IMG/VR virus record: IMGVR_UViG_3300000973_000003 | Span: 793 to 64,792 of that record | DNA: 64,000 nucleotides | Source: a virus | Taxonomy: Duplodnaviria > Caudoviricetes | Direction: 5' to 3' (one strand) | Part shown: in pieces, positions 1 to 64,000 of the stretch | How positions within the stretch are numbered: the stretch's first letter is position 1 | Layout of the letters: every line of letters starts with the position of its first letter | Made by a program: the position numbers and the translations under genes | Notes under the pieces: model-generated | What the model was told of the DNA's origin: nothing | Database searches by the model: none | Seen by the model: only the letters and a program-made list of their open reading frames with translations

Positions 1-645
1 TTCGTGGCTTTTGGTGCAACGATCTTTAACGGGTTCGGGCATACATGACGGCTTCGCCCAGATAATGTCCTGTCGTAGCCACCATCCAGCTTCTTGCAGA
101 GCGAATGCAGTTCTCCAGGGTATGCCGACCATATCCTTACGCTTGAGTCCGTCGATCTTCTTATTGACTGCGAAGACCTGTCCGTTCCTCCCTTCTGGGT
201 GCTTCTTGTCTTTCATTTCAGTTCCTTTATGTCCTGTGCCACAGTATGAATCACCGAGGTTTAGCCACAATGTTCCTTGAGGTTTGAGTATTCGTCGGAC
301 TTCTTCAAAGATCAACACCATGTTCTTGACATATTGTTGAGGTGTCGGTTCAAGCCCAAGCTGCCCGAACCAAGCATCACACTTGGTACAGAATGCTTGT
401 TCCTGTGGAGTCCAATAAGCAGACTTGAGTTGTAGTGAGTTGTCATTGTTTCGAGTGTTCTCGCTCGGCCTGGTGAATCCCTCCCATTCGCATACGCAGT
501 TTGGATCACCGCCCCACTTCATGCCGTTGCCTCCGTAGTCCCTAAGACCCCAATATGGAGGGCTGGTCACGCAACAATCAACGGACTCGTCTGGGAGCTC
601 CTTCAACGTATCAAAACAATTCCCTATGTGGACTTCGTATGACAT
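1..645 (-). CDS. N4-cytosine/N6-adenine DNA methyltransferase (beta class), truncated by window edge; missing from the ORF track
   Basis: Manual translation from ATG at 645 (TAATG overlap with the upstream gene): MSYEVHIGNCFDTLKELPDESVDCCVTSPPYWGLRDYG...RILKPQGTLWLNLGDSY...WWLRQDIIWAKPSCMPEPVKDRCTKSHE. Has the SPPY catalytic motif; open for 215 codons to base 1. Confidence 0.92.
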   Translation of the reverse strand, partial: MSYEVHIGNCFDTLKELPDESVDCCVTSPPYWGLRDYGGNGMKWGGDPNCVCEWEGFTRPSENTRNNDNSLQLKSAYWTPQEQAFCTKCDAWFGQLGLEPTPQQYVKNMVLIFEEVRRILKPQGTLWLNLGDSYCGTGHKGTEMKDKKHPEGRNGQVFAVNKKIDGLKRKDMVGIPWRTAFALQEAGWWLRQDIIWAKPSCMPEPVKDRCTKSHE

Positions 646-2183
646 TACAACCACCCTAATTCTTGTTGTTGGGGTGCTTCTGTCCGAGGAATGCGATTGA
701 CAAGCTCAATACCTTCACCAATCCATCTCATGACAGGAACGGCCATCGAATTACCCATAGCCTTGAATCTATGACTGTCGGGACACTTCTCTTTGGGCTT
801 ACCTTTCCAGGGTATTTGAGTCCAATTATCGGGGAATCCTTGCAGTCTTTCGCATTCGATAGGTGTTAGCCTACGAACTACGAGATTATGATCCATAATT
901 GCATGACGGTCATTTTTAGTGAGAGTATTCGCAGGGTCGCCTTCGTTGCCTACGCCCAAACCGTTGCCTTTCCCTATGGACTTCTCGCCATTAAGACCAG
1001 ACCACCTGGTAGCTTGGTCGTGAATAGGAATTGGTTCTTGCGCTACTGCTGGTGAAGTTGGTACTAAGCCGTTAGCTTTGAGAGTCGGTGATACGCCTTC
1101 ATAGACGACTGCGTTCTGTCCGAATGTATGGTCGAAGCAAATGTTGTTTTTCTGTGCCACCAAAGGAACATTACCGCCACCTGTGCCGTATTTAGCAGTC
1201 ATTGTAGGGGCTACATCAACCTCCTTTATCCGTGAGTCAGCTGCATGATTCTCGAACATGACTGCTGGAGCTCCATGACCTTGAGCTGTTCGTAAAGCAC
1301 AATGCACGTCGCCTGTTTCTTCTTGATTAAATAAATCAATAGCGACAGGAATGATGTTGCCTCCATTCTGTGAACCAAGTTGCACATCAGCACCTTTCAT
1401 CCACTTTGCTGCTACGGTGTCTGCTACTTCTGGAACTAAAGCTGCATGAGTATCAATCGTTTGGTTGCCGTAGCCTCCCCTGTGGTAAATCTCTGTTGTC
1501 AAAGCACCAGCAGGTTGAGGATCGAGAATGGTATTCATTCCTCTTCGTCGGCTACTCTCACCAACGCTGCTTCGAGCATCGGTGGTAGCTTCTTTTCCCT
1601 TCGTCGGGCGCGTCGGAGGATTCCCCGACAAGCCCTCTGGCTCAAATAGAACCGCTGCGGAACGTCGCCAATCTCCATCAATATGTCCGACAACAAACAC
1701 CCTTCTGCGTCTTTGGGGAACTCCGAAGTATTGAGCGTCAAAAATCCTGTAAGCGCACCCATACCCGATGTTCTCCACTTCTCGGAGGAAGGCAGCAAAA
1801 TCCCTTCCATTGTCCGATGACAGGAGGCCAGCGACATTCTCGAAGATGAACCATGTTGGCTGAATCTCTTCAACAATTCGTAAGAAGTGGAGGGCAAGGT
1901 TGCCACGTGGATCATCCAATCCAAGTCTTCGCCCTGCAACCGAGAAGCTTTGACAGGGTGAGCCTCCAACAATAAGTTCGCATTTTCCTTTGTACTGTTT
2001 CCAATCATGTTTCGTTACATCTCCTACATTTGGTACATGGGGGAATTGATACTTGAGAACTGCGCTTGGAAACTCATCGAACTCTGCAAACACTTGGGCT
2101 TGCCAATTCTTCATGTGATACCAAGCGACAGAACAAGCTTCAACCCCAGAAAAGAGGCTGATATACCGAATCTCTTCGCCCAT
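645..2183 (-). CDS. C5-cytosine DNA methyltransferase with a long variable region
   Basis: Motifs I (SLFSGVEA), IV (GGSPCQSFS), VI (FENVAG), VIII (QRRRRVFVVG), IX (RRLTPIECERLQGFPD) and X (KAMGNS). Likely start is ATG 2183 after a GGTGA SD. Confidence 0.95.
   Translation of the reverse strand: MGEEIRYISLFSGVEACSVAWYHMKNWQAQVFAEFDEFPSAVLKYQFPHVPNVGDVTKHDWKQYKGKCELIVGGSPCQSFSVAGRRLGLDDPRGNLALHFLRIVEEIQPTWFIFENVAGLLSSDNGRDFAAFLREVENIGYGCAYRIFDAQYFGVPQRRRRVFVVGHIDGDWRRSAAVLFEPEGLSGNPPTRPTKGKEATTDARSSVGESSRRRGMNTILDPQPAGALTTEIYHRGGYGNQTIDTHAALVPEVADTVAAKWMKGADVQLGSQNGGNIIPVAIDLFNQEETGDVHCALRTAQGHGAPAVMFENHAADSRIKEVDVAPTMTAKYGTGGGNVPLVAQKNNICFDHTFGQNAVVYEGVSPTLKANGLVPTSPAVAQEPIPIHDQATRWSGLNGEKSIGKGNGLGVGNEGDPANTLTKNDRHAIMDHNLVVRRLTPIECERLQGFPDNWTQIPWKGKPKEKCPDSHRFKAMGNSMAVPVMRWIGEGIELVNRIPRTEAPQQQELGWL
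1535..1915 (-). CDS. Nested alternative-frame protein resembling the M.EcoHK31I beta polypeptide (start uncertain: 2008, 1915 or 1837)
   Basis: ORF lies wholly inside the C5-MTase gene in another frame: SSEKWRTSGM...TLNTSEFPKDAEGCLLSDIL...VPQRFYLSQRACRGILRRARRREKKLPPMLEAAL. Resemblance is from recall of the family, not a search. Confidence 0.55.
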   Translation of the reverse strand: MIHVATLPSTSYELLKRFSQHGSSSRMSLASCHRTMEGILLPSSEKWRTSGMGALTGFLTLNTSEFPKDAEGCLLSDILMEIGDVPQRFYLSQRACRGILRRARRREKKLPPMLEAALVRVADEEE

Positions 2184-2225
2184 ACTTTCACCCATAAAGA
2201 ACACCCATATAAATGTCCTTACAAA

Positions 2226-6217
<3,992 letters not shown>

Positions 6218-6240
6218 ACTTACACCCAACAAGAACCGCA

Positions 6241-6246
6241 TTATAA
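6241..6246 (-). promoter_or_regulatory. Archaeal TATA box for polB (leaderless)
   Basis: TTATAA 23 nt upstream of the ATG. Similar spacing at 12452-12457 and 62458-62463. Confidence 0.65.
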
Positions 6247-6255
6247 GGGTAATTG

Positions 6256-6567
6256 TCAGTCTGCTTTTCTGCCCCTGGATCGTGCTTGAATGTTATGTTG
6301 GCGAAGCCAATACTGAATCGTCATAGAGCTTACACCGCATTCTTTCGATATGTCGGCAAGAGTTCGGCCATTGGCTATGTAAGCAGCGAACAACCATTCT
6401 GGGTCTTGATACAAAGGCTCTGCTGGTTGAAGACCGTATTTAGCTAAAAGGAACACATCGGCCTGGCAGTTGGGGCAAGACTGAACGATCCTTGACTCGC
6501 TCATTGGGATTTCTAATTGCTTACTGAACTCAACGTGAGTTCCGCAGCTGGGGCATGATACTCGCAT
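6256..6567 (-). CDS. Zn-ribbon plus helix-turn-helix DNA-binding protein
   Basis: CPSC...CPNC followed by LADISKECGVSSMTIQYWLRQH; TTTATAT box about 23 nt upstream of ATG 6567. Confidence 0.75.
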   Translation of the reverse strand: MRVSCPSCGTHVEFSKQLEIPMSESRIVQSCPNCQADVFLLAKYGLQPAEPLYQDPEWLFAAYIANGRTLADISKECGVSSMTIQYWLRQHNIQARSRGRKAD

Positions 6568-6605
6568 GATAATCCCCATTAGAATGATTCATATAAACAT
6601 ACGCG

Positions 6606-6764
6606 CTAACGCATAACTTTTTTCTTGCTAAACCCAGAGTCTTTCTTTTCACATTCGAGACAAAGCATACGCCCTGTCCCTTCTTGATGAAAGAGTAATG
6701 CGCTACGCTTACCGCAGCAGTCGCAACGATCTCCAGGTCTGTCGGTGAAAGCACGTTGAGGCAT
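6606..6764 (-). CDS. Small Zn-finger protein
   Basis: MPQRAF...CDCC...CLEC; starts immediately after the clamp gene stop. Confidence 0.55.
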   Translation of the reverse strand: MPQRAFTDRPGDRCDCCGKRSALLFHQEGTGRMLCLECEKKDSGFSKKKVMR

Positions 6765-6769
6765 CGTTC

Positions 6770-7582
6770 TCACATGAGGATGGAGGCTTGGAATACATAA
6801 CCATCTCCCCACGCGTCAAGGATTAGGCGAATGCCTTGACCCTCTGGCCTAAAGTCAATGAAGTGTAGTCGAATCTCACCATCAAGGTTCTTCAAGACAT
6901 TCTCAAGACCACCCTCGAAGGTAGCCTCCCATGCGTCAATGTCCTCACCTGTGGCGATTTCAAAGCTGGTCGTAGTCAATCCCTTGAGTTCGTCGCCCGT
7001 TGATACTGTGATAACATCATCAGCGTATGAAAGAGCATAGCGGTTGAGCTTCTGTCCGTTCATGTTGTCGCAACGGAAAGCCTCGAAGAGTTCTGTTGAG
7101 TTGATAGCCCAAGACATGAATGCCTTGCGTTCTGATCCATCACGCAGCTTGTATGCGCCATCCTGGTCAATCTGCCCTGCAAGTCCGAGGGACTTGCTAT
7201 GCCACTCACCGATTGTTTCTGTCGAATGAGGGAAAGCCAAACCGCCTTCGTCGCTGATGATTGTCGTTTGCTTTGACCCAGACTTAACTCGGAGCTTTGA
7301 TCCATCAACAATCAACGTCAAATCGCTGCCGTGAAACTTGAGCACACCGAGTAGTCTGTCAATGTCTGGTACTGCAATTTGTCCTGTCCCTTCAGCGGGA
7401 ATGCCGAAGTGTGAAAGTGAAGTCTTACCATCTCGAACCAGAGAGGTTGTCGTGCAACGCTCACCATTGAAGTCAAGGATGCAAGCAATAACTTGAGCCT
7501 GTGGCTTACCTGCTACAACCTGTGGTCGCTTCGTTAGTTCGAGTAGTCTTTGGAGTCCTGTGTTTGATACTGTCATTGTCAT
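6770..7582 (-). CDS. Putative DNA sliding clamp (PCNA-like)
   Basis: 270 aa with a two-domain helix/strand pattern; sits between polB and the SSB/RFC genes. No diagnostic motif, so the call rests on size and context. Confidence 0.6.
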   Translation of the reverse strand: MTMTVSNTGLQRLLELTKRPQVVAGKPQAQVIACILDFNGERCTTTSLVRDGKTSLSHFGIPAEGTGQIAVPDIDRLLGVLKFHGSDLTLIVDGSKLRVKSGSKQTTIISDEGGLAFPHSTETIGEWHSKSLGLAGQIDQDGAYKLRDGSERKAFMSWAINSTELFEAFRCDNMNGQKLNRYALSYADDVITVSTGDELKGLTTTSFEIATGEDIDAWEATFEGGLENVLKNLDGEIRLHFIDFRPEGQGIRLILDAWGDGYVFQASILM

Positions 7583-7588
7583 TCTTCA

Positions 7589-7744
7589 TCACCTTTGTTT
7601 TAATTTTAAGCAAGCCTTACAGTTCGGCTTGGAATGTGTAAAGTGAAGCCTGTCCTTGTGAATAGGAGCGAAGCCTCGGCATGGGATCAGATAGTAGTCG
7701 CCTTGTAGGTGTTCAACTCTGTGGATTTTACCACCGTTAGTCAT
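7589..7744 (-). CDS. Small His/Cys protein
   Basis: MTNGGKIH...C...PNCKAC; fits the operon packing. Confidence 0.5.
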   Translation of the reverse strand: MTNGGKIHRVEHLQGDYYLIPCRGFAPIHKDRLHFTHSKPNCKACLKLKQR

Positions 7745-7776
7745 CGAAGCGTAAAGCTGCTTCTGTGTCTGGATAG

Positions 7777-7962
7777 TCAAACAGGCCACCACCAATCGGA
7801 TAAGGAGTCTTTGTACTTGTCAGCAAGCTTTTGAGCCATGTCATGACAACCCTTTTCGATTTTCATTAGGCGGTCTAACTTGCCCTGTATCTCATCAAGC
7901 TCTCCTTCGAGAATCTCAATTTTCTTCAAGAGGTCTTGATTGGTCGGTGTTTCATCAGCCAT
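7777..7962 (-). CDS. Small coiled-coil protein
   Basis: Heptad pattern LLKKIEILEGELDEIQGKLDRL; GGTGA SD before the ATG. Confidence 0.55.
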   Translation of the reverse strand: MADETPTNQDLLKKIEILEGELDEIQGKLDRLMKIEKGCHDMAQKLADKYKDSLSDWWWPV

Positions 7963-7967
7963 GTGGA

Positions 7968-8918
7968 TCACCAACGTAGTTCTTCAATACCTGTGAACTC
8001 AACCTTTCCGCCCTGGACTCGCAGAACGACTCGCTCTTGACCGACAAGCTCCATGCCTTTGCCCTTGATTTCTTCAATTTTGGCTTTGACAACCCACTCG
8101 TCGTCAGCCAGAGACTTGTCTGCATAGACACCTGCGCTCGAATCTGCTTTCTTTTGATAGCGACCCATGAATAGCTGCTGGCTCGCCAAGCGTTGCGTAC
8201 CTTCGACCCAATCTGGTTTCTCGCCGATCTTCATCAGTCCCTTTTGACCGTTGCCGAGGTCAGCGTACTGCTTGTTGTCCTTGAGATGGAATGTGAAATA
8301 CACCTTGTTGATAGGCAGCGCATGAAGGCGGGTGATAACGTCTTTGAACAGGCGGTTGCGTTCTCGCCATTCCTTCTGGTTGAATCCGTCGCCTTCTTCT
8401 TTGATAACGCCCTTGCGTAGCAGAGATTCAGTCATAGCGAACTCGCACCACTTCATGAATGTCGATCCACCATCGAATATGACTGCTGAATGAGCTTCTG
8501 GGTTTTCCTTCAGCTCCTCGGCCATGAGGTTCACGAACATAACCACCTTGTCAATCAAGGCGTTGTAGTTCACGCTCATGTCGTCGTTGAACAGAGAGTC
8601 GTCGGTGTCGTCAAGGATTGGGAGGATCAGAATGTCCTCGTTGCCTGGGTAAGTGTGATTGACGGTTTCCGATGCGGAGTTGTCAATGTCGAAAATTATT
8701 GTTTTCTTGCCTTCTTCGTAGCCAAAGAACAAAGCCGTTCCTGTCTTGACGGTGTTTTCTTTGCCGACAATGAACATTCGTTGTTGAGGAACTGCATGAG
8801 TCCTCTTGTTGAAGAGGTTTCGATAGTAGTCTTTGTCATAGACGTTCGAGTGAACTTCTGCTGGTGCTTGTGTACCTGCGGAGGCAGCTTTGCCTCCGTT
8901 GCCTCCCCACGCACTCAT
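7968..8918 (-). CDS. P-loop ATPase, AAA_24/Sak4-like recombinase
   Basis: Walker A variant GKENTVKT, IIFDID, and Walker B AVIFDGG; adjacent to the SSB-like gene (TGATG overlap). Confidence 0.65.
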   Translation of the reverse strand: MSAWGGNGGKAASAGTQAPAEVHSNVYDKDYYRNLFNKRTHAVPQQRMFIVGKENTVKTGTALFFGYEEGKKTIIFDIDNSASETVNHTYPGNEDILILPILDDTDDSLFNDDMSVNYNALIDKVVMFVNLMAEELKENPEAHSAVIFDGGSTFMKWCEFAMTESLLRKGVIKEEGDGFNQKEWRERNRLFKDVITRLHALPINKVYFTFHLKDNKQYADLGNGQKGLMKIGEKPDWVEGTQRLASQQLFMGRYQKKADSSAGVYADKSLADDEWVVKAKIEEIKGKGMELVGQERVVLRVQGGKVEFTGIEELRW

Positions 8919-10156
8919 CAAGCATCCCATCCTGTGTTAGCTTCTTCTGGAGCTTCTTCGGCAGGGGCAGCAGAAGCGATTGAATCACAGACCCACCATG
9001 CGGTTGAGTCAAGACGTGCTTCATCATCACGGCTCATCCATGCACGACCAACAATGACAATCTCTGATCCAACGCCAAAGTCCATGCGGTATTCGTGCTC
9101 TGCAGGGACATACACATCAACAGACGGTGCGGTTGAGGTAATGTCAAGGTCGCCAACGGTAATGATGTAGCCACCCTTCTCGCGAGGGTCAATGTGAACG
9201 ACTTCACCGTGAACGGCACAGAGTTTGTCCCACTTTTGGTCGGTTTCAGCCCACTTGCCGATGTGCTCTGGGATGAGGTCGAAAGAAGGTAAGAAGTCTC
9301 CTTGAGGCCAAACGCCTTCAACGAGATCAAGAACAAGTCCAGACGGTCCAGACTCACCGATAGCGAATGGTGGCGCAGCGAATTGGGTTGCGATTGAATC
9401 ATCAACAACGAACTTCGTGACATTGGGCTTGGCGTAGCCTACACCGTTGCGACCCATACGAACAGGCAAACGCCCTGGTACGAAGGTTGGCTGATTCTCA
9501 AGAGCAAGATCGCCCTCGAACTTGACGGTGATGAGTTCAACATCTCCTGATCCACGCTTGCCTAAGAACAGACATTCACGGACAGGTTCGGAAAGCTTTC
9601 GAGCACGACCATAGCGAGGGTTTGAATCACCGCTTGCGAAGGTCGGCATGGTGTTGTTCTCAATGATTTGAAACCATGTCGTAGCATCAAGCTCTTGCAC
9701 GAACTTCGGCAGAGCGTGAAGGATAACTTCGCTGGTTTCTTCTTCAAGAGAAGAGAGTTTGAAAGTTGGATTGATTGTATGTGTGTATGAACCATCCAGG
9801 TTGTCTTGAATCAAGGTGATTCGACCTTGAGCGACAAGTGCGGTTCGTGCAGCTTCATCCAGAGTGTTGAGGGTGTTCTTCATTTTGGCGTAGCCAGACT
9901 TTGCGAAGTCCTTGTATCGTGGAGCTGAAACGAACATTCCTGTGAGAACTTCTGCGCCACTACGAGAGAGGCGTTGAGCTTCTGCTTTGAGTTGGCGACC
10001 TGCTACACGGATAGCCAAAACGGTACAGTCGTCTTCGGACTTACCAGCGTTGATCCACGCACCTTTGTTCTCCGTAAGAACCTCTTCGATTCTTGTATTC
10101 AAGGTGTCAAGACTGACACCGACATTCTTTGCTACTGTTTCTTTAAGTTCCGACAT
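8918..10156 (-). CDS. Putative single-stranded DNA-binding protein (RPA-like, OB folds)
   Basis: Beta-rich segments (VHGEVVHID, GSEIVIVGRAW), acidic C-terminal tail, and replication context. Confidence 0.55.
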   Translation of the reverse strand: MSELKETVAKNVGVSLDTLNTRIEEVLTENKGAWINAGKSEDDCTVLAIRVAGRQLKAEAQRLSRSGAEVLTGMFVSAPRYKDFAKSGYAKMKNTLNTLDEAARTALVAQGRITLIQDNLDGSYTHTINPTFKLSSLEEETSEVILHALPKFVQELDATTWFQIIENNTMPTFASGDSNPRYGRARKLSEPVRECLFLGKRGSGDVELITVKFEGDLALENQPTFVPGRLPVRMGRNGVGYAKPNVTKFVVDDSIATQFAAPPFAIGESGPSGLVLDLVEGVWPQGDFLPSFDLIPEHIGKWAETDQKWDKLCAVHGEVVHIDPREKGGYIITVGDLDITSTAPSVDVYVPAEHEYRMDFGVGSEIVIVGRAWMSRDDEARLDSTAWWVCDSIASAAPAEEAPEEANTGWDA

Positions 10157-10223
10157 ATTCTTTGTCTCCCGTTGTAATCCCTCCGACGAAGAACCCCCTT
10201 ATAATAGTTCTTCTAAAAGAGCA

Positions 10224-10490
10224 TCATTCCTTGAAGTCTGGGTGTCGGAACTCATCTCGGAGTTCTTCGGCCAGCTCTTGCATGATGTGGGTTTCGACGT
10301 GGGAATGGGAATAGGCTTGCACCAAAGAAGCTGGTCCTATGATAGCCCAATCGCACATATCACAAGTACCTTTGACGATCTTCTCGTTGAATAGTACAAT
10401 ATCATTCAATCGAAGGACAGGGGCAATATCACCGACTTCATACCTGGTTCCGTCTGGACTAACCCAATAGTCTTCGGGACCAGCAATCAT
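10224..10490 (-). CDS. Hypothetical protein with CxxC...HxH motif
   Basis: ATGA overlap with the RFC gene. Confidence 0.6.
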   Translation of the reverse strand: MIAGPEDYWVSPDGTRYEVGDIAPVLRLNDIVLFNEKIVKGTCDMCDWAIIGPASLVQAYSHSHVETHIMQELAEELRDEFRHPDFKE

Positions 10491-11395
10491 TCGGACAACA
10501 ACCTGCAGAAGTTATGTGCAACAATCAATGGATCAACGCCCATGAGAATATCACGCTCGCTCATGATAGCTGCGTCAAGTACCTTCACTTTGGCTTTTTG
10601 CCCTGCTGGTGAATCCATAGCGTAAAGAAATACTTCTCGAATACGCTCTCTGGTAAGGGCAGGTCGGTTATCAATCAAAGCTGATACGGCTTCTTGTATC
10701 ACCTTCTCATTCATGCAAAGACGAATGACAACATCAGCATTGAAACCAGACGACTCAAGCTCTGCTATGAACTTACGAAGTGATTTAGGCTCAAGGTATG
10801 CTGCCTTTTGCAGAGCACCGATAGAGTTTCTAAGATCGCCACGATGTTTCTTTGCTATCACCTTGATAGCATGAGCATCAACTTCAACACCCTCATAGGA
10901 TGCAATCAAAGAAAGACGATGCTCAACAAGCTCCGCAGGGATAGGCTCGAAGGTTCGTACTTGACACCGTGATTGAAGCCAGGGCGACACCTTGCTTATG
11001 TCGTTGCACGTTAGGATGAAGTAGCCTTGAGCATCCTCAATGACTCCTTTCAATGCGTCTTGAGCCTGTGGTGTGAGACGATCTGCCTCATCCAAAAAGA
11101 AAATTGTTTCCCATTGACCGATACGAGACATAGGGATGATGTACTCTTCAATGAACTCAATGCCTCTGGTCTTCTTCGATGATGCGTTGAACTTATGCAG
11201 TTGCCAGCCTAATGTATCAGCGATGATGTGAGCAAGCGTAGTCTTACCTGTCCCAGGCTCGGATGAACTGAATAGGAAATGTTGCATAGGTGCTTTGCCT
11301 TCAAGGATCAGACGAATCTCTTCGACTATCTCTTCTTGACCTTGAAATGCGTCAATGGCTCTCGGCCTGTGCTTCTCCCACCATATCTCTTTCAT
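10487..11395 (-). CDS. rfcS: Replication factor C small subunit (clamp loader)
   Basis: WWEKHRP, PGTGKTT, FNAS, LDEADRLTPQAQDAL, SRC and GDLR motifs. Confidence 0.95.
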   Translation of the reverse strand: MKEIWWEKHRPRAIDAFQGQEEIVEEIRLILEGKAPMQHFLFSSSEPGTGKTTLAHIIADTLGWQLHKFNASSKKTRGIEFIEEYIIPMSRIGQWETIFFLDEADRLTPQAQDALKGVIEDAQGYFILTCNDISKVSPWLQSRCQVRTFEPIPAELVEHRLSLIASYEGVEVDAHAIKVIAKKHRGDLRNSIGALQKAAYLEPKSLRKFIAELESSGFNADVVIRLCMNEKVIQEAVSALIDNRPALTRERIREVFLYAMDSPAGQKAKVKVLDAAIMSERDILMGVDPLIVAHNFCRLLSE

Positions 11396-11727
11396 CTTTT
11401 CAACTCCTTATCCCAAGCTGCATGGGGGTCGCCCATGAATTGAGCTGTCCGTGAAGAGTTCTTACAATGACCGCATACTTCGTGGCCGTCGCTTTCCTTC
11501 GAGTTAAGGAGCTCCCAGACTTTGCTTATGTCTTGTTCGCAAGCGGTCATGAGCAAAGAGTATTGTCCGTAGGTCATAGGTGTAGCAGGGCTGCCGTCAA
11601 TTGCTACTCGCCCGTTGCCTATGACACCGCCACCGATGATCCATTTAGCTTTGAAAGGCTTGACACCTCTCTCGTTTCGGGCAGGTGTGCAACGTGAACA
11701 GTTCCCATCCTTACGGGATGGCATCAT
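11392..11727 (-). CDS. Hypothetical Zn-binding protein
   Basis: CSRC and CGHC pairs; overlaps the RFC start. Confidence 0.55.
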   Translation of the reverse strand: MMPSRKDGNCSRCTPARNERGVKPFKAKWIIGGGVIGNGRVAIDGSPATPMTYGQYSLLMTACEQDISKVWELLNSKESDGHEVCGHCKNSSRTAQFMGDPHAAWDKELKR

Positions 11728-11758
11728 CTCAAGTCCTCCACGAAAAGCAGTCAAAGTA

Positions 11759-12109
11759 TCACCACTCTTCGTAGTCCTCTGGCTCACGGTCTGCGTATGC
11801 AGCTTCTCTTGCGTCGGCTATCATGTCCTGTTCCTTCTCCCATTGAATCTCTGCTCGAATGTCATAACCAATCAATTCATTGGCTCTCTTTTCGTCGCAT
11901 ACTTCAACGATGTAGGCCAGGAGCTTGTAAGGTGCATAGCGTTCAATCACTACGAACTTATCCTGTTCGGCTTTGAATACTCTCATACCGCTTCGGGTGT
12001 CCTCATGCACAACACTCTCATGTTGTCGGGGCGTATCTCGAAGGTCAATAACCCATTGGGGCAGTTCCTTAATGTCGATCTGTTCTCTAAATCCTATCTC
12101 TGGTATCAT
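11759..12109 (-). CDS. Hypothetical protein
   Basis: ATGA overlap at 12106-12109; acidic tail. Confidence 0.55.
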   Translation of the reverse strand: MIPEIGFREQIDIKELPQWVIDLRDTPRQHESVVHEDTRSGMRVFKAEQDKFVVIERYAPYKLLAYIVEVCDEKRANELIGYDIRAEIQWEKEQDMIADAREAAYADREPEDYEEW

Positions 12110-12429
12110 CTGTATTCCTTTCCGTATAGCATTCGCATCTCTTCGGTATGCCAATTGTTTGCTTCTTCGAGCTGAAGGTCATGTAAAATCTGCTCTCGCT
12201 CTTGATGAGTCATGGGTGGCTGCGGCTTGGGGTGCATTCCTGATCCACCACAATGAGGGCAACCAGAGGCACAACACTTACGTTGGATGGGAGTTGAACA
12301 GAAGTCGCACTTCAAGACAAAGTTCGACGGTTTGCCGTTCTCATCCCTGGTAGTAGCGACCTTATGTGTGTCATGAATAGTACGCCAACATTGACAGTCG
12401 TTGCACTTTCCAACCCATTCCGCAGCCAT
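12106..12429 (-). CDS. Cys-rich hypothetical protein
   Basis: CNDC, CDFC, CPHC; TTATAAGGG box 22 nt upstream of ATG 12429. Confidence 0.65.
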   Translation of the reverse strand: MAAEWVGKCNDCQCWRTIHDTHKVATTRDENGKPSNFVLKCDFCSTPIQRKCCASGCPHCGGSGMHPKPQPPMTHQEREQILHDLQLEEANNWHTEEMRMLYGKEYR

Positions 12430-12463
12430 ACCATGCCGTATGCGCTGACCCTTATAATGATTC

Positions 12464-12859
12464 TTACAAACGCTTACAGAACAGGCAGGTTTCTTCACCG
12501 TCTGGTATCAAACGAATGAGCTTGCATTCAGTACATCGGCAAGTCCGTTCTTTCAAAGCTGGCGGGAGGTGTGAGTATGGGGTTGTAAGCTCCACATCGT
12601 CAAGCGAATGGATCACTTGTCTGTTAATATCGTAAAGTGTTTGATGCTCCCAACCGTTATGCGTTTGTACTTTCGTCGATCCAACAACCTCAACCTGCAA
12701 AGTGCGTGAGAGCAGAGCAGTTATGCGTTGTTGAGAAGGTACAACTCGAATCCCTCCCGAAGCTTGGAGAGCATCACGAAGGGAGATAACAGTCATTGGT
12801 CCTTGATGAAACAAAAGGTCAATAGCAGCACCGCGTATTCTGGTGTTGTTCGACCCCAT
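12464..12859 (-). CDS. Winged-HTH protein with C-terminal Zn finger
   Basis: AAIDLLFHQGPMTVISLRDAL...PSQQRITALLSR, then CTEC...CLFC. Confidence 0.6.
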   Translation of the reverse strand: MGSNNTRIRGAAIDLLFHQGPMTVISLRDALQASGGIRVVPSQQRITALLSRTLQVEVVGSTKVQTHNGWEHQTLYDINRQVIHSLDDVELTTPYSHLPPALKERTCRCTECKLIRLIPDGEETCLFCKRL

Positions 12860-12902
12860 TCAATAATGCCTATCATAAAAGGTAAATCAATGTTCGGACT
12901 AT

Positions 12903-13178
12903 TTAGGGGTTTCCCATGCTCATTCCAACGGCCATGTCTGCTGACGAAGCTGCATCATCCCCACCTGTCCAGACTCGGATAGACTCACCATCTTTGACGG
13001 GGATGTAGTGAGTATTGTTGTTGATGTACGCATTAGCAGTACGGTAAGCAATCATTTGTTGCTTAATCACGCCAGCGATAGGAAACCAAAGGACTGCAAA
13101 CATGAGCAAGATACCTATGTCACCACTTAAACATGAGAGAGTCAATCCTATTCCTGTGATCCAATTCGTCAAAGCCAA
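12903..13178 (-). CDS. Small membrane protein
   Basis: Hydrophobic N-terminus (GIGLTLSCLSGDIGILLMFAVLWFPIAGVI). Confidence 0.55.
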   Translation of the reverse strand: MALTNWITGIGLTLSCLSGDIGILLMFAVLWFPIAGVIKQQMIAYRTANAYINNNTHYIPVKDGESIRVWTGGDDAASSADMAVGMSMGNP

Positions 13179-13837
13179 TCTAACACCGCCTGTTTTGTTT
13201 TCTTAACGCCCTTCGGGAGAGCTTGAATATCAACGGTACGAACTTTGTTTGCTACGTCTGGTGCTAATCGAATGAGGTCTTCTGTATATAGATCGGACAA
13301 GCGAAAGCCATGAGGCACTTCGTAGTCCTCCTTCTTCGGCTTGAGTCTGCGACTCGGTTTGTTGGGGTTGATTGAGTAAGTAAAGACTGCGTGAGCGTAC
13401 TCATCGGGCAAGGTGAACGATACCTTAGCGAGCCTTCGAGCAGTTGTTATGTCGTCTGGATGAGCGTTGCGCCATACTGCTAAGGCAAGAGGCACAGGCA
13501 ATTGACGAATTAGCTTTGAAGCTGCCTTTCTATCACGCCAGCGCATCATAGCACCGATGGCTGGTTGTATTGGATCAGGCCTGGCTTTGAGAGAGTCATG
13601 CACCACTACGAAGTCCTCCGACTTCTTGGTGAGCTTCGGCTTCTTGTCAAGCACGATAACAAGACGATACGCTACAATGCTCGCCCATTCGAGTATGTCT
13701 TCTTCGGTGAACTTGCGAGTATGCAGAATGTAGGTCGTTCCAGGAGCTGAAGGAATGCAAGTCATTTCACGGTGCATAACGATGTAGTCTCCTACTCGGA
13801 ACTCCGAATCATCACCTGCGAGGATCACTATACCCAT
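13169..13837 (-). CDS. Hypothetical protein, possibly an ATPase-less RFC large-subunit relative
   Basis: Helical collar-like region and a PIP-box-like end KQAVLDWL; no Walker motifs. The ORF is likely real; the function is speculative. Confidence 0.4.
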   Translation of the reverse strand: MGIVILAGDDSEFRVGDYIVMHREMTCIPSAPGTTYILHTRKFTEEDILEWASIVAYRLVIVLDKKPKLTKKSEDFVVVHDSLKARPDPIQPAIGAMMRWRDRKAASKLIRQLPVPLALAVWRNAHPDDITTARRLAKVSFTLPDEYAHAVFTYSINPNKPSRRLKPKKEDYEVPHGFRLSDLYTEDLIRLAPDVANKVRTVDIQALPKGVKKTKQAVLDWL

Positions 13838-14121
13838 TCAGCAAGCCTCCAGACTTTGACGTAGTAGTAGCAAGGTGCAGGTAAGTATTCATCACCAATA
13901 TGCAAGAACTCTGGCATCTTGCCGAGAAGGTTGTTGCATCTCCCTTTGGTGCATCCGTAAGGCAACCCAGATCGTTTCCTATCGTTGAGGTATTCGTGAA
14001 TGGTCGGTGTTGATGCTTCGCCTTCTTCTCGAAGGAACTTTATGATTGCAGTCGAAGTCCTTATCTGCCTGTTTCCGAGAACTCGTTTTGGCACTTTATC
14101 ATCCCCAGGGGTCGTCGGCAT
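13828..14121 (-). CDS. Small winged-HTH protein
   Basis: TAIIKFLREEGEASTPTIHEYL...CNNLLGKMPEF. Confidence 0.55.
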   Translation of the reverse strand: MPTTPGDDKVPKRVLGNRQIRTSTAIIKFLREEGEASTPTIHEYLNDRKRSGLPYGCTKGRCNNLLGKMPEFLHIGDEYLPAPCYYYVKVWRLAEWV

Positions 14122-14347
14122 AGATGTGATTTCGCAGTCTGTTATATTGATGTGCCGATAATCCCCAGACTTCACGAATCACTTTGGCTTGGATAATATA
14201 AACACCATGAATCCAACGCAGACCTTCTGCGGTGATAGCACAATACAAACCATCTTCTTTCATGGCTTTGATTAAACGAGGGAACTCCGACTCTTTGATG
14301 GGTCGGTTTCCTAAGACTCTCTGTGATCCACTACGCCATACCTTCAT
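14099..14347 (-). CDS. Hypothetical protein
   Basis: ATGA overlap at 14344-14347. Confidence 0.5.
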   Translation of the reverse strand: MKVWRSGSQRVLGNRPIKESEFPRLIKAMKEDGLYCAITAEGLRWIHGVYIIQAKVIREVWGLSAHQYNRLRNHIYADDPWG

Positions 14348-14556
14348 TTCAAACACCACTCCTGGTTGCTCTTACTGCCTCTCTTGCCGAACTCTGGCGA
14401 CATTGACAACATACTACACATGGCTGGCTTTGATGGACCACGTCTAAACGCCCCTTTCAAAAAGGTATAGACTTGATCCGTAGTGTACCACGAATCCCTT
14501 TTCATCCATTCTATTGTTGCCTTACGGAACTTAGGGAGTATGCCGTCTTTACCCAT
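14344..14556 (-). CDS. Small winged-HTH protein
   Basis: RKATIEWMKRDSWYTTDQVYTFL...PSKPAMCSMLSMSPEF. Confidence 0.55.
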   Translation of the reverse strand: MGKDGILPKFRKATIEWMKRDSWYTTDQVYTFLKGAFRRGPSKPAMCSMLSMSPEFGKRGSKSNQEWCLK

Positions 14557-14558
14557 GT

Positions 14559-15095
14559 TCAGTCCTCCATTTCTATGATGTGTGTTGGTGTTTTGAGCGT
14601 AGCCATTTGTAGTTCGATTTGATTCAGCAAGTGAGGTTGAGAACCCAAGACATTGACGAGGATGCGAGCCATAGCTGCCTCTCGCTGGTCTTGTAAGAAC
14701 AGTTGAGAATCAACACCAATCTCCTTCTTCAGCGTACCAACCAGCTTCAAGGACTTGTTGCACTCACTTACCAGACGGGTTGCATTCTGTACCCATTCGC
14801 CTGTGATTCCCTCCATGTCCTTCTGATCTTCGAGTTCGTCAAGCCATCCCATCATACGTTGAAGCAACGACTCTGCGGTGTTAAGCGTATCAATTGATTC
14901 AGTCCTTACCGCTTCAATATGTGCAGCTTCTTCTGGTGTGTAGTCCAGGTGTAAGTCCATGTGCTCGGCTACTGTGCCGACAGGCCAACCTTGTTTTGTT
15001 TCGACATGGGTATGAGTTATCTCACCACGATGTAGCCTCATCTCAAGGCTACGCTTTAGTCGATCTTCAAGCTCACAGAAAGGACAGTCGTTCAT
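14559..15095 (-). CDS. CxxC/HxxH Zn-HTH plus coiled-coil protein, possible terminase small subunit
   Basis: CPFC...RLHRG...VAEHMDLH followed by a long amphipathic helical region. Confidence 0.4.
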   Translation of the reverse strand: MNDCPFCELEDRLKRSLEMRLHRGEITHTHVETKQGWPVGTVAEHMDLHLDYTPEEAAHIEAVRTESIDTLNTAESLLQRMMGWLDELEDQKDMEGITGEWVQNATRLVSECNKSLKLVGTLKKEIGVDSQLFLQDQREAAMARILVNVLGSQPHLLNQIELQMATLKTPTHIIEMED

Positions 15096-15316
15096 TGTTC
15101 AAACACCCCATGTAATATCACGCAAGGAATAGGAAATCTCTTGCTGGATTGTATCAGTATGCTGCGTTCTATATTTCTTTCATTGATGTACTCATCAAGC
15201 AATCGAAGCATTGAACCTAACTTTGACCTGGTATCGGGAAAGAATTGTATTGTAAGTCCTAACTCACTTGCTTTAGGGTGGACTACAATTGAACCGTATT
15301 CGCTAAAGTCAATCAT
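15092..15316 (-). CDS. Hypothetical protein
   Basis: Coupled between the MCM-like gene and the 14559 gene. Confidence 0.5.
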   Translation of the reverse strand: MIDFSEYGSIVVHPKASELGLTIQFFPDTRSKLGSMLRLLDEYINERNIERSILIQSSKRFPIPCVILHGVFEQ

Positions 15317-16628
15317 CTGATCCACCCCATGCTAAAGGCTGGCGTTCTTCACCGATCTTGAATGCACCGATACGACAGATGATACCCTTACGACCACGAC
15401 CTGTCTTCTCTGGCTTATACTCCATGTACCAATCTTGAGGTTCAAGGTTCTCATCAACCCAACGCTTTGCAGCTTGATAATCACCATTGGTTATCATGCG
15501 TGAAATCTCTTTGAGTAGGTTGCTCTTGCTTAGGTCTTGACCCCAATAGGTGTCCTTGATGAGTCGAAGGTTCGCATCCATGACGTTGCGCCTCATGCGT
15601 AGCGAATCGTTAAGCATAGCCTCAAGCTTTTGCGACCACGCCACATGGAGAACCCCACCTTGCCATTGAGGTTGCATCATAGCGAATCCGATAGCAAGGC
15701 GACGGAACAGATCAGACTCAAAGTTTCTTACTGCAGGTTGTTGAATCCATTCGTCTAACTCATCATCGAATATCACACCGCTAATCGGCTTCTCCATCAC
15801 GTCTTGTTGTCGCTTGAGTAGCCATTCTTTGATAATCATAGCCCTTCGAGCGAGGTCAGCCCTCTCGTCGGACTTCATTCGTGCCTGTGCTGATTGAGCT
15901 TTTTTGTAGGCAAGTTCCTTCTCTTTGCTCATGCCAATTTGAATGATGAAGAAGCGACGGTCAAGACCAGACTCAAGCTCCAGACGAGCAGGTTGTGTAC
16001 CTCCCCAGATCGTGTAGCGAGTATTGTAGGAAACCCAACCATTACGCATGACTTTACGGAAACGCCCAGAGTCAGTAGTGGTAAGCAAGCCGTTCACCAT
16101 GTCTGTCGAATGGTCTTTACGGTTGCTGATCCACAAGCTGCTCATCTCTTCAAATGCGAGGAAACCACCACACATCTCTCTTGCCAGGGGTCGGCCAACA
16201 ATGATGCCGTCTTCATCAACAGAGCCAAACATACCAGCCTCGGTGATAGATGCTGGTCCCATCATGGTGTTGAGTCCTACGCCAGCATGAGCCTGGGATG
16301 AATGAAGAAGTCCTGTTCCTTCAGCGAGGAACAAATCAATGAGAGCGTTCTTACCCGAACCCTTCTCACCCTCCATGAGAATGTGAATCCTGGTGTCTGG
16401 TATGTGAGACATTGGGGTATAGAACGGCATTCGATTATGTCGAAGAGGGCAAAGGTCAATGGTGAAATGAGCTTCTGGGTCTGCTGGATCAAAGTCGCAG
16501 CGAGCACATTTGTTTGACGTATTGAATAGGTGTGCGCCAATAGAGCAGACAAAGATAGGTACTTTGTCCTCAATATCAACATAGTGATTGTCAAGTGCGA
16601 ACTCTGTTATCGCTCGAATAATGTTCAT
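15309..16628 (-). CDS. mcm: MCM-family AAA+ helicase lacking the N-terminal tier
   Basis: RIHILMEGEKGSGKN Walker A, ASITEAGMFGS, GGFLAFEEMS Walker B, and LDRRFF arginine finger. Confidence 0.75.
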   Translation of the reverse strand: MNIIRAITEFALDNHYVDIEDKVPIFVCSIGAHLFNTSNKCARCDFDPADPEAHFTIDLCPLRHNRMPFYTPMSHIPDTRIHILMEGEKGSGKNALIDLFLAEGTGLLHSSQAHAGVGLNTMMGPASITEAGMFGSVDEDGIIVGRPLAREMCGGFLAFEEMSSLWISNRKDHSTDMVNGLLTTTDSGRFRKVMRNGWVSYNTRYTIWGGTQPARLELESGLDRRFFIIQIGMSKEKELAYKKAQSAQARMKSDERADLARRAMIIKEWLLKRQQDVMEKPISGVIFDDELDEWIQQPAVRNFESDLFRRLAIGFAMMQPQWQGGVLHVAWSQKLEAMLNDSLRMRRNVMDANLRLIKDTYWGQDLSKSNLLKEISRMITNGDYQAAKRWVDENLEPQDWYMEYKPEKTGRGRKGIICRIGAFKIGEERQPLAWGGSDD

Positions 16629-16999
16629 GGTCGGTTGCCTCCGTTCATCGGAGATACAACCACTTGATAAGGATTCTTACAATTGCCCTTACATTTGTTA
16701 GCATTGATATATCGCACACTACTATGGGAATATGTCCGAGTAGATCGAACAAGCTGATTTATTCTTTTTCTTCTTTCAGTATTCCCAGAAAGAATAAATT
16801 GCAGAGCAGTAGCGCGGTTTCGACTAATTGTTTTATTTCGTGTATAGGTGTTAGTAGTTATACTGTTAATAGATAGATAAGGGAGAGATAGGTGAGTCCA
16901 CACCTTAACATCTCTTTGAAGAAATAAAAGAATTAGTTGATCCATAGCGCAGCACCTCGGTTTTATTCTTTCAATGAGAACTGAAAGAATTAGAAACAA
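16629..16999. other. AT-rich intergenic region with inverted repeats, candidate replication origin
   Basis: ATTTATTCTTT 16757-16767 pairs with AAAGAATAAAT 16789-16799; ATTCTTTCA pairs with TGAAAGAAT near 16965-16990; late-type promoter motif at 16704-16716. Confidence 0.45.
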
Positions 17000-17821
17000 T
17001 TAACCTTCATGCCCTCGCATGAATAACTCGAACTCTTTCATCATCCTCTCGGAGCTCCTGTCATACACCCAATTCTGCTTTACTGAAGGGGGGTACAGGC
17101 GACCTTCTGCCTTCTTCGTAGCGAGTAGGTGCTTGTCAATAACGGAGGCCAAACCAGACGGCCAGCCAACACCTTTCTTGATGGTATCTGTTGGGAGAGG
17201 TCGCACATTGTCGCCATGTTCATTCTTGAATACTGCACCGACAATCAGCTGCGTATCAAGATCGTGAATATGTATGCACCCGTTGATGAGTACGCAAGGA
17301 ACTTCGTGGTTGCCTTTGCTATCAATCCATGTACCAGGAATAACCAAACCGTTGTATCGGTCAGCTATTTGCACACAGTCTGGAGCTTTGAGTCCAGAGT
17401 TAGCCGTGATAATGACTGCACCTGGATGCGCCCATTGACCCTCAACGGTTGAGTATGGGTCTTCAATCTGTCCGAGCATGATTGAAATATAGGGAGTATT
17501 CGATTCATCGAAGAATGAGTTGAGGTCATGTAAGAACTCGTTTGAATCAGCCTGTAAGAAATTGTTCACAGGAGTTCGGGGCAACTTATCGTAGGGAAAC
17601 AATGCGTCAAGCAAAGCCCAGAACATTTTTCGCCCGTTCACCATCACTTCACGATCTTTAACCATCAATCGAAGGAACGGTTCTTGAACTCTGTTCTTGA
17701 ACTTGTTGAGCTGGGTGGGATTGATTCTCTCACATGAGAGGTCTTTGGGTTGAACGTGTAGCCAATCACCAACTTCAATCATTCCTCTTCGCCTCCCTCT
17801 GGATAACCACAGTTCGGGCAA
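17000..17821 (-). CDS. Hypothetical protein (273 aa)
   Basis: Long ORF in the operon orientation; no recognised motif. Confidence 0.7.
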   Translation of the reverse strand: MPELWLSRGRRRGMIEVGDWLHVQPKDLSCERINPTQLNKFKNRVQEPFLRLMVKDREVMVNGRKMFWALLDALFPYDKLPRTPVNNFLQADSNEFLHDLNSFFDESNTPYISIMLGQIEDPYSTVEGQWAHPGAVIITANSGLKAPDCVQIADRYNGLVIPGTWIDSKGNHEVPCVLINGCIHIHDLDTQLIVGAVFKNEHGDNVRPLPTDTIKKGVGWPSGLASVIDKHLLATKKAEGRLYPPSVKQNWVYDRSSERMMKEFELFMRGHEG

Positions 17822-17858
17822 TATGGATCACCGCATGAACACCTATCATTTCTCGGTA

Positions 17859-18044
17859 TCATTGTGAATCCTCCAGGTGTCGCTTCGTTGTTTCGCTCGC
17901 TTGAATCATGGCTGGTAGCATGGTGAATCGTGCGAAGATATGACCGCAGGTTAAGCTTGGACCGATTTCAATTTCAACTTCTTCGCCAATGTTTTCTTCA
18001 ATCCAATTTGCACCTTCGCAAAGGTGACAGGCAGCATGACTCAT
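17859..18044 (-). CDS. Small Zn-ribbon protein
   Basis: CHLC...CGH; ATGA overlap. Confidence 0.5.
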   Translation of the reverse strand: MSHAACHLCEGANWIEENIGEEVEIEIGPSLTCGHIFARFTMLPAMIQASETTKRHLEDSQ

Positions 18045-18433
18045 TCTGCCTCAACCTCCGCTAAGAGATTAAGAAGTACGGCTATTTTTTGCATTTTGTC
18101 TAAGTCCTCCATCTGGGCGTAAGCTGCGAACTCAACATAGCGAGGGCATGAATGATTTTCGTCGTTTGATCCATACTCTTCACGGTTGCACCAGCAACAT
18201 TCGAGTTCTGGGGGGCAGGGGTCGGAAACATACCCGACCAAAGGAGAAACGACCCCCGCCTTGAATGAAACAGAGTCGGTGAACTTTTCAAGGTATGCAC
18301 TACGCATGGTGCGTAGGTGATAGCCTACGTTCTGGTGATTCTTGTCACCGAGAGCAATTGCTATGTCTTTCTGCTGAAGCCCATGACTTCGTAGGTATCG
18401 TATCATCATTTTCTTTTGTTTAGTGTTCATCAT
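18041..18433 (-). CDS. HTH DNA-binding protein
   Basis: YLRSHGLQQKDIAIALGDKNHQNVGYHL. Confidence 0.7.
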   Translation of the reverse strand: MMNTKQKKMMIRYLRSHGLQQKDIAIALGDKNHQNVGYHLRTMRSAYLEKFTDSVSFKAGVVSPLVGYVSDPCPPELECCWCNREEYGSNDENHSCPRYVEFAAYAQMEDLDKMQKIAVLLNLLAEVEAE

Positions 18434-19221
18434 AACCACTCCGATTTATCCCCATCCAGAACTGATTGAGCAACCTCTTCGGACAGCTCATGAGCCACGA
18501 CAGATCGAAGGGCGTTGCCCTTGATGCCTTGCGTTCCTGTGCTCATGCCTCTTCGAGCAACGATATGACAGGGGTTGCCTTCGTTGTCTTTAACGAACTC
18601 TCGCCCGTCTGGGAGTATGATAGTGCCGACCCTGTTTGAACGGTTCTTGCATTCGGGGCGGGGTCGCCAGGAGTCGGGGAACTTACCCCATAGGTCAGTA
18701 GGTTTCATTCGATCTTCACCATACTTGCAGTAAGTAATTTTGTGGTGTTGTAAGTGATCCAATAGTGGTAGCTTGCGAAGGATGCCGACAGGGTTCTCAA
18801 TCCAATAGTATTCGGGGTTGAGCCATTCGATAACCTTCAATGTATGCTCAACCAGCTGCACCGCTAACCGCCCTTTGTCGCTCTTAGGTGTGCGTGTACC
18901 GTCTGGTGCTGGTGCATTCCAATGGTGGCCGCATGACGCAACCGAGAAGCCTGTGCAGGGTGGAGAAGCCCACACCACTTTGACAAGACCATGACGTTTG
19001 ATGAGTTCCTTGCACCACTCTTCGTCAATGTCAAGAATTGATATGACATGATCTTCAATGTAGTGGTGTAGTTGCCTGGCTTCTTCATTGACCTTGCCGT
19101 TCATCTCAACTCCGATAACTCGAAAGCCCAACTTCACGAAGCCTGATCCACCGCCACGCAGACCGCTAAACAAATCAATGCAAAGGTCGCCTGTGGTTTC
19201 TGGTTCAAACGGATAACTCAT
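18430..19221 (-). CDS. Short C5-cytosine methyltransferase-like protein
   Basis: IDLFSG (motif I), WASPPCTGFS (IV), IENPVG (VI), YCKYG...KPTDLWG. Confidence 0.85.
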   Translation of the reverse strand: MSYPFEPETTGDLCIDLFSGLRGGGSGFVKLGFRVIGVEMNGKVNEEARQLHHYIEDHVISILDIDEEWCKELIKRHGLVKVVWASPPCTGFSVASCGHHWNAPAPDGTRTPKSDKGRLAVQLVEHTLKVIEWLNPEYYWIENPVGILRKLPLLDHLQHHKITYCKYGEDRMKPTDLWGKFPDSWRPRPECKNRSNRVGTIILPDGREFVKDNEGNPCHIVARRGMSTGTQGIKGNALRSVVAHELSEEVAQSVLDGDKSEWL

Positions 19222-20156
19222 TCAAACCCCTCCGTTCTTCTCTCGCTTCAGCTCCCTGTTGGCGCAGTCGTCAATCAAGAAGTTCAGCTTTTTGCGTCTG
19301 GTATCGTCAATGCTACACCAGAGAATGAACGGGCTTGTTCCCCATGTTCGGTAGTAGCCTTTGACGTATTCATCGGTATGGTGTGCTTCGGGGAAAAGCT
19401 CACGCTTGAACATATCAAAGTCCATTTCATTGTAAAGCAATCGAATGCCTTTCATGACTTCATCAGCCGAGAAGTAAAGTGTATCAGTCATTCATCCCAC
19501 TCTCCAATCATTTCAAGAATATGGCGGTGAACACTTGGTTGGTCGTTGAGGTATTCAATAACCAATCTCAATTTTTCTTTGGTGCTCTCCTGATCCTCCA
19601 TGCTTGCTCGAAGCTGCGCCATGAAGCCGTCATAGTCAAGGTCGCTTTTCATCTCAAGAATGAACTCTCTTTCGTCGCCACAGGCGCAACCCTCATAGGG
19701 CAACATTTGAACTTGAATAATATATTCATTCGTCATTCAAACACCTCCGTGATCCACGCCATGAGAACAGGTAAGCCGACCATGTAGGCCAAAAGGAATG
19801 CAAACCACATGACGTTCATTCAGCTGCCTCCTTTGCTTGAAGGGTCTTTTGCCAGAGGGTCAAGTTCATTTGAGGCTTGCCGTCTGTGTATTCCCAGAAG
19901 ATGTACTCTTCTGTTTCTTCAACGATAACGAGATCGAAGTCTTTGCTCATGCAATCAGCTCCTTAGCGAATGCGATAGAATCCGAGAAGTCGAACGGATG
20001 ATTGTTATGCTTCTCCAGGGTCTTGATGATTGTTTTAACATGGTCGAAGTTGTATTGATCTTCATCGTAGTCCTCGTCAGCGAGGCTTTGAACCTGATCT
20101 AATTGAAGTCTTTGAAGGTCTTCAACGATACCCATAAGGTCAGCAAGAGTAATCAT
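19222..20156 (-). CDS. Cluster of five short coupled early ORFs (19222-19491, 19488-19736, 19733-19819, 19816-19950, 19947-20156)
   Basis: Contiguous ATGA-type overlaps with GGAGGTG-like SD sites. Confidence 0.6.
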
Positions 20157-20827
20157 TCTTCTTCACTCTCCTGGTCTGTGGTGAGTAGTGAACGCATGAG
20201 GTCTGGGTCGCATTTAGCTTCACGCTCTGCACCCATGATAACCTCGCAGTCAATTTCAATGTCGCTCTCGGCAAAGCCAGCAGCTTTGAGAGCACGACGG
20301 ACATGACGAACAGTAGCAGAAACCCAATTGTCAATTGAAGGGTTCACTACATCGTCTTTGGACTTGCCTTCAACGGTGAGGATCAGAGAACGGAAGCTTC
20401 GGTCAAGTTCAACCTTGACGAGAGCTTTACCTGTAAGGTGGTTGAACTCTCGGTCTGTTGCAGCAGTCCACTCACCATCAAACACCGAGAATCGAATAGC
20501 GGATTTGATGTAAGGAACATCGGGAATGTAAGTCTTTTCTTCTTCAACGATACCCACGTCAATACCATGTGTTTCAGCCAGGGTAAGAACCCACTTGCGT
20601 TCTGCAGTAGTGAATGAAGAAGGTATCTCTTCGCCTTCAATGGAATAGGTTTTCATGGTAATTGTTGTTTCCTCGAAGTTGTCAGTTCGGCCAGACAAGT
20701 CCCACATGATACCTTCATCGGCCATGATAGACTTAGCGTTTGGATCATGAGTTCCTTGCATCAGTCCTCGTACTGTGACTGTCTTTCGGGCGTATCGGTT
20801 TGTTTCAATTTCTTTTTGGTCGGACAT
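20153..20827 (-). CDS. Hypothetical acidic protein
   Basis: GGAG SD and a promoter-like TCATAT-N5-ATAGT upstream. Confidence 0.7.
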   Translation of the reverse strand: MSDQKEIETNRYARKTVTVRGLMQGTHDPNAKSIMADEGIMWDLSGRTDNFEETTITMKTYSIEGEEIPSSFTTAERKWVLTLAETHGIDVGIVEEEKTYIPDVPYIKSAIRFSVFDGEWTAATDREFNHLTGKALVKVELDRSFRSLILTVEGKSKDDVVNPSIDNWVSATVRHVRRALKAAGFAESDIEIDCEVIMGAEREAKCDPDLMRSLLTTDQESEEE

Positions 20828-21046
20828 TTTAGTTCTCTCCTTCGGGTTGGTTGTTGCTTGCACTATCTCCTATATGAATGGTGCTATTGAATAGGTGTTG
20901 ATTTTCAACTATTTGCTTGTCAGTCATGACCTCGAAAGCGATTGAAAGCTGCGCCTCAAGCTCATGGATTTGTTTTTTGAGTTCATCGATCTTCGCATCA
21001 CGACCAGCGATAACCTCTTTCCAGAATGTGTTGCCAAGTTCTATAC

Positions 21047-21610
21047 TCATTGAAACACCTCGCATCCGTCGAGTTCTTCAGCACACCAACCATTTTCGGG
21101 AGGTGATAGCCATTCGCCTTCAATGTCTGGGGCAATCTCGCCCCCGCATTCGTCGCAGGTTCTCATCAATTGCCTTTCGATTTCAACGATCTTAACTTCA
21201 AGACCTTCAATGATTTCATCGTATTCGAGCGTCGGCATACCCAGATAAGGCTCTCGCTTTTCCAGGAGTTCAGTTCTCTGCTTGAGGAGCTTGCGTTGCT
21301 TGTCGTCTTTAACATCAACGATACACCAAGCGCAACACCATTCTTCAATGAACATTTCATCCATAATCGAATAGGTGTCCTCTAAGGAACTCCCCATGAA
21401 GTTCATTTTATCATCGGGAGAATATATCATGAAGTGCGGTACACGCTCCTCACACCTCTCGCAACAAACATTTTCAGCATCCAGATACTTGCTGATAATG
21501 AAATGATTTTGAGGGGTCAATACGACGTTTGGTTTCAACTCCTGGATGGCTCGCTCTTGAAGCTTGATTCGGTACGCTGGCGAAACCGTGTCCCATAATT
21601 CCTGATCCAT
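21047..21610 (-). CDS. Hypothetical protein with three CxxC pairs and a coiled coil
   Basis: CERC, CAWC, CDEC; GAGGTG-N5-ATGA junction. Confidence 0.7.
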   Translation of the reverse strand: MDQELWDTVSPAYRIKLQERAIQELKPNVVLTPQNHFIISKYLDAENVCCERCEERVPHFMIYSPDDKMNFMGSSLEDTYSIMDEMFIEEWCCAWCIVDVKDDKQRKLLKQRTELLEKREPYLGMPTLEYDEIIEGLEVKIVEIERQLMRTCDECGGEIAPDIEGEWLSPPENGWCAEELDGCEVFQ

Positions 21611-21747
21611 TTACTCACCATCCCTCATGTCAATGACCGCTTGAGCAGCTTTGTTGATAGCATCTTGAGCCATTGGATAGCGACTCTTCGGCATATCAAT
21701 GGTGCAAGACCAAGCTCCTAACTGCAATCGAACAGACCACACTTCAC

Positions 21748-21987
21748 TCATTCAAACACCACCTGTTCAAGAAAGAACTCGCCTTCGTTGGTTTCAAATT
21801 GATACAAGTCATGCGATTGAAGGAACTCTTTGATTGAGCAGTAATACGAGTTCTGTTCAAGGTGTTTCTTGATTTTACCTCGCAGGTATTTTTCAGCATC
21901 ACGGAAACGCTTGAAGAATGTGAGGGGCGGGGCATACTTTTGATTGTAGCCTGATCCAACCGTTTCAATAACAACCCAACGCTTCAT
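21748..21987 (-). CDS. Hypothetical protein
   Basis: ATGA overlaps at both ends. Confidence 0.6.
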   Translation of the reverse strand: MKRWVVIETVGSGYNQKYAPPLTFFKRFRDAEKYLRGKIKKHLEQNSYYCSIKEFLQSHDLYQFETNEGEFFLEQVVFE

Positions 21988-22526
21988 GAGAACACCTCCA
22001 AGACTTCACGGAGTTGCCTGGCTTTATCCGCCCACTCTGGGCGCAACTTTTCAAGCCATAAGTCCATGACTGCAGAAGCTGATTCATGAGAAGGTTGCTC
22101 GAAAGAGTTGAGGTAAGCATCACGAACCTCCACGATAATGAGCTTCGCCTGATCCACATCAATGCGTAGGTGGCGAGCCAAAGCTGCGGAGTCGGCCTCT
22201 TGATACTTCGATACACCACACCAATACAAAGCATTAGCATGAGCATGAAGAGGTTGGCCTGTGTGAATGTTGCAGAGGTGAAGATCGAACGCCAACGGCA
22301 CGACAAAAATAGGGTTGAAATTAGTAGCTCCAGACCTCATGTAAGCCTCTCTTGTGAGCAACCCGCATGAACGTATATCCACACGACCAAAGCCTTTCCA
22401 GACCACTTCATGAGTCAAGGAGAAGTGCTCTCGCCCTGGTCCGTTTAGGTCGCTGATTTGCAGGGTTGCCGTTGCCGACTCGCCCTTTTGCATACCTCGT
22501 ACTCGTATAGGCCAGGTGATACTCAT
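21984..22526 (-). CDS. Phage-type protein with HL..G.P.H..N..YW motif
   Basis: HLCNIHTGQPLHAHANALYW...LARHLRI...RPEWADKA. Confidence 0.65.
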   Translation of the reverse strand: MSITWPIRVRGMQKGESATATLQISDLNGPGREHFSLTHEVVWKGFGRVDIRSCGLLTREAYMRSGATNFNPIFVVPLAFDLHLCNIHTGQPLHAHANALYWCGVSKYQEADSAALARHLRIDVDQAKLIIVEVRDAYLNSFEQPSHESASAVMDLWLEKLRPEWADKARQLREVLEVFS

Positions 22527-23452
22527 GCCTTCACCTCCCATGCTCTGTGAGCAACCTCCATGAACAGGCCGAGAGCGTTGTCTTGCCCTGCGCCTTCACT
22601 TGGTTGGTTGATACAGATATTCCAGATGAGAGCATCAAGAGCAAGTTCTGTCGTGGTGATGTGCTCGTACTCTTCGGGTTCGTCGTCTTTGTAGTCAAGA
22701 GCGACTTGCCAATACTGACCGAGCACTTCGATTCTCTGATCCATGTGAAGCCCTCGGATGATTTCAAACAAAGGCTTGCACATATCGGTCACGAAGCGAG
22801 GCATTTCCTCGTCGGTTGGATAGACGATAACATAAGTCATGCGAAGACCTCCTTCAGCTCTGGGTGTGCAGTCAAGCAACAACCAACGGAACAGAATGCT
22901 CTCTTGTCCTCGTCTGGTACTTGCTCGTTGTTCAAGGGAACGTCGCAAACAGGGCAATTTTTTGGTATCATTCGAGCACACTCCTAATGAGTTCTCTCGC
23001 TTTCGGCCATGAGGCAAGTTCGATAGCACCTTGAGCATTCATCTCAAGGAGTTCTTTCGCAAGCTCAAGGGCAACTTCGCACACCCTGGGTGTAGTGTCT
23101 GCGGTCATTTCTTTGACCGACCACATTTGATCCTCCCAGACTTCGCTCATTCGCTCACCTCGTCAAAGTTAGGCTTGAGAATCACGACAACCTGTGCAGG
23201 TCTGTTTGAGTATTGTTCTTGGATTTTGTAGTCGTAGTGCATTGATACTCCAGGGGTGCTCATGGTGAGCAGGTGTAGGTTGTAAAGGGCTTGAGCCAAA
23301 GAAGTGCTTGTTGTCATTTCAAGGATCAAGAAATGCCCAGACTCAAGTATTTTTTTGAGTTCGTCATTGACTGCCTTTCGGTCTTTGCCGAAGTAGCAGA
23401 AGTCTTTCATCGTTAAGCTTAGTCTGGTTGGGGTCGGGTCTTTTTTACTCAT
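22523..23452 (-). CDS. Cluster of short early ORFs (22523-22840, 22968-23150, 23147-23452, plus a small ORF between)
   Basis: SD-coupled overlaps; no recognised domains. Confidence 0.55.
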
Positions 23453-23880
23453 CGGGTTTCATCTCCTGTCTGGTTATTATGTCCTAAGACTACCTCCTTA
23501 TTAAAGGTATTGTTAGGAATGTCTTTGATAATCTCGACGAGGGTTTGAAGATCGCAATCTTTTTTGAGGTCTATGCCGTATGAAAAATAATTTTCATTCA
23601 CATCGAACTTTGAAGCAACGAAGGGATTGATGAGAGCTTCAAGCTGCGGTATCTCCCAGGGTTTCCCATCCTCGAAAGAGAGTTCTTCATCGTGAAGGTG
23701 AAAGCCGACTATCACATACTCGGTGCTGGTGTCTGGCATTGAAGCCCCATCAAGGTCGGTTATCCAAATCTCAAACGTCATTTCATGGTCGTGCTTCAGC
23801 TCCCAGGCCATGCAACCGCCTCCTGTGTGGCGTTCACGAAAGCCGTCTGGTAGATCGATTTCTTGCGCCTCAATTGACAT
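23449..23880 (-). CDS. Acidic hypothetical protein with TGGGCMAW motif
   Basis: ATGA overlap at 23449-23452. Confidence 0.6.
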   Translation of the reverse strand: MSIEAQEIDLPDGFRERHTGGGCMAWELKHDHEMTFEIWITDLDGASMPDTSTEYVIVGFHLHDEELSFEDGKPWEIPQLEALINPFVASKFDVNENYFSYGIDLKKDCDLQTLVEIIKDIPNNTFNKEVVLGHNNQTGDETR

Positions 23881-24039
23881 AGACAACCCACCCCGCTTTG
23901 ATTTTGCGAACCGAATAAGTCCATTGAATGCCTATCGTATCTCGGTTCATGTACTCGTATTTGAAATCATGAGCCTCTTCTTTGGTGTCAAAAATTGCAG
24001 GGCAAAAGCCACAGTCGCAGTATTTGTACTGAATGCGAC

Positions 24040-24528
24040 TCATACCCCTGGCCCCCATGAATCGGCTTCGCTGATTGCATCATTAACCAACGCCCACCAT
24101 TCTTGTTGCGTCATGCCCTCATATTCCTCTTCATCGAAGAAGGTGTCATGATGGTCTTCGGCCAGCGTTAAGCCCCAAGAAATCATCCTACCAGCCAGCT
24201 TTTTTACGCGCTGGTGGTGTAGGGTAAGGCGAGCCTTTTCTGCCTCCACAGGTGCTCTTAGAGCCTCGTAAATGGCTATCGGATAAGTGTCAATGTCTGG
24301 GTCTTCGGGGTCTTGCTTCTCGTAGTTCTCAATGAGTTCGGTGTCAATCTCAACCTCAACCAACCACTCAAGAAGAATACCTTCGTTGTTGAACTTTGGT
24401 TCTTCTGTCGGTTTGTCTGGCAAGATGAAGTATTCATCCCAACTCCATGACTCGCCCGTAGGTTTTCCGAGATCACCGTTCACATTGTTGTAGTGCTCGT
24501 ATTCGTAAATCGTAAAGACCAACCTCAT
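24040..24528 (-). CDS. Highly acidic hypothetical protein
   Basis: Very D/E-rich and aromatic-rich; ATGA overlap. Confidence 0.65.
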   Translation of the reverse strand: MRLVFTIYEYEHYNNVNGDLGKPTGESWSWDEYFILPDKPTEEPKFNNEGILLEWLVEVEIDTELIENYEKQDPEDPDIDTYPIAIYEALRAPVEAEKARLTLHHQRVKKLAGRMISWGLTLAEDHHDTFFDEEEYEGMTQQEWWALVNDAISEADSWGPGV

Positions 24529-25026
24529 TCAGTCCACCCCATTTCTGCAGGGTCGAAGTCGGGAATCTGCAAACGCTTACGGATCAGGTCTGCGACTTTC
24601 TCCATGCGCTCAAGCTTTTTCTGCGCCTGTGTTTCTTCTTTGGTGTCTGGGTATTGGTTCTCCCATCGGGCGAGGAATACATCAAGCCCTTCGGAGATTA
24701 GTTCATCAATTTCTTCTTTTACTTTTTTTGTCATGCGTGTTATTTTTGTCATTGTAGCACCTCCAGGGTGTAGCGAGCCAGCTGCTCACGAAGCTCACCG
24801 TTCTCATGAAACTCGGTGAGAAGATCGTTATCCAGCATCATTTGAATCGAAAGGGAAAGGGATGGTTCAAAGTGGCGGGGTTCTGTTCCGTCAAGGGCGT
24901 TTTGAACGGCCTCTCTCTGGACTTGAATCATCATCTGGGTGAGGCTCATTCAATCACCTCATCGAATGGATCAGACTCGTCAAGCATGGCCTCAATATCT
25001 CGTAGTTGTCGCCATTGGTTCTTCAT
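24525..25026 (-). CDS. Short coupled early ORFs (24525-24752, 24749-24949, and a micro-ORF to 25026)
   Basis: GAGGTG-N5-ATGA junctions at 24749, 24946 and 25023. Confidence 0.55.
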
Positions 25027-25490
25027 TGAGCCACCTCCGCACACGTCGAAGAACACCACGAAGAGAACTCTTCTGCAGACCAGGGGAGCTCCTCCCCGCA
25101 TCCTTCGCAGGTGTTGATTATGTCATGGGTTTGGCCGTTTCTGTGGTTGCCTTCATCATCTCGATAATTGCCGTTCTCGTCTATCTCGTAGGCGATTTGA
25201 TAACAATAGTCATGTTCAGCGTTGAGAACTTCGGTATCGTTTGGGTGGCAACGGTGGCAAGGGCAATTTTTCACCATGCGCTCGTATTCATCCTGGCTCG
25301 CCTCCCAATGAGGCACATTTTCAAGCGGGATGAAATCGGACATTCCTTGAAGGCTCTCGCCTTTCATGTCGTCGGGATGGGTTCGGATGCCTACGACACC
25401 TTCAACGGTTTCGATAGTGCCTCTGATCCATGTTCCTCCCTCCGCATTGAGGTGAGGGTAGCATTCGTAAATCACTTGAGAACCGTTCAC
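25023..25490 (-). CDS. Acidic Cys-containing hypothetical protein
   Basis: GTG start overlapping the stop at 25487; CHRC and CEGC. Confidence 0.6.
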   Translation of the reverse strand: MNGSQVIYECYPHLNAEGGTWIRGTIETVEGVVGIRTHPDDMKGESLQGMSDFIPLENVPHWEASQDEYERMVKNCPCHRCHPNDTEVLNAEHDYCYQIAYEIDENGNYRDDEGNHRNGQTHDIINTCEGCGEELPWSAEEFSSWCSSTCAEVAQ

Positions 25491-25828
25491 AGGGTCGCCC
25501 TCCATTCTTTGAGAAGGTTGATCCATTCATTCGATTTCTTGATTTCAAACGCCCATTCTTGAGCCGTTCCGTGGTGGAACTCTTCTCTTGTTTCGTAGTC
25601 GCCAAAGTCTTGAACATACTCCGCCCATGAGATAGCATAACGGATAAACTCGGTGACTTTTTCTTCATCGTCATGGATGAAATAAGCGTCTTCTGTATTG
25701 CACGAATAAACCGCCTGTGTGCGGTCTTCTGCAAGGTGAAAGTCGTGAGCATCCACGAAGGCATAAACGGCCGCTGGTACGGCTTCTTTGAGGTCTTTCA
25801 TGAATTGAATGCAGTCGTCTGATCTCAT
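25487..25828 (-). CDS. Acidic hypothetical protein
   Basis: GAGGTGAGAGTATGA junction. Confidence 0.6.
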   Translation of the reverse strand: MRSDDCIQFMKDLKEAVPAAVYAFVDAHDFHLAEDRTQAVYSCNTEDAYFIHDDEEKVTEFIRYAISWAEYVQDFGDYETREEFHHGTAQEWAFEIKKSNEWINLLKEWRATL

Positions 25829-26303
25829 ACTCTCACCTCTTTAATGAGTTCTTCAATCAGTTCGTTATACATCTGTTCTTCTTTGGTTCGGGTCGGGTAT
25901 TTCTCGCACATTTTTATTCCTCTTTGGTCGGGGTTATTTTGTCCTATCACTACTTTACTATTAAGCATTATGTTGAATTGTTCTCTTTTTTTGGGGTTTT
26001 TTGGGGGTGGGTCGCTTTTCTGATCCCTGGATTTCTTGAGCTTCGCCAGCTGCAAAAAGCTCGAAGGCTACGCGAGGCAGACCAGGAGCTGAAGGTGGCC
26101 TCACGTCAAGGCCTGGGATTCTGGGGCGACGAAGATCGTTTATTGGTCGGCCTCCTTGATTTCTGGAGCAATCGAAGCGAGTCCTCTTTCAATAATTTCC
26201 CTCATGAGGTCGGCCACTTTATCGTCACCGCATCCATAAGAAGCCTCGGCAAAGTGCCGAAGATCAATAACTGCGGTGTTGAGTTGGTGCTCTGTGTACT
26301 CAC

Positions 26304-26615
26304 TCACGCGCTCACCTCTTCGCAGAGATTTTTGAGCACAGGGTTCAAAGCAACCTCGGAGAGAATCGAAAGGTTCACGCCCAAATCATGAAGGCGTTCC
26401 GCGTCGTGTGGATTTTCAAAGACGAACCAAAGATCGAACCAATGCGCCCCGTTTATGGCGTGGGTGGTGAAATCGCCACCGCCAGCCGTCAAGGGTTGCA
26501 GTCGCTCGGCTTCAGCGTGAATCATGCCCTTGACTATTTGCGCGTGTTCTGGTGTCGCAAAGTGTGAAGGCTGAAAAGTAAAAGTGATTTTGAAACGGTT
26601 GCCGTCGTGGTTCAC
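26304..26615 (-). CDS. Hypothetical protein
   Basis: GAGGTGAGCG-RGTGA junctions at both ends. Confidence 0.6.
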   Translation of the reverse strand: MNHDGNRFKITFTFQPSHFATPEHAQIVKGMIHAEAERLQPLTAGGGDFTTHAINGAHWFDLWFVFENPHDAERLHDLGVNLSILSEVALNPVLKNLCEEVSA

Positions 26616-27028
26616 TCGCTCACCTCAAAATAAATCGAAAAGACTTCTTGAACTGTTTGAAGATCAGAGCCGAAGAAACCGCATGAATACTCATCTTGAT
26701 GAAACCATGTCCAATAATGAAAGCGGTATGATTGAAGTTCATGGTCGTACCTAATCTCTGCATGAGGCCCGCCCGTAGTAATTAAAAAGACGGTGTGAGT
26801 TTTGACCTCTTCGCCTGTTTCGTATTCAACTTCTTCGCCTGTTTCCTCGTCGTAGTAGGTGTTCAATTCTGGGGCGTAGGTGCTCGAAGCCTCAAGAGTC
26901 ATTATGTTAATAGGCAACTCTTCGCCTCCGTTCCTGTATTCTTCAAGGGCTTCATCCATTGAGGACATGACCGCCTCAAAGTAGTTCGCTCCTGGTGCTG
27001 GCTCGTTATGGTACTGTGTTTCTCCCAT
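26612..27028 (-). CDS. Highly acidic early protein with ITTGGPH motif
   Basis: First gene after the promoter at 27043-27058. Confidence 0.65.
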   Translation of the reverse strand: MGETQYHNEPAPGANYFEAVMSSMDEALEEYRNGGEELPINIMTLEASSTYAPELNTYYDEETGEEVEYETGEEVKTHTVFLITTGGPHAEIRYDHELQSYRFHYWTWFHQDEYSCGFFGSDLQTVQEVFSIYFEVSE

Positions 27029-27042
27029 GTTGGAGGCTACGC

Positions 27043-27058
27043 ACTACCTCATATATAA
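27043..27058 (-). promoter_or_regulatory. Early-type promoter TTATAT-N5-GTAGT
   Basis: Same architecture at 29150-29165, 25949-25964, 23489-23504 and 20862-20877. Confidence 0.6.
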
Positions 27059-27420
27059 GGGGTAGGTTGAGAAAGGGCTAAACGATAGACTGCGAGCCTG
27101 TTGAGTATAATGCAAAAATAAGGCACAAAATAAGGACAAGGTAGGGGTATAGTCCGAGGGGGTCAAAACGCCCACAGACCCCCTTAAAACGCTTGAAAAG
27201 GGCAATCGCCCAGAATCCAAGAGAAGGGGTATTCGAGGGTTAGAGTACCAGCGACCCCCTAAAGTGGCACACAGGCCGTTTATGGGGCTATTTTGGGCAT
27301 AGTGCAAAAACGCACATTCTGATCCTCGCTGAAGAACGTTCAAAAGCTGCACAGGAGAGCTCAAAAATAATTGCTTCTCAAAAAGGGATTAAATGAAAAT
27401 CAAGGAGCTCCTGCAGAAAT

Positions 27421-27583
27421 GAAACCAGGTGCAAAAATGAAAGCAGGTGCAAAAAGTACACTTGGTGATCTGTGGAACACCTACTGCAGAAAATAAACCA
27501 GGTGCAAAAATTAAACCAAGTGTAAAAATGAAAGTTGGTGTATTCTTGAACACCTGGTGCAGCTTTCGCGCTTGGTGTAAAAA
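27421..27583. repeat. 18-bp-period imperfect direct repeats (AAACCAGGTGCAAAAATK)
   Basis: CAGGTGCAAAAA at 27426, 27444 and 27499; variants at 27517, 27535 and 27572. Confidence 0.85.
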
Positions 27584-27915
27584 TTGCACCACTCGAAAAA
27601 ATCTTGAAGATCAGAATCGAAGCATTGAAAAAAATCGCTGAAGGATCAGACAAAATCGAACGGATGGAATCGCGGGTTTTTGGAAATGAAGATCGTTTAA
27701 TCCGCTCGAAAAAATCGCCAGGCTCTAACCACACCGCGAGCTTTTTGGCGAAAAAAGAAAATCGAAGATCGTTTTAATTGCGGGGATTTCTGGAAAAGCT
27801 GCGCCTCTATGAGCTAAAATGCGCGGAGCTCCAGGGCTTCGCCCACACGTCAAGCCAGGCCTTCAAAATCGAAGGCCGAATGGATCAGCGAAAATCGAAG
27901 GAATCCAGGAACGCG

Positions 27916-28155
27916 CTACTCATCCACCCCCGCGAGTTCTGGGTTCGCAAATGCGATATTGATTTGACAGGTAAGGCAGTCGGGGCAGAGAATCAAACCA
28001 ATTTCAACGGCCTCGTCATTAAGTTCCTCGTCGCATCCAGCGCACGACGCGGGACCGCTTGAACGAGAATCGAAGTCACCAGCCTCAAACCTGCACCACG
28101 CGGGGCAGTCATCACCAGCAGGGGCAGAGCAAACGGGGCAGTTCTCACAACTCAA
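27916..28155 (-). CDS. Cys-rich acidic Zn-binding protein
   Basis: CENCPVC...C...C, CAGC, CPDC. Confidence 0.6.
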   Translation of the reverse strand: MSCENCPVCSAPAGDDCPAWCRFEAGDFDSRSSGPASCAGCDEELNDEAVEIGLILCPDCLTCQINIAFANPELAGVDE

Positions 28156-28269
28156 CCGAAAGCCTCCCGATTAGAGCGAACAAAGGCATTAGAGGCAAGA
28201 GAGCACCAGCGACCAAAGGAAACATGAACGCGGGCATTCTCACGCAGTAGCCAAAGCATTGAACGGTTA

Positions 28270-28488
28270 TCACTTGAACCGCCCCTTGATAGCGTAGGCG
28301 AGTCCTCCGTGTGTGTTGAATCGCTCGCTCTTGAACTCATATTCTGGGTGGCAGAATCGAAGATGTTTCAAAACTGCTCGGATGGTTGAGAAGTGTTGAG
28401 AACCAACAACCTCACGACCTTGACGAGTTGTGAGAGTTATTCCCTCATCTGCAGAGAAGCACCACCAAACCGACCATGAGAACGACAT
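28270..28488 (-). CDS. Hypothetical protein
   Basis: Start abuts the stop at 28489. Confidence 0.5.
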   Translation of the reverse strand: MSFSWSVWWCFSADEGITLTTRQGREVVGSQHFSTIRAVLKHLRFCHPEYEFKSERFNTHGGLAYAIKGRFK

Positions 28489-29136
28489 TCACTCATCACC
28501 TCGGCCAGCACCAACGAGGCGGAGACAATCAACACAACGGCCTCCCATGTCCGTAGTGATACAAGGACAATCGCAGAAGCAAGAAGGTTCGGGCATCCAG
28601 CAGACTCGGCAAGAATCGAAGTCTCGCTCCTCTCGGAGAACCGCCACCCATTCTTCAAGGTCGCAGGTGTACGAGTCGGCAAAGTGTCGCAGGTACATTT
28701 GATGGTCGCATTCCGAGCCTTCACCGTTGAGGTGGCTCAAAATCTGGGTGGCATCGAACTCAACGCCTGTTATCTCGTTGCAGTTCGGGCAGTTGGCAAA
28801 AGGTTCGCTTGTGCCGTCAATGCCAGCAGTCAAACGGACTTCGGGGGCAGGTTCTCCACAGTCGGCACAAATGCAGGTAAAGCAGTTGTTGAAGTTGAAG
28901 TCGGAGTCAAACGAGCCGTGGCCGTCGTTGTTCTGGTTGTTGATAATGAAGGCCATGAAGTCTTCATCGGCTGGCATCATGTTCTCACGGTAAGCAAGGA
29001 GAACTTGAACCGCTTGCTCACGGCTCAAAGAGTTGATGAGGTCGGCAAGGTCACGACCTTGCAGGTTCACCCATTCACCTCCTTCATTTTGGTGTTCGTC
29101 GTCGGGCTGGATAGGGGTCGGGTATTCCTCGGCCAT
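28489..29136 (-). CDS. Acidic multi-Zn-finger protein
   Basis: CADC, CPNC, CRVC, CFCDCPC, CVDC; promoter TGATAT-N5-GTAGT upstream. Confidence 0.7.
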   Translation of the reverse strand: MAEEYPTPIQPDDEHQNEGGEWVNLQGRDLADLINSLSREQAVQVLLAYRENMMPADEDFMAFIINNQNNDGHGSFDSDFNFNNCFTCICADCGEPAPEVRLTAGIDGTSEPFANCPNCNEITGVEFDATQILSHLNGEGSECDHQMYLRHFADSYTCDLEEWVAVLREERDFDSCRVCWMPEPSCFCDCPCITTDMGGRCVDCLRLVGAGRGDE

Positions 29137-29495
29137 GATACTCCCACCCACTACCCACTATATCAAAGGGCGGTTGATATGCCCTCTTCGTTGGGGGTTT
29201 CGTGGGGTGTTGGTTTCTGCCGTTCTTGTGGCGTTGTAGGCTACGCAGTACGACGGGGCAGGGTCAAGGACTACCAGCCCAAAAGAAGCCCACACAGGGC
29301 AAAGGAAACGGCAAGAACTCGAAGCCTCCGAGATACCCACCTTCAACACCTGCAGAAACGTCTTTTTTCTTCTCATTCTGGTGTCTCAAGTGACCTCAAA
29401 AAAAGGGCGCGAGGATCAGAACAAACAGGCACGAAAACCTATCATGATAGGGTCGGTTGAAGAATCCAGGACCGAGAAAAAATTGATGCAAATAC

Positions 29496-29600
29496 GCATA
29501 ATGCTTAAGTAGGTGATGGGTGGCGGGAGCTGCACCTCGGAGAAAAAAGGATCATTTCCGATGATGCAGGTAGGCATAATGCTTATATATGCGGGAGCTC
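29496..29600 (+). promoter_or_regulatory. Two tandem plus-strand promoter-like repeats (GCATAATGCTTA...GCGGGAGCT)
   Basis: CATAATGCTTA at 29497 and 29575; the same motif precedes an early gene on the minus strand at 25961-25972. Confidence 0.45.
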
Positions 29601-29679
29601 CCTGCTACCTGGTACCCGCCAAAAATTAGAGCCGACACACGCAGCTACTTCGCTCACCCTCGCAAAAAATCTCCAATAA

Positions 29680-29701
29680 TTTTTTTTCAATTTTTTTTCA
29701 A
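29680..29701 (+). terminator. Tandem T8 tracts (TTTTTTTTCAA x2), archaeal-type terminator candidate
   Basis: Two oligo-T runs downstream of the orphan plus-strand promoters. Confidence 0.35.
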
Positions 29702-29908
29702 TGAGTATTTTTTTATCTGCGTGACACCCGCAGGTGCATTCAACGAACTCACCTTTCTATTTCTCTGCAGATGCGAACTTAACTCTCGAATCGTTGGCGT
29801 TCCGCCTCTCATACGATCATACAATCTATCTCGAATGATGCTTGCCTCAATGTACTCGCCTTCACGAAGTACCTCTGCTACATGATCCGCCAAGCTTTTC
29901 CTTGTCAT
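29687..29908 (-). CDS. Small winged-HTH protein
   Basis: LADHVAEVLREGEYIEASIIRDRL...PTIRELSSHL; coupled to the terminase stop. Confidence 0.65.
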   Translation of the reverse strand: MTRKSLADHVAEVLREGEYIEASIIRDRLYDRMRGGTPTIRELSSHLQRNRKVSSLNAPAGVTQIKKYSLKKN

Positions 29909-31426
29909 TCACCATAGCCCCACATACTTTCCAGGGCTTGGCCTCCTACTGTTCCTCGTCTTGCCCCCTTTCGACCAGCCAGAACTCTTTGCCTTACCTA
30001 CGGCCACAGGTGCAGCCCCTCCTTCTCTGTGAGCGAAACAATCTATCGCATGAGCAAGAGCCATCGTCGTATCGTTATGCTTTCCGAGATCGACAATATC
30101 TCCGCCTTTCCAGACATGACACTCCAGCTCATCAAGTATCACATCAATGACTCGCCTCGTTTCGTGATCCCCATACGGGAACACCACCTTGCCCTGCTCG
30201 AACCAAACCCGAAGCCTGTTCAACAAAGCTTGCTTCAATGACTTGTTGCTAACCTTACTCGGCCTGTAATCAACCACCGCCCCTGTCTGTGAAATCAAAC
30301 TCTCGTAAAGTTGCTGAAAACCCGATGTTTCCGCAGAAAGCGTAGCATTCCCGTACATTTTGCACCATTCGACTAATTTCTCTGCTTGCTTCGTAGGTGG
30401 GAAATCGTTGCGCCTCCACACATTGATGACGTGCAAGTAGCCCTGCTCATCTTGTCGAACTACGATAGCCACCGAGTAATCCTGTCCTAATCCATGCGAA
30501 GGGTCGAACCCAACAACGTACCTGCCTCCATAATCCTTTGAGTATGACAAAGTAGCATCCATATCCAGATTCTTTCGAGTATGCGCTCTGGGGTAAGCAG
30601 CTGAATCATCATCCATGACTTTGCACAAATACTCTTGAGCAAAAGCTAAATCGCCCATAGCCCCTTTCTGTTCCATGATAAAAGCCAGGCTTCGTTGTTG
30701 AGGCCACAAGACCTGCGGTTTAATCTCCCCTGCGCTTGCTCGCCATTCATCCCAATTCGGTATTGCCGACCATGTTCCGCTTTTCCAAGCCTCATTCGAC
30801 AACATCTCCGTATGGTACAGATCGACTGCGCTCATTGGTGTCCCTACACAGTACAGGCTTGTCCCTGGACTCAACATAGGCGTGACGACCTTCTTCAGCC
30901 AAGCCCTTACCGAATCCATAGGAGTATCGCCCATGTCCGTAAGTACATCATCCAGAGCAATACAGGCTGGATGCTCACCACGCATAGCTGCGCCCATACC
31001 TGTTGCCTTGATCCAAGCTCCATTCGTCAATCTCAACTCGAACTTTCCTCCCCGTTTATCGTCAATGAACTTCCGCAATTCGGGGTGTCGGGTCAAATCC
31101 TCCCGAATCTCATTCAATCTGTTGCTGGCGGTGTCTTTCGATGCCGAGAACAACCAACAGGTGAACGGCTTATCCCTCCACTTAGCGAATAGTGCCTCAT
31201 GTAGCAGCTTGATTCTCAATGTCGTGGACTTGCTATGATCTCTGGGTGCGATAATGCAGACCCTATGCACTTGTGCATTCTTACGATCCGAATATAGCTC
31301 AAGCCATTCGTCTATGTGCTCGCCTCTATTGTACCCAAGCCATTCATAGAAATAGCCTACATCATGCCTTGAACGCTCAAGAGCAAAGCCTTTCATGCAC
31401 GAACTACGACGAATGCGATAAATCAA
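29909..31426 (-). CDS. terL: Terminase large subunit (alternative start ATG 31396)
   Basis: APRDHSKST Walker A, IALDD Walker B, FAQEYLC, and nuclease residues VGFDPS and HNDTTMA. Confidence 0.93.
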   Translation of the reverse strand: MIYRIRRSSCMKGFALERSRHDVGYFYEWLGYNRGEHIDEWLELYSDRKNAQVHRVCIIAPRDHSKSTTLRIKLLHEALFAKWRDKPFTCWLFSASKDTASNRLNEIREDLTRHPELRKFIDDKRGGKFELRLTNGAWIKATGMGAAMRGEHPACIALDDVLTDMGDTPMDSVRAWLKKVVTPMLSPGTSLYCVGTPMSAVDLYHTEMLSNEAWKSGTWSAIPNWDEWRASAGEIKPQVLWPQQRSLAFIMEQKGAMGDLAFAQEYLCKVMDDDSAAYPRAHTRKNLDMDATLSYSKDYGGRYVVGFDPSHGLGQDYSVAIVVRQDEQGYLHVINVWRRNDFPPTKQAEKLVEWCKMYGNATLSAETSGFQQLYESLISQTGAVVDYRPSKVSNKSLKQALLNRLRVWFEQGKVVFPYGDHETRRVIDVILDELECHVWKGGDIVDLGKHNDTTMALAHAIDCFAHREGGAAPVAVGKAKSSGWSKGGKTRNSRRPSPGKYVGLW

Positions 31427-31653
31427 GGTTCGCTCTCTTCTTCAGGCTCAATCATACGGCATTCAGCACCGCATCCAGAGCAAATAAGAATCGAAACCAT
31501 ACCTTCACCGTTCATGCCCCATTCATGTTTCATAAAATCGGATTGCCAAATTAGTTTCGAGCCACACCACCAACAATTAGCTTCTTTAATCTCATGTGAT
31601 ATTATTTCTGTTCCCGAACTGTTGTTTATTTCATGTACTACTTTGTCTGTCAT
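31423..31653 (-). CDS. Small Zn-ribbon protein
   Basis: CWWC...CSGC. Confidence 0.6.
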   Translation of the reverse strand: MTDKVVHEINNSSGTEIISHEIKEANCWWCGSKLIWQSDFMKHEWGMNGEGMVSILICSGCGAECRMIEPEEESEP

Positions 31654-31661
31654 ACTCTCAC

Positions 31662-31674
31662 TTCATATATCGCA
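31662..31674 (+). promoter_or_regulatory. Late-type promoter TTCATATATCGCA
   Basis: ATATAT ends 21 nt before ATG 31692; near-identical copies at 37418, 45556 and 16704. Confidence 0.65.
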
Positions 31675-31691
31675 GCGTCTTACAACTTAAC

Positions 31692-31901
31692 ATGGGAGAT
31701 GATGCCCTCGTACTGATCCTCAAAGATCATGGAGAACGACTCACCTCTATTGAAAGCGACGTGCATGATATACGCACAGGGATTGAGCAAATAAAGGAAT
31801 CCCCCATATTCCTTATAGAGCGTTATGTTCGTCGTAAAGTGGCTCAAACAGGAGGCGTTATTGGTCTTATTTTGCTCGCATTCATGGCTATAACTCAATA
31901 A
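31692..31901 (+). CDS. Small coiled-coil protein with C-terminal TM helix
   Basis: RLTSIESDVHDIRTGIEQI followed by GGVIGLILLAFMAI. Confidence 0.65.
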   Translation: MGDDALVLILKDHGERLTSIESDVHDIRTGIEQIKESPIFLIERYVRRKVAQTGGVIGLILLAFMAITQ

Positions 31902-31937
31902 ACACATTGAAGAATCGCACACCGCATCAACACAAAC

Positions 31938-33356
31938 ATGGGGATTCGGCAACGATTTGTTCAAGCGGTGACCAGGCGCAAACCGCAAGAAGCTCAAACT
32001 CCGATTCCTACTACCTCTGGCGTTGCCACTCCCCATACCCAACATTCATTTGCAGCTATCGCAGGGATTAGCGATATTGTCAAGGACACCAACAAGCTCC
32101 GAACCACCGCCAACTACGATAATGACTTTGACATATTCGATGCTATGGTTGAACTTGACCCCGAATTAAACGGTGCAGTCCGTAGTGTGTCCCTTACAGG
32201 CAACAATTATCTCATTGACTACAAGAAGGCGAAGAATAACCAAATCCGTTCAGCAGTCCGTGAGCTTGTCGAAGAACGCCTTGACTTTGATGACTTGCTC
32301 ATAGCAACTATGCGTGACCTCATGGTGTATGGCAACAGTATCAATAAACTCGTAGGTCGTGCAGGTGAAGGTATCACCAGGGTTCAGTCCCTCCCAATTA
32401 AGCAAATCACTATCACCGATGACAGAGAACCCCTTGAAGTAGGCTATTCTGGTGTTTATGCGACAGAAGCAAATCCAATCATGGAGGCTAAGTATTATCG
32501 TTTCCGTGAGCAACAGGTGGATATGCAAACATTCCCTGCTGATGAAATCCTACACTTTCGCCTTGATGCACGATCCAATTGGTATCAAGACTACTTAGGC
32601 CGTTGGACTTACGGTGTGTGGGGCGCATCCCGTTTTACTTCGCTCAAGCAAGCTATTCGAGCCAAGTATAACACCATTAACAACCGCATAGCCCTACAAG
32701 ACGCTCTTACCCGTCAATACATCAAGATCGGTAAAGAGGCTATTGAAGGCATCCCAGACCCCGAAGAAGCAAGAGAGCGACTTACGCATATTATGGATCA
32801 AGTCGGAGGACTCATGGAGAACCTTCGTGCAGACCAAATCCCCATTCTCCCTCACTACGTTGAAATGCACCATGTTGATATGAGCAATAGCATTCCCGAC
32901 GATACAAACTTCTTAGATTCTATCAACGCTGACATATCAGCCGTTCTCAATGTTCCGAGAGTAGCAGCAGGTCAAGAGCGAGGCTCAACCTTCGCAGCAA
33001 CCTACAATGCAAATATGTGGTCGGTCATGTCAATTGAACGCCTACAAACAATTGTAGCAGAGAAGATTCGTGATTTATTCTCCGACCACCTCGAACTCAT
33101 GGGTATTCCTCACAAGCTCTCCGACTTGCCCCCTCTTATGTTTGAGCCTGTGGACTCCGAATCGCCACTACACAAGATGCAAAGAGCCAAACTCGGTGTT
33201 GAGTCTGGTATTATCACAGTCAATGAAGGTCGTGAACTCAATGATATGCAACCACTATCTCAAGGAAATGAACTACAACCGCCAAAGAAAAGCGGTGTCA
33301 ATCCAGAGATGCCACGACCAGGAGAGGTAAGCCACAATGTTAAGCCGACTGCGTGA
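31938..33356 (+). CDS. Portal protein
   Basis: DLMVYGNS, DEILHFR, YGVWGAS, ISAVLNVP, ITVNEGRE; first large gene of the head module. Confidence 0.85.
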   Translation: MGIRQRFVQAVTRRKPQEAQTPIPTTSGVATPHTQHSFAAIAGISDIVKDTNKLRTTANYDNDFDIFDAMVELDPELNGAVRSVSLTGNNYLIDYKKAKNNQIRSAVRELVEERLDFDDLLIATMRDLMVYGNSINKLVGRAGEGITRVQSLPIKQITITDDREPLEVGYSGVYATEANPIMEAKYYRFREQQVDMQTFPADEILHFRLDARSNWYQDYLGRWTYGVWGASRFTSLKQAIRAKYNTINNRIALQDALTRQYIKIGKEAIEGIPDPEEARERLTHIMDQVGGLMENLRADQIPILPHYVEMHHVDMSNSIPDDTNFLDSINADISAVLNVPRVAAGQERGSTFAATYNANMWSVMSIERLQTIVAEKIRDLFSDHLELMGIPHKLSDLPPLMFEPVDSESPLHKMQRAKLGVESGIITVNEGRELNDMQPLSQGNELQPPKKSGVNPEMPRPGEVSHNVKPTA

Positions 33357-33517
33357 ATGGGTGAAAGAGAAATGGGATCAGATGAAACAGGCGTTCCTTC
33401 GACTTGCGCTCATTCTCCGACGTGCCTAAAGCGAGAAGTAAGAATCAGCAATATGTGTTTAACCTGTCAATTAAAACAAGCAAAGGATTGGGTTAAACCG
33501 TACTAAGGGGTGAAACA

Positions 33518-33952
33518 ATGAAGAAAAAAGAAAACTCGTTTAATGATCGCATGGTATCAAAGACTGTCTTACCTACAATTTACCTGTGGCTACTTGCCTC
33601 TGGTGCAGTCGTCGCTATGGGAATATGGAAGCCAGATGTAGTTCTTACCAACCTTGACGGCTTTATCGCACTTATCGCTATCATTAGCGGTGTAGCTGCA
33701 CCAGCATTAGCCACTATCCTTCGTATGTGGGAGTCCGAACAACAGATTGAGATTGACAACATAGGCGTTGGTCTTGAAAACGAGCGTGAACTTGACAAGA
33801 TTCGCAAAGATCATGTTATTGAAATGGAAAAGCAACAACTTACTCACGCTCATGAGATGAGCAAGTCTGCACAGGAACACCAGCATATTGTTGAAAAGCA
33901 TAAAGAAACAATCGTAAAGCTAACTCCGATACGAAAAATGGGTGAAGAGTGA
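33518..33952 (+). CDS. Membrane protein (two TM helices plus coiled coil)
   Basis: Two hydrophobic segments, then a charged helical tail. Confidence 0.7.
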   Translation: MKKKENSFNDRMVSKTVLPTIYLWLLASGAVVAMGIWKPDVVLTNLDGFIALIAIISGVAAPALATILRMWESEQQIEIDNIGVGLENERELDKIRKDHVIEMEKQQLTHAHEMSKSAQEHQHIVEKHKETIVKLTPIRKMGEE

Positions 33953-35427
33953 TTACAATGCCTGATCCAGAGGATGAACTCGTCGCAAGAGCAAAGGTAT
34001 TAGCAGAGGCAACAGGGAGGGACTTTGAAGATGTTATCGCTGATCTGGCTGATGATGGCATACTTAACAACTCGAATAAAGAAAACGATGCCGACCTCAT
34101 CACCCAACTCAAAGAAGCTGCGGAGTTAATGAGCGCAGTTCAAGAGATTAACAAAGAAGTGGCCGAGAACACAGTCCTTAACGGTGGAGACAACAAAACC
34201 GAAGTAAGCGTTGATACAACCCTCGAAGGAGACATTGTAGATCGTGCGATAGCAAGTGTCAATCGTAAAGTAGTGGAGCTGAAGAAAATAGCTTTGATTA
34301 TCGCACCTGTCTTTTTGCTTGTAAGTGGTGGCTCACTTGAAGCCCTGGGCGTTATCAATATGTTCGGTGCTGATGAAGACGAAGAAGATGAATGGGATGA
34401 GCCATACATAGAGTATTGGGGTTGCACCGATTGGGATGCAATCAACTACGACGAATACGCCAACATGGATGATGGCTCATGTGAGTATCACGTCTATGGA
34501 TGCACCAATGACGCTGCACCTAATTATGACGAAGCTGCTACAATAGATGATGGTTCATGCGAACCAGAGCCTCAACCTGTTTATGGTTGCATGGATAGTG
34601 AGGCAGAGAACTATGACCCCGAAGCCGAAGAGGATGATGGGTCATGCTACTATCCACCAGAGCCAATCGAAGGTTGCACCGACCCCGATGCTGACAACTA
34701 CAATGATGAGGCAGAGCAAGACGATGGATCATGCGAATATCCTCCCGAACCAAGTCCAGACGACTGTACCGTAAGCATTGAAAATCATTACAGAGGACAC
34801 TTCAACAATGATGCAAGCTCCGATGTTATGATTGTTGCATTCAAAGTAGTGCCGACTGACTGCGACGACTTTACCCTTGACGTATCAATCGAACTGTTTA
34901 AGCATGGTGAAGCACCGTCATACACCCAACATTACCAACTCGCAGGTGATACCGACCATGACATAAGCCATACCTTTGATGATATGCTCCCTGGCACATG
35001 GATTCCTAAGATTCGTGCAGGTCTTGATGGTGTGCAAAAAGCTGATGTGAACTTTTGGTCTTTGGATATTGAAGATCAGAACCCACCATGCGAAGGCGAA
35101 GCATCGTTTTACAACAGCTCATACGCCATAGACTACAACAACACAAACAACTCATCGTTAGCAAACCTAACATTGTATTGGGATGCTGATTGGTCTTGCG
35201 ACGAGATACGCTACGTTGAGATCGACATTTACATTGTATTCAACAATACCACTATTGCATACGACACAAGAGCATTCAACCTTAACGGACAATCCCCTGC
35301 TATTGCTAACCATACCTTTACCGACCTTGAAGTAGCAAGAGAATACGAAGTGTTCCTTGTTATCTGGGTTGATCGTGACGGATGGGGCGTTGATGCAGAA
35401 AACAAACAGACAATCCTTATTTCATGA
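33949..35427 (+). CDS. Membrane-anchored protein with four GC(T/M)D...DDGSC repeats and Ig-like C-terminal domains
   Basis: TM segment IALIIAPVFLLVSGG; repeats at about 34414-34740. Confidence 0.8.
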   Translation: MITMPDPEDELVARAKVLAEATGRDFEDVIADLADDGILNNSNKENDADLITQLKEAAELMSAVQEINKEVAENTVLNGGDNKTEVSVDTTLEGDIVDRAIASVNRKVVELKKIALIIAPVFLLVSGGSLEALGVINMFGADEDEEDEWDEPYIEYWGCTDWDAINYDEYANMDDGSCEYHVYGCTNDAAPNYDEAATIDDGSCEPEPQPVYGCMDSEAENYDPEAEEDDGSCYYPPEPIEGCTDPDADNYNDEAEQDDGSCEYPPEPSPDDCTVSIENHYRGHFNNDASSDVMIVAFKVVPTDCDDFTLDVSIELFKHGEAPSYTQHYQLAGDTDHDISHTFDDMLPGTWIPKIRAGLDGVQKADVNFWSLDIEDQNPPCEGEASFYNSSYAIDYNNTNNSSLANLTLYWDADWSCDEIRYVEIDIYIVFNNTTIAYDTRAFNLNGQSPAIANHTFTDLEVAREYEVFLVIWVDRDGWGVDAENKQTILIS

Positions 35428-35436
35428 GCTGATACT

Positions 35437-36528
35437 ATGCCCGAACCTACACCTAATGAGAGTCGTAAGTCCTTCATGAGCCGTTGCATGGCTGATGATA
35501 AAATGACAAACCAATATCCAGAGCGAGATCAGAGATATGCCGTATGCAATTCATACGCTGACAAATCAGCCGAGTATGCTCTTGACCCACGAAAGGGTGA
35601 TAGACCCCTTGAGGATATGGTCGGTTCGTCGGAGAAGATCGGTGCAGCTGACGGCAATTCTGGGACTGCCAATGACTCTGTGCAAACGAGCACCAGCTTC
35701 GACACAATTATTGAGGCATCCAAGCTTGGCACAGTTATTCTTGACTTTGAAACCGTTGAAGCCCTGCAGTATGGTCGGCCAGGCAAGAATGACCCTCGCA
35801 AGACTCCCGCTAAACCAAGTGAGCGTCGTAAGGGTTCTAAGAAAAACAAGCCAGGGTCTGCAAAGAAGCCCAATAAGAATATCAAGACAAGCGAAGGAAC
35901 AAGAGCAAAGATTCGAGAACTTATGCGAAAGCATAACGCCAAAGGAAAAGGCAGTAAGGCAACAATGGGTCGTCTTATGTCTGTCTTTAGACGAGGCACA
36001 GGTGCATTCTCACGATCTCACGCACCTAACATGAGTCGTAGCGGTTGGGGCATAGCAAGAGTCAAGGCATTCCTTTACCTCTTACGAAACGGCAGACCGT
36101 CGAATCCCAACTACAAACAGGACAATGACCTACTCCCCAGAGGACACCCACGCGCAAAGAAGGCATCCGAGGATGAACCGTTTGAACTTGACTTTGCATT
36201 TGAGGCTGCGGAGTATCAAGGTCGCAAGGTGACGCTCAACAAACCGTTCCGTATGCCTAAAGGCAACTCGAAGAAGTTCGGTGTTTATACGAAGAATGAG
36301 AAAGGCAACGTAGTTATCGTGCGCTTTGGCGACCCCAACATGGAAATCAAGCGTGACGATCCTAAGCGACGAAAAGCTTTCCGTGACCGTCATAACTGCG
36401 CTAACCCTGGTCCTAAATGGAAAGCCCGATATTGGTCGTGCTATCAATGGCGAGGTGGATCAAAGGTCGAAGGTAGCGAAGGCGAAAACATTGAAGAATC
36501 GTGGGAGGGGTGGATTTACTATGACTGA
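35437..36528 (+). CDS. Basic multi-module head-associated protein
   Basis: N-terminal PEP..NES...FMSRCM..D module, K/R-rich middle, and C-terminal KVTLNKPFR...RFGDPNM...ARYWSC module. Confidence 0.7.
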   Translation: MPEPTPNESRKSFMSRCMADDKMTNQYPERDQRYAVCNSYADKSAEYALDPRKGDRPLEDMVGSSEKIGAADGNSGTANDSVQTSTSFDTIIEASKLGTVILDFETVEALQYGRPGKNDPRKTPAKPSERRKGSKKNKPGSAKKPNKNIKTSEGTRAKIRELMRKHNAKGKGSKATMGRLMSVFRRGTGAFSRSHAPNMSRSGWGIARVKAFLYLLRNGRPSNPNYKQDNDLLPRGHPRAKKASEDEPFELDFAFEAAEYQGRKVTLNKPFRMPKGNSKKFGVYTKNEKGNVVIVRFGDPNMEIKRDDPKRRKAFRDRHNCANPGPKWKARYWSCYQWRGGSKVEGSEGENIEESWEGWIYYD

Positions 36529-37954
36529 CTGCGGTTGCGGTGGAGAATGCGGTGATACTGTCGAAGCTGCACAAGCTGATGTATTCAAGACACCTCAAGA
36601 AGCTATGAAGCGAGCAAGAGAACTTGGTTGCGAATCAGTTCATACTCACCAACATGAAGGCGAAACCCTGTTCATGCCCTGCTCTGGAATGAAAGAGTAT
36701 GAGGAAAAGACACAGGAAAAAGAAGCCTACATCAAAGAAGAGGACATTGAAGGAATGTACGAGGATGAAGAAGAAGAGGAAAAGACCGCTTCTTGTGATG
36801 ATGAATGCCCTCCAGGGTTTGAAGCAATCGCTGGCGAATGTGTAGCCGTGACCTGTGAGCTTGACATTGATGACGTTAGCGTGATCGTCGAAGCCTCAAC
36901 AGGAATGTCTGTCATTCGTATGTCTGGTGTGGCTTTTACCTCTGGCTACAATAAGAACGGCTGGCAAATCACAAAAGCAGGTGCTAAGGAACTCAAAGAC
37001 AAAATGATAGGGGCTGACATTACTCTCAATCACCCACATACTAAGGGTGGCCGTTTTACTCGAAACATGACAGGCGGTGTTGATGAAGCAGTCGTCGGGA
37101 TCATAACAGAGGCCAAGTATGAGGATGATGAAGAAGGCTACAAGGTTCGCTTCACAGGCGAAGTGTATCGTGAAGAATTATTCTCGGCTCTTGAGTCTGG
37201 ACTATGGCTTCGTGCTGGCTACGGTGTTTCAATCGGAGGCACAGGCATTCCTATCGCAACCGAAGAGGATGAGAAGGGTCGCATGAAGATGACATTTGAA
37301 TCCGACTTTGACTTCGACCACTTGGCTATCGTGCATAAACCAGCGTATAGCGAGGCTAAAATTGAATCAGCAGAGCGTGTTGAGCTTGAAATTGAGGCAT
37401 CAGCAGAAACCTCACCATTGATATATCGCAAGGGTGATAGCAAGAATCAACACAACCCAAAGGAGATACAAACAATGTCCGAAGAAGAACTCACAATTTC
37501 CGCCAGCGAAGATGAAAGTCTGGCCTTGAAAGAAGCACTTGTCTTGGCTGAAGCTAAGATCGCTGCATTTGAAAAGGCTGAATCCGAAGCAAAAGAAGCA
37601 AGCCGTCTTGAGCTTGTCTCGAAAGCAACTGACATGGGCTTGTCTGGCGTTGATGAGTTCTCAAGTGAAATGCTTGAGCGTGTTATCGCAAGTTGGGAAG
37701 CATCCCGACCTGCACCAAAAGAAATGATCCCTGCTACGCCAGCTGCTCAAGAAGCGGTTGTTGAAGCAACCGAAGCTCCAGAGAAAGAAGTTGTTGCTAA
37801 CTTCTTGAATGGAACTCGCATCGAATCCGACAAGGAGATTTACGGCAAAGCATGGAACGCATGGGCCTCTGCTTGGAACGGCAACCTTTCAACTGTTGAT
37901 CGCAGCAACGGACTCGCTGCACCAATGTTTGATGATATTAAGGAGATGATTTGA
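36521..37954 (+). CDS. Prohead maturation protease fused to scaffold
   Basis: ITLNHPH (His), GVSIGG (Ser), FDHLAIVHKPAY; C-terminal coiled-coil/Ala-Glu region; SD before ATG 36521. Confidence 0.8.
   Translation: MTDCGCGGECGDTVEAAQADVFKTPQEAMKRARELGCESVHTHQHEGETLFMPCSGMKEYEEKTQEKEAYIKEEDIEGMYEDEEEEEKTASCDDECPPGFEAIAGECVAVTCELDIDDVSVIVEASTGMSVIRMSGVAFTSGYNKNGWQITKAGAKELKDKMIGADITLNHPHTKGGRFTRNMTGGVDEAVVGIITEAKYEDDEEGYKVRFTGEVYREELFSALESGLWLRAGYGVSIGGTGIPIATEEDEKGRMKMTFESDFDFDHLAIVHKPAYSEAKIESAERVELEIEASAETSPLIYRKGDSKNQHNPKEIQTMSEEELTISASEDESLALKEALVLAEAKIAAFEKAESEAKEASRLELVSKATDMGLSGVDEFSSEMLERVIASWEASRPAPKEMIPATPAAQEAVVEATEAPEKEVVANFLNGTRIESDKEIYGKAWNAWASAWNGNLSTVDRSNGLAAPMFDDIKEMI
37475..37954 (+). 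CDS. In-frame nested scaffold protein (internal start MSEEEL)
   Basis: AGGAG SD at 37461-37465 and late promoter TTGATATATCGCA at 37418-37430. Confidence 0.6.
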   Translation: MSEEELTISASEDESLALKEALVLAEAKIAAFEKAESEAKEASRLELVSKATDMGLSGVDEFSSEMLERVIASWEASRPAPKEMIPATPAAQEAVVEATEAPEKEVVANFLNGTRIESDKEIYGKAWNAWASAWNGNLSTVDRSNGLAAPMFDDIKEMI

Positions 37955-37955
37955 A

Positions 37956-38363
37956 ATGGCTGATTTCCCAAGCAACCTACGAAGTATGACTGTCAAAGAC
38001 GGAGTTCTGCCGAAAGCGGGACACCTTCTCAACTACGATGCAACCTCTGGTGCTGGAACTGTGGACTTGACCGCAGCAACCGACGCTTGTTTCTTTGTTG
38101 CACTTGATGAATCCTCCAGAGGAGCTGACAACGCCCTCGAAACCACAGGCGCAACCGTGACCGCTTGCCCTGTCGGTGGAATGATGTATGTTCGTATCAA
38201 CGCTGGTGAAGTTCTTGTCGCTGGACAAGTCCTTTACGTTGGCGCAAATGGAGAAGCAACCAAAACTGCTGGCTCAAACAAAATCCTCGGACACTACTTG
38301 GGATCAGCACTTACCTCTGTCGCTGGCGACTTGTATGCCGTGAACACAAAACAAACCAACTGA
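37956..38363 (+). CDS. Capsid decoration/cement protein
   Basis: 135 aa, Gly/Ala beta-rich (AGQVLYVGANGEAT); immediately upstream of the MCP. Confidence 0.65.
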   Translation: MADFPSNLRSMTVKDGVLPKAGHLLNYDATSGAGTVDLTAATDACFFVALDESSRGADNALETTGATVTACPVGGMMYVRINAGEVLVAGQVLYVGANGEATKTAGSNKILGHYLGSALTSVAGDLYAVNTKQTN

Positions 38364-38370
38364 TTAGGAG

Positions 38371-39309
38371 ATGAATAATATGGCTACAATGAACCTTAAC
38401 CAAATACTCGGACAAAACCTTCAAGCTGACGCTGCGACCACCCCAAGCGATGGTCCTTTCAGCAAGCAAGACTCTGTTCTTCAACAAACTCTTCGAGACT
38501 TTATCCAACTTCAATCCACTACGATTGCAGTCGGAACAAAGGTCGTCGGTCTTCGCACAGTACCCTGGATGACCTACAAGTGGTACACAGGAGCACAAGG
38601 CAGCTTTACTTTCCCTCTGGATGATAACGCAGTCGTCGATCCAACTAACATCGGAACGGCCAACTACACCGTATCTCTTGAGAAGGGTCAAGGTCGAACT
38701 GTTTTCCTTGACTCGGTTCGCCTTCGTGGAGAACGCTTCGAGACAATGGATCGCCAGCAACTCGCAATCGTGACTGCAAGAGCTTCAACCATTGACAACC
38801 ACATTCTTACGCAACTTTACGCTGGAGCAGGTCAAACCCAAGCCGTGACAAACAACGCATGGACTAACACCACCAACGACGCAGAGCACGATGTTCTTTT
38901 GACAATGGATAAAATCTTCGCCAACGCAAGGGTGACAGGAGATGAAGGACTTGCTCTTATCCTACCTACAACTTGCCGAAGCACTTTGTTGAACACCTCT
39001 CTTTACGGAAACGTCATCGAATCTCTTGAGACTCATCTGGGTCGAATCGCAAACTTGACGATTCTTTACACCAGAGACACCGCAGCTATGGGCAACAACG
39101 ATGCAATTATGCTCATCCCTGGCGCACAGACCGCAGAGTTCTTCCAATACAACGGACCAGGCTACATGGAAACCGAGATCACTCGAATTGAAGGTGTCGG
39201 CTACTCCTACTTGCTAACCTCTTACATGGGAACTGTCGTTCACCAACACCAAGACGGTGCTGCATCTGGTAAGTCAAACCGAATCGCTAAGATCACAGGC
39301 GTAATTTGA
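38371..39309 (+). CDS. Major capsid protein (HK97 fold)
   Basis: 312 aa, downstream of protease/scaffold; ASTIDNHILTQL and ALILP patterns; followed by a stem-loop. Confidence 0.85.
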   Translation: MNNMATMNLNQILGQNLQADAATTPSDGPFSKQDSVLQQTLRDFIQLQSTTIAVGTKVVGLRTVPWMTYKWYTGAQGSFTFPLDDNAVVDPTNIGTANYTVSLEKGQGRTVFLDSVRLRGERFETMDRQQLAIVTARASTIDNHILTQLYAGAGQTQAVTNNAWTNTTNDAEHDVLLTMDKIFANARVTGDEGLALILPTTCRSTLLNTSLYGNVIESLETHLGRIANLTILYTRDTAAMGNNDAIMLIPGAQTAEFFQYNGPGYMETEITRIEGVGYSYLLTSYMGTVVHQHQDGAASGKSNRIAKITGVI

Positions 39310-39328
39310 TTCTGGGGTGACCCAGAAT
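39309..39328 (+). promoter_or_regulatory. Stem-loop ATTCTGGG-GTGA-CCCAGAAT covering the SD and start of the next gene
   Basis: Perfect 8-bp stem with a GNRA tetraloop directly after the MCP stop. Confidence 0.6.
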
Positions 39329-39578
39329 GGTACGCAGGGCTGATTTGCTTAACAAGACAAAGCGAGGGAGAATCCTTCGTGCTGAAACTGTTGTTGCTGA
39401 ACTTGTTGAAGCTGCACCAGAAGTCGTGGATCAAGCCATTGACCTTGACACACTTACATTCAATGAGCTTCGTGCTCTCTGCAAAGAGCGTGGTCTTGAT
39501 GCAAAGGGCAAGAAGGCAGAATTGATAGCCAAGTTAAGTGATAGTGGAGATGGCGAAAATGACGAGGAAAGCGAGTAA
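39327..39578 (+). CDS. SAP/HeH-domain small protein
   Basis: LDTLTFNELRALCKERGLDAKGKKAELIAKL. Confidence 0.75.
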   Translation: MVRRADLLNKTKRGRILRAETVVAELVEAAPEVVDQAIDLDTLTFNELRALCKERGLDAKGKKAELIAKLSDSGDGENDEESE

Positions 39579-39882
39579 AGCAGCATTGGTTAAGGAGCTC
39601 CGAGATAAGGAAATCCCGATACCAAAGAACCCAACAATCGAAGCTTTGACAAAGAGGCTACGATGGCTACCTGGTAAGGGTTGGATTCTTCGTCGGTTCA
39701 AACCTCATCCAGAGCCTTCACACCCTGTTAATCTCCTTGAGCATGGCGTAATGACGTATGTTCCCAATTCTAAGTTCGCTGAAAAGATCGTTAAATCTCA
39801 AAAAGTTATGATCTTAGGCAGAACGGCTATGCCTTGGGATGGTGTAGCAATTCTTGATCCAACGGAGGATGAAGAGGAATGA
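39550..39882 (+). CDS. Hypothetical protein with HeH-like N-terminus
   Basis: KAALVKELRDKEIPIPKNPTIEALTKRL. Confidence 0.55.
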   Translation: MAKMTRKASKAALVKELRDKEIPIPKNPTIEALTKRLRWLPGKGWILRRFKPHPEPSHPVNLLEHGVMTYVPNSKFAEKIVKSQKVMILGRTAMPWDGVAILDPTEDEEE

Positions 39883-40265
39883 CTGTCACAACTTCGCAAA
39901 TTAGAGATTTACTTAACCGACCACCAAACCTTGTCGAAGGTGCTATCACCGAATACATCACGATGAGAACTCAAGAGGCCGATAAGATTGCTCGAACGGC
40001 AACATACGGTATCGCACCAGCAAACGCAGTATCAACTGCAAACAAAGAGGACTACATTAAGGCCGCAGTATGCGCTGATGTTCTCGTAGTTCTCATCAAT
40101 ACCCTCCCTGCACATACGATGCCAGAAGCAAGGCAAGGGACAGACGACAGGTTTCGTAGGCAACTTGAGCAATTTCAACTCCGAGCTGCCGATCTCAAAG
40201 CCTTGATTGCTGAACCAAACGCTGCGGCATTCGTAGTGGATTCATCAGCAACGAGGCAACAATAA
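39879..40265 (+). CDS. Putative head-tail connector protein
   Basis: 128 aa, helical, post-MCP position. Confidence 0.5.
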   Translation: MTVTTSQIRDLLNRPPNLVEGAITEYITMRTQEADKIARTATYGIAPANAVSTANKEDYIKAAVCADVLVVLINTLPAHTMPEARQGTDDRFRRQLEQFQLRAADLKALIAEPNAAAFVVDSSATRQQ

Positions 40266-42700
40266 TGGCGGATTTCTATTGGGTGGGCGGGACTGATTCT
40301 CTCGCATCGAAGTATCAAAATTGGTCGGCATCGTCTGGTGGATCAGCATTAGCTTCGTGGCCTGGCGGTTCTCCTGGTGCATCGGATAACTTCTTTTTCG
40401 ATTCTGCTTCTGCAGTCCATTGTACTTGGGAGTCAAGTGTTGTTTCGATGGCGAATATCCAGAGCATTCAGCAGTCGCTTACCGCACCCTACACAGGTAT
40501 TCTCAACATGACTATCACAACCACCATGCAAGGTCTAATCCTTAACGCTGAACTTCAAGGTTCTGGTGTTATTACCCTCACAGGTGCTAATCTCACGGCT
40601 CTTGACGATTCAGCAAGTCGTAAGCGATACGTTCTCAACGGACAGAAAGCCAAAATTGATTCTTACACAGGGCAATACAAAATCTCCCCTGCTCAAGCTG
40701 CAACTTACCTTGACAACGGCCCATACCCCGCCATGACCCTTGATACTCAACCAATTACTCTTGCTTACAACGTGCCTACATCAACAGTCCACGATCATGC
40801 TGACGATGCTACTATTCACATCAAAGGCGCATTTGTAGCGACCTCGGCAAGTGGATTCCTAAGAACAGGCGCACCAAACATGAGCGAAGATACCAAAGTA
40901 AAAATTAAGTTCGACAATCCATCAATTACCTATGCTTCAGCAAACCTTGACTTCAATATGGCAACTGCATTCTTTAGAGGAACAGAAGTACCCGTCACAG
41001 GATCACAGACCTACGGAACTGTTGCTGCTGGATTAACTGTAAGACACTACGGAGTCGTAGTATTTGCAGGGACACCAGGAGAGGTATGCACCATACGAAA
41101 CCAAACAACACTCGAATGCTACTCTTTGGAGGTAAGTGCTGGCGCAGTCTTTAGAGCGCAAGGACAGGGAACAAACAAACCTGCTAAGGTGAATGTGCAA
41201 ACGCAACCTATCATAAAAGGTGTCTGGGCTTTTCACGCAAGCAACGGCAATTCATTCCTTTCTCCAAAGATGAGCTTTGTTGCTGATGTAGCAAGTGGAG
41301 GCACAGGTTTGAGCAAGGTTTCACCCAATTCTTTGTTGATGGGGAATGCTGCTGGAGCTATGCAAGAGCTTCTTGAAATCTCCCCTGGCACTAACGGCTA
41401 CGTTCTAACAATGGTCGGTGGGACACCCGCTTGGGCTGCATCTGGCGGTGGTGGAGGTGGTTCTATTGGTGGATCAATCGCCAACGACCAGATAGCAGTC
41501 GGAGCTTCAACTGCTAATGACATTGAAGGTTCGAGCAAATTGACTTTTACTACACCAGGAAGCCTCACAATAAGCACAGGTACGACTGATCCTCCTACTA
41601 TCAATCTCGCTCAAAATGCGGCTGCTTTGAGTCTTAAAGTGCTTGAACCAAACGACCTTTTCCTATCGGATGGTTCGGATAATGGGACAGGCCCAGGTTC
41701 TCGTTTGACTTTTGTTGGTCGGACATTCGGTACAAGTTCAACAAGTGCAGGGCAACTGAAACTGTTTGCTGAACACTCTGGATCAAATAGCGATATACTC
41801 ACCATTAGAACGAACTCTGGGTATCTTCGGCTCGGACCACAGAACGGTTCGTTTTGTCACTTCTATACGGACAGGTCATACTTCTATTTCAACAAACCAA
41901 TACAAATGGATGGGGGCGGTGCTTTCTATTCCTACAATGATGATCTCATGTTAAAGACCGATGATTCGGGTTCGGGACAACCAACTCGAATACATATTGA
42001 AGGAGGCATAGACGCAACAAGAATCGGCATCGGTATGGGAACACCCCAGACTGAACTTGACGTAGCAGGGACAATTCGAGCAAGCACGTTAGTTGATCTC
42101 CCTATTCTTGGTGGGGATGCTAACGGTGATCTTCATGCAAGTGGACTTACTGTTCGTGATGAAGGCTCACCTCTTGGTATCGCTAACTCCGTGACCCAAT
42201 TTGACTTCGTGGGCGCAGGTGTAGTAGCTTCAAGGTCAAGCCCAACAGACCCCGTAGTGACCGTGACCGTAGCAGGTGGCGGTGGCGGTGGGACAACCGC
42301 ACTTATCACCTCAACCAATGTAGCAACCTGCCCTGGCCCTGGTGGAACAATCACTACAACAGGCGACTCAAGACAAATTGCTTACATCAATGGCGACCCA
42401 AGCGTACCAATAACAGTCACCAATCCTACTGCTGACGGTATTCGTTTATCTATCCATTCTTTGACAGGCTTTACTACGGGCGCAGTATCGGCATTGGCTT
42501 TCCTCTCTCCTGTCTTATCCACAGTTAATGGTCTTGCGAATAGTGGTGAGTTAAGTGCTTTTTCAAATGCCGAATTGATATGGAAAACAGGCAGTATTAT
42601 TGATCCAACAGGCAACCCTGGCGAAACTCCTGTTTCTGGATGGCATCTTGTTTCGTCACAAAACTTTAGATTATGGAATCAAGAGGGGTTAGTTATATGA
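40265..42700 (+). CDS. Gly-rich fibre/adhesin-like virion protein
   Basis: FYWVGG N-terminus, ASGGTG, GTNGYVLT...WAASGGGGG, IGIGMGTPQTELDVAG and VRDEG...FDFVGAGV fibre modules. Confidence 0.7.
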   Translation: MADFYWVGGTDSLASKYQNWSASSGGSALASWPGGSPGASDNFFFDSASAVHCTWESSVVSMANIQSIQQSLTAPYTGILNMTITTTMQGLILNAELQGSGVITLTGANLTALDDSASRKRYVLNGQKAKIDSYTGQYKISPAQAATYLDNGPYPAMTLDTQPITLAYNVPTSTVHDHADDATIHIKGAFVATSASGFLRTGAPNMSEDTKVKIKFDNPSITYASANLDFNMATAFFRGTEVPVTGSQTYGTVAAGLTVRHYGVVVFAGTPGEVCTIRNQTTLECYSLEVSAGAVFRAQGQGTNKPAKVNVQTQPIIKGVWAFHASNGNSFLSPKMSFVADVASGGTGLSKVSPNSLLMGNAAGAMQELLEISPGTNGYVLTMVGGTPAWAASGGGGGGSIGGSIANDQIAVGASTANDIEGSSKLTFTTPGSLTISTGTTDPPTINLAQNAAALSLKVLEPNDLFLSDGSDNGTGPGSRLTFVGRTFGTSSTSAGQLKLFAEHSGSNSDILTIRTNSGYLRLGPQNGSFCHFYTDRSYFYFNKPIQMDGGGAFYSYNDDLMLKTDDSGSGQPTRIHIEGGIDATRIGIGMGTPQTELDVAGTIRASTLVDLPILGGDANGDLHASGLTVRDEGSPLGIANSVTQFDFVGAGVVASRSSPTDPVVTVTVAGGGGGGTTALITSTNVATCPGPGGTITTTGDSRQIAYINGDPSVPITVTNPTADGIRLSIHSLTGFTTGAVSALAFLSPVLSTVNGLANSGELSAFSNAELIWKTGSIIDPTGNPGETPVSGWHLVSSQNFRLWNQEGLVI

Positions 42701-42799
42701 CGAGATGTAAGATATTGGATAAGTGGTTTGACGAACAATCGAAAGTGCTGGATCAAGCAGAAAAAGAACAAAAGAAGGATTTAATCACAGGTGAAAAGA

Positions 42800-42979
42800 A
42801 TGACTCGTAAAATAGGCAAGATCGTGTATGCGCCACCAGAAAGGTGCTTGAATCATATTGAGATTGAAGAGACTCCGCATGGCTACAAATTGTACCAAAA
42901 GGGCGAAGAACGGTGTTTTAAGGTGATACCTTTTAGTGTCGTAAGGGAAGTGTCCTATCAAGGGGGAAACAATAGATGA
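42800..42979 (+). CDS. Small hypothetical protein
   Basis: Operon packing; ATGA overlap at 42976. Confidence 0.5.
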   Translation: MTRKIGKIVYAPPERCLNHIEIEETPHGYKLYQKGEERCFKVIPFSVVREVSYQGGNNR

Positions 42980-43185
42980 ACCTAACAATCGAAAATGTGG
43001 AGCTTTGGCTCGCTGCTCTTGCAGCTATCGCAGGTCTTGGTGTTTGGGGCTACAAGAAGTGGCTCAAGCTCAAAGAAGGCGGAATCACACTTGACGAAGT
43101 TCTTGATGCAGTCGGAGAGGCTGCTGACAAAGCTGAAGAAGTGAAAGAGCAAGTCGAAGAAGCCATTGAAGAAACCAAAGAGTGA
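42976..43185 (+). CDS. Small N-terminal TM protein (holin-like topology)
   Basis: LWLAALAAIAGLGVWGY followed by KK and an acidic coiled coil. Confidence 0.6.
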   Translation: MNLTIENVELWLAALAAIAGLGVWGYKKWLKLKEGGITLDEVLDAVGEAADKAEEVKEQVEEAIEETKE

Positions 43186-43190
43186 TCTAA

Positions 43191-43739
43191 ATGACATACT
43201 ACTGCACGACTGATGATGTGTCCTTGAGGCTCGGCCTTGACTCTGCTCAAAGGCTTCGAGCATCAACCAGACTCACATCAGCCATACGCAGGGCTACTGT
43301 CTATATTGACTCCATTTACCGAGACTACGGCAGGGACACCCCAGGCCGTGAGATTGCTACAAGCACACTTGACGGTTCAGTAGCAGCAGGGGCTACAAGC
43401 ATTGTTGTTCAAGACGGTGCGGTATTTTCATCGGCAGGGAACGGCAACATTGACGGTGATACCTTCTCTTGGTCTGGTAAAGGAACTCAAGGGCAATCGC
43501 CAAATCAAAACACTCTCACAGGCGTTTTGGGCGTTTCAGCCGACCATGCTACGGGGGCAACAGTCGAAGAAGGTGAGATGGCTGAAGCACTACGTCAAAT
43601 ATGTGCTGATTATGCAGCGGGTATTTACCTACAAGACGATGCAGCTTTAGCAAGTGCTGACCCACTACGATCCCCAATGCTGATGGATAGGGCAAATGAA
43701 CTCCTGTTCCGTTATGCTAAATTGGGGAGCGTGGACTGA
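43191..43739 (+). CDS. Head-tail adaptor (gp6/gp15-like) with an inserted beta domain
   Basis: YCTTDDV...AIRRATVYIDS...LRQICADYAAG. Confidence 0.7.
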   Translation: MTYYCTTDDVSLRLGLDSAQRLRASTRLTSAIRRATVYIDSIYRDYGRDTPGREIATSTLDGSVAAGATSIVVQDGAVFSSAGNGNIDGDTFSWSGKGTQGQSPNQNTLTGVLGVSADHATGATVEEGEMAEALRQICADYAAGIYLQDDAALASADPLRSPMLMDRANELLFRYAKLGSVD

Positions 43740-44458
43740 TGGCGTATAAGGCATCTAAGTCCTATGGTGCGCGTGGTGAGCGCAGAGGCAACGTCAATTT
43801 TCGTATTCACTATGATGATAGCGAACTGATGAGAGCTTTGAAAGACATTCAAAGCGAAGGTCAAGACGAACTTCGTATGCTACTTAACGAGATGATGCGA
43901 AAAGCAAAGACTGAATCGCAAGAGTTCTTGTTGGATCAGAGATTGAGCAACGGTATGAAAGCACGTCAAGCTCAAGGCGAAACACCCAACGGAGATAAAA
44001 ATGTATATGTTCGTATCGCTGAAAGCTTAAAAATAAGTGATGATGCTTTGTTTGTTCGCCTATTCTCCGCACCTTATCCTTCTGGTTATTTGACAAAAAG
44101 CGGAGGCAGTCGTAGTGGGTTCAAACTCGCTTTGGCTCATTCAGCAGGGGTTGGTGCTTTCAATTATTCTTCGAGAACTCCGCTAATCGTCAATTCCTCC
44201 GTTGCTTGGTTTTTGAAAACGGGCTACGCTAAAGGCTACACCAGAATGCCCGATGGTCGCAGACCTAACGGGAGATGGTCGAAAGAAGGCAAGTATTCAT
44301 TTCCTCCGAAGAAGGATTGGCGAGATAGCATACACCCTGGTTTTAAGCAAGTTGATTTCATCGGTGCTGCTCAACAGTACATGGAGGAAAACTTTGAGGG
44401 CGAAGCTGGTAGGTTTGTTCAAGAATACTTGCGAAGGAAAGGATTTGAGAGATCATGA
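43739..44458 (+). CDS. Tail completion/neck protein (HK97 gp10-like)
   Basis: Basic; HPGFKQVDFIGAA motif; canonical position. Confidence 0.6.
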   Translation: MAYKASKSYGARGERRGNVNFRIHYDDSELMRALKDIQSEGQDELRMLLNEMMRKAKTESQEFLLDQRLSNGMKARQAQGETPNGDKNVYVRIAESLKISDDALFVRLFSAPYPSGYLTKSGGSRSGFKLALAHSAGVGAFNYSSRTPLIVNSSVAWFLKTGYAKGYTRMPDGRRPNGRWSKEGKYSFPPKKDWRDSIHPGFKQVDFIGAAQQYMEENFEGEAGRFVQEYLRRKGFERS

Positions 44459-45555
44459 GCGTATCAAAGACAACAGACTATTGGACTTCTCGCCTTGACG
44501 GGAATGACCCTGCTCAACCTATCGGTATGAATAACGAAGTCTGGTCTGTTGAAGCAGCTGGACCAGCAGGTGAAGCAGATGGTTTGAATTGGAGGATCAA
44601 TTCAGCAAACGATTTAGGCTTTTGGAAAGTCACGCCTACAACAACTGAATATACCATGTGGCTTTCGTTTTCATTCAACACCCCGCCAACCACAGGGGCT
44701 ACAATCGCTACACTTGACAATGGCACACATGAGGTTTTGTTGAAATCAAACGGTGATAATACTTCTTTACAATTGATAGGTGCAGATGGGGCTGCAACCA
44801 TGATAACAGGTCTTGATCTGGCTATGACTGATGTTGATGCAATACCCACAGTTATTCGTTTGACCCTATCATCATCGGGTGTAGCCAAAGCATACGTCTA
44901 TGACATTATGGAGGATGATGACGGAAACATATTGAATAAAACCATTGATGCTTATAACACCAACACAGGGACTAAGAGAGCGATATGGGGCAACGGCTCT
45001 GGTGATGTGACTTGGTATGCAGTATATTTCACTTCGATGGGCGCATTCAATCCCGATGAAATGGTGACGAGCAACTACTCCAATGTCACGCTGATTCAAA
45101 CCGCATTCGGTATTATTGATGTTCTCAAGACTGCTCGCAGCTACAACCTCAAGAATGTGGTGCAACCAAGCGGTATTCTCTATGGTTATGACATATCCTC
45201 GAACATGGCGGTTCGTGCTACGCCATGCGTTCACGTTCTTATTCGTCGTATTGACAGTCCCGATATGTACTCATTGGCTGGATCATCAGCCGAGTATTTC
45301 TTTCAAGTTGAAGCTTATGTCGTGACTAAAGGGACAGATTATCGCAACGCATATCGCCAGGGCATGGATATTATCGGTGAGGTTCTTGATGAGCTGTACT
45401 CCAAGACAGGACTCAAAGGGAGCTCCGATTCTCTCATAGGTCATGACGCTCGTTTGGACTCTCGCCTTGACCCAGACGACCAAGTATGTGTTCATGTTTT
45501 GAACTTGAGATACATGAGGCGAGTCGATCTGTCCCGCAGAGCATCAACCTCATGA
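44455..45555 (+). CDS. Tail terminator-like protein with an extra N-terminal beta-sandwich domain
   Basis: C-terminal FQVEAYVV...IIGEVLDEL pattern; directly upstream of the tail tube gene. Confidence 0.55.
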   Translation: MSVSKTTDYWTSRLDGNDPAQPIGMNNEVWSVEAAGPAGEADGLNWRINSANDLGFWKVTPTTTEYTMWLSFSFNTPPTTGATIATLDNGTHEVLLKSNGDNTSLQLIGADGAATMITGLDLAMTDVDAIPTVIRLTLSSSGVAKAYVYDIMEDDDGNILNKTIDAYNTNTGTKRAIWGNGSGDVTWYAVYFTSMGAFNPDEMVTSNYSNVTLIQTAFGIIDVLKTARSYNLKNVVQPSGILYGYDISSNMAVRATPCVHVLIRRIDSPDMYSLAGSSAEYFFQVEAYVVTKGTDYRNAYRQGMDIIGEVLDELYSKTGLKGSSDSLIGHDARLDSRLDPDDQVCVHVLNLRYMRRVDLSRRASTS

Positions 45556-45568
45556 TTGATATATCGCA
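45556..45568 (+). promoter_or_regulatory. Late-type promoter TTGATATATCGCA for the tail tube gene
   Basis: Identical to the motifs at 37418 and 16704. Confidence 0.65.
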
Positions 45569-45601
45569 GCGAGCATGGTATAACTACCGAGGGTATTCCT
45601 T

Positions 45602-46657
45602 ATGACCGCATTAACCAATCGTTATGTCACGCTACAAAAAGAAGCGACCTACGGCACAAAGCCTACTGCTGCTACTGCTAAGTTGTTTTTGGGTGAAGTG
45701 GATGATGAGTCCTTCTCCCAAAACTTTGACCTACTAACCCGCACCGACATTTCACGATACGGTGCATCCAAGTCTGTTCAAGGCTTGACCTACTCCGAGG
45801 GTGATGTGAACCTCCCTCTCCAACTTGACGACTTCAACTCATTCTGTCTGTTCTCTGCATTCGGTGTTGATACCTACGCATCGGCAAGCCCAGACACCCA
45901 CACCTTGACTGAAACGACTGATGATTCACTATTCGCTTCATTCTGTATTCGTGTTGGTCGTGAAGATCGTGAGCACACTTACTGTGGAATGGTTCTTGAT
46001 TCGCTTTCACTATCTGCTAACATCAATGAATATGTCATGATGACCTATTCTTTCATGGGTTGCGGTGAAGTCGCTACTGCTGGTCTTTCACTACCAGGTG
46101 GTGCTGCACCTTCTGATCCACCAGCATTCAGCACCGTTGATGCACTACACTTCTCCAAAGCATACGTTGAGTTCGAGAATGAAGCTGATTCAAGCAACTA
46201 CTCAACAATGGTTAAGTCAATCTCGCTTGACATTAGTATGAACCGTGATACCGACAACGCAAGCTCACTTGGTAAAACCACTTACGCAGTTGCACCACCC
46301 CCTACTATTCGTGAAATTAGCGGTTCAATCGAACTCAATACTTCAAACGATAAGACGGGCGAAGCAACCAACAAAGAGCCAACTTATGATGAACTACGAG
46401 CATTCCTTCTTCACAACGGCACAGACACCGCACCTGCTATCGGACTCAAGTTCGAGGATGCAAGCGGAAACTATCTCACACTTATTTTGCCGAAGGTTGT
46501 TTATGAAGCTCCAGAACTCAATGTCTCTGGCCGTGATACCTCAACCCTAAGCATGAACTTTACAGTCCTGTTTGATGAAACATTGGGCTACATGGCTAAA
46601 GCCGTTATCGGTAAAGACGACATTAACGGCAACGCAGCTATGACAAAGGCTGCTTGA
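45602..46657 (+). CDS. Major tail tube protein
   Basis: QKEATYGT, GMVLDSLSLS, REISGSIEL, LILPKVVY; upstream of the chaperone and TMP genes. Confidence 0.85.
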   Translation: MTALTNRYVTLQKEATYGTKPTAATAKLFLGEVDDESFSQNFDLLTRTDISRYGASKSVQGLTYSEGDVNLPLQLDDFNSFCLFSAFGVDTYASASPDTHTLTETTDDSLFASFCIRVGREDREHTYCGMVLDSLSLSANINEYVMMTYSFMGCGEVATAGLSLPGGAAPSDPPAFSTVDALHFSKAYVEFENEADSSNYSTMVKSISLDISMNRDTDNASSLGKTTYAVAPPPTIREISGSIELNTSNDKTGEATNKEPTYDELRAFLLHNGTDTAPAIGLKFEDASGNYLTLILPKVVYEAPELNVSGRDTSTLSMNFTVLFDETLGYMAKAVIGKDDINGNAAMTKAA

Positions 46658-46662
46658 GGTGA

Positions 46663-46854
46663 TTGAGAATGGGACTAATCGCTGATCCTTCAAAAATGAG
46701 AAGCCACACCATTCAAGGCACAGTAAGTAGTGTTGCTACTGATCTACAAACATGGCTACAAGCCCAAAGTGTAGGTACAGAATACGAAATCCAATCAGTT
46801 AGAGCAAACGATAGTCAAGGACTCATAGTGCTTATCGCCTATGCGCTCCCATGA
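46663..46854 (+). CDS. Small hypothetical tail-region protein
   Basis: GAGGTGA SD; operon packing. Confidence 0.5.
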   Translation: MRMGLIADPSKMRSHTIQGTVSSVATDLQTWLQAQSVGTEYEIQSVRANDSQGLIVLIAYALP

Positions 46855-46885
46855 AGTTAAGTTAAGTTAAGCGAAGTGAAAGTAT

Positions 46886-47233
46886 ATGCCCGTATTGAAA
46901 AAAGAAGTGGAACTAAACGATGGTCGAAAGGTTTGGGTAAGACAAGCCTCTGGACTTGACAAAATGAAGATCGAAGCAAAACAAGGCAGGGTGATGCGTA
47001 AGTGTCGCCACTTTGGTTCTGATCTCTCTCAATGGACTGACGAACAGATGGATGAGTTCATGGATATGTGCGATAAAGAAGGTGCAGGTTTTACAGATCA
47101 GGTCGAAGCCTGGTTGCCTAATTGCCTTCTTGATGAAACAATTGACCCAGACACCCTCACCTCCGATGAATTGGTTCGCATAATCAATGTGATTCGAGGT
47201 GACGATAATGAGGGCGCAGTCCCTTTGGGCTAA
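46886..47233 (+). CDS. Tail assembly chaperone (gpG-like)
   Basis: 115 aa, acidic, between tube and TMP genes; slippery heptamer near the stop. Confidence 0.75.
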   Translation: MPVLKKEVELNDGRKVWVRQASGLDKMKIEAKQGRVMRKCRHFGSDLSQWTDEQMDEFMDMCDKEGAGFTDQVEAWLPNCLLDETIDPDTLTSDELVRIINVIRGDDNEGAVPLG

Positions 47234-47538
47234 TTTACAGAGCATCCCCGATTCTCTGTTCAACATTCAAGGGGATTCTGCCGAGCGATCTGTTCGAAAA
47301 ATACACTCAACCAGGTGGATATTGGGCGTTGGAGTTAGACCTACTCGTAGCAAACGAGATAGCCGACCAGCTCAACGATTCAGCAGCAGCGAACAAAAGC
47401 AAAGCAAAGAAGCGACGTTCTGGTGCAAAATCAGCAGTCGCTCGCAGGGATCAGAGGCGGCAAACCTACTCTCCATCCGAAACAGTCAAACAACTCAATG
47501 CTTTAATTGATAACAAGGGGGTGAAGAAAGATGGTTAG
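47221..47538 (+). CDS. gpT-like extension reached by -1 frameshift at C CCT TTG
   Basis: The -1 frame is open from 47221 to TAG 47538 (PFGLIYRASPILC...ELDLLVANEIADQ...). Confidence 0.7.
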   Translation, partial: PFGLIYRASPILCSTFKGILPSDLFEKYTQPGGYWALELDLLVANEIADQLNDSAAANKSKAKKRRSGAKSAVARRDQRRQTYSPSETVKQLNALIDNKGVKKDG

Positions 47539-50368
47539 ACAGGGTGGCTCGCGAGTATTCTTTGATGTTGTAGGACAAATGCAAGCTGCAAAGCTTATCT
47601 CCGATGCCGAAGAGATGAGCACAGTCGTTCAAGCAATTATGCTTGACGCATTCGACGGTATCAAAGGCTCACTTGACGGTATCTTTGACTCCGTAGGTGC
47701 AGCTATCGAAGCGGTGCGTGAACCTGCTATGGCTCTTGGTGAGTCAAGGGTCTATTTTGAAAAGTTCTTTGACTTTGAAGGCGTGAAAGAATACGAAGAG
47801 TCAATCATTGACGTAGGGCTTGCATTCGGCTACACAGGAGCTGAAGCCCTGGATGCTGGCGCAAGGATGGCTCAATTGGGTGGCATCTTTGGTTCTGGTG
47901 CTGGTATTGAGGCTGGAACTCAAATGGGTACTGCATTCGGTATCATAGGTGGTATGGAGGCAGAAGAAGCCCAGAAGCGTCTTATCTCAATTGCTCAACA
48001 AACGGGATTCCTATACGAAGGCATAGGCGAATCAGCGTTCAAAGCTGCTGACGCTGAAACTCAACGCCAAGTCGTTATTCGCAACTCTCTTTACATGATG
48101 GATCAACTTAACACCGTTGAATCGAACTCGGTGGCTACGGTTCAGCAATTGTCTCAAGTGATGGATCAATTCGCAGCATCGGGTACGGCAGCCAATATGA
48201 GTATTGCTGAACAAGCTGCATTATCCGCAGTCTTGATTGAACAGGGTGAAACCGCATCAAAGGCTGGTCGTGGTCTAAAGCAAATGCTGGTTCGTATAGC
48301 AAGCGATACAGGCGGTGCTGCTACTGCCTTGCATGAGTTCGGTGTTGCTACTACGGACATTAACGGTGATATGGTCGGATTGACCCGTATCATGCAACAA
48401 CTGTCCGATAACGGCTTTCACCAACTTGACTCAACTCAACAACAACAACTCGCCACGTCAATTGCTGGCTCAAACCACGCTGAACGGTTCATGAAGCTCA
48501 TAACAAAACAAGAGCGAGTTACAGAACTTACTACTCAAGCAATTAGTCGTGAGGTCGGTGCTCTTGAAGAACTTGAGCGTTTCACCAATTCAAACACATT
48601 TGCTGCAAACCAAATGGCCGCAGCACAGGAGAACCTATCGGCTAAGATCGGTGAGCACCTACTCCCTGCAATAACCGACGCTGAAAGAGCTTCACTTACT
48701 CTCAAAGGGACATTCGAGCAAATGCTCTCCCCACCAGAAGAAGGGGCAGACGGCATAGGTGCTACGCTTGATGGTCTGGTTTCAACAATGACAAAGGGAG
48801 CATCAAGAAGCCTCATCATGGCTAATGCCATGTATGAAATCGGTGGCGGTGCATTTGAAGCTTTCATGAATGTTCAGTCCTTGTTGATCTCCGTCAAGGT
48901 GTATCGTGCAATTATGAAGCAAAATGTGGTGCTTCAACAGAAAATCAATGACGGTATGCTCGGCCAAAGAAGCATAATGCAGACCAACAATCAACTTCAG
49001 CATACTTACACCAACGCAAGAGGACAACACCAATTCATGCAAGCCATCTCAAACGGTCTTGACAAGACTGCAAATCAAATAGCAGGTGAAAAGCTGACAC
49101 TTATGAGTTCTGCTGAAAGAAAGATGGAAGTTCAAAATCAAATAGCTGCTGAATCCCTACAATTTGCTCAACGTGAAAATGATGCTCACCTTCAAAGAAC
49201 AAGGATCATGGCTATGGCTACGACGATGGATCCCGCAGCGGTTGATAAGCGTTCAACTACGCTTAAGCGACAAATAACGATGGAGTCCAACAAACAAGCA
49301 GCAATACGAAACACAATGTTGCTTGAAGGAGAAGAAGCCATGTATGGTGATGTTCTCGCTGCTGATGCTTTGGTGGCATCGGAACAAAAGCAAGCGTCGT
49401 TAAACGAAGAAATGTTCACCATTCGTCAAGTCAAGTTCGCTCAACAGGAGCTCCAGAATACAGAGGTTCGTGAAACACAGGTTCTCGGACAAGAAGCTCA
49501 AGCCAGAATACGGTCAATCAATCAACAAAGAACTCAATTCATCGAAACTCTAAAGCTGCTAAGAGCAACAGGTCATTTGACAAAAGAAGAGTTCAACAAT
49601 ACAATGGCTAAGATCAATAACGCTTCAGCAGGTAAGGTTCAACAAGCCCAAAATATGCACACCGTTGGGTCGTTAATGCGAATGGAAAGAGCGACTATGA
49701 AAGCGACATTCAGCACAGGTCGTATGACTGCCGCAACCTCCTTAGCAAGCATGGGACTCATGATGTTCAGCGATAGCGAAGATGCTATGCAAGCCAGCAT
49801 GATCCTCATGGTCGCTTCAATGGTCCCCGCTATTTTACAGATGGGCGCATTGGGAGCAGCGACAGACAGGGCTACTGCCTCAACAATTGCATATCAAGCA
49901 GTAGCAACAGGTGGTATCGCTTTGCTTGCTATCGGTGCTGCCCTTGCAGGTGCATACCTTCTATTCGACAACCACGCTGATAAAATGGAGGAAAAGACAG
50001 AGGATATGACGGCTGGATTTGAAGATGTTCAATACGCTGCTCAAGACTTTGCTTTCGAGCTTGACAAGCCAGGCGGTGTCACCGATCTTATGCTTGACTT
50101 TGGGAGGACAACCGAAGAGTCAATGGATAAGGCAGAGAAGTCTGTCAAGGATTTCATGTCGGCCAGAGAAGAACTATTCTTTGGATTCTCACCAAGCCGA
50201 ATGAATCAAACCCTCTTTGAGCAACTTGTCAATCAAGGTGTGGGTGAACTTTACTATCGAACTGAACTCAACATAGCCAACAACTTCTTCGGTTTGACCG
50301 TTGATGAAATGGTGGATCAAGTCACAGTACAAGTGCAAGAACGATTAGTACAGATAACGGGGTCTTGA
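47531..50368 (+). CDS. Tape measure protein
   Basis: 945 aa, helical and Ala/Gln-rich; TP901-like ASKAGRGLKQML motif; C-terminal hydrophobic segments. Confidence 0.9.
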   Translation: MVRQGGSRVFFDVVGQMQAAKLISDAEEMSTVVQAIMLDAFDGIKGSLDGIFDSVGAAIEAVREPAMALGESRVYFEKFFDFEGVKEYEESIIDVGLAFGYTGAEALDAGARMAQLGGIFGSGAGIEAGTQMGTAFGIIGGMEAEEAQKRLISIAQQTGFLYEGIGESAFKAADAETQRQVVIRNSLYMMDQLNTVESNSVATVQQLSQVMDQFAASGTAANMSIAEQAALSAVLIEQGETASKAGRGLKQMLVRIASDTGGAATALHEFGVATTDINGDMVGLTRIMQQLSDNGFHQLDSTQQQQLATSIAGSNHAERFMKLITKQERVTELTTQAISREVGALEELERFTNSNTFAANQMAAAQENLSAKIGEHLLPAITDAERASLTLKGTFEQMLSPPEEGADGIGATLDGLVSTMTKGASRSLIMANAMYEIGGGAFEAFMNVQSLLISVKVYRAIMKQNVVLQQKINDGMLGQRSIMQTNNQLQHTYTNARGQHQFMQAISNGLDKTANQIAGEKLTLMSSAERKMEVQNQIAAESLQFAQRENDAHLQRTRIMAMATTMDPAAVDKRSTTLKRQITMESNKQAAIRNTMLLEGEEAMYGDVLAADALVASEQKQASLNEEMFTIRQVKFAQQELQNTEVRETQVLGQEAQARIRSINQQRTQFIETLKLLRATGHLTKEEFNNTMAKINNASAGKVQQAQNMHTVGSLMRMERATMKATFSTGRMTAATSLASMGLMMFSDSEDAMQASMILMVASMVPAILQMGALGAATDRATASTIAYQAVATGGIALLAIGAALAGAYLLFDNHADKMEEKTEDMTAGFEDVQYAAQDFAFELDKPGGVTDLMLDFGRTTEESMDKAEKSVKDFMSAREELFFGFSPSRMNQTLFEQLVNQGVGELYYRTELNIANNFFGLTVDEMVDQVTVQVQERLVQITGS

Positions 50369-50369
50369 G

Positions 50370-53300
50370 ATGAATGACATATCACGCAGGTTCACCCTTT
50401 GGCTCTCTGGCTACTACGAGGACTTTCAATCAATGCGAGTAATCTCCGAGGGAGAGGACTACGCAGAATCCTCATTCTATACCAATCGTAGGGACTCTCA
50501 CGCTGGCAACACTATGGCTGCTCAAGCCTACAACAACTCACGGTTTGCATTTGACTATCTTACCCGTTCATTCACTAACTTATCTCCTATTCCCTTGATT
50601 GGTTCTGCTGCACAGGCAGAGGCAGCCTCTCTCCACAATGAAGGACCATCTCAATGGCTGACTCATGACCCAAATCGTATCGGTGCTACGTTCTTTGAAG
50701 GCAGAGCAACGCTGACTTATCCAGACACTATCGGTGATGCAGCTTCACTACGAACTTTTGATTATCCAAAAAGAGCCGACTACTCTCACTTTGCTTCTGG
50801 TTGGGGTACACAGAATACCTACTATGTTCGTCATGGTGATGCTGATGCCACATACGAAAGATCGTCATTCACAGTACCAGCAATAGGCAGTCCTTACGGT
50901 ACTTCGACAACAAGAGGCTACGGCAAGTTCGACATTAGCAACTATGACCCTACTGATACTTCGGGAATACCAGGGATTGGTATTGGTAAGTCCGACAATA
51001 CCGCCTATCGTAAGCATAAGGTCATGATGAACTCAAGCCTATGTGGTGTGTATCTCGGTGAAACAGGCCAAATAGCTGTTCAGTCGTCTGGTATTGGACT
51101 GCCCTACTCATACCTGTACCCTATCAAGTCGCCATCGGGTAAGCCATTCTTTAGGAATACTACATCAAGACGAGTTGCTGATTGGATAGATGTTATTTAC
51201 AACGATGATGGGACAGGTAAAGGGTATTTCCGATTCAACACAGGCTCGAACTTTGGCAACGTGGGCGGTCTTGGGGCTGACGATCAATGGTTTCCTTTGA
51301 ACATAGAAGCTCATCCTGTAACTGCAACAGGTCAAACCTACGCTGCTGGTGCTACGTCAATTGTCATTCCCGCAGCTTTGCTTACTGCCGAAGATAAAGC
51401 CAACATTCTCAATCCAACCAATGACAGGCACTTACCAGACAAAACAACAGGGACACCGACTCAATTTATTCAAGTAGGTACAGAAACCAAAACATACTCC
51501 GCATTCAGTATCAACGGCTCTGGAGATTTGACTTTCACATTAACCTCTGGATTATCGGGAACTCAAGGCTCAAACCCTACTATCGCTTATTTCAAATGGA
51601 AAGATCAAGAATCGGGTGATGACACAATCACCTTTTACAACTTAACCGCAGGTGGTACACCAGATGTAGCACCTGTGTTTCAAAACAGGCAAGATACGGC
51701 AGATGGTATGGCTTATCCACTACTTTCATTCAAGAATGCTTCTGGTACGCTAAGAACCACTACTGCTCGGACTGTTATGGGTGGCGTAGGGCAAAACTCA
51801 CCTTCTTGGAATGTGCAATCAAACACCTCAAAAGGCTACACATATTACTCCGTAGCAACAACTCTTCAATCGGGGCATGGTGGATTTCAAGCAGACCCCG
51901 AATACTCTGCAGCTCGTGATCCATTCTTCACACTTGACAACGTATATGGTCGTCTGCAAGTGGGAGACTACATCACAAGGTTTGGTTCGGACACCCCAGA
52001 AAAAATCCTTACTATTCTTAGCGACGGCTCAATGAAAACTGATGGTGTGTTCGTAGCTCCTGGTGGTTCAACATTCGCTCGAAAAGCTACTCACGGCTCT
52101 GGCAACGGAGGCACTACGGGAAGAAGCAAAGACGGTATGTTTGGATTCCAGCCTGTGATCGTGGGCGACACCGAACTTAACGCCCAGACTGACGGTGAAC
52201 GGTTCACTATTCGTCTTGCCAATCAATCATTTAACCAAACGGCATCAGCCATACCAGGTGAGGTGGACTGTTCTTTCATGCTCTCTGTTGGCTACAACAA
52301 GAGCGAAGCTGGATTCTCAATGAATGAAAGAGGGAATGCTCTCGCTACTAAAGCTGCAATCACACACTTGTTTAGACCATTAAGCGGTGAAGGTCTTGCT
52401 GGTGCAAGAGCAACACAATTCAATATGTTCGTCGAAGGTACTACGGGCAAGCAAACTCATACTATGGATCAACTCTGGTATGACCTTGACATTGTAGTGG
52501 ACTTCACCGCACAAGGCTACTATGTGTTCAATGACGGCACTTTGGTTGGTGCTTTGAATCCTTTCAACGCTAAGACTGACGGTACACCCTGGACTGCTAC
52601 TGACCTCTATGGTTGGTCGTTGGGTGTTCACTTTCCTCAAGGTAAAGACACCTCCGATACCGTAGGTTGGGAAACTATGACGACTATGATAGATCGTGCT
52701 GGCTACATCTATGCAATCAGCGATAGGATGACTCACGCATCCATACCTGCTAACATTCAACAAGATGATGTGATATTTGAAAAGTTCAAAATAAAGAGCG
52801 TGGTTGATGGAATAAGTCAAGCGGATTTCACGTTGCTTGACGATAACGACTTAATCAATCTCCCGCAGCTTGTGTCTGGTCGCCCTAATTGGAAAATGCT
52901 ACTGTTCCGCGATAACGATTATCGCCCTATCCATTCGAGTATCGTATCGGCAGTTAATTTCAAGCAAAACAACATGAAGAAAACAAAAGAAATAACGCTG
53001 AAGGCTCAAGATTCATTGGGTGAGCTTGATTTCCAATTCCCTTACTTTGACATAGGCCAGGAGAACGGAGCTCCGAGCCTGGTTGCTCATTATCGTAGGT
53101 ACGAAGTCACCAACTACGCAGAGATATTTCACTTCGGAACTACTTCACTACTCAACCTCAATCCGTTCCTCGGCTTTGATGAGGATAGTAAGGGTTCGAC
53201 AGGAGAATACTTACCTCGCTACGACCAGCGCATGAGGCTTTATTCGGGGCATCCTATCCAACTGTACTCGAATGAGAATACGAATGGTCCGAATTATACA

Positions 53301-56300
53301 GAGGATGCTTGGGAGGTAAGCCGACTCATAGATCACTTCGAGCCTCATCCTCTTGATGCAACTAAAACAAAGGTCGTTCTCAAGAGCGACCACATCAAGT
53401 ATGCTGGCGATCCTATCCCTGCAGGTGTGCAGGTCGCTATCAAAGGCAATTGGCGCAACGTAGGGGCAGTCACAGGCTCAATAACCAGCGAGAAGTCGCC
53501 CCCAAGCGTAGGTGAAAAAGGACTCATAGCTGCATCCAACACAGGCGTTCAAGAGAATAACCCACACAATGAATATCGTGGTCTATGGACTGTTGAGCAA
53601 GCTCAAACCGTGACAACTTTTGATCTAATCTCATCATACAACTTCTTAACTGTGGCCGATACCTCTTTGTTCCCTGCCTCTGGTACAGTCAAGGTCGGTG
53701 GTACAGGAACTACGGGCAACTTTGGTACAACTTACACCTACTCAAGCAAGACTTCGACCCAACTTATCTTGACGACTACACTCGGTCAAGAGTGGGCTGC
53801 TGGAACAGTAGTGCGTGAAACAACCGCTTCGGATCACATCACCATTGACAAAGAATGGAAAAAGTCTCTTCGACTGCAAAACATACGAAGCGACGGTACG
53901 AATCTCGTCATGGACTTTAGACCAGAAACGGATTATCACAAGGAGTATGAGTTCATGGGCGGGACAGGGTTTGCTAACTCACAGTCGGTCTTTGCTAAGA
54001 ATGACCGCATGACCCCGACCACCGCACCTAACGGTGAACTTATTCGACTTTATGTGCAACCAAATGCAACAGGAATAAGCCAGGAGTCTGCTCTCGCTGA
54101 TCTGCCGAGTCAAGTCTATACGTCAAGTGAAATCCTTGTCAATGGAGGGCAGAGTTCACCTACGCCCATTCAAGCCACTATCAAAACAACAATCCTGGTT
54201 TCTGATCTATCAGCAAACCTACAAGCTGCTCTGCCTATCAATGCTGGATCAACTGCTGGTATTGGTGATGCAATCGAATGCGACCTTGCTTACCTATCAT
54301 TCCCCAAAGAAAGAGGGCAAAGCTTCACACTACGAAACGTGGGTTCATCGTACTCTTACAGGAACATTCACAACCGTTGGATGCGAGACTTGACTCAATC
54401 TCTATGGTTTCAAAAGACATACGGTGTTATCGGCCAATACCCATACGGTGCTACTGCGTGGAGAGGAACTACTCTTCTAAGCGCAGCTTTGACTACACTT
54501 GCAGCAGAGTTCAACACCGCTGCTGACACCACAATAACTCTTGGTGATGTGACGAACTTTCCTTACGCTGGCGTATGTGAGATATGGACTAATAACCCGA
54601 ATCCGAATGTTTTGAATAACAATCAAGCAATCATGCTCACATCATTCACCTATGTTGGTAAGGACTCGGCCAACAACAGACTAACCAATGTCAAGTTCGC
54701 TGACCCCAACAAAGGTGTGATTGCCACAAGTGGTGGTGCTGGATCAAGAACCGTTATCGCTCGAAACATTGATGGAGACTACAAGCATTGTTTCGTTTTG
54801 TTTGCTGATATGCGAAACGATGGATCAGCCGATGCAGACGGAGGAACTCGTAAGTCGGACTTTGGTTTGCTACACCCAATCGAACAGAACTACAAGCTCA
54901 AGGTTGTTTGGGCTGACACAGGCAAGAACTTCGTGGACTTGAAAATTGGTGCTGATGCTGACATATGGCAACTAAACGCCCAGAATGACCCTGCTACGGG
55001 TACGGCCTGGTCGGATAATCCAACTGCTATCATGACTGACTATGATAATCCAGCTATTCTCATCGGTGGTCGAAGCGACGATACTGAATTGCTTACGCAT
55101 TATCACAATTGGGAGGACAAAGCAGGTGCTTTCGTTATTGTCGATCTGTCGAAGTTCTTCAACCTCAATACCGAAGCAAACTTAGGTCGAATAGCTCAAA
55201 CCGCAGGTGGGAATAAGCAACTTGGGGAGCTCCTTGTTGAAGGTGCAGGTGAACCTACTCTCATTGACAATTATCACTATCAAGCTGCAGCAACATACCA
55301 AAACTCCGAATCTCCAATCCTACAACACTTCAACTCATACCGATGGGCTGACGCAAAGACAACGCTCACGAATGACATTGTTTCAGCAACACCAACAAGC
55401 ACTACTACTGCTATTACCGATCCAGCCGATACCGAGATGAATGTTCAAGACAACGCATCATTCCCTTCATCTGGTACGAACTTTTTACTTGGTGCTGACA
55501 CTTTCGACTATACCGCTAAGGGTGGTATCTTAGCCTCTGCAAGACCAGCCAACTTGGGGAATGATGTGACAGGCAACGGCACGTTCACTACATCGGGTGG
55601 TGGGGCTACTACGAATGCAACAGGAACTTACAAAGTAGCATTCCCAATCCTCAATCTCAAAGTTGATCCCGCAGGTGGCGCAGCTACGGGTTGGGGAACA
55701 AGCAAGACTTACGATTGGGAGACTAACCCTATTGGAGCATTCGGGACAATAGATAGCGACTCAAGCGGTATTCTGGATAAGACTACGGGTTCATCATTCG
55801 TCATTCAAAGCGATAGAGGGTTCGATCCTGGTGTTGTGCCTACTATCAACATACTAAAACGACCTGTTGGCGCACTTGATGGATTAGACCCTGCACAGAA
55901 CTTTTACATGAATACCATCGGACAACTCAAGTTCGCTGAACCATTTGTTATCACCAACCCTGGTTCTGGGTTCACATCAGCACCTACGTTCAACTTCTCA
56001 ACAAGTTCAACTGCGACTGCCAGGGCTACTCTTTCAACAACTCAACTGTGCGGTATAACAGGCGTAGCCCAAGTAGCTCCAGCAGGGACAGGCGTTTCGA
56101 CAGGATCAGCGATTGACTACTTAGACGTGGAAAGTACAGACAATTTCCCTGCAAGGCTCGGAATAAATGCCTTTGCAGGTCAAAACACCGCAGGTATCAT
56201 TGAAGCCAAAACAAAGGATGCAAACGGAAATGAATACGACATGAAGTATGTCTTTACTTACACATCGAAAACTGCAACCAGACTAAGCGGTATCTCTTAT

Positions 56301-59243
56301 CGCCCTGTCAAGCAGGGTGAAACCGTTGATACTGCTGCGGCAGGTCTTTGGTCTGGTGATACCTTCACCGTAGCAGGTGTGCCTTCTATGATTGCAGAGG
56401 GCAGTAGCATTCGCCCTTCGCTTGGGTCATCATTCCCTATGGGCTTCATGCTCAAACTTGAAGGCAAGGTTAAGACCGCAGGTAAAGGTTCATTCTTTGA
56501 GCATGACAAGATTCGTATTTTCCAAGAGTCGGCTTTGTTTGATGATTGGTTCAAGCAAATGACTCTCCCCGCACTATCGGATTTCAACAATGTTCCGATT
56601 ATGCGTGATTACAATGTTGATGGGAACATAGCAGGGGCAGGTACGGTTGAGTCATTCGGCAGCGTTACTCAAGCTCAAAACAAATCCTTGTTTCAAACAC
56701 TACGAACTATGGCTCAAGCTGCTGGTATTGGCTCTGGTGGCTCTCTTATCACATTGAACTTTCAAATGGGGCGAGATAACCGCATGGAGTTCCGACCTAC
56801 TTACAACTCTGGATTAAGCCTTGACAGAAACAATCTCAAGGTTTCTGATCTAAAAACCAGCAAAGCAAAAGCGTTTAGTCATGTTCGAGTTCTGTATAAC
56901 GGTGGAGATTCATTCGTGACATTCCCTGCTCTCAACTACAAAGACAACGTTAGGTTCAAGTTCGTTAGTGCAGTCTCCGTCGCCTCATACGCTCAAGCAA
57001 TTGAGATCGCAAAGCAAGAATACCAGAAGAAGAAAGAACCTGCATTCAAGGTTGAGGCAGAGATAATTCGTCAATCGAATGAAACGCAGAGAATCGGACC
57101 AATGCTTGAGAATGCTCGCTACGGATATATCGCTGATCCAGCCGTTCAACTGATGGGGAGGAATGGTGGGTATTGGACTGCTGGCCGAGGTGGACTACAC
57201 TTCACAGGGCAAAACAACGCACTTCACGGCAACATTCACGGATATGCTTTGCTGGACTTGTTGAACTATCAATCAAGTGCAGTTATCGGTATCGGCATCG
57301 GTGGGTATGCTGGAGCTGACGACTACACTACGACATACGGTGATGGTCTTGCTAAATATCCAACAAATGACCTTTACAATCAATTCCCCTGGACTCAAAT
57401 GTACTATTGGTACGGTGCAAAGTCCGTATCGTATGCAGTTCAAATCGTACATATCCCCAAAGCTATGCCAAAGGTGAGCGAAACCACAGGTGAAGAACTG
57501 CGAGTATTCATCTCCGATGCAGTAGCAACTGTACCCAATGCTGATCGTGAGTTCAATACTACTGCAGGTAAGAAGTTCAGCATCCACTTTGCAGACTACG
57601 ACTTCGATGAGGGGCAGGTTTTGAACCACGCACCTAAGCTCCAAGCTACTCAACATGGCATCGAAACAATCACTACGCTTGGTTCTGGCTACTTTGAAGT
57701 GCCTATCCCCGAATCGTATTGGGCTGCGGGGAATGCGGCTGGCTACAAGATGGTGGTTTCAGTTAATGCAGAATACTTAGCAGCAGTAGCACGTCATAAG
57801 ACGGCTGACAAGTTCGGAGGCAACGCAGCTACGGGTCAAACGGGTGTGATTCTGGCTGGCGGTCAAACCGCACCTGTGTTTAGCAACGCTAACGAGTTCT
57901 CTATATTCCCTCTTGGGATCAGAGAATACCCAGAACTCGGCTCATCAGCCGTTGAAAGAAGTGCTTGGTATGCACCACGAATCCACATCACCGACGATTT
58001 GAACTTCATACCAGGGACATACGCTCAATACAATGATGCTTACCTTGACATCAACGAAACCCTATTCATCTCCAGAGTCGAATACGAATACACCAATAAG
58101 AGACTTGACAAGACAAAGCTGGTTCTTGAGCGTGAGGTTGGTCGCATTCCAGAAGGTCTTGAAGGCTACTTGGCTACGAATCCGCTTGAAGATACAGGCG
58201 CAAGCGGTGGTGGCGTTGGTGGCGGTGGAGGCGGTCAAAACACACCACCTGTTTCACCAGGAGGCGGGGGTGGAGGCGGAGATGGTCCGACTGCACCATA
58301 CAAGCCTCCAACCAGCGACAATTTCCCATACGGCTACACAGGCGGTCAAACAGGCGTGAACTTTAGCAACACTTCACCCCCGTTGATGGGCGGTGCTGCT
58401 GCTGATCTGGGGCTGACTCAAACCCCTCTTCTAAGCGGGACTGAATACCTTCGACTTAACAATGATACGGGCGTTCAACAGATGGGGCAAGAAGGATCGT
58501 CAATCGCACCTTCGTTTAGTGCAAACAACATGGATGAAACAACCATGAACAAGTCAAACGGTACGATGAGCATTGATACCCTACTGCCTAACGGTGTGCA
58601 AGGAATCCCAGGCCAGCCAAGACCTGCTAAGATACCTCAAAAGATGAGGGCTATGGAGGGAATTGACACTAAGTTCGTTTCAGCCGAAGGAGAAGCTGCT
58701 GAAACAGACGGTGGTTGGATATTACCAGGATCATCCACAGTCGGATTATCCGAAGCAATCACTAAAGTTCAGCATTCATTGACTCTATCGGGTACAATCC
58801 CGATGGACTCTTCTCAACCTGTGCTTGGGCTGACTGCCTTTGTATCGGCTGAAATCCTTGATGGCGACGAAAAGTTCACACTCGAAACAACAGTCACCTG
58901 CGAGGACACAGGAGAGAGCTTGACTCACACTCATACTGAACAAGTGAACCCGTCTGGTGGTATCACCGTAAATCGTAAGCAAATCACGCTGATCCCTCAA
59001 CAATTCTTTGAGTCGGCAGGTGTTGAAGGTCGCAGGTTGAAAGCAACAATCGTGCGTAAGCCAGGGCAGGGTGTTGATACAATGAACTTCTCAAGCGTTG
59101 TTATTCATGGTGTGCAGTTCGAGAACGTAGTGCATAACAATCAAGGGACACCTGCTACGGAGAACTTAGCTGCATTTGCAGGTACAGAAAAGGACACCAA
59201 CTCTGCTGGTTTGAACTTGAATAGTGACACAAACCCACTATGA
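50370..59243 (+). CDS. Giant tail tip/hub and receptor-binding protein (2957 aa)
   Basis: Follows the TMP directly; hub-like segments (EITLKAQD; FSHVRV...ISRVEYEY); repeated beta modules; Gly/Pro linker. Confidence 0.75.
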   Translation: MNDISRRFTLWLSGYYEDFQSMRVISEGEDYAESSFYTNRRDSHAGNTMAAQAYNNSRFAFDYLTRSFTNLSPIPLIGSAAQAEAASLHNEGPSQWLTHDPNRIGATFFEGRATLTYPDTIGDAASLRTFDYPKRADYSHFASGWGTQNTYYVRHGDADATYERSSFTVPAIGSPYGTSTTRGYGKFDISNYDPTDTSGIPGIGIGKSDNTAYRKHKVMMNSSLCGVYLGETGQIAVQSSGIGLPYSYLYPIKSPSGKPFFRNTTSRRVADWIDVIYNDDGTGKGYFRFNTGSNFGNVGGLGADDQWFPLNIEAHPVTATGQTYAAGATSIVIPAALLTAEDKANILNPTNDRHLPDKTTGTPTQFIQVGTETKTYSAFSINGSGDLTFTLTSGLSGTQGSNPTIAYFKWKDQESGDDTITFYNLTAGGTPDVAPVFQNRQDTADGMAYPLLSFKNASGTLRTTTARTVMGGVGQNSPSWNVQSNTSKGYTYYSVATTLQSGHGGFQADPEYSAARDPFFTLDNVYGRLQVGDYITRFGSDTPEKILTILSDGSMKTDGVFVAPGGSTFARKATHGSGNGGTTGRSKDGMFGFQPVIVGDTELNAQTDGERFTIRLANQSFNQTASAIPGEVDCSFMLSVGYNKSEAGFSMNERGNALATKAAITHLFRPLSGEGLAGARATQFNMFVEGTTGKQTHTMDQLWYDLDIVVDFTAQGYYVFNDGTLVGALNPFNAKTDGTPWTATDLYGWSLGVHFPQGKDTSDTVGWETMTTMIDRAGYIYAISDRMTHASIPANIQQDDVIFEKFKIKSVVDGISQADFTLLDDNDLINLPQLVSGRPNWKMLLFRDNDYRPIHSSIVSAVNFKQNNMKKTKEITLKAQDSLGELDFQFPYFDIGQENGAPSLVAHYRRYEVTNYAEIFHFGTTSLLNLNPFLGFDEDSKGSTGEYLPRYDQRMRLYSGHPIQLYSNENTNGPNYTEDAWEVSRLIDHFEPHPLDATKTKVVLKSDHIKYAGDPIPAGVQVAIKGNWRNVGAVTGSITSEKSPPSVGEKGLIAASNTGVQENNPHNEYRGLWTVEQAQTVTTFDLISSYNFLTVADTSLFPASGTVKVGGTGTTGNFGTTYTYSSKTSTQLILTTTLGQEWAAGTVVRETTASDHITIDKEWKKSLRLQNIRSDGTNLVMDFRPETDYHKEYEFMGGTGFANSQSVFAKNDRMTPTTAPNGELIRLYVQPNATGISQESALADLPSQVYTSSEILVNGGQSSPTPIQATIKTTILVSDLSANLQAALPINAGSTAGIGDAIECDLAYLSFPKERGQSFTLRNVGSSYSYRNIHNRWMRDLTQSLWFQKTYGVIGQYPYGATAWRGTTLLSAALTTLAAEFNTAADTTITLGDVTNFPYAGVCEIWTNNPNPNVLNNNQAIMLTSFTYVGKDSANNRLTNVKFADPNKGVIATSGGAGSRTVIARNIDGDYKHCFVLFADMRNDGSADADGGTRKSDFGLLHPIEQNYKLKVVWADTGKNFVDLKIGADADIWQLNAQNDPATGTAWSDNPTAIMTDYDNPAILIGGRSDDTELLTHYHNWEDKAGAFVIVDLSKFFNLNTEANLGRIAQTAGGNKQLGELLVEGAGEPTLIDNYHYQAAATYQNSESPILQHFNSYRWADAKTTLTNDIVSATPTSTTTAITDPADTEMNVQDNASFPSSGTNFLLGADTFDYTAKGGILASARPANLGNDVTGNGTFTTSGGGATTNATGTYKVAFPILNLKVDPAGGAATGWGTSKTYDWETNPIGAFGTIDSDSSGILDKTTGSSFVIQSDRGFDPGVVPTINILKRPVGALDGLDPAQNFYMNTIGQLKFAEPFVITNPGSGFTSAPTFNFSTSSTATARATLSTTQLCGITGVAQVAPAGTGVSTGSAIDYLDVESTDNFPARLGINAFAGQNTAGIIEAKTKDANGNEYDMKYVFTYTSKTATRLSGISYRPVKQGETVDTAAAGLWSGDTFTVAGVPSMIAEGSSIRPSLGSSFPMGFMLKLEGKVKTAGKGSFFEHDKIRIFQESALFDDWFKQMTLPALSDFNNVPIMRDYNVDGNIAGAGTVESFGSVTQAQNKSLFQTLRTMAQAAGIGSGGSLITLNFQMGRDNRMEFRPTYNSGLSLDRNNLKVSDLKTSKAKAFSHVRVLYNGGDSFVTFPALNYKDNVRFKFVSAVSVASYAQAIEIAKQEYQKKKEPAFKVEAEIIRQSNETQRIGPMLENARYGYIADPAVQLMGRNGGYWTAGRGGLHFTGQNNALHGNIHGYALLDLLNYQSSAVIGIGIGGYAGADDYTTTYGDGLAKYPTNDLYNQFPWTQMYYWYGAKSVSYAVQIVHIPKAMPKVSETTGEELRVFISDAVATVPNADREFNTTAGKKFSIHFADYDFDEGQVLNHAPKLQATQHGIETITTLGSGYFEVPIPESYWAAGNAAGYKMVVSVNAEYLAAVARHKTADKFGGNAATGQTGVILAGGQTAPVFSNANEFSIFPLGIREYPELGSSAVERSAWYAPRIHITDDLNFIPGTYAQYNDAYLDINETLFISRVEYEYTNKRLDKTKLVLEREVGRIPEGLEGYLATNPLEDTGASGGGVGGGGGGQNTPPVSPGGGGGGGDGPTAPYKPPTSDNFPYGYTGGQTGVNFSNTSPPLMGGAAADLGLTQTPLLSGTEYLRLNNDTGVQQMGQEGSSIAPSFSANNMDETTMNKSNGTMSIDTLLPNGVQGIPGQPRPAKIPQKMRAMEGIDTKFVSAEGEAAETDGGWILPGSSTVGLSEAITKVQHSLTLSGTIPMDSSQPVLGLTAFVSAEILDGDEKFTLETTVTCEDTGESLTHTHTEQVNPSGGITVNRKQITLIPQQFFESAGVEGRRLKATIVRKPGQGVDTMNFSSVVIHGVQFENVVHNNQGTPATENLAAFAGTEKDTNSAGLNLNSDTNPL

Positions 59244-59948
59244 TTCGTACAAATCACGCAGAGATAGGATAGTTTGAGCCTTCTTTCGCCCGATACCATC
59301 AATCTCCATGAGGGAGGCTTGTGTGGTTTTAGATCGTAGCAACTTAGGAATACTGCCGAACTTCTCAAGAATAGCCTCTGCGTGAACAGTAGTAAGCCCT
59401 GGTAAGGCAGCAAGGCAAGCGACTCTCGGATCAGTACCAGAAGGCAACTTACGAATCTCTGCTGGCATTGTCAATCGCTGACCGATGGCTTGTAGGTGGT
59501 GAACTTTAGCGATATACTCCACGAACTCATCCATCGAATTAACCTGCATGAATTGGATTTGAGGAAACCGATGATAAAGCTCCTGTTTGAATGACTTAAT
59601 GACGTTATGCGCCCTTGCGTGAACCTGTCTTGCGTTCTGTCGTGGAGCTCCTGGTCTTTGATACACCTTGATTTGAGTCCCATAAACAACAAGCATAGGT
59701 CGCTCAAAAGCTTCGCACAGGTCTTGTAGTTGAGCATAGATGGTTCGAGAGCGACCAATACCCAGAATGCTCTGCCATAGGTCGTTAATCTCCTTCGCTT
59801 CAATGCCTATGTCGCCTATGATATAATCCGCAGCTTGAAGTCGCTTAACTTCTGCTTGACCTGCTGGATTATGCTTACGATCTCCAAAAGCAACCAGCAT
59901 TTTGTTAATGACTTTGGGGTTCTCCCTGTCGTCAATAACAACTGTCAT
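59238..59948 (-). CDS. ERCC4/XPF-family nuclease with HhH domain
   Basis: VIDDRE, ADY, IEAKEINDL, LPGL and EIDGIGRKKA. Confidence 0.9.
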   Translation of the reverse strand: MTVVIDDRENPKVINKMLVAFGDRKHNPAGQAEVKRLQAADYIIGDIGIEAKEINDLWQSILGIGRSRTIYAQLQDLCEAFERPMLVVYGTQIKVYQRPGAPRQNARQVHARAHNVIKSFKQELYHRFPQIQFMQVNSMDEFVEYIAKVHHLQAIGQRLTMPAEIRKLPSGTDPRVACLAALPGLTTVHAEAILEKFGSIPKLLRSKTTQASLMEIDGIGRKKAQTILSLRDLYES

Positions 59949-59987
59949 GGTGTTGCATCAGCAATCATCACTTTAACCTACGCACTA

Positions 59988-60980
59988 TCACAGGGCTACT
60001 GACCCATCATATCGCCAGCATTTGCCTTTGCACATACCCTTGCCGACAAACCATTTACATGAAGGAGTTCCTTTCATTTCAACAATAGAAGCCAAGTGGT
60101 TTCGAGTGATACCTTCTTTGAAGTCCCTCCATCCGAGAGGCTTGATGAACTCAACGGCCTGATCTATGCAGAGCTTCTTCTCTTCTTTGCTCATGTGAGC
60201 TGGGTCTGCAAAGTTCCTCAATGACTCCATGAGATGCTGACCCAACGCCACTCGAACATAGTTCTGGGGGTTTGAAGTATTGATTGAGTCAAGGCAAGGC
60301 ATAATCGGAATCGTTTCAGCTCCGACAATATCACCTAACGATGTTTCGACTTCGTGCTGAATTGTTTCTGGTGGGTTGTCATTCACCCACTTAACGAAGC
60401 TAAACGTGCTTTCGTGGTTGCCGAATGGGTCAAGGTGAGTCATTGAGAACTGTGGTTGCTTAGGTATCTCGTAGCCATGTGGATCAGAAGCAAACTTCTT
60501 TGCATCTATGATAACACAGAACCGCTTACGCTTAGGATTGATAGTGCCTGGGATTCGACAGAGCCTATCCACAGTTCCTATGCAGTCTAAAGTTCCTAAT
60601 CCATCAGCCATCTCACGTTCATAGCGCACAAGTTCAGTAGGCCACCGATCTTCACGCACAGGTTCTTTGAATATCTGGTGAATGTGGAAGCCTCTGCCTG
60701 TGGCTACGGCCAATACTGTGCCTTCAAGCCTGTTTATCAGCGTAGCTGCATCATCTTTGACCTGTGGATCATCCATACCGTCGAAATCCCACCATGCTCT
60801 GTCAATTATGGCTGATTGATAGTCGAATACTTGCCGATAACCATTCCACTTCTTGTCCGCGAAGGCGTACAGGCTGGTATAGCAAGCGGTTTTGTCCCAC
60901 ATCATACGCACATATCGGTTGAAATCGGCTTGATTAGCGCATTGTGTACGCTTGAGTCCTATTTCACGCGGAAAGAACAT
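59988..60980 (-). CDS. Archaeo-eukaryotic primase, PriS catalytic domain fused to a PriL-like Cys domain
   Basis: WWDFD, TGRGFHIH, RLCRIPGTIN, then MPCL...PSCKW...MCKGKC. Confidence 0.85.
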   Translation of the reverse strand: MFFPREIGLKRTQCANQADFNRYVRMMWDKTACYTSLYAFADKKWNGYRQVFDYQSAIIDRAWWDFDGMDDPQVKDDAATLINRLEGTVLAVATGRGFHIHQIFKEPVREDRWPTELVRYEREMADGLGTLDCIGTVDRLCRIPGTINPKRKRFCVIIDAKKFASDPHGYEIPKQPQFSMTHLDPFGNHESTFSFVKWVNDNPPETIQHEVETSLGDIVGAETIPIMPCLDSINTSNPQNYVRVALGQHLMESLRNFADPAHMSKEEKKLCIDQAVEFIKPLGWRDFKEGITRNHLASIVEMKGTPSCKWFVGKGMCKGKCWRYDGSVAL

Positions 60981-61105
60981 CAAACCACACCCTCATGACC
61001 GCAGACAGGGCATTTGTACTCCGCTTTCGGGAGCTTACCCGCTTCGCCCATGAGGACAAGTCGTTTTGGGTCGGGTAATTCAGCATCACATTCGGGACAA
61101 ATCAT
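60980..61105 (-). CDS. 41-aa Zn-ribbon protein (not in ORF track)
   Basis: MICPECD...YKCPVCGH; overlaps the flanking genes at both ends. Confidence 0.65.
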   Translation of the reverse strand: MICPECDAELPDPKRLVLMGEAGKLPKAEYKCPVCGHEGVV

Positions 61106-61953
61106 GGTGTCACCACCGTTGCGCCACCTGTGAGTTCTGTTTCACAGCTCATGTGATAATCGCACCATTCAACGCAGAAATAGTCGTTCCATTTCATCGG
61201 CACGTCTAATTCCTTCATACCTTTGACTGCTTCACCGAGGTTCTTAGCGCATCCATTCAACGATCTGTTGGTGATTGGCTCAACAATAACGACACCTTGC
61301 GTATTCCCCATGTAAATGTCCCTTTTTTGTCGCTTTTGGTTAAGCAAAGAGGACACCAGCTTTTCGTCTTGACAGTCTGGAGCAATAATGCAGTAGTGAG
61401 TAATCTCTTCGGACTTAAAACGCCCAGAAAGACGAAGAATACGGTGATAAAACGCCAATTCTTTACGGAACTTGGATATTTTGCTCGTTGTCACATTCCC
61501 TGTCTTCAGCTCCACAATCATGACTCCGCCATCTGGGTGTCGAAACAATCCGTCAATCATACCAACCAGGGTGCAGTCATTCTTCTCGTCATAGACGGTG
61601 ATCTTCTCTTCGAGAGAAATGATGTTGAGTCCGTTGTGATCCTCGCTCATCATCTGCAACAAATCGCTTAGGTTTTGTACGCCCAGATCGTGAGCGTAGT
61701 CTGTCTTTGCAGCTTCTTCTGCGATAGCGATAGGTATAGGTCGCACGTCAAGCGTGGGTGTAAGAGCATACTCCATGACTTCGTGAATAGCAGTTCCTCG
61801 TATCATAGCCTCGCTTGATGGTGTGCGTACATCGTGCAATACGACATAATTAAACCACCATTGACGAGGACAAGACAGATATGACATAAACGAGGACTTT
61901 GAGACTCGGAGAATACCTGGTGAGGCTGGATCGTATTGATTGACCTTACTCAT
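61102..61953 (-). CDS. Cas4-like PD-(D/E)xK exonuclease
   Basis: SCPRQW, GTAIH, GMIDG, VELKTG, ELAFY and CVEWCDYHMSC. Confidence 0.85.
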   Translation of the reverse strand: MSKVNQYDPASPGILRVSKSSFMSYLSCPRQWWFNYVVLHDVRTPSSEAMIRGTAIHEVMEYALTPTLDVRPIPIAIAEEAAKTDYAHDLGVQNLSDLLQMMSEDHNGLNIISLEEKITVYDEKNDCTLVGMIDGLFRHPDGGVMIVELKTGNVTTSKISKFRKELAFYHRILRLSGRFKSEEITHYCIIAPDCQDEKLVSSLLNQKRQKRDIYMGNTQGVVIVEPITNRSLNGCAKNLGEAVKGMKELDVPMKWNDYFCVEWCDYHMSCETELTGGATVVTP

Positions 61954-62197
61954 CCTTACCAGCACCCTTCTTGCTTGCTTTCTTCGCAGGTTTTAGAGGG
62001 AGTTCGATAACATCATCGAAGTCTCCATACGCCTTTGCTTCTTTCAAGGTAAAGGATGCTGGCAGAATGCAACCCTCTAAGCCTTTAGCTTCGAGAGGCA
62101 ATCCTTTGCCGTAGCACCAGACTTCTGCATCTGGGTTTGCAGCGACCCATTCCCTAATGAGGGACAGGTCATCACAAAGCAACAATACGTTAGCCAT
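61946..62197 (-). CDS. Hypothetical protein
   Basis: MANVLLLCDD start after a GGGGAG SD. Confidence 0.5.
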   Translation of the reverse strand: MANVLLLCDDLSLIREWVAANPDAEVWCYGKGLPLEAKGLEGCILPASFTLKEAKAYGDFDDVIELPLKPAKKASKKGAGKDE

Positions 62198-62204
62198 ACT
62201 CTCA

Positions 62205-62435
62205 CTACTCCCCTTGCGACTCTTCAACCTTTTCCTCTGGTACAGGATGCGGTTTGAACTCAACACCTGTCTTTTCACAGAGTTCTTGAATGTGATCTTC
62301 ATGTCGGATTATGTCGTTTCGAGCTGAAGCACCGATGAGATTTACGAATTGTTGAAGCTCACCCATAGCATTTTCAAGCTTTTCGATGCGTTCTTCTAAC
62401 TGTGCAACCGTTGGTTTCTTGCCTTTGCGCGTCAT
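62205..62435 (-). CDS. Small coiled-coil protein
   Basis: TTATAAGGG box 22 nt upstream of ATG 62435. Confidence 0.6.
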   Translation of the reverse strand: MTRKGKKPTVAQLEERIEKLENAMGELQQFVNLIGASARNDIIRHEDHIQELCEKTGVEFKPHPVPEEKVEESQGE

Positions 62436-62469
62436 ACCTTGACGAGCAAGCACCCCCTTATAATGTTGC

Positions 62470-63990
62470 TTACAAATCAGCAACAAGAACTTCGGTTAGG
62501 ATAACCATTGATGCAATCGAAACGGCTGCACGAAGAGAGGACTTGACTACGCTCGCAGCGTCAAGCACTCCTTCTTCTCGAAGGTTGCCGAATCTCCTGG
62601 TCTTAGCGTTGTAGCCGTAGTCGCCCACTTGTTTGAGCAAGCTCTCAATCACGGCATCTGGATCAACACCAGCATTGACTGATAATTGAAACAGGGGCAT
62701 ACGCAAGGCAAGCGATAGAATCTCTTGAGCAGCTACGCCTTCACCCTTCATAGGAAACTCATCAATCAACGATGAGAGTTTAAGTAGTGTCAAGCCACCA
62801 CCGACTACAACACCTTCTTTGATAGCAGCCCTTGTGGTATTCAAAGCATCATCAACCCGTTCTTTGGTTTCTTTCATTTGCGTTGAACTCGAAGCACCGA
62901 CTCGGATAACACCAACACCGCCTTTCAACTTCGACATACGCTCATAGATTGCATCAGCAAGTTCACGCTCTCCATCCAGGTCAGCCTTGTTTATTTGTTG
63001 GTTGAGGACTTCGCATCGTGCGGTTGTATCTCCTTTAGCACCAATCAAGCGGGTGTAGTTCTTACCGATAACTGCCTTGCCGATAAGCCCAGACTCACCG
63101 AGCAACGCTTCAAGATCGGCCATAGCATCGTCAAAGTGAAATGGTGGGTGAATAACTGCACAGGCTCGCATGACTCCACGTTGAACATTCGTGATGAGAG
63201 TTTGCAGAGCTTCGCCTTCAACACCCTTAGCGATAATCAACAATGCTTTCTGATCTCCAAGAGCCTTCTCCATAGCAGGTACTATGTCGTCATTCTGGGT
63301 GATAATCTCCTTTGACAAGTGAACATAGGCATTATCAAGTTCAGCCTCGAAAGAGCCAGGCTTGGTTATGAAGTGAGGACTTGCGAAACCTGCATCAATC
63401 TCCATGCCTTCAACAATGTCGAATGAATGCTTAGTCGTATGACTTTCTTCGACGGTGATGATTCCTTCGTAGTTTGTTTGTTGTAAAGCGTCAGCGACTA
63501 AAACGCCCAAGCTTGGGTCATTGTTTGCAGCTATCGTAGCCACCTCAAGGATTTGTTGTTTGCGTTCTTCTTCATCCTCTGGTTCAATAACGAAGTCATC
63601 AATGTACTCTTCGCAAGCTTGAAGCATGACTTCAAGAGCGATTTTAATGTTGAGAGGATTGAAGTTCTGGTCAAGCAAAGTAAGTCCTTTTTCGCAGAGA
63701 TTAGCTGCAATAAGAGTAGCAGTAGTAGTACCGTCGCCACCATGCGCTTGAGCGTTGTTGGCTACTTCTTGAATCAGTCGAATACCCATCATCTCGTATG
63801 GATCATCGGATTCAATGTCGTTAGCAATCGTGACTCCATCGTTGATTGTCAATGGAGAACCGTATGGGCGTTCAAGCATGACGTATCGTGCAGACGGTCC
63901 GAGCGTCGGTGCGACTGCATCAGCCACCAGACGAATACCGTTCATTAGCTTCTGTCGTGCTTCTTTGCCCTTAATTGCCTTCTTCGTCAA
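62470..63990 (-). CDS. groEL: Group I (GroEL-like) chaperonin
   Basis: TLGP, TINDGVTIA, GDGTTTAT, EGM, GGVGVIRVG, KERVDDAL, EGVVVGGG. Confidence 0.92.
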   Translation of the reverse strand: MTKKAIKGKEARQKLMNGIRLVADAVAPTLGPSARYVMLERPYGSPLTINDGVTIANDIESDDPYEMMGIRLIQEVANNAQAHGGDGTTTATLIAANLCEKGLTLLDQNFNPLNIKIALEVMLQACEEYIDDFVIEPEDEEERKQQILEVATIAANNDPSLGVLVADALQQTNYEGIITVEESHTTKHSFDIVEGMEIDAGFASPHFITKPGSFEAELDNAYVHLSKEIITQNDDIVPAMEKALGDQKALLIIAKGVEGEALQTLITNVQRGVMRACAVIHPPFHFDDAMADLEALLGESGLIGKAVIGKNYTRLIGAKGDTTARCEVLNQQINKADLDGERELADAIYERMSKLKGGVGVIRVGASSSTQMKETKERVDDALNTTRAAIKEGVVVGGGLTLLKLSSLIDEFPMKGEGVAAQEILSLALRMPLFQLSVNAGVDPDAVIESLLKQVGDYGYNAKTRRFGNLREEGVLDAASVVKSSLRAAVSIASMVILTEVLVADL

Positions 63991-64000
63991 GTTCTAACAC

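Follow-up and report, generated by a model that had tools for sequence, protein, structure and literature searches.

According to two papers (PMC2836561; PMC3404938) that recount the work of Lee, Kam and Shaw (1995), M.EcoHK31I (E. coli HK31, YGGCCR) is a two-chain C5 methyltransferase (MTase). As described there, its beta gene lies entirely inside the alpha gene in another reading frame, both chains are needed, and alpha is without motif IX, which is supplied by beta. Some activity is kept after N-terminal deletions of 42-67 residues in the small chain (PMC2836561). M.AquI (CYCGRG) is a split C5 MTase (PMC3404938), and a different out-of-frame insertion, HNH, has been reported in phage methylases (PMC11855218). 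Here we describe a viral C5 MTase gene with a small ORF wholly inside it, on the same strand and in another frame, which in this layout resembles the published descriptions of M.EcoHK31I. For the family to which the nested ORF belongs, our literature searches found no published description; they gave only the work on EcoHK31I and AquI and the unrelated HNH insertion.

The window, that is, the whole stretch of DNA analysed, comprises 64,000 nucleotides (positions 793 to 64,792 of the IMG/VR virus record IMGVR_UViG_3300000973_000003). The record is complete, with a length of 64.8 kb and direct terminal repeats. The minus strand of the window's first 6 kb carries the gene for a family B polymerase and, after it, three DNA MTase genes. 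The nearest relatives of this polymerase are those of haloarchaeal tailed viruses, at about 23% identity, and an archaeal virus is therefore a plausible source of the window. The MTase gene under study encodes 519 residues matching PF00145 (E=3.9e-58, 197.8 bits, cut-off 22), and it also matches TIGR00675 and phrog_116. Motifs I, IV, VI and VIII, a long variable region of about 260 residues, and motifs IX and X follow in order, with PCQ (IV) at residues 83-85, ENV (VI) at 122-124 and QRRRR (VIII) at 164-168. The likeness to ordinary C5 MTases, as given by the profile match, is limited to residues 10-176 and ends at motif VIII. Past this motif, the main frame of the clade shows AVLFExE and then an unconserved low-complexity linker. 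The features of the locus are as follows.

645..2204, minus strand: main-frame C5 cytosine DNA MTase gene, 519 aa, ending in ..QQQELGWL (ORF call and profile matches)
2021..2024, minus strand: Shine-Dalgarno-like GGAG whose end lies 12 nt before the nested ATG (sequence read directly)
1535..2008, minus strand: nested +1-frame gene, ATG start, 157 codons plus stop (MIGNSTKEN...VRVADEEE)
1950..1958, minus strand: main-frame motif IV PCQ with the catalytic Cys84; the nested frame there reads ..EAHPVKAS..
1535..1915, minus strand: shorter nested form from the second in-frame ATG, about 126-127 codons, the extent given in the earlier note
1701..1715, minus strand: main-frame motif VIII QRRRR, read as ..SEFPKDAEG.. 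in the nested frame
1598..1726, minus strand: nested residues 95-137 (SEFPKDAEGCLLSDILMEIGDVPQRFYLSQRACRGILRRARRR), probably homologous to the post-motif-VIII segment of one-chain C5 MTases
1538..1642, minus strand: final ~35 nested codons (YLSQRACRGILRRARRREKKLPPMLEAALVRV...), with higher conservation in the nested than in the main frame
828..875, minus strand: main-frame motif IX RRLTPIECERLQGFPD, residues 444-459, outside the nested gene
732..755, minus strand: main-frame motif X GNSMAVPV, residues 484-491

The nested ORF is contained entirely in the MTase ORF (645..2204) on the same strand, and its offset of 196 nt places it in the +1 frame. It overlaps main-frame codons ~65-222, which cover motifs IV, VI and VIII and about 55 codons beyond. 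An earlier note on this DNA, made from the letters alone, had pointed to an out-of-frame ORF nested in the C5 MTase; we confirmed the ORF, and both the coordinates and the quoted peptides proved correct, position 1915 being the second ATG. This second ATG stands at +14 codons relative to PCQ and is also present in close relatives, and nearly all relatives have an ATG near the 5' end of the open nested frame. The GGAG upstream of the first ATG is built from conserved main-frame Gly-Asp codons, and its distance of 12 nt from this ATG is far for a putative Shine-Dalgarno sequence. The note had further stated that the main frame keeps motifs IX and X, and RRLTPIECERLQGFPD and GNSMAVPV are indeed present. 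Its suggestion of a multispecific MTase was not borne out, as self-alignment of the variable region gave a best score of 32, equal to the 95% level of the null from shuffled controls. The second, small C5-like MTase of the window (18430-19221) is without a comparable nested ORF.

In the window the +1 frame runs for 159 codons without a stop, while the next +1 stretch has 56 codons and the longest +2 stretch 43. After synonymous-codon shuffling of the window gene, an equally long +1 stretch was found in 5 of 1000 shuffles (p=0.005). In eight further loci with 41-51% GC, the same test gave p=0.001-0.023, with p=0.06 for L016. Such openness might arise with no protein being made from the nested frame, as a by-product of main-frame constraint, of codon usage, or of an RNA or DNA element. 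In any gene the +1 frame is apt to be rather open (mean of 70-99 codons in the shuffles at 41-51% GC), and the GC-rich relatives L011-L013 were not significant when taken singly, both of which would agree with such a by-product. The position of the open frame is a stronger argument than its length. The +1 frame was open at the same place in 99 of 99 scorable related loci (GC 0.34-0.70; main-frame identity 33-92%), 16 of which had been fetched with the main-frame protein only, and the others with long forms of the nested protein. All 16 viral loci fetched by the main-frame protein (33-92% identity) were open over the same +1 stretch, in most cases from ~17-19 codons before PCQ to ~60-68 codons after QRRxR. 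The exceptions were two GC-rich loci that open ~22-27 codons past PCQ and one that opens far upstream; in one of the 16, the open stretch is cut by the contig end. The nested frame ended 56-75 codons past QRRxR in 95 of the 99 loci, and in the remaining four (L056, L088, L089, L100) it continues into the region of the target-recognition domain (TRD) and motifs IX and X. As controls we used ordinary one-chain C5 MTase genes with PF00145 from 201 genomes of one phylum, 24 of which were scorable. None of the 24 was open; each had 1-15 stops in the corresponding part of its +1 frame. The openness is thus a property of the clade and not a general one of C5 MTases, although the ordinary enzymes carry the same motifs. 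The earlier note had named stops in this frame of homologous MTases as evidence that would speak against its reading; none of the 99 scorable relatives has them. A by-product is also at odds with the fixed position of the stop, and with three loci from metagenome-assembled genomes (MAGs) of only 34-44% GC, in which the nested frame is open for 234-448 codons.

We then compared conservation in the two frames. Over the motif blocks IV-VIII, identity was 0.57-0.82 in the main frame versus 0.23-0.52 in the nested frame, so that nested conservation in this part could follow from the main frame, which would suit the absence of a nested protein. Over the last ~35-40 nested codons, however, the order is reversed: in 14 loci, identity was 0.59-0.73 in the nested frame versus 0.20-0.50 in the main frame. 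Among 52 non-redundant loci, nested identity at codons 24-58 past QRRxR was 0.53 versus 0.30 for the main frame, and nested GILRRA reached 0.83, with the main frame there (GNPPTR in the window) at 0.39. Nested amino-acid conservation therefore peaks where the main-frame protein is least conserved, which counts against a frame that makes no protein. Nearly invariant nested residues include W78, G82, L106, S107, L110, L122, A126, C127 and G129-R133.

Synonymous sites of the main frame were assayed as the fraction of identical codons at columns where sequence pairs share the main-frame residue. This same-codon fraction was 0.47 before the overlap, 0.43 after it and 0.41 over motifs IX-X, in comparison with 0.64 inside the overlap and as much as 0.81 in its last 52 codons, again hard to reconcile with an untranslated frame. 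The per-column median was 0.69 in the overlap versus 0.43 outside (Mann-Whitney p=1.8e-13), and the 5' part of the overlap (part A) was likewise raised (p=1e-7). The suppression of synonymous variation across homologues that the earlier note had proposed to look for is thus found, and its view of a dual-coded gene in an MTase with complete main-frame motifs holds, the frame being open in all 99 relatives and synonymous sites being constrained. Taken together, frame-wise identity and the synonymous test point to purifying selection on the nested frame that is independent of the main frame, and indicate that the nested ORF is a real gene with its own frame under selection. As the encoded peptide also appears homologous to a segment of a real protein (see below), we regard the absence of a nested product as highly unlikely.

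The nested protein had 255 matches of similar length in a set of 5.8 billion proteins, and an exhaustive search gave 3,331 clusters (50% identity) at E<=1e-3, mostly of 150-220 aa, with 982 at E<=1e-10. The matched clusters are mostly virus-encoded "hypothetical proteins". The window protein matches phrog_16143 (E=2.5e-6), a family labelled "DNA methyltransferase", and carries the C-terminal signature LSDIL...YLS..AC.GILRRA...LP..L..AL; its +1 ORF runs from ~17 codons before PCQ to ~60-70 after QRRxR, as is typical of the phrog_16143 type. Searches with the nested protein, as a single sequence or as a profile, gave no match in Pfam, NCBIfam or PDB sequences, and PF00145 was reached by no single nested protein. 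The window's nested protein is absent from the ESM Atlas, and a look-up with a nested homologue returned only viral "hypothetical protein" clusters. By tblastn, the nested ORF was found inside annotated C5 MTase genes of Roseobacter, Pseudanabaena, Caulobacter, Vibrio and Mycobacterium (Omega-like) phages, and also in P1-like dmt genes of 300-odd plasmid prophages from enterobacteria.

Where the conserved nested core came from is suggested by comparison with ordinary enzymes. In one-chain C5 MTases the canonical segment directly after motif VIII follows the pattern FxFP...L.DILE...V..KYYLS.K. When the nested family was compared with ordinary MTases using hhalign, this post-VIII segment was hit with a probability of 70% and E=4e-5, over 42 columns only. 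Nested residues 95-137 (SEFPKDAEGCLLSDILMEIGDVPQRFYLSQRACRGILRRARRR) align there with the ordinary segment FEFPHPLPKTVKVGDILESF--PDAKYTISDRLWQGHLRRKAEH. As an independent check, an HMM made from nested C-termini only was run on 24 ordinary enzymes, with 960 shuffled decoys for comparison. Six of the 24 outscored all 960 decoys, and for the majority of the 24 the top match was located 20-35 residues past QxRxR. The same HMM gave no match to the clade's own main-frame proteins.

Further examples are seen in relatives of lower GC content. The nested frame reads SLLEVLEENPDQKYYLSEKA in L101 (a Pacearchaeota MAG of 34% GC, with the +1 frame open for 329 codons) and SLPDILEEHVDQKYFLSQQ in L103 (a Saccharibacteria MAG). 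Both follow L.(D/E)(I/V)LEE..DQKY(Y/F)LS, and ordinary enzymes are much alike in frame; L100 has a looser form, SVLEEKVDEKYHLS. These low-GC relatives bridge the nested and the ordinary kinds. With moderate confidence, we take the nested C-terminus to be homologous to the canonical post-VIII segment. Since the main frame of the clade lacks this segment, the alignments indicate that the conserved nested core is a displaced piece of the MTase itself and was not invented from scratch. The bases for nested FP...LSDIL are those for main-frame motif VIII, so two neighbouring parts of the fold would be overwritten on each other in two frames.

A different origin of the nested C-terminus (YLSQRACRGILRRA), as a copy of motif IX (RLTPIECERLQGF), was considered and rejected, the profile-profile comparison with the clade main frame giving a probability of 0.2%. 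The earlier note had argued that the nested chain cannot fill a motif IX gap. With motif IX present in the main frame and no likeness to it in the nested protein, this argument stands.

The arrangement varies among relatives. In L056, L088/L089 and L100, for example, the main frame ends after the linker, and it is the nested frame that goes on to encode the TRD and motifs IX-X. Database proteins of the corresponding type, running from the nested part into TRD, IX and X, are P0162 (19 contigs), P0177 and P0209, and P0152 begins in the main frame and passes to the nested one. The junctions of L056 and L088 contain homopolymer tracts, G10 and C7 respectively, so phase variation or sequencing errors may account for some of these variants. 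Such proteins that switch frame, together with the tracts, would be expected if the nested frame had no start of its own and were reached by a frame shift (ribosomal or homopolymer slippage), yielding a short isoform made of motifs I-VIII and the post-VIII segment. At the corresponding point the window, however, is free of homopolymer runs. Its nested frame is open for ~100 codons upstream of the required shift and has a conserved ATG near the 5' end, and the synonymous constraint in part A lies in this upstream part too. Moreover, because nested FP...LSDIL and motif VIII share the same bases, no single shift can yield the canonical order with both elements. We consider a frame shift quite unlikely as the way in which the nested frame is read.

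Structure prediction was also performed. AlphaFold2 of the nested protein alone was mostly of low confidence (mean pLDDT 65.6), with two confident helices at residues 124-136 and 143-154 (pLDDT above 90). The first ~90 residues, which are loosely conserved, were predicted to be mostly disordered. The natural fusion P0177 (nested part, TRD, IX and X) gave a pLDDT of 58 and no usable packing; in the P0177 and nested models, confidence was confined to short helices and motifs IX-X. When the P0177 model was searched with VIA-align, the IX-X part matched DNMT3-type structures with Z<4 only, and the nested part had no usable match.

Given the likeness of the nested C-terminus to the post-VIII segment, and a clade main frame that is without it, the nested protein most likely supplies this piece. 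On balance, we favour the reading that it is a second chain docking on the main chain. In this model the gene product would be a small second chain of the C5 MTase. The bases for its first ~90 residues would be those of motifs IV-VIII, a part in which selection acts mainly on the main frame, and its last ~60 residues would form the functional core matching the canonical post-VIII segment. This segment would sit where the catalytic domain meets the variable target-recognition region, and by docking on the main chain the nested chain could contribute the missing segment in trans. We infer that it is translated from the ATG at 2008 (or 1915), binds the main chain and is needed in methylation. A main chain that carries motifs I-X might be active alone, which counts against a two-chain enzyme. 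The same completeness of the main frame, which has every C5 motif including IX and X and so perhaps needs no partner, would also suit a translated nested protein with its role elsewhere, such as control of MTase activity or expression, DNA binding via the basic GILRRAEKRGK helix, or action on a host factor. The confident part of the model being only a basic helical hairpin would fit this as well. Yet the conserved core appears homologous to an integral segment of one-chain enzymes, exactly the one lacking in the main frame; the gene is found solely nested in this MTase clade; and in some relatives the nested frame continues into the TRD and motifs IX-X. A role elsewhere thus retains a real but minor chance. 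It corresponds to the accessory or regulatory subunit put forward in the earlier note; a regulatory role found no support, and the likeness to the post-VIII segment argues for a structural piece instead.

A broader proposal follows from the second-chain reading, and we hold it with a little less than even confidence: the large, mostly viral C5 MTase clade that includes this virus and coliphage P1 dmt may consist of obligate two-chain enzymes in which the post-VIII segment has moved into the +1 frame. Outside small viruses, long overlaps of two genes on one strand are considered uncommon, and gene-calling programs do not allow them. As a consequence, the nested protein is missing from annotation despite thousands of matching clusters. 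The pair places two conserved protein segments on the same bases under double constraint, and the homology to the post-VIII segment would explain the origin of the nested gene. If the clade is indeed obligately two-chain, few long same-strand overlaps in prokaryotic viruses would be as widespread as this one, and the enzyme would be rebuilt from two products of one gene, with adjacent parts of its fold in two frames. Should the enzyme include the nested chain, the annotated gene expressed alone may give an inactive or altered enzyme, which would be relevant to the evasion of host defence by phages, to the interpretation of methylomes and to the use of these enzymes as tools.

In comparison with known systems, the window agrees with M.EcoHK31I beyond layout in one respect: the dispensable N-terminus of beta fits the loosely conserved first ~90 residues of the nested protein. 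The two differ in that the window main chain has its own motif IX, so the defining feature of M.EcoHK31I, a motif IX on the small chain, is absent, and the nested protein matches the post-VIII segment instead. The need for two chains has been shown for M.EcoHK31I, whereas for the window enzyme we infer it. M.AquI, which is divided past motif VIII, within the variable region or beside it, is resembled by the relatives L056, L088 and L100, in which a short alpha chain (I-VIII) is accompanied by a second, long frame that holds the nested domain, TRD, IX and X. This split form occurs only in these relatives. In the window, unlike M.AquI, one uninterrupted main frame holds TRD, IX and X, the post-VIII piece of ~60 residues alone lies in another frame, and the overlap extends over ~470 nt, as opposed to two merely abutting genes in a split of the M.AquI type. 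A third comparison is with the unannotated phrog_16143 family, whose members in P1 (dmt), Mycobacterium phage Omega and Vibrio phage CP-T1, and likewise in Caulobacter, Roseobacter and Pseudanabaena phages, have the same position, frame and length as the nested gene of the window. The window shares with this family the C-terminal signature LSDILE..VP.R.YLS.KAC.GILRRAEKRGK.LP..L..AL, and it differs in belonging to a branch that is ~50% identical to most members, in its acidic ..EEE tail and in its possibly archaeal viral host genome.

In two relatives of the window's locus, L056 and L088, each with a C5 methyltransferase gene and a nested frame, a homopolymer tract lies at the exact point where the nested frame reads on into the frame of the target-recognition region (TRD) and motifs IX and X.

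L056:2940-2990, G10 tract at the frame junction
L088:2180-2230, C7 tract at the frame junction

If a tract differed in length by a single base, the short nested chain would be exchanged for a long one, or the reverse. The tracts could reflect phase variation, or they could be sequencing errors. Long open +1 frames were also found in the C5 methyltransferase genes of three loci from metagenome-assembled genomes (MAGs).

L100:2038-3385, Aminicenantes MAG, 39% GC, +1 frame open for 448 codons
L101:1780-3150, Pacearchaeota MAG, 34% GC, +1 frame open for 329 codons
L103:2089-2976, Saccharibacteria MAG, 44% GC, +1 frame open for 234 codons

All three enzymes are ordinary in appearance. The two frames of L100 start 4 nt apart, and its TRD and motifs IX-X are encoded in the second.

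Some database proteins (P0122, P0113) have a TRD-like stretch in frame ahead of the nested-type domain, an arrangement left unaccounted for by simple nesting. Within the window's own branch, the nested proteins have an acidic C-terminal tail, ..EEE (at 1535-1549 on the minus strand in the window, and likewise in P0001, P0003, P0004, P0006, L001, L005, L006 and L009), which is missing from the wider nested family.

Four replication and methylation proteins of the window share a different, short terminal ..(E/G)WL.

3983-6241, minus strand, family B polymerase (PolB), ..GDTEWL
2226-3992, minus strand, N6-type (N6/N4-type) methyltransferase, 588 aa, ..PQAEWL
645-2204, minus strand, C5 methyltransferase, ..QQQELGWL
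18430-19221, minus strand, small C5-like methyltransferase, 263 aa (PPCTGFS; PF00145 positions 3-114, E=1.3e-7), ..KSEWL

In the small C5-like enzyme motifs IX and X were not recognisable, and no long nested ORF was found in its gene. In translation, the N6/N4-type enzyme shows one module twice, in diverged form: ..[28 protein letters not shown].. and ..[29 protein letters not shown]... In close relatives the shared tail is either kept as ..EELGWL or reads ..QKSLW or ..QKTLW. The ..(E/G)WL ending of the four window proteins looks like a PCNA-binding (PIP-like) tail.
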